Shown here: piece by piece, positions 1-32,000 of the stretch | How positions within the stretch are numbered: position 1 is the first letter of the stretch | How the letters are laid out: each line of letters begins with the position of its first letter | Origin: Opitutales bacterium | GTDB lineage: Bacteria > Verrucomicrobiota > Verrucomicrobiia > Opitutales > PNEW01 | Reading direction: 5' to 3' | Length of the DNA: 32,000 bases | Assembly (NCBI GenBank): GCA_965219535.1 | Contig: CBDCNV010000002.1 | Span: 1,860,001-1,892,000, forward strand | The notes under the pieces: generated by a model | The model's input: the letters and a program-made list of their open reading frames with translations, nothing else | Told to the model about the DNA's origin: nothing | The model's database searches: none | Translations under genes and position numbers: made by a program

Positions 1-187
1 ATAACTTCCTATAGACATTAATAAAAGAAAATCCTAAATGCTTCAAGAATTGATTATCATTTCTAGTCTTTCGATCGATTCGGAGCGCGGGAATGGGGTG
101 AAAATTCATAGTTAAACATTTCCCACTCTGTTCACTGCTAATGTCTTTTAAGATTAATGGATATTGTTTGCCAAGTGATCATTAAAT

Positions 188-273
188 TGGTGGTGGGAAC
201 AGGATTCGAACCTGTGAAGCGAAACCGCAGCAGATTTACAGTCTGCCCCCTTTGGCCGCTTGGGTATCCCACC
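188..273 (-). tRNA. tRNA-Tyr (anticodon GTA), long variable arm, CCA encoded
   Basis: Reverse complement reads GGTGGGA...CAGACTGTAAATCTG...GGTTCGAATCC...TCCCACC-A-CCA. It has a 7-bp acceptor stem, anticodon loop CT-GTA-AA, a canonical T-loop and a long extra arm typical of bacterial tRNA-Tyr. Confidence 0.9.
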
Positions 274-485
274 ATCAATAAATAAAAATTTGAAAATTGC
301 CTGTCCGAGGCAGAAATGCCAAGATTAATTTTGAATTATTTAATTGTGATAAGCTTTAATGATCAAAGCTATAGTGGAATACACAATATATAAATTTAAC
401 TCGCTTTATAGGTGAGATTAAGGCAACTTTCAAATCATTCTGATCATAATCTGAGCTCCTTATAACAGCTTCATTAGATCTAGTG

Positions 486-562
486 GCCGGCTTAGCTCAG
501 TTCGGTAGAGCATCCGCCTTGTAAGCGGACGGTCGCCAGTTCGAATCTGGCAGCCGGCTCCA
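486..562 (+). tRNA. tRNA-Thr (anticodon TGT), CCA encoded
   Basis: GCCGGCT-TA-GCTCAGTTCGGTAGAGC-A-TCCGC-CTTGTAA-GCGGA-CGGTC-GCCAGTTCGAATCTGGC-AGCCGGC-T-CCA. All four stems pair and the anticodon is TGT. Confidence 0.9.
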
Positions 563-648
563 TTTTCAATTAACCCGATTACGGTTGCCCGAAAAAGAAT
601 GTTGAATATTATAAACACTGGATTTTATGGGAGCTCTTTATCGCTTTA

Positions 649-722
649 TGCCTGGTGGTGTAATGGTAGCACGACAGACTCTGACTCTGTTTGTCTAGGT
701 TCGAATCCTAGCCGGGCATCCA
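649..722 (+). tRNA. tRNA-Gln (anticodon CTG), CCA encoded
   Basis: TGCCTGG...ACAGA-CTCTGAC-TCTGT...CTAGGTTCGAATCCTAG-CCGGGCA-T-CCA. It has the U1-A72 start typical of bacterial tRNA-Gln and anticodon CTG. Confidence 0.85.
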
Positions 723-1217
723 TGTTGAATACCAATAACTTACATATTTTTTAGTGGTGAGTTACAATTAAGCTTACAATAGTAACGTCGATAACGGGAA
801 ATATTTTCTTTCTCTTAATGACATCTTTAGAAAATATATTCTTACGCCAAAATCTGATTTAAATTACAACATTTAAAGTTAAAAATAGGTTTGTTTAATG
901 GTGAAGGTTTTCAATATCTATGGCTGTAAAACAAAGAATATGACAGAACTTTAAAAGGACTTTAATTTCAGTTTCTGTAAATTGTAAGAGTCGAGATGGA
1001 TTGAAAATTTGAGAATGATATACATTGCTAGCCAATTTTACCTCTTTTCTTATTCTTTTTAATTTTTTGTCTTCTGAATTGCCCGCTACCTAAAATCAAA
1101 AGAAAAAAGACGATGAACCACAATCTAAAGACAATGCAGAATCCGAATCGGGATTTGGAGAAGTTACTTTAAAGGCGCGAGTACGGTCTTTTGAAGATGG
1201 CGACAAAGAAAGGTACC

Positions 1218-1256
1218 ATTAATATTGCCTGGGAAGAAGACAGAGAGCGTAATTCA
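1218..1256. repeat. 39-nt repeat, copy 1 (ATTAATATTGC..GAAGAAGACAGAGAGCGT.ATTCA)
   Basis: About 33/39 identical to 3131-3169, including a 17-nt exact core AAGAAGACAGAGAGCGT. It lies immediately upstream of the IS1380-like remnant. Confidence 0.6.
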
Positions 1257-1510
1257 CGCATAACACGGTTGATAACTTTAAAACACAATCCCCCCAATAA
1301 CTTTTTAAATTACTTTTTTATTTTGTCTAACTTCATAAAGCTTTGGCTAGCATTGTATATCATTCCCAAAATATTCAACACGCTGGAACGGTTATGCTAT
1401 GAGGCTGAAGAACAACAGATTTTACAAAAACAGATCGCCCCTTTACTCACTCACCAAGTGGAGCGGCCCTCGCGAGCACCCCAAGAAGGCAGTGTAATTT
1501 TACTACCATT

Positions 1511-1708
1511 GTGGCATCAAAGAGTAGTGGATCAAAGGAGGGCAAAGATGCCATTCACTGGACCCGATTGTCCTGCCATGACTTTCAGCACAACGCCGTT
1601 TGGCTTGATCCCTTCGTCTTAGCCTACAAGCTGGGTAACTTCATGCGCCGGAAACAGAGGCAAAGATCTTTCCCTGGTTTTACCGAGCAAAGGGAAGATC
1701 AGCAATAA
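1511..1708 (+). pseudogene. Remnant of the C-terminal part of an IS1380-family (DDE group 1) transposase
   Basis: The translation HWTRLSCHDFQHNAVWLDPFVLAYKLGNFMRR resembles the conserved r.Sc..f.aN....l...AYnL.n..R block near the C-terminus of IS1380-type transposases, recalled from memory. No intact upstream ORF exists and neighbouring frames are broken. Confidence 0.3.
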
Positions 1709-1824
1709 TCGTTAAATACTGCCGATTTGATCATCAAATAGCGAAGAACAAGATTGCCAAATCACAATGAAATTAGAACATCACATCGACATATAAAAAA
1801 AATGCTATTTTTTGATGATTGTGA

Positions 1825-2952
1825 ATGTCATATGGAATATCTCAGATGAAACAAGCTATTCAAGATATATTCGAACTCGCTGACATCAAAATCAACGGAG
1901 ATCGGCCATGGGATATTCAAGTCCATGATCAGAGGCTATATAAAAGAATTTTGAAAAGAGGTTCTCTTGCATTGGGAGAAGCCTATATGGATGGGTGGTG
2001 GAGTTGTGACGCTTTGGACCAATTTTTTTATCAAATTGAAAGATCTGAATTAGACATAAAATTAAGTTCTCTCGTTCAGTTCTTCAAGAACTTGAAATAT
2101 AAATTGGCAAACATGCAGTCAGAAAAGCGATCGATCGAGGTGGCAAAAAAGCATTATGCCATGGGTAATGATCTTTTTGAGCTTATGCTCTCTAAAAATA
2201 TGCAATACACCTGTGCCTATTGGGAAGATACAGACAGCCTTGATCAGGCACAAATAAACAAAGCTCACCTTATTTGTAAAAAGATGCAGCTTAAACCGGA
2301 GATGGATGTGTTAGAATTAGGAGGGGGTTTTGGTACTTTGGCACGATTTATAGCTAAAGAATACAAATGTAATGTGGTAAGTTATAATATATCGAAAGAG
2401 CAGGTTAAATATGCAAGAAAAGCTTGCGAGGGATTACCGGTAACTATTGTAGAAGCAGATTACCGAGAAGCAACGGGCATCTATGATCGAGTGGTGAACG
2501 TAGGATTTTTTGAACATGTCGGATATAAAAACTATAAAACACTGATGGAACTGACTTATCGAAGCCTTAAAGATGAAGGGATCTTTCTTTTACATACGAT
2601 AGGAAGAAATACTTCTCTTTGGACACCGGGCAATCCCTGGATTCTTAAGTATATTTTTCCTCATGGGCATCTTCCCTCGATACAGCAAATTTCCAAAGCT
2701 GCTGAAGGTTTGTTCATAATGGAAGATTGGCATAATTTCGGACCGCATTACGATAAAACACTCATGGCATGGCATGAAAATTTTACCAAGAATTGGGATC
2801 AACTTAAGGACCGATATAACGAGAGATTTTATCGAATGTGGAATTACTATCTTTTGAAGTGTGCCGGTGCATTTCGGGCTCGCAGTATTAATTTATGGCA
2901 GGTAGTTTTCTCTAAGGGAGGTATTCCTGGAGGGTATGAATCAATACGATGA
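1825..2952 (+). CDS. cfa: Cyclopropane-fatty-acyl-phospholipid synthase
   Basis: 375 aa. The N-terminal block LKRGSLALGEAYMDGWW matches the E. coli Cfa motif LQEGSLGLGESYMDGWWEC. It has the SAM-binding VLELGGGFG motif and a C-terminal YYLLKCAGAFRAR block. Confidence 0.9.
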   Translation: MSYGISQMKQAIQDIFELADIKINGDRPWDIQVHDQRLYKRILKRGSLALGEAYMDGWWSCDALDQFFYQIERSELDIKLSSLVQFFKNLKYKLANMQSEKRSIEVAKKHYAMGNDLFELMLSKNMQYTCAYWEDTDSLDQAQINKAHLICKKMQLKPEMDVLELGGGFGTLARFIAKEYKCNVVSYNISKEQVKYARKACEGLPVTIVEADYREATGIYDRVVNVGFFEHVGYKNYKTLMELTYRSLKDEGIFLLHTIGRNTSLWTPGNPWILKYIFPHGHLPSIQQISKAAEGLFIMEDWHNFGPHYDKTLMAWHENFTKNWDQLKDRYNERFYRMWNYYLLKCAGAFRARSINLWQVVFSKGGIPGGYESIR

Positions 2953-3130
2953 TTTTAGACAGGGAATTTGAGAAAAGGAAGGAAGACCTGATCCAGTAGC
3001 TATTATCTGCAAGAAACCGCTCACGAGAATCATCATCCTATGCCTTTTTAAGAGTGATTTCAATAGACTTAAACATAATATATTGTTCATTCGAAATCTA
3101 AACGATTTTTAGTTTCAAAGGTATACCAAG

Positions 3131-3169
3131 ATTAATATTGCTATTGAAGAAGACAGAGAGCGTGATTCA
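3131..3169. repeat. 39-nt repeat, copy 2
   Basis: Matches 1218-1256. It ends 2 nt before the left end (TGGCGTGACC) of the decayed IS3 element. Confidence 0.6.
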
Positions 3170-3496
3170 GTGGCGTGACCGCCGAGGACTGGACCATTGC
3201 CAGAGAGAGTCTTTCCGTAAATAAGAACGGAAAGACGAATGAAACAGAAAAGACACAACGCCGAGCAGCTCATAGCAATCCTGCGCGAAGTAGACAGCGC
3301 CAGAGGTATTCAGGAAGTCTACCGTGAGCACAACATCAGTGCTCAAAACTACCATCGCTGGCGAAAAAAATATGGCAAGATGGACCTACGCAATGCGAGG
3401 CGGCTAAAGGAACATGAAGGCGAGAACACGGAACTGAAAAAGATGTTAGCCGAGCAGATGTTAAAGAATCGGGTATTGGAGGAAGTGAATAAAAAA

Positions 3497-3526
3497 TACC
3501 GAGTCGCATAGCGACGACATCTTCCA
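3497..3526 (+). repeat. Short TACCGAG-type insert (30-31 nt) inside the A-run frameshift site of the decayed IS
   Basis: The sequence AATAAAAAA[TACCGAGTCGCATAGCGACGACATCTTCCA]ATGGTAAGC corresponds to the uninterrupted TCAAAAAAATGGTGAGC in the other IS copy. It contains the small hairpin GTCGC-ATA-GCGAC. Confidence 0.7.
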
Positions 3527-4172
3527 ATGGTAAGCTCGTCTCATAAGCAAGAAGCGGTCAAGCATGTGGTAGCCCAGGGGTTTTGCTCGTTGCGTCAGGT
3601 CTGCAGGTATCTTGGGCTCCATCGCTGAACTTATCTCTACGAGTGCAAGCGAGAATCTTATGGTACTCAGACAATGGTGAGACGAATCATTAGACTTTCA
3701 AAGGTACATTCGCGTTATGGCTATCGTAGTATTCGTGCCCTAATGGACAAAGAGGGGTGGAAGGTAAGCCGTAAAATCGTGCAAAAAGTGCGAAGCGCTG
3801 AAGGGCTTGGAGTGAAAACCCTCTCGTCGCCGACAGAGACGACGAGGGCACTCTACTGGGCTCCCTACCCAAACAGTAAAGCCGAACCATGTATGGAGTT
3901 GGGATATTGTTGCCGAGCGCACCGATTGCGGAGGACAACTGCGGATGATGACTTTAATCGATGAGCATACTCGTCAATGCCTGGCCATAAAGGTATCTCG
4001 TTCGCTCAAAAGCAAAGACGTGGTGGAAGTCTTAGTCGAAGCTATTGAAGAGTATGGCAGACCCCAATGCATCCGCTCCGATAACGGTTCGCAGTTCGTA
4101 GCACAAAAAGTCAGAGAAGCACTCCTCAAGTGCCAGAACGACATTATCTACATCGACCCTGGCAGTGCTTGG

Positions 4173-4217
4173 CTACCGAGCGAAGCGACACCTCAACGAA
4201 CGATAGCGAGAATAACA
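4173..4217 (+). repeat. Short TACCGAG-type insert (45 nt, in frame, no stop) in the decayed orfB
   Basis: PGSAW[LPSEATPQRTIARIT]NGHVESFH corresponds to PGSPWQNGFIESFH in the other copy. The nucleotides are CTACCGAGCGAAGCGACACCTCAACGAACGATAGCGAGAATAACA. Confidence 0.7.
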
Positions 4218-4257
4218 AACGGCCATGTTGAATCCTTTCACAATCGACTGCGTGACG

Positions 4258-4294
4258 TACCGAGGAACGCAGTGACGACATAGCGAAGCACTCA
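4258..4294 (+). repeat. Short TACCGAG-type insert (about 37 nt) in the decayed orfB
   Basis: CGTGACG[TACCGAGGAACGCAGTGACGACATAGCGAAGCACTCA]TGCTTAAACCAGGAGTGG corresponds to RLRDECLNRE in the other copy. The insert introduces a TAG and a frame change. Confidence 0.7.
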
Positions 4295-4842
4295 TGCTTA
4301 AACCAGGAGTGGTCTCTAAGCGTTACCGAAGCGCGTGTTGTCATCCATGCGTGGAAGCAAAAATACAATACCTATCACCCTCATAGTCGTTTAGGCTTTC
4401 TCTGTCCCAACGCTTTTGCCAAACTCTGGCAGCAACTCAATCCAACAGGTGCTGGCTCCACTCGGCCTACGGCCTCCCTCCGCCAGCATCTGCTAAACCA
4501 ACAACAGACAACCCACGGAATGGCTCTCACTTAACTTGGTAGTAATTATGGGGTACAATCAATAAATATAATATGACAGTTATTCTTGAGCTGGAGTGAC
4601 CCCCAAAAATCGTATCATTTACAGAGAGAGGTTATCGGGATAAACAGATAACCTCAATGAAAAGAAAAAGATACACAACAGAACAGATTATAACAATATT
4701 GCGGCAAGCCGATACCGGTAAAACGGTACAGGAAATCTGCCGTGGAAACAACCTGAGCGAACAGACTTTCTATCGCTGGCGTAAAAAATATGGCAATTTA
4801 GAACTTGCCGATGCGAAGCGATTTAAAGAGCTGGAAAAAGAA

Positions 4843-4872
4843 TTCACGAGCGCAAGCGAGAAGGCCTGACAT
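4843..4872 (+). repeat. Short insert (30 nt; TTCACGAGCGCAAGCGAGAAGGCCTGACAT) in orfA of IS copy A
   Basis: It is absent from the paralog, which reads KEHEGENTELKKM. It has one in-frame TGA at 4867-4869. Positions 4846-4862 are 16/17 identical to 3639-3655 of the decayed paralog. Confidence 0.7.
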
Positions 4873-4937
4873 ACCGAGCTGAAGAAGCTGCTCGCAGATC
4901 AAATGCTCAAGAATCAGGTAATGGAGGAAACGCTGTC

Positions 4938-4944
4938 AAAAAAA
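4938..4944 (+). promoter_or_regulatory. Putative programmed -1 ribosomal frameshift site (A AAA AAA) joining orfA and orfB
   Basis: A run of seven A lies immediately before the orfA stop (TGG TGA). The orfB frame is -1 and its ATG overlaps the run. This arrangement is classical for the IS3 family. Confidence 0.6.
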
Positions 4945-5909
4945 TGGTGAGCCCAAAGCAGAAGAAACGAGTAGTAAAAGCTGCGGCTGAGAAAGGGTTG
5001 TGCTCGTTGCGGAGGGCTTGTGCTTATCTCAGCCTGAGTTGGTCAACGTTCAGTTACCGGCCCAAACAGGCCAGTGAGAAAGCTCAGCGGTTGGTCGAGC
5101 GGATTGTGAGCTTGTCCTGGAAACATCCCCGCTACGGTTACCGGCGCATCCGTGCCTTGCTGGTAAAGGAAGGCTGGACAACAAGCAGGAAGTTTGTCCA
5201 GGCGGTACGACGTTCAGAAGGGCTGCAGGTAAAGCCCCCGAAAAAGGGCAGACACCGTCAAGGAGTCTCTACGGGGTCACCTACTAAAGCAAAGGGTCGC
5301 AATCACGTTTGGTCCTGGGACTTTGTCCATGATCGTACAGACAACGGCGGTCCATTAAAGATGATGACTCTAATCGATGTACCGAGGAGCTGAAAGCGAC
5401 GACACTCAAGCGAAGCGAAGACATATACGCGTAAATGCCTGGATATCCGGGTCGCTCGTCAACTCACCTCAACCGATGTCCTCTCTGTGCTTAGCGAGGC
5501 CATTGAAGAGGAGGGACCTCCCAGCTATATCCGTAGTGACAACGGCAGTGAGTTCATTGCTCATCAAGTGCAGCAGTGGTTGTCCGGTAATAACATAAAG
5601 GCGATCTATATCGATCCGGGCAGTCCCTGGCAAAACGGTTTCATCGAGTCGTTTCACAACCGCTTACGCGATGAGTGTTTGAACCGTGAAGTGTTGCTCA
5701 GCGTGGCTGAAGCGCAAGTGGTAATCGAACAATGGCGTCAGACCTATAACCATGAACATCCCCACAGTCGTTTAGGCTTCAAAAGCCCACAAGAGTTTGT
5801 CAGATTCCTTTCCGATCTTGGCCGCGTTCGGGCTACGCCCTCACTTCGCCAAGATCTCTCATATACATCAATCCTAAAACCATTAACACCCGGTAACTCT
5901 CTCACTTAA
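4944..5909 (+). pseudogene. IS3-family transposase OrfB (rve/DDE integrase core), interrupted as read by an in-frame 45-nt insert carrying TGA
   Basis: Motifs RYGYRRIRALL, HVWSWDFV (first D), then MMTLID[VPRS*KRRHSSEAKT]YTRKCLDIRVARQLTSTDVLSVLSEAIEEEGPPSYIRSDNGSEF (second D) and NGFIESFHNRLRDE (E). The flanks at 5376 and 5424 are in the same frame. Confidence 0.7.
5379..5423 (+). repeat. Short TACCGAG-type insert (45 nt) in orfB of IS copy A
   Basis: The sequence is G-TACCGAGGAGCTGAAAGCGACGACACTCAAGCGAAGCGAAGAC-A. The paralog reads MMTLIDEHTRQCL without it. It has one in-frame TGA at 5391-5393. Confidence 0.75.
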
Positions 5910-6393
5910 ATTGGTACGAAAAACGGGGTCCGATCACACCTAGGGCTCTGGTAAACAACCAACTTGAGAAACAGTATGTTGACGGCTTAAGGGTTTTTCC
6001 CCAGATAAGCCGTGACCAAAAAGAAAATAAATAGCGTTTTCTTGAAACCAACCTGTATGCCTCTTCCGAACATCTGGCAAACAGTGGTAGTTTGCGGTAT
6101 AACCAATAACCCAACGGTTTATGTGCTGAGTATTGCTTAAATTTAAAAATGGCTTTCGCGCCAAAGAATACCTGGCCTTCAGTATCGATAAAGTGTATCG
6201 CCTCTTCGAAGTGTTCGCGGGGGATTTCGGAAAAACGATTGTCTAGATCCTGAAATGGCTGAATTTCAACAATATTATCAGTTTTAACCCGCCATCTAGC
6301 GATCCATCTACTGCAGAATTCGCATTCACCGTCATAGATAAGAATGGGGCGATTAAGGTGAAGATTAGATAATCTTGAATAATTAAATGTCAT
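5902..6393 (-). CDS. DCC-family thiol-disulfide oxidoreductase (DUF393), with its 3' end running into the IS
   Basis: The N-terminus ILIYDGECEFCSRWIARW carries the DUF393 CxxC signature. The last 11 codons and the stop (5902-5936) are encoded by the right end of IS copy A, so the native C-terminus is replaced. Confidence 0.7.
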   Translation of the reverse strand: MTFNYSRLSNLHLNRPILIYDGECEFCSRWIARWRVKTDNIVEIQPFQDLDNRFSEIPREHFEEAIHFIDTEGQVFFGAKAIFKFKQYSAHKPLGYWLYRKLPLFARCSEEAYRLVSRKRYLFSFWSRLIWGKTLKPSTYCFSSWLFTRALGVIGPRFSYQFK

Positions 6394-6479
6394 CGAGAAT
6401 TTTAGTTCCCTTTGGGTTTCAAGGGTTGTGATCTCTTAACTATGATCGAGTTTTATATGCTGATATAAATTAATTTAGC

Positions 6480-7178
6480 TTAAGTTTCAGCACGATGGAT
6501 AGCGACAATGGAAAAAGAAAGTGCCTGTGATTTTATATTCTTAAAACCCGCTTCAGCAATCTGTTCGCTAATTAATTTCTTAGTGGGAAAAGATTCAATA
6601 CTTCCTGCCAGGTAGTGGTAGGCTTCCGATTCACCCGTGATTAAATAAGCTAAAATTGGAAGAATATATTTTAAATATATTGAGTATAGAGGACGAAACC
6701 AAGGGTGAGTTTGAGTAAATTCAAGAATAAGTAATACGCCATTGGGTTTACTCAAAACCCTTCTCATTTCTCTCAAGCCTTTAGCCCGATCTTCCAGGTT
6801 GCGAAATCCAAATGCGATTGTCAGCGTGTCAACGCTATTATCCTCTAATGGTAGATGGAGTATGTCTCCCAGAATAAATTCTATATCTTGAAAATCTTTA
6901 TTTTGAGATTTTTTTTCAATCGCCTTTGCGAGCATTGGCTCACAGAAATCGATACCTTTTATCTTTACACTATGATCTAATTCTTTTTTTAAGGCAAAAG
7001 CGACATCACCGCTACCAGTAGCAAGATCCACGACTGATTTAGGGCTATTCGCTTTAACCTCTCTTACCAGTCTGCGTCGCCAATAATAATCGATGCCTAA
7101 GCTGAGGAGATGATTAGCTAAATCGTACCTCCCGGCTATACCGGCAAACATCTGTTTGATGTCAGGCCCTTTGGGCAT
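6480..7178 (-). CDS. ubiE: Demethylmenaquinone/ubiquinone C-methyltransferase (UbiE/MenG family)
   Basis: 232 aa. It has the N-terminal block MFAGIAGRYDLANHLLSLGIDYYWRR, the SAM motif DLATGSGDVAF and the block LEDNSVDTLTIAFGFRN. Confidence 0.85.
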   Translation of the reverse strand: MPKGPDIKQMFAGIAGRYDLANHLLSLGIDYYWRRRLVREVKANSPKSVVDLATGSGDVAFALKKELDHSVKIKGIDFCEPMLAKAIEKKSQNKDFQDIEFILGDILHLPLEDNSVDTLTIAFGFRNLEDRAKGLREMRRVLSKPNGVLLILEFTQTHPWFRPLYSIYLKYILPILAYLITGESEAYHYLAGSIESFPTKKLISEQIAEAGFKNIKSQALSFSIVAIHRAET

Positions 7179-7305
7179 CTTTGTTTTTGAGAATAAATGA
7201 GGTAAAGTAATTTATTGCCATCGCAATTATGGATTCACTGATTAGCGCTCTTGATGACCCTGCGAAGAACTAAATAATTACATTGAGATGAAGATTGCTT
7301 GTCCG

Positions 7306-8904
7306 CTAGGCATTATCTTCATCGCGAAAGCTTTCCACTACCATACGCGAGAGTTCCTTGTCTGGATTTTCAACAATTGCTTTTGTGATTGAGAATTTTT
7401 CCGTATGAGTATTGCGAGAAATTATTTTAAGACCATGTTGAAAGTCATGAAATTTCTCCTCACAGATGGCTCGGATCGTTTTATCAAGATCGGTAGCTGC
7501 GGCGATGAGTGCATCACAGGCTTCGTCATCAAATTCAAGTTTTAACCCATGTTCTTTCGTAAAGCGAACGGAGAAATCCTCAATGTCTTTGCGCAGTACT
7601 TCACGCTGGGCATGTAGGTTATCCTTAAGAACTTTATTTAAATCTATTTCCGGGTGAGAAATAGTATCGGAAGTTACCTCAAATGTTTTGACTGCGGTAG
7701 AGGGTAATTCAAATTTATAATTGCGAAATACTTTTTCAAGAACGGTCATTAGACCACGGGCGCCAGTCTGTTCATGCATCGCGCGACGCGCTATTTCCTC
7801 GATAGCTTCAGGCGTAACTTTGAAGTCAATGAGATAGCCCCCAAAGTCACTTTTATACTGTTCAAGGATACTGCCTTCAGAACCCGAGAGAATCATCACT
7901 AAGTCTTCCATTCCAAGAGTCTGGCAGGCGACCCGCACGGGTAGTCTGCCAATAAATTCAGGTTCGAAGCCATATTTTATAAAATCTGTTGTTTCCACCT
8001 GTGTGAGATAATCAAAATTGGATTTTTCCAAGGCATCCCGGTTTGAGGCAAACCCGATTTGATTACTTTCGGCGCGTTTTTTTACTGTTTCTCCTAATTT
8101 CTCAAATGCACCACTGACAATAAAAAGTATATGGCGTGTATTGATGCTCTTTTTACCCGCTTTACCGCCCCGGGAGACTTCCATCATCGCTTGCATTTGA
8201 GCCATCATATCGGTGGGACTAAAGAGGCTCACATCAGTCTCCTCCATCAGCTTTAAAAGATTGATCTGCACTCCACGACCTGAAACATCGCGCCCGTGTA
8301 TGCTGCTTTCGGATGCAATCTTATCAATCTCATCAATGTATATGATACCGAACTGAGCGAGTTCGACATTTCCATGTCCGACTTTAACTAGATCACGGAC
8401 CAGGTCTTCCACATCGTGTCCGACATAACCAGTTTCGGAAAATTTTGTCGCATCAGCTTTAACAAAAGGAACGCCAATCAACTTGGCGATGCAGCGCATG
8501 AGGTAAGTTTTACCGACTCCGGTAGGCCCTAAGAGTATAATATTTTGCTTTTGATATTCCTTTTCCGCCAGATCGGGTTTTTCTATGCATTGCCGGACGT
8601 GGTTGAAATGGTCACAAATTGCGACCGAAAGCACTTTTTTTGCTTCTTCCTGTTTAACGACAAATCGATTTAAATAATCCCTGATTTCACGCGGTTTGAG
8701 ATTAAACTCATGTATGCGCTGCAATATTTTTTGATCTGAGTCGTCACTCTCCGGAGGAGGTGACCCTTCACCCTCTTCTTTATTCTGAGGAGGAGGAGCC
8801 TCACTGAATTTTTTGAAAGCCGATATAACTTGAGGATTGCGCATTGCATCCTGAAGTTGATTTTGTAATTCCTCCAATGGATTTTTTGGGTCCTTTTCGC
8901 TCAT
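7306..8904 (-). CDS. ClpX-like AAA+ unfoldase lacking the N-terminal zinc-binding domain
   Basis: It has Walker A GPTGVGKT, pore loop GYVG, Walker [10 protein letters not shown], the block [18 protein letters not shown] and an IGF tripeptide (NQIGFAS). The first ~70 aa are acidic and Pro-rich with no CxxC pairs. Confidence 0.8.
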
Positions 8905-9003
8905 TATTTATGGGTTGACATATTTAACTGAATTTACAGAAGTATCAGATACTTAATAACTTTTACTGGAATATCAACTCTCGGCCTCAAAAAAGTATCC
9001 ACA

Positions 9004-9315
9004 ATGCCAGGCAATTTAACAAAAAGAGACATCGTACTTTCTATCTACGATAAAACGGGATTTCCTCAAAAAGAAGTACGTGATGTAGTGCAGCAGACGT
9101 TGGATACGATTGCCACCGCTCTCGCACAAGGGAGGAATGTGGAATTACGGAATTTCGGTGTTTTCGAGGTGCAGAAACGCAAGTCACGAATCGGAAGAAA
9201 TCCAAATAAACCTGAGACGGATGTAATTATTCCCGATCGTGCGGTAATTAAGTTTAAAGCTGGAAAAGAGCTCAAGGCAGAGCTCAAAAGCATCAACCTC
9301 GAAAATCTTCGTTAA
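9004..9315 (+). CDS. HU/IHF-family DNA-binding protein (IHF-beta-like)
   Basis: 103 aa. It shows the family pattern V.LRNFG.F.V..R..R.GRNP...E...IP....I.F..GK. Confidence 0.85.
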   Translation: MPGNLTKRDIVLSIYDKTGFPQKEVRDVVQQTLDTIATALAQGRNVELRNFGVFEVQKRKSRIGRNPNKPETDVIIPDRAVIKFKAGKELKAELKSINLENLR

Positions 9316-9344
9316 AATCACTCCGCGCCGCAGAGCGGTAACGG

Positions 9345-10685
9345 ATGGATGGAAAATTCCGTATGTTCGAAAGTCTACCGGGATTTCGTGATTTTTACCC
9401 CGAGCAATGCGCAGTTCGTAATCATATTTTTAAGCTCTGGAAAAAGGCTGCTCGCAGTCACAGCTTTTCTGAATATGATGTGCCTATCCTCGAGCCACTC
9501 GATCTTTATATTGAGAAGAGTGGGGAGGAAATCGTCGGGCAACTCTTTAATTTTACTGACAAGGGGGGGCGCGATGTTGCCCTAAGACCGGAACTTACGC
9601 CCTCTTTGGCGCGTTTGATTGGCTCCCGTGCCGCGAGCCTGAAAAAGCCGGTCAAGTGGTTTTGCATCGGAGAAAACTTTCGCTACGAGCGACCGCAAAA
9701 AGGGCGTTTACGTTCTCATTACCAATTTAATGCCGATATATTTGGAGAAGCGGACGCGAGCGCCGATGCAGAACTTATAGCTTTATGTATCCGAGCGCTT
9801 ACAATATTCGGGTTGGGGTCTGATGATTTTGTAATTCGACTCAGTGATCGAAATATCTGGATAGATTTCCTTGCGCATCTCGGTATTGATGGAAAACAGG
9901 CAATTGGAGTTTTATCGGTTATTGATAAAATTGAGCGCGAAGATAGAGAACAATCACTGAAAAAACTTAAGACGTATTTTGGTGAGGCCACTGAAGAAAT
10001 TTTCAAGAAAATCGAAACCTTAGTCGGGGTTCGAACATTGGAAGACTTTCGTTCATTTATTCTATCTCAATCTCTTGTTGATGAGAACAGAGATAAAATT
10101 GAAGCACGATTGGGCGAGTGGAAAAAACTCTTCGATTATCTTAATGCACTCCAACTAACCTCTTATATCCAAATAGACTTTGGTATTGTTCGAGGGTTGG
10201 CTTATTACACTGGGTTTGTTTTTGAAGCATTTGAAAAATCTGGTAAATCGAGATCTCTAGCAGGAGGAGGTCGTTACGACCACTTGGTTGAAAAACTTGG
10301 AGGCCCAGAATTATCAGCGACCGGGTTCGGAATGGGAGATGTTACGTTAACTGACTTTCTCATAGAAAAAGAATTACTTTCCCAAGTGGATACGACATCC
10401 GGTATCTATATAATTATCGGTGGGGAAGTCGAAAGAGAGAAAGCGCTTGCATCGATCAGCTTCTTGCGTGAACGAGGATACGCTGTAGATTATTCATTTA
10501 AAAACATTAGCTACGGTAAGCAATTCAAACTTGCCGATCAGTCAGGCGCACGGTTAGCACTAATATATGGCGCTGAAGAAGTCACCGCAAATAGAGTGAA
10601 GATACGCGATCTTTCGACAGGGTCTGAAAGTGAAGTTCCCGATAACGAACTGGAGCTTGCACTCAAAAAATATTTTGAGAATTGA
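9345..10685 (+). CDS. hisS: Histidine--tRNA ligase
   Basis: It has class II motifs, including LPGFRDFYP near the N-terminus, ALRPELT, FRYERPQKGR, VRGLAYYTGFVFE and GGGRYD. The true start may be the Met at residue 7. Confidence 0.9.
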   Translation: MDGKFRMFESLPGFRDFYPEQCAVRNHIFKLWKKAARSHSFSEYDVPILEPLDLYIEKSGEEIVGQLFNFTDKGGRDVALRPELTPSLARLIGSRAASLKKPVKWFCIGENFRYERPQKGRLRSHYQFNADIFGEADASADAELIALCIRALTIFGLGSDDFVIRLSDRNIWIDFLAHLGIDGKQAIGVLSVIDKIEREDREQSLKKLKTYFGEATEEIFKKIETLVGVRTLEDFRSFILSQSLVDENRDKIEARLGEWKKLFDYLNALQLTSYIQIDFGIVRGLAYYTGFVFEAFEKSGKSRSLAGGGRYDHLVEKLGGPELSATGFGMGDVTLTDFLIEKELLSQVDTTSGIYIIIGGEVEREKALASISFLRERGYAVDYSFKNISYGKQFKLADQSGARLALIYGAEEVTANRVKIRDLSTGSESEVPDNELELALKKYFEN

Positions 10686-10780
10686 TTAATATCTGGGTTT
10701 TAATGCTGAGAAAACTTTAATTAAACACCTATCGATACACACAAACGATAAAAAGATAATTCTTTTTAGAGATATTAGTC

Positions 10781-11308
10781 ATGTCATACGAAGAATGCCT
10801 TAAAAAACATCTTACGCAAAATCCTGCTATTGCACCCACCGCTTATATTGCACCTGAAGCGGTAATAATAGGGGATGTACGTATTGGCCAGCGTGTAAGC
10901 ATATGGCCACAATGTGTCTTAAGAGGAGACATTAATTATATTGAGATTGGCGAATGCAGCAATGTTCAAGATGGAACGGTCATTCATATGGCCGAAAATA
11001 TACCGGTAATTATTGGCCGATACGTTACTATTGGTCATTTAGCCATGTTGCATGCCTGTACCGTTGAAAACGAGTGTCTCATTGGAATGCATGCTACAAT
11101 TCTTGATGGTGCTGTCGTGGGACATAATTCGATAATTGGCGCGCACACACTGGTTACGCAAGGTATGGTCATACCACCGGGGTCAATGGTGCTTGGCGTG
11201 CCGGGGAAAATTGTTCGCTCATTGAGTGTAGAAGAACAAGCAAAGTTGCCGCAATGGGCTGAGAATTACCTTGTGATAACAGCGGCATATAGATCCGGTT
11301 CAAATTAA
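10781..11308 (+). CDS. Gamma-carbonic-anhydrase-like left-handed beta-helix (hexapeptide repeat) protein
   Basis: 175 aa. It has repeated [LIV]G-x4 hexapeptides and the block IWPQCVLRGD...IGECSNVQDGTVIH typical of YrdA/PaaY/CaiE-like proteins. Confidence 0.85.
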   Translation: MSYEECLKKHLTQNPAIAPTAYIAPEAVIIGDVRIGQRVSIWPQCVLRGDINYIEIGECSNVQDGTVIHMAENIPVIIGRYVTIGHLAMLHACTVENECLIGMHATILDGAVVGHNSIIGAHTLVTQGMVIPPGSMVLGVPGKIVRSLSVEEQAKLPQWAENYLVITAAYRSGSN

Positions 11309-11366
11309 TTCCATCGGGTTTTAGGCCGAATGATTTATGGAGAGATCGACTGGATAATAAACATAG

Positions 11367-12395
11367 GTGGCGGTAAATGATATGTGGTCATTAAAATGTG
11401 CTAATGCGAAAATCGATAAAAGATTACAATACTATCTAATAGGTTGTGTCTTTGGTTGTCTTCTATTAGCGATCTTACCAAAACCCTTTAAAGTAAAGCG
11501 CTCTACGACGGGAGAAAAGAGTAGCTTACTTCATGGCGATTATCCATATACCCATACTGATGGCTATAAGCGTAAGATTAATCTACCAAGTCCGCCCCAA
11601 CGCGTCGTCTCTTTAGCTCCAAGTATCACCGAAATCATATATGCGATTAACGCCTCAAAGTATTTGGTAGCAAATACTTTCAACTGTAATTATCCTAAAG
11701 GAGCGCGCAATTTGCCCAAAATTGGAGACAGTGTAGATCCCGATATTGAGAGCATTCTTCAATATAAACCAGATCTGATTTTAGGCGATCTGTTTAGCTC
11801 CCCGGCACAATACAAGCAGATGGCTGATTTAGGATTAATTGCCATCGCGATGAAACAGACCCACCTGGATGTAATTATGCATGATATGTTAATTGTAGGT
11901 AAGTTGCTCGGGCAGCCAAACGCGGCCATGCAATTAGTAATGAAGATACAGAACAAACGTGATTTAATTATTGATAGAATTTCAGTTTTAAAAAAACGTG
12001 AACCTGTTCGTGTAATATTTCTTTACGATTTGGACCAGTTGGTAATTGCCCGGAGTAATCTATGGGTTAAGGAGTTTGTAACCCTTTGTCAGGCTACTGA
12101 TATTGCCGATGAAGTATCAAAATTGGCATCACCATTATCCCAGGGATTTATGGCTGATACTAATCCGGATGTCATTATCTTGGCTTTATCTTTAGAGGCT
12201 ATTGCGCTCAACAAAAGGGAAGGTAATATTGATAATCTTGCGCATCATTCAGTTTTGAAAAATAGTGCTGCGGTGCGCAATCATCATATCATCGCGATGG
12301 ACAAAGATCTTCTTTCTTCTTCAGGTTCGCGAATATTAATTGCGATGGATGTGATCGCACGAGCGATCCATCCCGAAATCTCTTTATCGCTTTAA
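11367..12395 (+). CDS. Periplasmic ABC substrate-binding protein, BtuF/FecB-like (iron-siderophore/cobalamin class)
   Basis: It has an N-terminal TM/signal region. The segment RVVSLAPSITEIIYAINA...YKPDLILG is typical of PBP type 2 (PF01497-like). The start is GTG at 11367 or ATG at 11382. Confidence 0.75.
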   Translation: MAVNDMWSLKCANAKIDKRLQYYLIGCVFGCLLLAILPKPFKVKRSTTGEKSSLLHGDYPYTHTDGYKRKINLPSPPQRVVSLAPSITEIIYAINASKYLVANTFNCNYPKGARNLPKIGDSVDPDIESILQYKPDLILGDLFSSPAQYKQMADLGLIAIAMKQTHLDVIMHDMLIVGKLLGQPNAAMQLVMKIQNKRDLIIDRISVLKKREPVRVIFLYDLDQLVIARSNLWVKEFVTLCQATDIADEVSKLASPLSQGFMADTNPDVIILALSLEAIALNKREGNIDNLAHHSVLKNSAAVRNHHIIAMDKDLLSSSGSRILIAMDVIARAIHPEISLSL

Positions 12396-12469
12396 AGCGT
12401 TGAACTTACCATGTATTTCCCTTCTTGAGATTGAATAAACTCAACTGGATTGAGGGAATAATGAACTGA

Positions 12470-13063
12470 CTAAGCCATACTTTTTTCTTGATTTAGGAAA
12501 TCACGGCTTTGTCGTTTTAATTTCTTAAGTTCAGGTTTTATCGCATCCACGGTTTCTTTTTCCATTCGATCAATAAATAAAATTCCATTTAAATGATCTA
12601 CCTCGTGTTGTATTACCCGTCCGAGAAAACTGCTACTTTGAATTTTATGGTGCCCCCCTTTTATATCTTGAAATGTCACTTCTATATTATTGGGTCGAAT
12701 TACATCTCCTTTAATTTCTGGAAACGATAAACACCCTTCCTCATAGACGCTGCTTTCACCCGGAAAAGTGGTAATCGCAGGATTTACCAGAACGAGGGGC
12801 ATAATTAGCTCGAGAGGGGGAGATTTATCGTCAAAAGTAAAAGACTCATTAGCGCGCTCATCGTCAGGAGGAAACCGAAGGTCCACAACGGAAATCATTT
12901 TACCTTCACCTACCTGCTGTGCAGCCAATCCCACCCCTTCATTAGCGTACATCGTTTCAATCATATCAGATGCTAATTGTTCTAATTCTTTATTAAATAG
13001 TTTAACTGGATCTCCTTTTTTCAGGAGGATTGGCTCCCCAAATTTTGTGACGCGTAAAATCAT
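12470..13063 (-). CDS. def: Peptide deformylase
   Basis: The three signature motifs GVGLAAQQVG, EGCLSFP and QHEVDHLNG are present. Confidence 0.95.
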   Translation of the reverse strand: MILRVTKFGEPILLKKGDPVKLFNKELEQLASDMIETMYANEGVGLAAQQVGEGKMISVVDLRFPPDDERANESFTFDDKSPPLELIMPLVLVNPAITTFPGESSVYEEGCLSFPEIKGDVIRPNNIEVTFQDIKGGHHKIQSSSFLGRVIQHEVDHLNGILFIDRMEKETVDAIKPELKKLKRQSRDFLNQEKSMA

Positions 13064-13210
13064 TTTGTTTTTAAACTTAATCCTGGTAAAATTGATTTCA
13101 ACTTTAAAACCGCGGTTTTCCGATGCAAATTATTAAGCAATGTAGCGGGTGGTTTTTATGATTTAATGAGGGTTTGCCAGGCGGATAAAATAAGATAAAC
13201 TTATCAAGAA

Positions 13211-14920
13211 ATGATTAGACTTTCCTCGCTGTTGGAATGCCTGCTTTTTTTTGTCTTGGCTTCATTACTCGCCTTATTCGGAACAGGAATTCCTGTGCAT
13301 TTTAAAGCCGTGGCTCCCGGAATTCTCGTTGAAGCGGGGCGGGAATCCGAGAATATAAAAGACCTTGCGGACAGTTTTCTCAATGCCGGTGAAGTTGGGC
13401 CTGCAGCGCTCCTTTGGACAGCAGATGAGCATCTTCCCGGTTCCGATGAGGCACAATCCAGACTCGATGAATTACTGAAGTCTAATCCTCAATACCGACT
13501 CTCCGGTGGTCCAGCACCTTATTTTGAACAGTTTCTGCAGATGATTGGTTCTAGCCCAGGTGAAAATAATAAAATAAAAACACTGGAGTTACTCATCACT
13601 CGAAGGAGCCGAGAAACCCTATTAAGTTATCTGAAGTTTAGCAATAACTCTTCAGTTCACACCCTATTATCCACGCGTGACTTAACTAGCTATACGCATT
13701 TTATGCCTGTCAGCAGCCCAGCTGGTCAACCTTTAGATGCGACTATTTTTATGAACGCGCTTCTCGTACAGGGCGGGCACTTTTCACCTGAATTTCTTCG
13801 CATACTAAACCCCGTTATTGATTTAGCGATGCAAAATGGATTGGAGGGTGAGAGTGAAACACTAGAATCTTTTTATCTAAATATGCTGACTTTAGGTAAA
13901 CGTTTTAATTGGTTGCAACTCACTTTCTTGACGCGACTTTTTACCGATCTCGACGCGGTAGCCAGTACGGCAAATGTTTTCCGCCGATTTCCCAATAGGA
14001 CACCTCAACTCTACGCGATGATTTTATTGTCTAAAGATCCCTCCGGTGTGGCAGACTATATTTCTGATCAAGATAAAGAAAGGATGGGGGACATGCTATA
14101 TGCTTTACCGTTGGGGCGTGGTGCAATCATAAGCCTTATGCAATCTCGTAAACCCTTATACCGCCCACCGGCGTTTGTGCAATGGATTGATAAACCCATT
14201 GCCTGGGTGAGGCAGGCGCCTCTCCTGAGTTTTACTCATCAGCATCCACAAGCAGCTATTAATATTAAACTCGTCGTTATCCTCATTTCCGGATTCGCGC
14301 TCGCGCTTGGAGTAAGCAGTTTATTTGAAACGAATGCACGTAATTCGGGCTCGAGTAGACTCGAGCCCTTGCTGATACTGCGAAATACTATAATTGCTTT
14401 ATTTTTTTCCGCTACTGTATGGGTCCTCATTGAGCCATCTCTTTTAGATATTGGACCTGAACCCAAAGCAAAGTTGCGATTAGTGTTCGAATTTGCTAAT
14501 ACATTAGAATCCTTAAAATCAAAAAATGTCGGATCAGCCATGTTAGACCAAATTACCATCCTTATACTCATTATTTTCTTTCTCCTTCAGCTCATCATCT
14601 ATGTTGTGGGGATAATTAAAGTTTCTGAAATTAAGAAGCTGGATGCATCACCACAGCTAAGGTTAAACCTTCTCGATAACGAAGATAACCTTTTTGACCT
14701 GGGACTTTACATTGGACTAGGAGGCACAGTATTATCACTTATTTTACTGGCCATGGACATTGTCCAGGCGAGTCTGATTGCCGCCTATGCCTCCACATTA
14801 TTCGGCATTATCTTTGTTGCTTTACTAAAAGTATTTCACGTTCGTCCTTTACGTAGGATAATAATTATAAATGTAGAAAATACTGATCATGAATCGAGCG
14901 TTACTACTGATAGTTTGTGA
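13211..14920 (+). CDS. Large polytopic membrane protein with MotA/TolQ/ExbB-like C-terminal channel helices (tentative)
   Basis: 569 aa, with one N-terminal TM, a ~330-aa soluble region, then 5 predicted TMs. The last two read LGLYIGLGGTVLSLILLAM and LIAAYASTLFGIIFVALL, comparable with TolQ PFIGLFGTVWGI and ALIATAMGLFAAIP. The coding call is solid; the family assignment comes from motif memory only. Confidence 0.5.
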   Translation: MIRLSSLLECLLFFVLASLLALFGTGIPVHFKAVAPGILVEAGRESENIKDLADSFLNAGEVGPAALLWTADEHLPGSDEAQSRLDELLKSNPQYRLSGGPAPYFEQFLQMIGSSPGENNKIKTLELLITRRSRETLLSYLKFSNNSSVHTLLSTRDLTSYTHFMPVSSPAGQPLDATIFMNALLVQGGHFSPEFLRILNPVIDLAMQNGLEGESETLESFYLNMLTLGKRFNWLQLTFLTRLFTDLDAVASTANVFRRFPNRTPQLYAMILLSKDPSGVADYISDQDKERMGDMLYALPLGRGAIISLMQSRKPLYRPPAFVQWIDKPIAWVRQAPLLSFTHQHPQAAINIKLVVILISGFALALGVSSLFETNARNSGSSRLEPLLILRNTIIALFFSATVWVLIEPSLLDIGPEPKAKLRLVFEFANTLESLKSKNVGSAMLDQITILILIIFFLLQLIIYVVGIIKVSEIKKLDASPQLRLNLLDNEDNLFDLGLYIGLGGTVLSLILLAMDIVQASLIAAYASTLFGIIFVALLKVFHVRPLRRIIIINVENTDHESSVTTDSL

Positions 14921-16325
14921 TTTTCTTCTTATAAGTTTATTAGCTTTGGCTCGTTTTGATTCACCCAAAGAGGATATGCTCGTGTCAGAAGCTGAAAGCG
15001 AAGAATCGCAAAACAATATAGATCAAGATCTTATAGATGTATTGAAGTATTCATTGGAAGCAGAAGAGAATGAGAACCGTAGAGAGATTGAAGAACTGGA
15101 AACAGACAAAGATGTCCTCGAAGGCTTACTGCGTGAAACGCGAGATGATTTGAAAGAGAGAGAAGAGATTGCAACTCGCCTGGAATCGGAAAAAGAAAAT
15201 ATCACTCAACGGTATAAAGAAAAAAGTGAGCAGTTAATAACAACGGATAAAGAACGTGCTGCTCTTATAGAGAATCTTTCAATAACGCGGGAACAAGCAG
15301 GTGCGAACAAAGAGCGGGCTAAACTATTACAAGAACAGCTTCAATCTCGCGAGCATGAACTTGCACAGCAAGAGAGAGAATTGCAGTCTGCAATTGAAGA
15401 GCGACTTAATGTTGAACGTGAAAAGCAGAAAGTAATTACTGAACTCAAAATTCAAGAGACGGAAAATAAGTTACTCGAACAAAACCTGATTGCAGCGAAA
15501 GCTGAAATTGATACGGTAAGAGTTAAAAAAGATGTTATTCAACAACAAGCGACAAAATTAGCTGAAGGGGTAACAAATCTGACGGAGCAGTCTACGCTTA
15601 TACAAGAAGAAATCAGGCAACTGCAGCCGCGCTCACCTAATAGTATTTTTAATGAATTCAAATCCAACAGGGTCTATCTTAGCTTTGATGCTGAATCGCG
15701 AGGCCTCATTGGTTTACGCAGTCGACGATACGATGCGAAATCTATACTCATCTCGGATGGTAAGAGCGTATATGCGCTAGTTCATACGCATGATACCCCC
15801 TTTCGTCTTTCGGATGAAGGAGCGGGTTTGGCAAACGTTACGGGTAGTTTAAATGTCGGTGATAAGCAGATGTCGATTCTTCAAGTAGGATTTCTGACAG
15901 CTGATCCACGACTACTTGTCGTTGCAGTTTCAACTCAAGTCGGAGAACAATTGGGAATTCGTGCATTTTCACTCTCTAATGAGCCGCTGAAATATCCCGA
16001 GGCGGTGTTAATCGGAAGTGATGAAGGCTACTACGGTGAAACAGAATTCAAATTAGATCACCGTGACGATCGATTTCTAATGATGCAAACCAGGCTATTT
16101 AATCGACTCTTCGGTGAGTTTTCACCATCTCGCAGTGATCTGGTATTTTCTAAAACCGGCAGTTTTATGGGACTGATGATTAATAAACAGAATTGCGCGC
16201 TTGTCGATAATTTCAAAGTAGATGAAAAGTTTATAATTGGAATCAATTTCAATAGCGAACAGTCGGAAGCGGTAGTTTCAAGACAATACAAACGGCTGCT
16301 TAATTTGCCTTTGGATTTACAATGA
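14889..16325 (+). CDS. Bitopic membrane protein with an Asp-containing N-terminal TM, ~220-aa coiled coil and ~230-aa C-terminal beta-rich domain (possible MotB/ExbD/TolR-like partner)
   Basis: The N-terminus MNRALLLIVCDFLLISLLALARF has a single Asp inside the TM, as in MotB (YADFMTAMMAFF) and TolR/ExbD (LLDVLLVLL). Residues ~40-250 are heptad-rich and E/K/Q/L-rich. The start overlaps the upstream gene by 32 nt. Confidence 0.45.
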   Translation: MNRALLLIVCDFLLISLLALARFDSPKEDMLVSEAESEESQNNIDQDLIDVLKYSLEAEENENRREIEELETDKDVLEGLLRETRDDLKEREEIATRLESEKENITQRYKEKSEQLITTDKERAALIENLSITREQAGANKERAKLLQEQLQSREHELAQQERELQSAIEERLNVEREKQKVITELKIQETENKLLEQNLIAAKAEIDTVRVKKDVIQQQATKLAEGVTNLTEQSTLIQEEIRQLQPRSPNSIFNEFKSNRVYLSFDAESRGLIGLRSRRYDAKSILISDGKSVYALVHTHDTPFRLSDEGAGLANVTGSLNVGDKQMSILQVGFLTADPRLLVVAVSTQVGEQLGIRAFSLSNEPLKYPEAVLIGSDEGYYGETEFKLDHRDDRFLMMQTRLFNRLFGEFSPSRSDLVFSKTGSFMGLMINKQNCALVDNFKVDEKFIIGINFNSEQSEAVVSRQYKRLLNLPLDLQ

Positions 16326-16344
16326 GCAATAGTAATTCGTTAAA

Positions 16345-17172
16345 ATGGAACTTATCCTTTTTGATTCAGCTCAGCGATTTTATGAACGTATTAAAAGTTT
16401 TCTCCTTGAATACGAAGATGAAAACAATCTATTTATTGGAATTCTATCTCGTCTTGCAGAGAAGGATGACTATCAGGAAAATTTATTCTTAGCGGCAGTT
16501 ATTGTAAAATCTAAAATTGCAGCGGCTGCTTTACATATCCCTCCCCGAAATTTAATAGTAACTCGTTCGAGGGCCGGTGCGGTAGCGCTTTTAGCGAGTA
16601 GTCTAAAAACCCTGAACATACCTATTCCCGGTATTGTCGGACCAGTGAGTGAAGCTCATGAATTTGTCAAAATCTGGAAAGAGATAACAGATGTGGATCT
16701 CTCTATTCAGCGAACAATGCGAATATACCGGCTGGACAAAGTGATTACCCCTGAGAAAGTGGCTGGAAATATACAACGGGCTCAATTAAAGGATGTGAAG
16801 ATCCTCAGAAGTTGGTTTGACGCTTTTTTCAGTGAAATTAAATCCGGTGATTCATCGGATCTCACTCATGCGGTATTGTCCCATGCACTCGAGGAAGGTA
16901 ATTTATACCTCTGGAATGATGGAGAAATTGTCTCTATGGCTGGTATCGCGAGAAGTTCGCCAAATGGAAAGAGTGTTAATCTGGTCTATACACCTAAAGA
17001 ATTTCGCGGTCGTGGCTATGCCAGTAATCTTGTTGCATCATTGAGCGAAAATATAATCCAGTCCGGAATGAAGTTTTGCACTTTATTCGCTGACCTTAAA
17101 AATTCAACGAGTAACCAAATTTACATAAATATTGGATACTACCCAGTCGGTGACTTCATTGAGTATAAGTGA
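16345..17172 (+). CDS. GNAT-family N-acetyltransferase
   Basis: 275 aa. The C-terminal acetyl-CoA binding pattern is VYTPKEFRGRGYASNLVASL (Q/R-x-x-G-x-G/A). It starts 19 nt after the preceding gene. Confidence 0.7.
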   Translation: MELILFDSAQRFYERIKSFLLEYEDENNLFIGILSRLAEKDDYQENLFLAAVIVKSKIAAAALHIPPRNLIVTRSRAGAVALLASSLKTLNIPIPGIVGPVSEAHEFVKIWKEITDVDLSIQRTMRIYRLDKVITPEKVAGNIQRAQLKDVKILRSWFDAFFSEIKSGDSSDLTHAVLSHALEEGNLYLWNDGEIVSMAGIARSSPNGKSVNLVYTPKEFRGRGYASNLVASLSENIIQSGMKFCTLFADLKNSTSNQIYINIGYYPVGDFIEYK

Positions 17173-17260
17173 AGGCCAGAGGGGAATAGGAAAAATAGCT
17201 CCACTATCGAAAATGTCCCCTGGATTATCGGTGGAACGGCTTAGGAAAAAATATTAGAAC

Positions 17261-18541
17261 TCAATAAGGTTTTCTGTAACGTACGCCGTTTTTATCTTTA
17301 AAAATTATATGTCGAGCGCTGCCGTCTACTTCAATTAATCTTATTTCCAATTCATCACTGACGGTGGAATTCACATTATATACGGTACCATTCAAAAGTG
17401 CGGCGTGGCGATCACCTTTAGATTTTACCCCCTGAACAACAAGGCCATTCAAGAAATCGACAACTGCCGGATCGGGTGTTGGTTTATGAACAACGGGTGG
17501 AGGCGCGTTATTAACCCCTGACGGGGCTGTATCTTCGGTTAATGGTTCACCACTGCTTGGTGGCTGAGAAGGACTGGGATCTTTTGCAATACTGGGTCGA
17601 ACATTCCTCGTAATTGTTGGACTTGGTTCTTTGGTATCAGTGGGTTCCGAAAAAGGAGAATTGGGATCCGTATAGATTTCCCCAAAATCTGAATCGGGGT
17701 CCGTATAGGGGCTTTGAATATCGCTAAAAGAACCAGATGATTTCACAATCGAAGGAGCGGGAGCAGGATCGGGAGGTGTATCTTCCTGTGTAATTGCATC
17801 TTCATCTGCAGGTTCTGTTGTATCTGATGTAAAGGCTTTAGCGATGAGATAAATCGCCCCGACAAATAGCAGCGCGACAAAGAAAAAAGCTGCAGCAATT
17901 TTGAAAAAAGCCCCAGTATTTGAAGTGGATTTAGGTTTTCCTGTTCCAGTAGTTTCAACTTTTGGAACCTCCGGTTTTTTAACTTTCGGTGGAGCCGGAG
18001 GGGGTGGTTTTACCTTATCATTTGGGGGCTTTTGTTCTTCTTCTTTAGATTCAGTTTTCTGGGGTGGAGGAATTGGCGGTTTAGTAGAGAGTTTCTTTTC
18101 TTCTGGAACTGGTGATGGTTCTTCAATCTCTGGCACTAATGGGTCAGCTGGAACATCTTCCGAAGGTGGTGGCGGAGGAGGCTCTTCAATTTCGGGGACT
18201 AAAGCTTTTTCCGTAACTTGCTCCTGTTCTGGTGGGGAGGCGATTTCTGGAGGCGGTTCATTAATGAGCGGTTCGCTGGGTTGCTCTTGTTTTTCCCCTG
18301 TATCATCAGTGGGTTCTCGACGCAGACTCATTTTAGGTTTAGCTTGTTCAGCTTCCTGCGCCGGTGGAGAATCACTCGTCTCTTTTTTCTCTTCTACTTC
18401 AGCGGAATTTGCCTCTTCCTCTGGTGAGGGTTTCTTTAAAGAAAGGCGAATTTTAGGCTTATCATCTGTAGAGCCTGATTCGGTGTTGTCAGGTGAATTT
18501 GCCTGATCTTCAGAATTGTTTGGAGTAGATGAATCCGTCAT
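17261..18541 (-). CDS. Pro/Glu-rich bitopic membrane protein with a GspB/GspC-HR-like C-terminal domain
   Basis: It has a ~215-aa acidic, Pro-rich N-terminus containing a duplicated LVPEIEEP unit (18116-18202). This is followed by a TM (FFKIAAAFFFVALLFVGAIYLIA), a Pro/Ser-rich linker and the C-terminus FLNGLVVQGVKSKGDRHAALLNGTVYNVNSTVSDELEIRLIEVDGSARHIIFKDKNG. That C-terminus is paralogous to the C-terminus of the upstream gene. The ATG is at 18541; the ORF track uses TTG at 18547. Confidence 0.45.
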   Translation of the reverse strand: MTDSSTPNNSEDQANSPDNTESGSTDDKPKIRLSLKKPSPEEEANSAEVEEKKETSDSPPAQEAEQAKPKMSLRREPTDDTGEKQEQPSEPLINEPPPEIASPPEQEQVTEKALVPEIEEPPPPPPSEDVPADPLVPEIEEPSPVPEEKKLSTKPPIPPPQKTESKEEEQKPPNDKVKPPPPAPPKVKKPEVPKVETTGTGKPKSTSNTGAFFKIAAAFFFVALLFVGAIYLIAKAFTSDTTEPADEDAITQEDTPPDPAPAPSIVKSSGSFSDIQSPYTDPDSDFGEIYTDPNSPFSEPTDTKEPSPTITRNVRPSIAKDPSPSQPPSSGEPLTEDTAPSGVNNAPPPVVHKPTPDPAVVDFLNGLVVQGVKSKGDRHAALLNGTVYNVNSTVSDELEIRLIEVDGSARHIIFKDKNGVRYRKPY

Positions 18542-19307
18542 CGTCAATTAATATTACTTCTCTAGGTTTAATCTCTTTAACTCTTAAATTCAACTCATTA
18601 TTTATCATCGAATCTACGCCAAATACCTTATTCCCCATCAAAATCTTACTATTTCGATCTGAAATCCGTATACCTCGGATTTGCATCTGTTTTACGTAGG
18701 CTATACTGGCGGGATTTGGTTTATCTCGATCGCCATCAATTGAAAGCGAATTGTCTGTAATAGATACTGAAATTGAGCTTTTAGTTTGGGTATCGATTGA
18801 TGATGCCGGCGCGACTGACGCTATTAACTGGGGATTAACGCCATCAGTCCCTGGTGATTGGGTTGATGCAAGGATATCACCTGTATGAGGCGCTGTAACG
18901 TTAGTATTAGAAGACACATCACTTTGGAATGAATTAATTGAGTTGGGGGCTATGCTGTCAGTATTATCACTCCCTCTTGCTTGTGATTGACCCCCGGCAA
19001 TGTCATTTGCCAGAGAAGACTGCTGTGCAGGTGTTAGGCTTACAGGTTGTTGAGGCACAACAACAATCTGTCCACCCTCACTATTCCTATCCATTATACT
19101 AATAACGAGAAATGCGATAAAACTGGCGATAATGATCGTGAACATCATAACCCCAAGGAGAACTTTGAAGATATCTGATTGTCCAGATCCTGTTGCAGAT
19201 GGTGTGGATGAGAGCGAAGACGATGCTGGCGTTGCGACTGCGGATGTCGCTTCACTTTCAGTCTGCACCTGCTGGGCCTTTTTAAGGGCTTCATTAATAA
19301 GGCTCAT
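18510..19307 (-). CDS. GspB-like type II secretion accessory protein
   Basis: The likely start is MSLINEALKKAQQ, comparable with the MS.IL.ALRKAE N-termini of GspB/ExeB-type proteins. It has a single TM (LLGVMMFTIIIASFIAFLVISI) and a Ser/Thr/Gln-rich linker. The C-terminus is IRGIRISDRNSKILMGNKVFGVDSMINNELNLRVKEIKPREVILIDDDG. Its ATG overlaps the gspA stop (ATGA at 19304-19307). Confidence 0.5.
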   Translation of the reverse strand: MSLINEALKKAQQVQTESEATSAVATPASSSLSSTPSATGSGQSDIFKVLLGVMMFTIIIASFIAFLVISIMDRNSEGGQIVVVPQQPVSLTPAQQSSLANDIAGGQSQARGSDNTDSIAPNSINSFQSDVSSNTNVTAPHTGDILASTQSPGTDGVNPQLIASVAPASSIDTQTKSSISVSITDNSLSIDGDRDKPNPASIAYVKQMQIRGIRISDRNSKILMGNKVFGVDSMINNELNLRVKEIKPREVILIDDDGFIYSKQF

Positions 19308-19655
19308 TTTATACGCAACTCCTTTAATGCCCGCCTGACGTCCCAATAAGTCACTTCATCAGAAGACCTAATATAGGAGGAAAGTAACGATTTGTCACAT
19401 ATATTATTAATCATTCTGGGAATGCCTTTACTTGCATTATAAACTTTCTTTAAAGCCGGATGAGTAAATCGCGGACGACCTTCACTCCCTGCGAGTGTTA
19501 ATCGGTGATGAATGTATCGCTGCGTATCTTCATAATTTAGCGATTCGAGATTATAATAAACTAAGATTCTCTGCCTTAGCTGTCTTAAGCGGTTCTGAGA
19601 CAATTTTTCTTTCAGCTCGGGTTGCCCTTGATCGGACCCCGTTTTTCGTACCAAT

Positions 19656-20621
19656 TTAAGTGAGAGAGTTACCGGGTGTTAATGGTTTTAGGATTGATGT
19701 ATATGAGAGATCTTGGCGAAGTGAGGGCGTAGCCCGAACGCGGCCAAGATCGGAAAGGAATCTGACAAACTCTTGTGGGCTTTTGAAGCCTAAACGACTG
19801 TGGGGATGTTCATGGTTATAGGTCTGACGCCATTGTTCGATTACCACTTGCGCTTCAGCCACGCTGAGCAACACTTCACGGTTCAAACACTCATCGCGTA
19901 AGCGGTTGTGAAACGACTCGATGAAACCGTTTTGCCAGGGACTGCCCGGATCGATATAGATCGCCTTTATGTTATTACCGGACAACCACTGCTGCACTTG
20001 ATGAGCAATGAACTCACTGCCGTTGTCACTACGGATATAGCTGGGAGGTCCCTCCTCTTCAATGGCCTCGCTAAGCACAGAGAGGACATCGGTTGAGGTG
20101 AGTTGACGAGCGACCCGGATATCCAGGCATTTACGCGTATATGTCTTCGCTTCGCTTGAGTGTCGTCGCTTTCAGCTCCTCGGTACATCGATTAGAGTCA
20201 TCATCTTTAATGGACCGCCGTTGTCTGTACGATCATGGACAAAGTCCCAGGACCAAACGTGATTGCGACCCTTTGCTTTAGTAGGTGACCCCGTAGAGAC
20301 TCCTTGACGGTGTCTGCCCTTTTTCGGGGGCTTTACCTGCAGCCCTTCTGAACGTCGTACCGCCTGGACAAACTTCCTGCTTGTTGTCCAGCCTTCCTTT
20401 ACCAGCAAGGCACGGATGCGCCGGTAACCGTAGCGGGGATGTTTCCAGGACAAGCTCACAATCCGCTCGACCAACCGCTGAGCTTTCTCACTGGCCTGTT
20501 TGGGCCGGTAACTGAACGTTGACCAACTCAGGCTGAGATAAGCACAAGCCCTCCGCAACGAGCACAACCCTTTCTCAGCCGCAGCTTTTACTACTCGTTT
20601 CTTCTGCTTTGGGCTCACCAT
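19656..20621 (-). pseudogene. IS3-family transposase OrfB of copy B, same 45-nt in-frame insert
   Basis: Mirror image of 4944-5909 with identical translations. Confidence 0.7.
20142..20186 (-). repeat. Short TACCGAG-type insert (45 nt) in orfB of IS copy B
   Basis: The reverse complement is identical to 5379-5423. Confidence 0.75.
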
Positions 20622-20627
20622 TTTTTT
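20621..20627 (-). promoter_or_regulatory. Putative -1 frameshift A7 run of IS copy B
   Basis: Mirror of 4938-4944. Confidence 0.6.
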
Positions 20628-20692
20628 GACAGCGTTTCCTCCATTACCTGATTCTTGAGCATTTGATCTGCGAGCAGCTTCTTCAGCTCGGT

Positions 20693-20722
20693 ATGTCAGG
20701 CCTTCTCGCTTGCGCTCGTGAA
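20693..20722 (-). repeat. Short insert (30 nt) in orfA of IS copy B
   Basis: The reverse complement is identical to 4843-4872. Confidence 0.7.
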
Positions 20723-21592
20723 TTCTTTTTCCAGCTCTTTAAATCGCTTCGCATCGGCAAGTTCTAAATTGCCATATTTTTTACGCCAGCGATAGAAAGT
20801 CTGTTCGCTCAGGTTGTTTCCACGGCAGATTTCCTGTACCGTTTTACCGGTATCGGCTTGCCGCAATATTGTTATAATCTGTTCTGTTGTGTATCTTTTT
20901 CTTTTCATTGAGGTTATCTGTTTATCCCGATAACCTCTCTCTGTAAATGATACGATTTTTGGGGGTCACTCCACCCGAGCATAATGATCTGCAATAGTTT
21001 TTGCTTGTCTGTTTCCAGATTGGAAAGCAGGCGCAAGTGTTCCATTGTTTCAATCGCTAAATTTTGTGATTCGTCGATGATGAGGACAATATCTTTTCCT
21101 GCATGGATGCGATCAAGGAGCACGCGGTTTAGATGATCAATAAGATCAACTCGGCTGCTTTCCTGAGCCATTTCTGTTTCTCCCAACTCCATTAGTATGG
21201 CTTTAAGAAGCTCTGTTTCGCTTAAACGAGGATTAAGAATGAGCGCAGTTTCATAGCGCTCCGTATCTATTTCATTAAGTAATTTTCGACAGATAGTGGT
21301 TTTGCCACATCCAACTTCACCCGTTAGGACAATAAAACCTTTTTTCTCTTCAATCCCGTATAGTAAGTGAGACAGAGCATCCTGATGAGTCGCACTCAGG
21401 AAAAGAAACTTGGGATCGGGACTGATATTAAAGGGCATCTCCCGCAGACTGTAGTAACGCTGGTACATTAAGCATTAAATAGATTAACAATCTATATATC
21501 AAAAAAAAAGCGATTAGAAAACAGCAATGTGCTTTTTTCTTCTCATACGCTATCTTAAATGTTATAATAAAATCCCAAGAAGTAAATTGGCG

Positions 21593-21895
21593 ATGAAAAT
21601 ATTCAGATTACCCAGAATCATTCTAATCCTTCTTTCAGGTACGCTTTGTTTAATTATTTTTTCTATTGCTATGGTGCTCATGCAGACGTCACGCGAATAT
21701 AAGAATTTTAAAGTACGCGAACTTCAGTATGAGCAACGCTTGTTGCTAGCACGTAAAGAATTTCAAGCTAAAGAAGAGTATGTTAACCGAATGCTTAACA
21801 ACCCAGAATCTCTTGAGAGATTGGTAAGAGAAAAGCTCGGTTATGTGCGTCCGGATGAGATGATTTTTCGATTTGAGGATTCGTTAAATCGCTAA
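21593..21895 (+). CDS. ftsB: Septum formation initiator (FtsB/DivIC family)
   Basis: It has an N-terminal TM (ILILLSGTLCLIIFSIAMVL), a short coiled coil, and LERLVREKLGYVRPDEMIFRF, which is typical of the family C-terminus. The start is chosen at ATG 21593 rather than the ORF-track 21527. Confidence 0.7.
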   Translation: MKIFRLPRIILILLSGTLCLIIFSIAMVLMQTSREYKNFKVRELQYEQRLLLARKEFQAKEEYVNRMLNNPESLERLVREKLGYVRPDEMIFRFEDSLNR

Positions 21896-22040
21896 TTTCC
21901 AATACGATTAAATCGTTACTCAGCGTATACGATTTGTGTATATAATTACTATTATAATTTTAATTCGATATTTATCAAGAACATAGATAGAAGAGGATTG
22001 CTTCCTATCTTGATTATATAAAGGTAGAAAACTTCTACCG

Positions 22041-24005
22041 ATGAATATCCTAAATAAAATTAGATCTGCAGGTGAGCATGGCAATCTCTTTGAGGTTACT
22101 ATTGCTAACCTTGAAGCTTGGATTAACAGTAATTTTCTTCCCGACTGGGCGGTAGCAAGTATAGAGGAGTTAGTAGAGAGGGAAGCCTGGAACGAACTCA
22201 ACAATCGTTTTTACAAATATCTTGAGTTTGGTACAGGAGGAATGAGAGGACGCACGATAGGGGAATTTATTACCAAGGCTGAGAGGGGAATTCCCTTGGA
22301 GTTCGAGTCCCCTCAGCATCCGGCAGTCGGTGCCGCAACGCTCAATGACTTTAATATTATACGAGCTACGATAGGGCTTTTTTATTATTGCGAGCAGTAT
22401 CTGCAAAAGAATTCACCGGATGATAGGGTACCAAAAATAGTTATCGCCCACGACGTCCGTTTTTTTTCGAAGCATTTCTGTGAACTCGTCGCCTCAACAT
22501 GGGTTCGGCTTGGCGGTCGCGCAGAGATATTTAGCGGACCACGTTCTACTCCGCAGTTGAGCTTTTCCGTGCGTTATCTCGGTTCCACATGCGGCGTAGT
22601 TATCACCGCCAGTCATAATCCACCCCATGACAATGGCTTTAAAATATATTTTGATGATGGGGCACAAGTAGTCGCCCCCCATGATACTGGCATTATAAAA
22701 TGTGTAGATGAAGTCAAACTGGCGGACGTCTCAACTTTTTTAATTAAAGAACTGGACGAAGTCGTTACCTTACCCCTTTCACTTGATCAAGCCTACCTCG
22801 ATGGGCTTGAAGAGAATATATTAGATCCGGGACTTTTTAAGAAAAATAAACTACGAATAGTTTTCACGCCCATCCATGGAACGGGGGGTATCATTTCCTT
22901 GCCTTTAATGGAACGGTTCGGAATCGAAGTGATTCCAGTCGAGCAGCAGATAAAGATGGACCCACGATTTCCAACCGTAAAATCTCCTAATCCTGAAAAC
23001 GCTGAGGCACTCTCAGAAGCAATAGCGTTAGCGAAGAATGTTAGAGCAGATCTGCTCTTTGGGACTGATCCAGACAGTGATAGAATGGGAGTCGGAGTAG
23101 CTGATAAAAATGGAGAGATGAAACTGCTAAGCGGGAACATCATCGGGGCATTACTGGCAGATTATCGGATTACTAAATTAAAAGAACTCGGGGTAGTTTC
23201 TCCAAACGGCAGCCAAAATGCAGCGATTATAAAAACATTTGTTACGACTCCATTTCAGGATTCAATAGCTGATATTCATGGAATTAAAGTTATCAACACC
23301 TTGACCGGGTTTAAATGGATAGGAGAAAAATTGAAGATTTACGAGGATCAGTTACGCGAAAAAATACTTCATACTCAGAATATAAGTTTGAATTATGACA
23401 CCACCTCCTATCGCAAACGTGCTGAACTTCTTTTACGCTATAGTACTTTCACTATATTCGGTGGTGAAGAAAGTTACGGCTACCTGGGCACTGATCGCGT
23501 ACGAGACAAAGACGCGAATGCGGCAATTGTTATTTTTTGTGAATTGGCGGCTGCGCTAAAAAGTAAAGGTAAAGATATCATCGAACACCTGGATGAATTA
23601 TATTTAAAATACGGGTACTATCTGGAAGATTTACTAAATATCTATTACGAAGGTGCAAGTGGCGCAGCTCGGATAAAGAGCATTCTTAATTCATATCGTT
23701 CACATCCACCTACCGAGATAGGTGAATATAAAGTAACAAAATTTACCGACTTCGGTAAACAGACATTGCACGACTCAGACGGTAAGGAAATCCCCAAGCA
23801 GGATTTTTATATGCTCGAGCTGGATAATGGATACTCTTACGCAGTGCGAGGTAGTGGGACAGAACCAAAAATCAAGTTCTATTTATTTGCTCAAGAAGAG
23901 GTCAGTGAACCCGGTGAACTCGATAGCGTTAAAAGAAAAACCGCAATTACTCTCAAAAGTCTAAATCAAGCAATTGAGGATGATGCTCATCGACGCGCAG
24001 GTTAA
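22041..24005 (+). CDS. Phosphoglucomutase/phosphomannomutase-family phospho-sugar mutase (PgcA-like)
   Basis: It has the active-site Ser loop TASHNPPHDNGFK, the metal loop GTDPDSDRMG, the sugar-binding GGEESYG and the phosphate-binding RGSGTEPKIKFY. Confidence 0.9.
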   Translation: MNILNKIRSAGEHGNLFEVTIANLEAWINSNFLPDWAVASIEELVEREAWNELNNRFYKYLEFGTGGMRGRTIGEFITKAERGIPLEFESPQHPAVGAATLNDFNIIRATIGLFYYCEQYLQKNSPDDRVPKIVIAHDVRFFSKHFCELVASTWVRLGGRAEIFSGPRSTPQLSFSVRYLGSTCGVVITASHNPPHDNGFKIYFDDGAQVVAPHDTGIIKCVDEVKLADVSTFLIKELDEVVTLPLSLDQAYLDGLEENILDPGLFKKNKLRIVFTPIHGTGGIISLPLMERFGIEVIPVEQQIKMDPRFPTVKSPNPENAEALSEAIALAKNVRADLLFGTDPDSDRMGVGVADKNGEMKLLSGNIIGALLADYRITKLKELGVVSPNGSQNAAIIKTFVTTPFQDSIADIHGIKVINTLTGFKWIGEKLKIYEDQLREKILHTQNISLNYDTTSYRKRAELLLRYSTFTIFGGEESYGYLGTDRVRDKDANAAIVIFCELAAALKSKGKDIIEHLDELYLKYGYYLEDLLNIYYEGASGAARIKSILNSYRSHPPTEIGEYKVTKFTDFGKQTLHDSDGKEIPKQDFYMLELDNGYSYAVRGSGTEPKIKFYLFAQEEVSEPGELDSVKRKTAITLKSLNQAIEDDAHRRAG

Positions 24006-24083
24006 ATAGGTGGATCGATATAAAACTCGAATATAAGTAATTCAGCTGTGGCATGAGGAATTTAATTCGCTAGTTTTATAAAA

Positions 24084-25346
24084 CTAAACGGACAAAGAAT
24101 TGCTCACTTGAAATACGCTGAAAATAATACTTAAAGCGATAATCGTAACGAGAATAAATGCAAAGATCAAAGCAGCAGAAGATATAACGGCTGTTAGAAT
24201 CTGCAAATAATTCGTGAGTTCTCGCCGATAAATTTTAGTTATTTCACGAAGACTATTGACGAGATTACCCGTATTTTCTCCCACCGTTAATATGTCCAAT
24301 GCAAGATCAGGCATAAATTGAGTTCGATTGAAGGCGATGGCAACGGAAGCTCCTTCTTGAATCTGTTGACGGCTTTCACTGAACTTTGCTCTCAGCTGGG
24401 TGTTGGTGAAAGTTTTTTCTGAGAGACGTAGACTTTCCGTAGTATTGATTCCACTTTCCATTAAAGTTGCCATCAGGCTTGATGACTGGAAAATTTCGGA
24501 ATAGTAAAAGATTTTCCCAATGAAGGGCATGCGTAGCAACCAGTTGTCGATTTTTTCGCGACCAACTGGTTTTTTTCGCCATTGAAGAAGAGCAATGAGA
24601 AGAATTGCGAAAACTATAATTACTAAGGGGGCAGATTTGAGCGCAATATCTGAACCATTAATAAGAATTTTAGCAAATAACTGTATTTCTCCACCAAGAG
24701 TTAAAAGCATGGATCGAATTTTTGGGAGGAGGAAAAAGAGAAAGAAGCCGACGACGGCAAAAGCTATTACACAGATAAAAACCGGATAAGCCAGGCTACT
24801 GAGAATACGATTACGCAACTCTGCGGTTTCTTCCATATGGGTTACGATTTTCTCAAGGATTGGTGTAAGGTTGCCGGTAGCTTCACCTGCTTCCACGAGG
24901 TGGACGCTGGATTCATTGAAAACCTCTGGCATCTCTGCCATTGATTTAGACAGGGTGTAACCTTCGCTAAGATTCCTCCAAATTTTATCGCAAAGAACTT
25001 TAATATAGGGATCGTTCAAGCGTTGACTCATCAACCGGACCGCATCTCCAAGCGGCATACCACTGGCAAGCAGCTCACTTAATTTTTGCATAAAATTAAG
25101 CGCTAATTTCCGTTTTGATTGTATCCTGAATGTCGGTCGAAAATGTTTAAACCATCGACTGCCTTTCAACGTATGAGGCGCGTGATCTTGGTTCTTATTT
25201 CCAGTTTGGTCTAATAGGGTAATTGTAAGCGGTTTAATATCCTGAGCCATGAGCTTCTGGATTACCTGCCTGCGATCTACAGCATCCATATCACCTGTTA
25301 TCGTATCGCCGGCAGGAGCAATAGCTTTATATAAAAAGGTAGGCAT
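24084..25346 (-). CDS. gspF: Type II secretion inner-membrane platform protein GspF (PilC family)
   Basis: 420 aa. It has a duplicated T2SSF domain and 3 TMs. The N-terminus FLYKAI...G...G...A.....V...L...DI.P and the C-terminal pattern are typical. Confidence 0.9.
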   Translation of the reverse strand: MPTFLYKAIAPAGDTITGDMDAVDRRQVIQKLMAQDIKPLTITLLDQTGNKNQDHAPHTLKGSRWFKHFRPTFRIQSKRKLALNFMQKLSELLASGMPLGDAVRLMSQRLNDPYIKVLCDKIWRNLSEGYTLSKSMAEMPEVFNESSVHLVEAGEATGNLTPILEKIVTHMEETAELRNRILSSLAYPVFICVIAFAVVGFFLFFLLPKIRSMLLTLGGEIQLFAKILINGSDIALKSAPLVIIVFAILLIALLQWRKKPVGREKIDNWLLRMPFIGKIFYYSEIFQSSSLMATLMESGINTTESLRLSEKTFTNTQLRAKFSESRQQIQEGASVAIAFNRTQFMPDLALDILTVGENTGNLVNSLREITKIYRRELTNYLQILTAVISSAALIFAFILVTIIALSIIFSVFQVSNSLSV

Positions 25347-25384
25347 AGAGCTGAATCAAATATGAAAATACGGGTTCAGGAACT

Positions 25385-27073
25385 TTAAGCATCATCAGCT
25401 AATTTAGACACACGCATGACTTCATCGAGTGAAGTGTTTCCCTGGAGTACCTGATTCCAACCTGCATGCTGCAAGGTCATCATTCCAGATTTAATCGCCT
25501 GTTGACGAATTAACCTTGAAGTCTGTTTCTGAATAATCAGTTCATGAATTACATCATTGACCCGGAGATTTTCATAAATGCCAATCCTCCCTCGATAGCC
25601 AAAGTTGTGACAATTTTCGCAGCCAACAGGTTCGTAAATAGTAGCTGCCAGATCTTGATCTGTAGGTTTTATTTGCAGGGTCTGAAGGCTTTTCGCTAGA
25701 AATTCAGAATCATGTTGTGCGGATTTTCTACACACTTTGCACAGACACCTAACCAGTCTTTGAGCGATGATGAGCTCAACTGAGGATGCAATCAAAAATG
25801 GCTCAATTTCCATATCGATTAGTCGGGTGAGGGCACCTGGCGCATCGTTTGTGTGCAGAGTGCTGAATACCAGATGACCTGTAAGAGCGGCGCGAATCGC
25901 AATTTCTGCTGTTTCACGATCTCGGATCTCACCAACCATAATGACATCAGGATCTTGTCGCAGGACATGGCGAAGGGCACCAGCGAAATTAAGGCCAATT
26001 TCAGGATGGACTTGAATCTGATTAACACCGGGCACTTCGTATTCGACAGGATCTTCGATCGTGATGATACGATTTTCGGGTTTATTAATATCACGAATAA
26101 ATGCAGTTAGTGAGGTCGACTTGCCAGCACCCGTAGGACCGGTGACGAGAATTATGCCATGGGGGAGATCGAGTACTTTTTTAATCACCGCTTGATCTTC
26201 CGGCATTAATCCTAATTCCTGAAAGCCCATGGGTTGATTCTTCTGATTAAGCAGTCGAAGACTTACGCTTTCCCCATACATCGTAGGCATTGTAGAAATT
26301 CGAATATCGAGTTCACTGGAACCAGCTCTGTAATTAATTCGCCCATCCTGTGGACGGCGTTTTTCAGAGATATTTAACTTAGCCATTATTTTAATCCGAG
26401 AAATGATCGCTCCCTGGAATTGAACGAGATTATCCGGCACGCGAATGGCCACTAACTCACCATCAATGCGGTACCGAATTTGTAGTGAATCTTTTAATGG
26501 CTCAATATGGATATCAGTTGCACGATCTTCTACTGCTGTTCGAATGATATCGTTTACGAAGCGAATGATTGCTGCATTCTCATCTTCACTTTCCTCAATA
26601 TCCCGACCACTGTGGTCATCTTCATCCATTCCGGAGTCACTCAGGCTACTCGAACCGACTCCATATTTTTGCGTGATAGTATTGATTATGTTCTTAGGTA
26701 CACCGAGATGCCAATGAGGGCGTTTTCCACAAACGGCGTAAATCCAATCATCCATCGATGCGTCCGGTGGCCATAGGGTAATTAAACAGAAAGCATCTTT
26801 ATTGGAACTGACGAATGGTAAACATTGGTATTCATGAATAAGTCGCAACGGAATCAGGTCTGTCGCATCTGGGTGCAGCTCAAATTGTTCAATGACCTCG
26901 AGATTACAGCGTTCGCCAATTTCCTGAAGAACCTGGTTTTCGTTACTATCCAGGAACTGGGACAAAAGAGTGAGGCGGTTAAGTCGTGGTGAATCCTCTA
27001 GCACTGCCTGTTGTTCAGGGTTCAGTCGCGAAATAATTTCTGCTAGAGGGTTACTTTTGATTTGGACAATCAT
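25385..27073 (-). CDS. gspE: Type II secretion ATPase GspE (PilB/GspE family)
   Basis: It has Walker [10 protein letters not shown], Asp box, Walker B and His box ([22 protein letters not shown]). The tetracysteine motif is CKVCRK...[17 protein letters not shown]. An N-terminal T2SE_N-like region is present. Confidence 0.9.
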
Positions 27074-27085
27074 CAGGAGGATAAA

Positions 27086-27637
27086 TTACTTATCAGCGGT
27101 AATGACACGTCGACGAAGAGGCGATTTGTTTTTAACAATACCCGGCTTAGGATCATTAATAGAGGGTTTATTTAATACAGCCGATTGCACGATTTCATTT
27201 CGCTTTGATATAGTTACGGGTAAGGGCTCATGCGTGGGCCTTACGAGAGTCAATTTCTCAGTTCGATTATTAAATTTAATATAGATTAAATTTCTATTTC
27301 TTTCAAACCGTAGCACCTGATAGGGTGCTTCTGATTCTCTTATTTTTACCCAGTCGCTTTTCTGTTTAGCATTATTATAGATGTTAAAATAGTAATCCCC
27401 TCCTAGAGAATAAAATCCCCGAAATTCGAGAATACGCGTTAATTCTGTATTTGAATTTCCTGGGACGTTGATTAATCGAGAATAGTCAGGGCTGAAATCA
27501 TCAGGGACAAAGGGTGAATTATCGATTAAATCGCTGGCCTCAAGTGATTGAGCGTTAAACATCGTAAAATACATCCCAAGAAAAAAAATCATGAATCTAA
27601 ATAGCTGAAATGCCAAATATGTCGGTTTAGCGCTCAT
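27086..27637 (-). CDS. Small signal-anchored protein, PilP/GspC-HR-like (putative secretin-interacting component)
   Basis: 183 aa with an N-terminal hydrophobic anchor and an NSPFVP motif (compare the PilP dPF motif). A beta-rich segment follows: FRGFYSLGGDYYFNIYNNAKQKSDWVKIRESEAPYQVLRFERNRNLIYIKFNNRTEKLTL. It lies between gspD (2-nt gap) and gspE (12-nt gap). Confidence 0.35.
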   Translation of the reverse strand: MSAKPTYLAFQLFRFMIFFLGMYFTMFNAQSLEASDLIDNSPFVPDDFSPDYSRLINVPGNSNTELTRILEFRGFYSLGGDYYFNIYNNAKQKSDWVKIRESEAPYQVLRFERNRNLIYIKFNNRTEKLTLVRPTHEPLPVTISKRNEIVQSAVLNKPSINDPKPGIVKNKSPLRRRVITADK

Positions 27638-27639
27638 TC

Positions 27640-29622
27640 TTATTTTTTAATTTTGGTGTCGCTATCTTCGATTTTACCTTTTTCGAGTAAACTTTCAATT
27701 TTTTCTCTATTAGTAAATCTCTCAATATTATCTAACGTATTACGGTAGGCATCATCAGTGGTTAATAATATTTCAGGTCTGATGAAAATAAGTAGCTCTC
27801 TTTTCGTTTGTTCGTCCGCGCTTGACCTGAAAAGATGTCCCAGTAACGGGATCTCACCGAGGAATGCCATGCGTCCCCGTATTTCTGTATTGTCAATTTG
27901 TTGCAGTCCGCCGAGGACAATTAATTCTTGATCGGCTACACTTAAGAATGACTTCGCTTGGCGTTTACCAATAATTGGTTGGTCATTGCCATCTATGGTT
28001 ACCGTATCCACTACACTTTCGACTTTCTGATCAATCTCCATTTGGATTATGCCGTTCGGGCCAATAAGCGGCTTTACTATCAGCTCAATGCCAATATCGC
28101 GAAACTGGACACTACTGCGTAAGGAGGTCCCCCCAAAATTATCGGATTGAGTCGCGGTAATGACGGGACGAGATTCTGCCACGTTTATCGAAGCTTCTTG
28201 ATTGTGGGTTGTCACCAGCGTAGGGGTAGAAAGTATGGTGACTTCTGTGTTTCGCCGAGCTGTATTGAGTAAAGTGTTAATCGAGAAATCTTTTAATGAA
28301 CCACTTATCGAATAACCTTGAGGAAGTCGTGTCGTGCCGGGGCCTTGGACGCCAAAGTTCACCTGGCTTAATCCGGCGAGGTTAAAATCGATATTAAAGG
28401 CATCAATACCGCGCACTATATCCTCACTCAGGGTAACTTCAGCGATTACTACCTCAATTCGCACCTGGGCTAAGAGGGTATCTATTTTATCCACAATTTC
28501 ACGCAGGTATACGAGGTCATTGGTAGTGCCCGAGGCGACAATGGCGTTGCTGCGTGGATCCGCTACGATAGTGAGATAGTCACTAAACTGAAGATTATTG
28601 GTCGCCATGTCTGAAAGGATTCCCGCACGAGCGGCGCCAGTTTGAGCGGCCGATTGTCTTCGCGCAGTGGCTCGGCTCCCTCTTTCACTTGTTGATTCAT
28701 CTCTTGAACGCTGTTGGCCGGTGAGAACTTGCTCAATCAATTCAGTAACTTCAGTGGCGTCTGCATGTTTAAGAGAAAAAATCTCAGTTTGCGTGATCGG
28801 GGCAACATCAACATCAAACTTTGATATAAGATCGTCAATTAGGTCCTTGTTGCTATGGTGGGTAAAAACAACAAGTTGATTACTTCTTTCGACCGCTTCA
28901 AAAGTGGTATTATTTTCCAAGTAACGTTTCAGGCTACCAGTTTGCATTGCTTGCAGGCGTTTTACAATATCGGTAGCTGACACATGTTCGAGGTGATAAA
29001 ATAAAATCTCAACCTGCACTTCAGCTGGTTGGTCTACTTTAGAAATTACATCTTCAATGCGTTGGAGATTTATCAATGGATCAGTGACCAGGATGGCATT
29101 AGATTTCGGGAAGGCGATGGGTGCACCTTGTGTAAGCAATGGCTGAATCACGGGAACTATCTCTTCAGTATTTAGATAATCGAGATAAAAGAACTTGGAG
29201 TAAATTTTCTGACTTGGGGTGCTCTTGAAGGTAGAATCATTTATCATACTAGGAGCTTGGGTAGCGATGCTTGTTGCAGGTACGGCTTTGAGGAATTTCT
29301 CACCGACTTCGGTAATGGCAATACCGTTCAAGCTAAGAAGACTTTCCATCGCTAGAATGGCATCTGCTTTAGTCATTGCGCTTTGACTACTGAAATTTAT
29401 TTGTACCTTTGGTAGGTTTTGCTGTCTTAATATGGATTTTCCCGTGAAGCGTTCCAACATCTCGATGACTTCATTTGCTTCCATATCACTTATGCGGATC
29501 ACACCAACTGAATCCATCCCTTGTGGCGTAATGGAAGGTTCCTGTGCCGAAAGAGAAAACAGCACAGGGAATAATGATAGAAGCAGGATATGCAGTAAGC
29601 TGATGGGTTTAAGGGCTTTCAT
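27640..29622 (-). CDS. gspD: Type II secretion outer-membrane secretin GspD
   Basis: It has a signal peptide, N0-N3-like repeats and a secretin core (VRIEVVIAEVTLSEDIVRGIDA...VLGGLQQ...IPLLGHLF...KRELLIFIRPEIL). Confidence 0.9.
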   Translation of the reverse strand: MKALKPISLLHILLLSLFPVLFSLSAQEPSITPQGMDSVGVIRISDMEANEVIEMLERFTGKSILRQQNLPKVQINFSSQSAMTKADAILAMESLLSLNGIAITEVGEKFLKAVPATSIATQAPSMINDSTFKSTPSQKIYSKFFYLDYLNTEEIVPVIQPLLTQGAPIAFPKSNAILVTDPLINLQRIEDVISKVDQPAEVQVEILFYHLEHVSATDIVKRLQAMQTGSLKRYLENNTTFEAVERSNQLVVFTHHSNKDLIDDLISKFDVDVAPITQTEIFSLKHADATEVTELIEQVLTGQQRSRDESTSERGSRATARRQSAAQTGAARAGILSDMATNNLQFSDYLTIVADPRSNAIVASGTTNDLVYLREIVDKIDTLLAQVRIEVVIAEVTLSEDIVRGIDAFNIDFNLAGLSQVNFGVQGPGTTRLPQGYSISGSLKDFSINTLLNTARRNTEVTILSTPTLVTTHNQEASINVAESRPVITATQSDNFGGTSLRSSVQFRDIGIELIVKPLIGPNGIIQMEIDQKVESVVDTVTIDGNDQPIIGKRQAKSFLSVADQELIVLGGLQQIDNTEIRGRMAFLGEIPLLGHLFRSSADEQTKRELLIFIRPEILLTTDDAYRNTLDNIERFTNREKIESLLEKGKIEDSDTKIKK

Positions 29623-29644
29623 ACCTTAAACGATAGTTTTCGCT

Positions 29645-30178
29645 TTAGATTGATTTATTTTTCAACTCGAAAGAAGAGACAAGGAATTGTGCATCGAGCT
29701 GTCTGGGGTCAGCTTTATTGGCCACAATGCGCATTCTTTCCAGGCCGAGGTATGGAGATTCTTCTTTTATTTTTTTGTCAAATTCTATGAGATCCGCGAT
29801 TCCACTTTTCTTGAACTGAATGCGTACCGTGTGGGCATTGAAAATATCACCTTCTTGAGTGCCAGGTGAATTGATATCGAAATTTAAACCTGCCTTGCGC
29901 GCTATATTATCCAGTTTTTCCACTAATTGTGAGCTGGTATATGTCTTCTCTGGTTCCAAGCGTTGGAGGGCGTGGTTTAAGCGCATTTTGATATCATCTT
30001 TCTCGCTGATTATCTGATCCTGATATTTTAATTGATAACCAGTATTTCGCAAATTCGTATAGACGGACTTACTGTCTTTAATTAAACTACCTGCCCACAC
30101 GAAAAGAATAATCCAAATAAACACAGTTAGTAATGCACGCTCTCGCAGAGACAATATATTGTAGAATTTCTTGAACAT
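29645..30178 (-). CDS. GspM/PilO-like bitopic assembly-platform protein
   Basis: 177 aa with a single N-terminal TM (ALLTVFIWIILFVWAGSLI), a short coiled coil and a C-terminal alpha/beta domain. Its position between the gspL-like gene and gspD supports the call. Confidence 0.5.
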   Translation of the reverse strand: MFKKFYNILSLRERALLTVFIWIILFVWAGSLIKDSKSVYTNLRNTGYQLKYQDQIISEKDDIKMRLNHALQRLEPEKTYTSSQLVEKLDNIARKAGLNFDINSPGTQEGDIFNAHTVRIQFKKSGIADLIEFDKKIKEESPYLGLERMRIVANKADPRQLDAQFLVSSFELKNKSI

Positions 30179-30200
30179 AGTGAAAGATAATGCGGATTAA

Positions 30201-31418
30201 CTATTCCATGAGCTGTGCGCCTGCGACAATCTCTTCAGGATTAAAGGGCGAGGGGTTAAAAGTGACGACTACTGTAAAAGGGGCATTACCACTTCTTGAT
30301 ACGATCTTTTTAATTTTCGCATCCGAGACAAGGGGTAAATTACGCAGATTTTCCATATAACGGTTGACGACTTCTACATTACTGGCAGCCCCATCGACTT
30401 GAATCTGATTGAAGCTGTCAGATACAGCTTGGGTAAAATAGATAGAGCTCGGCCTTTTCAAATTCATTGTTGCGAGCATCTCGAAGGGTTTAAGTTCATT
30501 TTGAGCAATTTGCTCGATACGTAATAAGAGATTATTTTTTTGTTCAATAAGCGCTACTTCATCACTTCTTTCTGCAACTTTATCTATCCGAAAATCCGTC
30601 CAGGTATTTGTCATCATAAAAATAAACTGTAAGAGCAGAAATAGGGAAGCGGCAATACCTGCGAGTTGTGTCGATGACCATACATAGCGAGAATAATTTC
30701 GCTTTCGACTCGCCTTTAATTTAAATGAGCTCGCGCGAATATCGGCATCACATAATTTTTTTTCATCCATCGGTAAGCGCGTGACGGTCGAATTCAAATC
30801 TGAATCAATTTCACCTGATACGAGACGATGCTTGAATCGTAATTTGTCATCAGAATCAACTAATGCCGACGTGCCCAAATAAATGTTGTTATCAATTTTA
30901 TAGCCTTCATTTTTTAATGAGACGAGAAGGTTGTTTTTCACTTTCAGGAGAGAGGCATCTGAATTATCAATATTTTCCAGTGATAGAGTAAATACGTTTT
31001 CTGGGACGGTACTATGGGCAGAAAAGGTGAGGGCGGACATCGAATTATTCTCCGATAAGAAAGTAATCGATGGTTCGTCAAAGGAGACCCCATTTATGGT
31101 GATAAAGCTCGGTAAGACATGGTAATATTGATCAAGGTTTTCGACACCTAAATTATTAATACTCTCGCGATAGGCCGCGTATATTAATATTAAAGAGGTT
31201 CTTTCATCGCGTAGAAATCCCCATAATAATTGATTAAGAGGAAAAGGAGAAAGACCTTCAAGGGACAATTCAGCAAATTGATCTATTTCGCTGTCACTGA
31301 TTTCAGGTGGTAAGGTTAAGGAATGACAATAAAAAACCTCACCCGGAACGAGTAAAACTTTCCGGTTAGCAAGCTTACTACCCAGCTTAGCTTCGAGAAA
31401 TTGTACCAATTTATTCAT
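30201..31418 (-). CDS. GspL-like (PilM-PilN-fusion-like) assembly-platform protein
   Basis: 405 aa: a ~250-aa cytoplasmic domain, one TM (LAGIAASLFLLLQFIFMM) and a ~120-aa periplasmic domain. Size, topology and operon position match GspL. Confidence 0.5.
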   Translation of the reverse strand: MNKLVQFLEAKLGSKLANRKVLLVPGEVFYCHSLTLPPEISDSEIDQFAELSLEGLSPFPLNQLLWGFLRDERTSLILIYAAYRESINNLGVENLDQYYHVLPSFITINGVSFDEPSITFLSENNSMSALTFSAHSTVPENVFTLSLENIDNSDASLLKVKNNLLVSLKNEGYKIDNNIYLGTSALVDSDDKLRFKHRLVSGEIDSDLNSTVTRLPMDEKKLCDADIRASSFKLKASRKRNYSRYVWSSTQLAGIAASLFLLLQFIFMMTNTWTDFRIDKVAERSDEVALIEQKNNLLLRIEQIAQNELKPFEMLATMNLKRPSSIYFTQAVSDSFNQIQVDGAASNVEVVNRYMENLRNLPLVSDAKIKKIVSRSGNAPFTVVVTFNPSPFNPEEIVAGAQLME

Positions 31419-31461
31419 TAAAAATGTGTAACTAATAAACTCATTCGCATGTCAATGTCGA

Positions 31462-32000
31462 TTAAATTCGTTGATTCTCAGTGAGGAGAAGAATATCAAA
31501 AGGAAATTCCAGATTAAGTTTAGCGTTACTATCTTCGTCAGTAACATTAACCGAAGAGTTCCCTTCAAGGTTATTACTTTCTTCTTCACTGTTATTTTCA
31601 GTCGTGGAAGATACGTTTTGATTTTTGATGATTGCTGAAAGAAGAAAATTTGAATCACCACGACTAACGCTAATAGTTATTTTTAATACATGAGCATAAA
31701 TATTTGCCATGCTGATACCTGGATTCAGCGCGGGGGGATAGTAGGGGTGCGTACGAGAGTTAATGAGTTGATCATCTTCACTCCCAGGAATTTTATCTTC
31801 ACCTATGAGGTAATTATACAGGGGCTCCGAATCGTGACCATCGACTCTTGAAATGACTTTATGCACGAGGGTATTGGCGGTGTTAAGGTTGACCAATTCA
31901 TTATGGTAGAGAGAAATAGCATCCTTAAATTGATCATATAAATAATTGGGAATTCCTTCATCGTCTAAAAAAAAGATATCAAAATCCTGAATTAAAAAAA
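31462..32000 (-). CDS. GspK-like minor pseudopilin, 5' end beyond the window
   Basis: It contains the VNLNTAN motif (GspK family INVNTA). The frame stays open upstream to position 32000, so the ORF-track start at 31896 (TTG) is not the real start. Confidence 0.5.
   Translation of the reverse strand, partial: FLIQDFDIFFLDDEGIPNYLYDQFKDAISLYHNELVNLNTANTLVHKVISRVDGHDSEPLYNYLIGEDKIPGSEDDQLINSRTHPYYPPALNPGISMANIYAHVLKITISVSRGDSNFLLSAIIKNQNVSSTTENNSEEESNNLEGNSSVNVTDEDSNAKLNLEFPFDILLLTENQRI

Follow-up and report, generated by a model that had tools for sequence, protein, structure and literature searches.

The 32,000-nt stretch of Opitutales DNA analysed here (hereafter the window) carries two IS3-family insertion sequences on its forward strand. 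The first, at 3171..4561 (copy 1), is decayed and was recognised by its full-length alignment with the second, its TG...CA ends and its orfA and orfB fragments. The second, at 4592..5936 (copy 2), is found on at least 22 contigs and has an inverted twin on the reverse strand at 19629..20973 (inverted repeat I1, 1345 nt, 100% complementary). As is typical of IS3, these copies consist of orfA (HTH) and orfB (rve DDE domain) joined by a frameshift at an A-run and bounded by TG...CA ends; the ends read TGG...TCA, the frameshift site is an A7 run, and the Pfam models HTH_Tnp_1, HTH_21, rve, and rve_3 match the called genes as well as one related reconstructed copy. Alignment of copies 1 and 2 gives a mean identity of 76% and exactly five long one-sided segments, at the places where the initial annotation had put them.

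Copy 1 contains three of these segments, all read on the forward strand. Insert E (3497..3526), of the short type, reads TACCGA-GTCGC-ATA-GCGAC-GACATCTTCCA and lies in the A-run frameshift site, where copy 2 is without it. Insert C (4174..4217, 44 nt) takes the place of an AR dinucleotide in the Gln codon of W-Q-N-G, and insert D (4258..4294, 37 nt; TACCGAGGA-ACGCAGT-GACGACA-TA-GCGAAGC-ACTCA) that of AG in the Glu codon of R-D-E-C-L-N. In copy 2, again on the forward strand, insert F (4843..4871, 29 nt), with a divergent head TTCACGAG, the hairpin motif GCGCAAGC and a GACA end, takes the place of AA in an Asn codon of orfA, and insert A (5380..5423, 44 nt; TACCGAGGA-GCTGAAAGC-GACGACA-CTCAA-GCGAAGC-GAAGACA) that of AR in the Glu codon after M-M-T-L-I-D. 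Both recur, 100% identical, on the reverse strand in the twin of copy 2 (A at 20142..20185, F at 20694..20722). The boundaries of A, C, D, and F are set by empty alleles in other loci, and those of E by paralogue comparison only.

That the segments form a related family, as initially proposed, is supported by pattern and profile matches. The pattern TACCGAG-N(3-30)-WAGCGA has seven matches at five places in the window, all within IS copies, compared with 0.08 in shuffled sequence (0/100 shuffles reach seven), and no insert was found outside the IS copies within the window. Matches to the family profile reach nhmmer E-values down to 2e-10 (5e-9 for insert D). Insert E is predicted to form a 5-bp hairpin as DNA (z = -2.4) and has about 20 distinct short-type relatives with GACATCTTCCA-like tails.

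For four of the five window positions (A, C, D, and F), empty sites exist in related IS copies. Insert C is absent from an IS1-like relative of copy 1 in locus L059 (85-94% identity), which reads TGGC-AG-AATGG; the IS2-like copies in L046, L019, L013, and L059 have it at this site. Insert D has a counterpart, identical at 35 of 37 positions, at the homologous site of the IS2-like copies, the empty allele there being GATG-AG-TGT. For insert F the empty allele is GAAAAAGAA-AA-TACCGAG (L005, L007, and L104-L106), and for insert A it is ATCGATG-AA-TATACG, in the intact copies L104-L106; these three loci, which give the best protein match, have sites A and F empty and show no further long insertion relative to copy 2. 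A sixth site, B, is empty in copy 2 of the window; there, and at further sites in other loci, direct empty alleles likewise show replacement of AR. No direct empty allele for insert E was found among the collected loci. When inserts F and A of copy 2 are swapped for AA/AG, an 88-aa OrfA and a 307-aa OrfB result, whose sequences are 91-94% identical to intact ones (intact OrfB homologues have 306-307 aa). We consider the segments, on these comparisons, to be derived insertions of a related family at five non-homologous positions that break the transposase frames, as the initial annotation had proposed; insert A, for instance, contains an in-frame TGA. Of note, the combinations F+A, A+B, and F+A+B all occur among IS copies that share 99.9-100% identity once the inserts are set aside, which we read as a sign of recent activity.

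The elements are 24-45 bp long, have no coding capacity, and share one layout: a T[A/T]CCGAG(GA) head is followed by a small covarying hairpin (mostly of GC-GNA-GC type), a GAC(GAC)A core and a tail that terminates in CA. The long type has an additional GCGAAGC motif. Sequence is conserved at the left end and varies at the right. In about 12 filled/empty pairs, an A-R dinucleotide is replaced, so that N-AR-T (mostly G-AR-T) becomes N-(T...CA)-T, with left flanks that vary (TG, CG, GG, GC, AC, AA). The observation in the initial annotation that the first base is kept, that the insert starts with T and ends with C and that a single A follows was right, and is better stated as replacement of A-R by T...CA; the NAA codon it proposed as target was not borne out, the target being A-R irrespective of codon phase, and in non-coding DNA as well. 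Target-site duplication was never seen in these pairs, which always show the loss of A-R, and terminal inverted repeats are absent, T[A/T]CCGAG... at one end and ...CA at the other not being inverted copies; the inserts therefore lack both hallmarks of MITEs.

Hairpins of at least 2 bp occur in 15 of 17 long-type and 12 of 19 short-type variants, a pair count reached in 0/2000 shuffles, and covary between the classes GC..GC, AC..GT, AT..AT, GGC..GCC, and TCCCG..CGGGA. The 2-bp mini-hairpins of the long type are not predicted by nearest-neighbour folding; they are supported by the covariation and by published DNA data, in which GCGNAGC/GCGNNAGC mini-hairpin motifs have a Tm of 76.5 C, resist nucleases and are present in single-stranded DNA replication origins (PMC13037366). 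Folded as RNA together with their flanks, the five window inserts did not outperform shuffled sequence. A coding origin was also considered, as the ACC-GAG frame reads T-E-E-R-S-D-D and inserts B and D differ at third positions, and was rejected because length differences within the family do not come in multiples of three and what look like synonymous changes reflect hairpin covariation.

Beyond the window, carriers include Opitutales MAGs, Pelagicoccus isolates, Puniceicoccaceae, Lentimonas, Ruficoccus, Opitutaceae, and some Woeseiaceae. Most collected loci were picked by their match to the insert pattern, so the frequencies of contexts among them are biased. Every protein-coding target identified is a transposase gene, from one of three families (IS3, IS5, and IS66). 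The initial statement that all inserts lie in transposase genes is correct within the window, but in related genomes they also occupy partial tRNA copies (in the T- and D-loops), loops of hairpins, a CCCTGAA heptamer repeat (one copy) and a MITE-like palindrome that holds nested copies. At least six loci from two phyla have the T-loop of a tRNA 3'-end copy occupied, complex local structures beside tRNA genes include an inverted T-arm copy, and short-type copies are also found in ordinary intergenic repeats. The ORFs listed around the tRNA-linked units were uninformative. Apart from one palindromic pair in L019, copies are single. A variant resembling insert A, with the same tail and a related head, is found in different genera, where it occupies four unrelated sites. 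Two IS3 lineages have the frameshift A-run occupied, by inserts that differ in hairpin and point in opposite directions, which makes it a hot spot with independent hits. A phage origin was rejected: the long-type pattern had no match in viral contigs, and the 12 short-type matches there were all without hairpins and look like chance. No dispersed copies were found in the plasmid database.

Each IS site has its own variant. Across IS lineages this variant keeps 91-100% identity, against only 49-70% in the flanks. Insert B is identical at 33 of 33 positions (flanks 49-70%), and inserts C and D are 91% and 95% identical (flanks 57-66%), with only 62% identity across lineages in the 40 nt between them. 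Gene conversion as a route of spread between lineages was rejected, given flanks that diverge just 2-3 nt away from the insert and this poorly conserved C-D interval. Among the IS2-like copies, lineage-specific differences come no closer to insert B than about 33-45 nt, and gene conversion from one IS copy to another is possible there. One chimeric IS has its junction exactly at insert B.

The initial annotation knew of no described class of this size, thereby missing two, REP elements and the very small repeats dispersed in cyanobacteria (small dispersed repeats, SDR), neither of which fits in detail. The SDR of Nostoc and relatives, of which eight families are published (Elhai et al. 2008, Genome Res 18:1484), reportedly measure about 21-27 nt, some with hairpins, had their mobility shown by presence/absence, and are nested in other mobile elements and also in tandem heptamer repeats. 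The present inserts resemble them as very small dispersed elements, once in a heptamer repeat as well, but come from another phylum and have apparently different sequences; SDR are not known to riddle transposase frames or to replace a fixed dinucleotide. IS200/IS605 elements and their derivatives (PATEs) insert 3' of a fixed tetra- or pentanucleotide without target loss, are at least 100 nt long and have two sizeable hairpins. Subterminal hairpins and the lack of inverted repeats and of target duplication are shared with the inserts, as single-stranded DNA targets may be, whereas the inserts lose two target bases and have a weakly constrained left flank (mostly G). The Rickettsia palindromic elements, attributed to Ogata et al. 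2000, are reportedly small selfish repeats in protein-coding genes, 100-150 bp long, palindromic, in frame and tolerated; the inserts likewise lie inside genes, but their length is 24-45 bp and in most cases they ruin the frame. Translational bypass elements (the T4 gene 60 gap, or the 27-55-nt byps of Magnusiomyces mitochondria) have matching take-off and landing codons and leave the gene functional. Their size range and position within coding sequence recall the inserts, which showed no matching codons where sites A, B, and D were read and also occur in non-coding DNA. Finally, REP/REPIN are 20-40-nt non-autonomous hairpin elements with a short conserved head, thought to be moved as single-stranded DNA by the trans-acting Y1 enzyme RAYT (TnpA_REP), an HUH transposase; REPs are extragenic, usually form inverted doublets, have a GTAG-type head and reach hundreds of copies (PMC3116915, PMC2817692, PMC6006769). 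The present inserts have a hairpin adjoining a conserved head, but they are single, the head is TACCGAG, there is a defined CA end, and many of them lie inside transposase frames. A hairpin-bearing family of 24-45-base inserts that replace two target bases is apparently undescribed, and a literature search found no description of the motif or the phenomenon.

Among the three explanations first put forward, a tiny non-autonomous mobile element fits best, and we lean towards the view that the segments are copies of an ultra-small (24-45 bp) family of non-autonomous insertion elements moved in trans. The enzyme would be encoded elsewhere, and its substrate is probably single-stranded DNA, because the conserved hairpins belong to the d(GC-GNA-GC) mini-hairpin kind, which DNA forms stably, and many of the sites hit fall in the loops of potential hairpins (copies of tRNA T- and D-arms, terminator-like hairpins). 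Elements would persist mainly where insertion is harmless, and would multiply by riding on IS copies mobilised by intact relatives. One candidate enzyme is an HUH/Y1-type endonuclease; a tblastn search with approximate IS200 TnpA and RAYT queries, a weak test, found no Y1/RAYT homologues in the 0.96 Mb of collected loci. The constant loss of two target nucleotides is, to our knowledge, not an outcome of HUH, DDE or serine/tyrosine recombinase chemistry, and counts against this reading.

A simple selfish element leaves the site-private variants unexplained. The same private variant at the same site in diverged IS3 lineages, the restriction of identified protein-coding targets to transposases of three families and the occupied tRNA T-loops in two phyla would instead be accounted for if a directed system, of the host or of a rival mobile element, wrote cassettes into conserved transposase sites and att-like tRNA fragments, for homing or silencing. 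This is unlikely though worth keeping in mind: inserts and flanks share no guide-like identity or complementarity, the A-like variant is not tied to one kind of site (four unrelated ones, in different genera), ordinary intergenic repeats harbour short-type copies, there is no known associated gene, and survivorship in dispensable DNA can mimic targeting. A host process that deliberately marks mobile DNA, another of the initial candidates, is conceivable. Somewhat less likely again is its specific form, a site-directed writer serving homing or programmed silencing of mobile DNA, which would swap a site-specific 30-45-nt cassette for exactly two bases, flanks unconverted, at conserved positions of transposase genes and of remnants of tRNA-derived attachment sites; if true, such a small-cassette DNA writer would be of a kind not known in bacteria.

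Replacement rather than duplication of the target, a conserved left end with a variable right end, and the structures with an inverted T-arm copy beside tRNA genes would also be expected of filler DNA captured at breaks during repair and copied from an abundant small nucleic acid, such as a retron-like single-stranded DNA, with no transposition enzyme. We regard this as improbable, since exactly A-R is lost in every pair examined, a regularity that makes end joining unlikely, discrete subfamilies with covarying hairpins persist across genera, and no source locus was found in the 0.96 Mb of collected sequence. Local templated repair, one of the initial candidates, is not supported either, because neither guide-like pairing nor templating between inserts and flanks gives similarity beyond chance. 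As for tmRNA as a source, the circularly permuted likeness to Opitutaceae tmRNA scores 22 against a shuffle maximum of 24-31, and was dismissed.

Removal or skipping of the inserts during expression, whether as mini-introns, by translational bypass or by programmed DNA excision, would leave the IS copies functional and so account for the insert-bearing copies that are 100% identical at many loci, for the IS3 lineage whose only lesion is insert B (about 20 copies, in loci selected for insert B), and for inserts far better conserved than their flanks. It is nonetheless very improbable. Excising T...CA leaves the gene two bases short (net changes of +27, +31, +35, +42, and +42), intact relatives able to act in trans exist, and the same elements occur in non-coding DNA. 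Bypass was rejected on a manual reading of sites A, B, and D, which have no matching take-off or landing codons. Among Rfam 15 covariance models only tRNA and tmRNA reach the gathering threshold, and the inserts are unmatched even at E up to 10, so that introns, ribozymes and other known RNAs were rejected, in line with the RNA folds. A hammerhead was discarded by manual comparison with the consensus, the family's CCGAGGA-[hairpin]-GAC having the wrong equivalents of U4 and A14 in the core CUGANGA ... GAAA that surrounds stem II. Lastly, that the segments are ancestral variable regions of the transposase lineage, an objection foreseen in the initial annotation, has next to no chance of being right even though the same segment occupies the same place in several lineages: it is already refuted by empty alleles with a conserved codon at sites A, B, C, D, and F, insert-free full-length transposases exist, the segments hold in-frame stops or shift the frame, and indels within the family are not multiples of three.

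As mobile elements, these inserts would rank among the smallest known, and we know of no described transposition chemistry that matches a precise two-base replacement without end repeats or duplication; the enzyme, if found, might be turned into a compact tool for writing short cassettes into DNA. On the annotation side, the inserts account for many transposase genes called as fragments in these genomes. Identical inserts act as portable homology, as the chimeric IS may illustrate. They inactivate IS of at least three families in marine Verrucomicrobiota, and therefore bear on how IS load is kept in check.

The two neighbouring IS3-family elements of the window, copy 1 (3171-4561, forward strand) and copy 2 (4592-5936, forward strand), are 76% identical, and their alignment yields five long one-sided segments, in agreement with the five extra segments reported in the initial annotation: inserts E, C, and D in copy 1, and inserts F and A in copy 2. 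The pattern proposed for them, TACCGAG-N-WAGCGA, also stood up when searched across the window, with matches at five places (seven overlapping matches) versus 0.08 expected, seven being reached in 0 of 100 shuffles. Every match falls within IS copies; elsewhere in the window, TACCGAG occurs without the remainder of the motif. An inverted twin of copy 2 (19629-20973), 100% identical, carries both of its segments; this inverted pair flanks 13.7 kb of ordinary-looking genes and offers a ready-made substrate for inversion, or a unit resembling a composite transposon.

That the segments are insertions, and not ancestral variable regions, is borne out by empty sites and full-length OrfB homologues: the reconstructed insert-free OrfB, used as query, retrieved full-length proteins of 306-307 aa (91-94% identity), and all three loci obtained for the best match have empty A and F sites. 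Insert content varies among copies that, inserts aside, are 99.9-100% identical to copy 2; these hold F+A (the window and, among loci fetched from related genomes, L001, L006, and L010), A+B (L005), or F+A+B (L002-L004, L008, and L009), while a relative at 98.4% identity holds A+B+D (L007). Insert B, the sixth, lies in the Glu codon of D-N-G-S-E-F. More combinations (B only, B+C, F+D, and A+B+C+D) appear among copies at 89-94% identity, and insert C is absent from one IS1-like copy, i.e., one resembling copy 1. At least 22 contigs from two ENA assemblies encode the ORF that insert A cuts short.

All filled/empty pairs are alike, in that an A-R dinucleotide (A plus purine) is replaced by an element starting with T and ending with CA. 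At site A, GATG-AA-TATA becomes GATG[T...CA]TATA; the other empty sites read AGTG-AG-TTCA (B), TGGC-AG-AATG (C), GATG-AG-TGTT (D), and AGAA-AA-TACC (F). The same holds for a frameshift run of another IS3 lineage, on the opposite strand (TTAC-AG-TTTT, 13 empty copies), a terminator-like hairpin loop in Pelagicoccus (ATGG-AG-CATT), a tRNA 3' end on the reverse strand (CGGG-AG-TCGA), a tRNA-Ser D-loop copy (GTCG-AA-TGGG), T-loops in tRNA 3'-end copies (TTCG-AA-TCC), and a CCCTGAA heptamer repeat (CCTG-AA-CCCT). The replaced pair is mostly preceded by G and followed by T, and its codon phase is not constant (positions 2-3 in GAG, positions 1-2 in AAT). No target duplication was found in the filled/empty pairs examined, nor inverted ends on the inserts. 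The frameshift A-run received independent inserts in two IS3 lineages, in opposite orientations, and hot-spot use is real; insert F lies immediately 5' of a native TACCGAG sequence that mimics the family head.

Dozens of distinct family members were recovered by scanning one genome per species and by a profile search. The long type (33-44 nt), which includes inserts A, B, C, and D and the tRNA-linked copies, reads T[A/T]CCGAGGA, hairpin 1, GACGACA, 0-5 nt, A-GCGAAGC, 0-7 nt, CA; the short type (24-35 nt), which includes insert E, reads TACCGAG, a 1-6 bp hairpin, and (C)GACATCTTCCA or a close variant. Insert F belongs to the family as a divergent member (TTCACGAG, GCGCAAGC, ...GACA). Hairpin 1 covaries (GCGCAGC, GCGAAGC, GCGTAGC, ACGTAGT, ACGCAGT, ACGAAGT, ATGCAAT, GCTGAAAGC), as do the short-type stems (GGC..GCC, CC..GG, TCCCG..CGGGA, TCCTG..CAGGA, TCGC..GCGA), and the observed number of hairpin pairs was reached by 0 of 2000 shuffles. 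Because most loops read G-N-A, both hairpin 1 and the invariant GCGAAGC correspond to the d(GCGNAGC) "mini-hairpin", a DNA structure of exceptional stability (Tm 76.5 C) that withstands nucleases and occurs in replication origins of single-stranded DNA (PMC13037366). Nearest-neighbour folding detected the longer stems of the short type (z between about -2.4 and -2.6) and not the 2-bp stems, so that a single-stranded DNA form is something we infer.

The family is concentrated in the order Opitutales of Verrucomicrobiota, with dozens of copies in two long-read Opitutales MAGs, one Opitutales MAG being 94.7% identical to the window across 1.7 kb. Other carriers are Pelagicoccus mobilis KCTC 13126, another Pelagicoccus isolate, and Puniceicoccaceae, Lentimonas, Ruficoccus, and Opitutaceae MAGs; a few members occur in Woeseiaceae (Gammaproteobacteria), and matches in high-GC genomes, devoid of head and hairpin, look like chance. 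The family is not restricted to transposases. Besides several IS3 lineages, an IS5-type gene (DUF772 and DDE_Tnp_1; same codon in two genomes), an IS66 gene (opposite strand), and an IS3 left end (L021), inserts occupy T-loops or D-loops of partial tRNA copies adjoining real tRNA genes, hairpin loops, a heptamer repeat, and a palindromic repeat of about 190 nt with one nested short-type copy per arm. No intact single-copy gene with an insert was seen among the loci, a sampling of contexts biased by the fetching of most loci through an insert match.

Several further arrangements were observed. The MITE-like palindromic repeat (L019 5250-5420; L030 4540-4620 and 7660-7740; L008 4830-4900) has arms reading GTCATTGCGAGGAG..CGACG..GC-[short-type insert]-TTCCAGGGGG; the arm resembles a long-type element, so that insertions are nested within relatives. 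In L008 (4767-4952), a 61-aa ORF starting like a response-regulator receiver domain (MKVYVAEDDDILREMLSSHL...), without a match in Pfam, is interrupted at the repeat holding a short-type insert on the opposite strand. Units adjoining real tRNA genes comprise an inverted T-arm copy, a short loop, the T-arm 5' half, the insert, and the tRNA 3' end (reverse strand: L015 6750-6990, two 110-nt units in tandem, L043 4340-4470, and L045 260-360; also L094 4460-4620, L037, L052, and, in Woeseiaceae, L023, L092, and L067), and their left and right arms covary (GAATC/GATTC in L094). Such a unit follows tRNA-Gln in the window's close relative and is missing from the window, whose cluster comprises tRNA-Tyr (188-273), tRNA-Thr (486-562), and tRNA-Gln (649-722). 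Downstream of this cluster, an AT-rich region holds a 28-nt inverted repeat (1008-1035/1343-1370, 93% complementary, 307 nt between) that may be a small MITE. A 39-nt direct repeat (1218-1256/3131-3169, 87% identity, ATTAATATTGC..GAAGAAGACAGAGAGCGTRATTCA) adjoins the left end of copy 1 with its second unit, and synteny with a related MAG (L089) ends exactly at 3169.

Each IS3 site has a private insert variant, which recurs at the homologous site of otherwise distant IS3 lineages. Four lineages carry an identical insert B (33/33), with between-lineage identities of 49-70% in the 100-nt flanks, except for one closely related pair (88-93%). A comparison of copy 1 with an IS2-like copy (resembling copy 2) gives 91% identity for insert C and 95% for insert D, versus 57-66% for the flanks and only 62% for the 40 nt separating C from D. 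Differences between flanks appear within 2-3 nt of the insert. This pattern is explained neither by neutral descent in the vertical line nor by gene conversion of the ordinary kind; short-patch conversion within the IS2-like group is conceivable. No pairing between insert and flank was found. Chimeric IS3 copies have their junction exactly at insert B (L078 3316-4466, reverse strand; L069 around 5023-5051), with an IS2-like left part and a right part from another lineage, or the reverse, and recombination seems to have used the shared 33-nt insert as a bridge. In a further lineage (L030, about 100-1350), OrfA-OrfB form one open 415-codon frame if AG replaces insert B; about 20 copies of this type are filled and one is empty (L054 1539) among loci selected for insert B.

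We lean towards a selfish, non-autonomous element that an enzyme recognising head and hairpin would move in trans, probably in the form of single-stranded DNA. It would persist in dispensable DNA and rise in copy number by hitch-hiking on IS copies mobilised by intact relatives. We know of no familiar chemistry that fits the constant two-base loss; a reciprocal swap of element for dinucleotide is a speculative route. A directed homing or silencing system is unlikely, and dedicated filler DNA less likely still. Removal of the inserts at the expression level is very improbable: the net gain per insert is +27, +31, +35, +42, or +42, and element removal cannot restore the reading frame.

A possible parallel lies on a Tolypothrix sp. 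PCC 7601 plasmid (L119, NZ_CP064890.1, 35616-35649), where GTACCGAGCGCAGCGACGGTAAAGCGAAGC forms a hairpin loop adjoining mobC, in what is putatively the oriT region. Compared by eye with a composite of short- and long-type elements, this sequence matches at 27/30 positions. It is present once per plasmid, likewise in four sister plasmids, and hints at a relaxase-type (HUH) substrate.

Among known kinds, the closest are the very small dispersed cyanobacterial repeats (compared by description only), REP/REPIN sequences and the associated RAYT enzymes, and miniatures of IS200/IS605, all of which differ from the inserts in lacking their head, the dinucleotide replacement, and the habit of lying in transposase frames. 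Because literature searches returned no description of the family, and several defining features of the known kinds are absent from it, the inserts appear to be an unreported variant of the very small non-autonomous repeats, among which they belong, and there is a real chance that their mechanism is new.

Follow-up and report, generated by a model that had tools for sequence, protein, structure and literature searches.

Short inserts of an apparently mobile family interrupt the transposase genes of identical IS3-family copies in an Opitutales genome

Short palindromic repeats of the REP and RPE type, comprising the GTAG- and CGTC-tagged REPs and the Rickettsia palindromic elements found inside open reading frames (PMC3733652), are among the described systems closest to the mini-inserts reported here, which interrupt the transposase genes of an IS3-family insertion sequence (IS) of an Opitutales bacterium. 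Both kinds of element measure 20–50 nt, combine a stem-loop with an unpaired conserved tag and a short CCA-like tail, are dispersed with some copies lying within coding regions, and encode no protein; the CGTC-type REPs moreover are, like the mini-inserts, without an identified transposase. With stems of 2–5 bp, against 8–9 bp in REPs, the mini-inserts do not qualify as REPs: the GTAG tag is absent, CGTC occurs only on the opposite strand within a GACGACA core, there are no dimers, an AR dinucleotide is replaced at fixed sites, and in the DNA sampled the inserts are concentrated in transposase genes, not in extragenic DNA. No gene for a RAYT (the IS200-like Y1 transposase) was seen in the approximately 1 Mb of loci examined. 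Programmed bypassing, as in the T4 gene 60 cassette and the 27–55 nt byp elements of Magnusiomyces mitochondria (bioRxiv 10.1101/2022.08.31.505936; PMC5009743), likewise involves short mobile inserts in open reading frames with a stop or rare codon near the 5' end, and the mini-inserts show byp-like traits in AGG following CCG (inserts B, C and E), UGA following AGC (insert B) and an SD-like AGGAG. They differ from gene 60 and byp in lacking a general take-off/landing pair and, to judge by predicted folding, a stable 5' stem-loop, in occurring also in non-coding DNA, in coexisting with intact versions of their host genes and, for some members, in the frame changes that bypassing would require in the absence of matching codons. 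The IS copies that carry the inserts resemble non-autonomous IS derivatives of MITE-like logic, with intact ends, a dead transposase and amplification alongside few autonomous copies, but are full-length and killed by a second, much smaller insert rather than by internal deletion. The mini-inserts themselves are not MITEs, having no inverted ends and replacing the AR dinucleotide instead of duplicating it. Finally, the small dispersed repeats (SDR) of heterocystous cyanobacteria (Elhai et al. 2008) are reportedly 21–27 nt long and apparently mobile. They too are reported to reside inside other mobile elements, to have hairpin potential and to be without an assigned mobilising activity; the mini-inserts differ from them in sequence and phylum, are longer, and have a defined two-hairpin architecture and a dinucleotide-replacement signature. 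A literature search on the core sequence, with the Elhai 2008 SDR paper outside the comparison, returned nothing relevant.

The window, that is the whole 32,000-nt stretch of contig CBDCNV010000002.1 analysed here, holds two copies of the IS, with the following features:

4592..5936, + strand: IS copy A (IS3 family) in the AB state, that is with mini-inserts A and B present
4843..4871, + strand: mini-insert A, 29 nt, TTCACGAGCGCAAGCGAGAAGGCCTGACA, replacing the AA of an AAT (Asn) codon in the coiled-coil region of OrfA
4938..4944, + strand: A7 slippery run for the −1 frameshift fusing OrfA and OrfB, read from the sequence
5380..5423, + strand: mini-insert B, 44 nt, TACCGAGGAGCTGAAAGCGACGACACTCAAGCGAAGCGAAGACA, replacing the AA of a GAA (Glu) codon at LID-E-YTR
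19629..20973, − strand: IS copy B (IS3 family), inside an ExeA-like AAA_22 ATPase gene
20142..20185, − strand: mini-insert B of IS copy B, missing at the orthologous locus L136
20694..20722, − strand: mini-insert A of IS copy B, mapped from the 100% identical inverted copy

Membership of the IS3 family follows from the domains HTH_Tnp_1 in OrfA and HTH_21, rve and rve_3 in OrfB, and from the terminal inverted repeats TGGAGTGACCCC...GGGGTCCGATCA, which are of the TG...CA type; many copies of the IS are flanked by 4-bp target duplications (for example GGAA, GAGC, GAGG, TGAT and CGAG). OrfA stops at 4948–4950, an ATG in the OrfB frame lies at 4944–4946 and OrfB occupies the −1 frame, an A-run with a −1 frameshift joining OrfA and OrfB being the standard arrangement in this family. 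A preliminary description of the window had called the two copies identical, and a repeat finder indeed returned a single inverted pair of 1345 nt at 100% identity. It had also placed copy B in a split gspA gene; the interruption is real, with a GGG target duplication (3 of 4 bp), and the gene is an ExeA-like AAA_22 ATPase rather than gspA. Copy A has no target duplication (flanks GAGC and CACC) and is identical in sequence to three copies of the source population (L123, L128 and L132). An inversion between the two window copies was rejected as the cause of the missing duplication, since swapping the flanks gives no matching duplications. Viral contigs yielded zero copies of the element and a plasmid collection a match only to a 70-nt conserved transposase patch of actinobacterial IS3 elements, which is uninformative.

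Each insert contains an in-frame TGA, at 4867–4869 in insert A and at 5391–5393 in insert B, and the transposase frame is kept on both sides, as had been noted before. The lengths given earlier, 30 and 45 nt, become 29 and 44 nt upon alignment to intact copies, and since each insert swaps out an AA dinucleotide the net gains are +27 and +42 nt, still multiples of three. This holds for A and B without being a rule, for C and E, their sister inserts, lengthen the gene by +31 and +35 nt. That A and B happen to be in frame is incidental: with a prior of 1/9 for two out of two, and with C and E out of frame, it does not exceed chance. TGA is a genuine stop in this genome, terminating 8 of 21 long open reading frames, and an altered code with TGA as a sense codon was dismissed, none of the long frames requiring it. 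The closest homologues (306–307 aa) are without both inserts, and IS copies free of inserts and otherwise identical to that of the window were found; judged from these alignments, the inserts in orfA and orfB are true DNA-level insertions. Against the intact copies L137 and L140, insert A amounts to a 27-nt indel plus one base change; its site is also filled in L015 and L012, and it is the family member most divergent in sequence. Insert B is identical at 44/44 positions in 24 of 29 scored copies (the window plus four other assemblies), and a structure model places its site at the β2–β3 turn of the RNase-H-like catalytic core.

The inserts belong to one apparently undescribed mobile family of 29–47 nt that has landed repeatedly in transposase genes. 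Its members share the order of a WWCCGAG(G) head, a mini-hairpin of 2 bp with a GNA loop, the GACGACA core, a second hairpin of the GCGAAGC type with variable stem length, and a (C)CA tail; one stem pair covaries, being G-C in 12 sequences, A-T in 7 and unpaired in none. An inserted element takes the place of an AR dinucleotide (AA or AG), mostly within G^AR^T, and shows neither target duplication nor inverted ends; reading the variable WW head as a 2-nt target duplication fits four of five TT-type elements and not the others. Across 43 full-length IS copies from six assemblies the inserts occupy five fixed sites, A to E, each with its site-specific sequence and net lengths of +27, +42, +31, +42 and +35 nt, respectively. 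These sites adjoin the most conserved transposase motifs, and the + strand of the 1278-bp reference IS has exactly three matches to RTGART, which are sites B, C and E. Stop codons in A, B and E and frameshifts in C (+31) and E (+35) disable the gene, while D contributes 14 extra codons and is stop-free. Family members were also found at a Glu codon of an IS5/DUF772 transposase, in the T-loops of tRNA 3' remnants (GGTTCG^AA^TCC) from unrelated metagenomes, and in intergenic DNA; around 110 of 118 matches to head plus core lie inside IS copies, in 0.88 Mb sampled around IS copies and so biased to IS loci. Identical inserts also recur in diverged IS lineages. An identical 44-nt insert B has flanks that differ from 10–11 nt on either side (21 mismatches within ±60 nt), and an IS of only 44% identity shares an identical 33-nt insert C, the four bases directly to its left being different. 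Long-tract gene conversion was rejected as the source of these identities, because the flanks differ.

In one assembly from the source population, whose contigs have 8–10x coverage, copies of the IS with zero other differences occur intact and in the states A, AB, ABC and BC. A copies were seen at four different sites, AB copies at five and ABC copies at five, the BC state in a single copy (L127, again with zero other differences), and 4-bp target duplications surround AB as well as ABC copies. L137 and L140 are intact throughout, show zero other differences from the IS of the window, and share sample and coverage class with the AB and ABC contigs; the intact copies are placed in a near-identical sister assembly of the window's own. 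The exact insert-free OrfB (P0121, 307 aa, with Glu at the insert B site) is present on 13 contigs in a public protein collection, which come from the same assemblies and have the same 8–10x coverage as the AB and ABC copies identical to those of the window. Because otherwise identical IS copies differ only by the presence of inserts, the mini-inserts are active now. At the orthologous exeA locus L136 the same IS has insert A and lacks insert B, and this locus is 100% identical to that of the window over 2.9 kb upstream of insert B and 99.9% identical over 3.0 kb beyond it; L143 is, like L136, an orthologous locus bearing the same IS without insert B. The exeA locus shows gain or conversion of the insert in place. 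Excision footprints were sought as well and rejected, with no insert-free homologue having Ala or Val at the sites (120 homologues plus exact look-up).

We consider it probable that the mini-elements are DNA-level insertions and that the broken AB copies are non-autonomous and have been mobilised in trans or hit in place, their insert lengths being incidental. Thus, the AB copies of the window would not move on their own, intact copies in the same genome would supply transposase in trans, and inserts would also be added to, or converted in, IS copies already in place, as at the exeA locus. The preliminary description had offered trans-complementation, gene conversion, and removal or bypass at the RNA or translation level as ways in which a twice-broken element might have been copied recently. 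The presence of intact copies makes trans-complementation possible, and the exeA locus without insert B speaks for the second option in the form of in-place gain or conversion. Bypass or splicing meets the very finding named there against it, insert-free intact copies, and is not needed for recent spread because these sit alongside the broken ones; nor, given intact siblings, does a twice-broken transposase in identical copies call for recoding. IS3-family transposases, IS911 for example, prefer to act in cis, so many broken copies would not by default be expected to be mobilised efficiently in trans. In the related Opitutales genomes CBDANS01 and OY829953, an insert-free copy of the IS family was not found among the best 80 loci, and CBDANS01 has two bursts of BC copies of >99% identity (n = 8 and n = 13), with 4-bp target duplications at five. 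Lineages with inserts in all copies have dN/dS values of 0.13–0.32, and one burst lineage also has an ordinary in-frame TAG; broken copies clearly spread.

A bolder reading, which we put forward tentatively, is that the mini-inserts constitute a new class of ultra-small mobile element with a precise G^AR^T chemistry that silences IS elements genome-wide and has some members that are bypassed. On this reading they may be a parasite of parasites, possibly acting on single-stranded DNA or on RNA hairpins, with a proposed homing into conserved Glu and Gln codons of IS3 and IS5 transposases and into T-loop DNA; that ribosomes or RNA processing pass some members is a possibility, with C (CCG...CCA) and B (AGC-UGA...AGC) as candidates. 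Few sequence-defined mobile inserts observed in bacteria are as small as the mini-inserts, whose dinucleotide replacement is unexplained by the mechanisms compared (MITE-type DDE transposition, IS200/IS605, REP/RAYT, and serine or tyrosine recombinases). A dedicated mechanism, if there is one, would offer a natural route to disabling IS elements and might serve as a tool for making precise short insertions. Annotators of Opitutales genomes, and probably of others, should note that removing the cassettes in silico can restore transposase pseudogenes.

It is improbable, in our estimate, that leaky readthrough of GCC-UGA-C and AGC-UGA-A gives the window's AB copies some full-length OrfAB (with +9 and +14 residues) and with it occasional self-mobilisation. 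Such a route would be helped by inserts A and B both being in frame with a single UGA each, by UGA-C being, according to textbooks, the leakiest stop context among bacteria, and by the position of site B at the modelled β2–β3 turn; insert D and a 21-nt variant of C are in fact found as uninterrupted in-frame open reading frames (P0014 and P0010). It needs two readthroughs plus a −1 frameshift, however, and cannot explain the spread of the ABC copies, which are as numerous as the AB copies, because C adds +31 nt.

Neutralisation of the inserts during expression, with ribosomal hopping or RNA excision turning them into attenuators while transposase is still made, we regard as very unlikely. It would account for the bursts to 8 and 13 near-identical BC copies in a genome in which no intact copy was seen, for dN/dS values of 0.19–0.32 among four BCDE copies of one genome, and for inserts B and E being essentially invariant across lineages with a synonymous divergence of 0.35–0.47. 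Every element replaces two bases, such that removal of all but two of its own bases restores the frame at every site, and the head has the same phase in B, C, D and E, reading GUW or CUA, then CCG, then AGG (AGC in D). In insert C, CCG stands in the frame of the upstream segment and CCA in that of the downstream segment, and in insert B a UGA directly follows AGC, with another AGC further on. The earlier remark that matching take-off and landing codons are missing thus needs amending for insert B, and survives in that the B pair is neither significant nor common to the other inserts: candidates occur only in B (AGC...AGC) and C (CCG...CCA), not above chance in this repetitive composition, and A, D and E have no matched codons. 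Against neutralisation stand also the intact copies that coexist with the window's IS type, among them the uninterrupted OrfB on 13 contigs of the same assemblies, and the predicted folding, which is weaker than that of shuffled sequences (z = +1.3 for A and +1.5 for B, in nearest-neighbour models that may underrate GCGAAGC mini-hairpins). The Ala or Val junction variants expected from a splice, a hop or a footprint are absent, by exact look-up, from a collection of 15 billion proteins in which Logan assemblies of public runs are included; positions 3000–6100 of the window and 16 related loci matched neither an Rfam family nor a ribozyme above noise; the same elements lie in tRNA remnants and intergenic DNA, which are non-coding, so that translation plays no part there; and the burst lineage with the ordinary TAG spread anyway. 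Self-splicing introns and known ribozymes were set aside for the lack of an Rfam match and because introns of group I or II are far longer than these elements. Rescue of C and E by +1 or −1 frameshifting was likewise discarded, slippery or permissive sequence being absent and the alternative frames holding stops.

Least likely of all is that the mini-inserts are not selfish and are instead the product of a host (or rival-element) system that writes a short cassette into conserved motifs and so disables transposases, a proposal in keeping with the share of head-plus-core matches inside IS copies, the insert sites flanking the catalytic D and E motifs, the hits in both IS3 and IS5 transposases and the two genomes with every copy hit, but at odds with the members in tRNA remnants and intergenic DNA and with no gene having been found associated with the mini-inserts, while the IS-biased sample, hitch-hiking on IS amplification and purging from essential genes would lead one to expect enrichment in IS copies anyway.

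A third, degenerate element lies 30 bp upstream of copy A and shares around 50% amino-acid identity with the main IS. It contains three mini-inserts:

3171..4561, + strand: third IS3-like element, degenerate, delimited by tblastn segments
3497..3526, + strand: mini-insert F, 30 nt, TACCGAGTCGCATAGCGACGACATCTTCCA, at the A-run frameshift site of the third IS
4174..4217, + strand: mini-insert D, 44 nt, at GSPW-Q-NG of the third IS
4258..4294, + strand: mini-insert E, 37 nt, at RLRD-E-C of the third IS

Mini-inserts D and E match their counterparts in the main IS family at 40/44 and 35/37 positions, respectively, and mini-insert F is similar to an intergenic copy in L074.

The inserts that interrupt the transposase genes of the window represent a new variety of the very small bacterial repeats of REP/RPE/SDR-like type; they have an unusual signature, the replacement of a dinucleotide, and are strikingly concentrated in transposase genes. 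A repeat search of the window returned a single long repeat, an inverted pair of 1345 nt that is 100% identical, and on translation orfA and orfB each show a single in-frame TGA (at 4867-4869 and 5391-5393 respectively), with same-frame transposase sequence resuming past each, which confirms the two identical, twice-interrupted insertion sequence (IS) copies of the preliminary description. TGA is an ordinary stop here, as had been proposed, since 8 of the 21 long ORFs in the window end in it. The gene at copy B, first called gspA, is indeed split, and is ExeA-like. Against otherwise identical IS copies, the inserts, first sized at 30 and 45 nt, hold as true insertions with limits shifted as follows:

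Features of the main IS in the window
4592-5936, + strand: IS copy A, IS3-family; OrfA with HTH_Tnp_1, OrfB with HTH_21 and rve, TG...CA ends
4843-4871, + strand: mini-insert A in orfA, 29 nt, replacing AA of an AAT codon, net +27 nt
4938-4944, + strand: A7 slippery run of copy A
5380-5423, + strand: mini-insert B in orfB, 44 nt, replacing AA of a GAA codon, net +42 nt
19629-20973, - strand: IS copy B, IS3-family, same make-up as copy A, splitting an ExeA-like AAA_22 ATPase gene

Insert-free OrfB as query returned many homologues of 306-307 aa, 91-93% identical, none of which has extra sequence where the insert lies. Copy A is without target duplication (GAGC / CACC) and copy B has GGG; inversion between the copies was rejected as the cause of the missing duplication, a flank swap restoring none. 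The 13.7 kb that they bracket could invert or travel as a composite unit. The native OrfA sequence directly following insert A (4872-4890, ACCGAGCTGAAGAAGC) and the head of insert B (ACCGAGGAGCTGAAAGC) look alike, which may be coincidence.

Intact copies were sought in long-read assemblies of the source population. At least 22 contigs carry the window's exact ORF of 149 aa, made up of the OrfB N-terminus and insert B. The protein collection also has OrfB exactly as reconstituted without the insert, Glu at site B included (P0121, on 13 contigs); these contigs share their assemblies and their 8-10x coverage class with the contigs that bear AB and ABC copies. Ala or Val junction variants, as expected from a splice, hop or footprint, are absent from that collection. 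Alignment of 19 IS copies of this population gave five states and one diverged -BC-E copy:

Occupied insert sites (A to E) in the source population
-----: L133, L137, L138, L140
A----: 4 copies
AB---: 5 copies, window included
ABC--: 5 copies
-BC--: 1 copy

The L137, L140, A, AB, ABC and BC copies differ in nothing but the inserts and the replaced bases; L137, a wholly intact IS, is flanked by a CGAG target duplication. The orthologous exeA locus, L136, matches the window at 100% identity in the 2.9 kb upstream of insert B and at 99.9% in the 3.0 kb on its far side; the IS there carries insert A and lacks insert B, which was therefore gained or lost in place. The L140 contig (ERZ25072670 ctg255515_9x_c, 237,917 nt) holds one fully intact IS copy; its name is flagged '_c', so that it may be circular, hence a large plasmid, and could be a reservoir of the autonomous IS copy.

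Trans-complementation by intact copies and gene conversion between copies, two of the explanations first offered for a twice-broken yet mobile IS, are thus sufficient, the latter as conversion or re-insertion, because intact helpers exist (P0121, L137, L140) and change in place is demonstrated (L136). In the metagenome-assembled genome (MAG) CBDANS01, BC copies have burst twice, to 8 and to 13 copies that are >99% identical within each burst, with 4-bp target duplications at five burst copies; no insert-free copy of the IS family is present among the 80 best loci of CBDANS01 or the complete OY829953 chromosome. One burst lineage has an ordinary in-frame TAG, common to many lineages, which argues that broken copies do get mobilised. 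A TAG allele at OrfB codon 22 (TTGCGG to TTTTAG), absent from the window, recurs in diverged IS lineages of two Opitutales MAGs (L061-L072, L007, L010, L013-L015, L030, L046, L058, L074), and two copies have a 19-21 nt deletion exactly at this spot. Between insert-bearing lineages dN/dS is 0.13-0.32 (purifying selection), and inserts B and E are essentially invariant across lineages with 10-17% flank divergence. Flank differences start 10-11 nt from the insert, which excludes long-tract gene conversion as the source of this invariance; the inserts are either transferred precisely and recently or strongly constrained, and insert polymorphism among otherwise identical IS copies shows that recent transfer does occur. 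Double UGA readthrough in the window's AB copies is a minor possibility, and cannot explain the ABC copies, which are as common. Removal from the RNA by splicing or bypass by the ribosome, the third explanation, is not needed, and such recoding is not supported, failing most of the tests that define it: take-off and landing codons are paired in B (AGC-UGA...AGC) and C (CCG...CCA) only, predicted folding gives no stable stem-loop in the inserts, members of the family are present in non-coding DNA too, the protein collection has no junction proteins, and intact copies were found in the same assemblies.

We fetched 77 loci with OrfB relatives from species-representative genomes, nearly all Opitutales (Verrucomicrobiota) MAGs, and aligned 43 full-length IS copies to an insert-free reference IS (L003:2673-3950), which gave five recurrent insert sites, four of them placed here on the structure that AlphaFold predicts for P0001, an intact homologue (mean pLDDT 74):

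Insert sites of the IS family
Site A: OrfA, EKE-N-TE, net +27; seen in the window, L015 and L012
Site B: LID-E-YTR, net +42, 34 copies; beta2-beta3 turn
Site C: SDNGS-E-F, net +31, about 37 copies; three residues after catalytic Asp184
Site D: GSPW-Q-NG, net +42, 11 copies; loop ahead of the helix with the catalytic Glu
Site E: RLRD-E-C, net +35, 10 copies; end of the catalytic-Glu helix

Occupancy is combinatorial (-BC--, -BCDE, --C-E, ---DE, --CD-, A---E, AB--- and others). The reading frame is lost at inserts C and E, so that the exact multiples of 3 noted earlier hold for A and B but are not a family property. Uninterrupted ORFs exist with insert D and with a 21-nt variant of C (P0014, P0010), so the translation of some members may be tolerated. 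In an IS only 44% identical, insert C is 33/33 identical, yet the four bases to its left differ from the main family. The predicted protein P0029 reads SVPRSEATPQRAIARIT, a deletion fusing insert C to insert D, which suggests that mini-inserts recombine with each other.

Aligned members share a WWCCGAG(G) head, a GNA loop closed by a 2-bp stem, a GACGACA core, a hairpin of GCGAAGC type whose extra stem varies, and a (C)CA tail. Covariation is seen at one pair of a stem, which is G-C in 12 sequences, A-T in 7, G-T in 1 and unpaired in none. Predicted folding energies are no better than those of shuffled sequence, so the structural claim rests on this covariation and on the fact that GCGAAGC mini-hairpins are known to be stable. 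In all coding-site cases the element takes the place of two bases, AA or AG, without target duplication or inverted ends, and the context at B, C and E is RTG^AR^T. The reference IS has exactly three RTGART on the + strand, which are these sites, and one on the other; only the absence of extra matches is informative, because the motif was derived from the same sites.

Beyond this IS, metagenomes were scanned with a gapped pattern of 22 bases, and about 22 of the 40 matches are clear members. Several have entered the T-loop of a tRNA 3' end (GGTTCG^AA^TCC...CCA) that is a duplicate, lying 60-90 nt downstream of the intact tRNA gene, and one (L093) is in a tRNA-like D-loop; others interrupt a Glu codon (SDEET-E-FQVMDRFSF) of IS5/DUF772-type transposases from unrelated metagenomes:

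Members outside the IS family
L096 7213-7242, L098 1082-1113, L113 3570-3598, all - strand: duplicated tRNA 3' end
L085 3845-3875 (- strand), L120 676-706, L122 772-802: IS5/DUF772-type transposase

Near the L096 member, inspection by eye suggests two ORFs, one of them large and helicase-like, the other with a GIY-YIG/T5orf172-like motif. Intergenic DNA of Opitutales loci also holds related copies, and tandem, repeat-flanked intergenic copies of a D-like subfamily occur at L021 and L033. Unlike the IS-borne copies, the member at L084 846-878 sits between two copies of a 10-nt direct repeat, TTTTGGCAGG. The viral contigs searched held no copy, Rfam gave no family match, and the core sequence had no match in the searchable literature.

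Further members lie in a third IS of the window:

Third IS and its mini-inserts
3171-4561, + strand: degenerate IS3-like element, ~50% protein identity to the main IS, 30 bp upstream of copy A
3497-3526, + strand: further mini-insert, at its frameshift site
4174-4217, + strand: mini-insert D, 40/44 identical to insert D of the main IS family
4258-4294, + strand: mini-insert E, 35/37 identical to insert E of the main IS family

This element also has an ordinary TGA mutation at 3626-3628.
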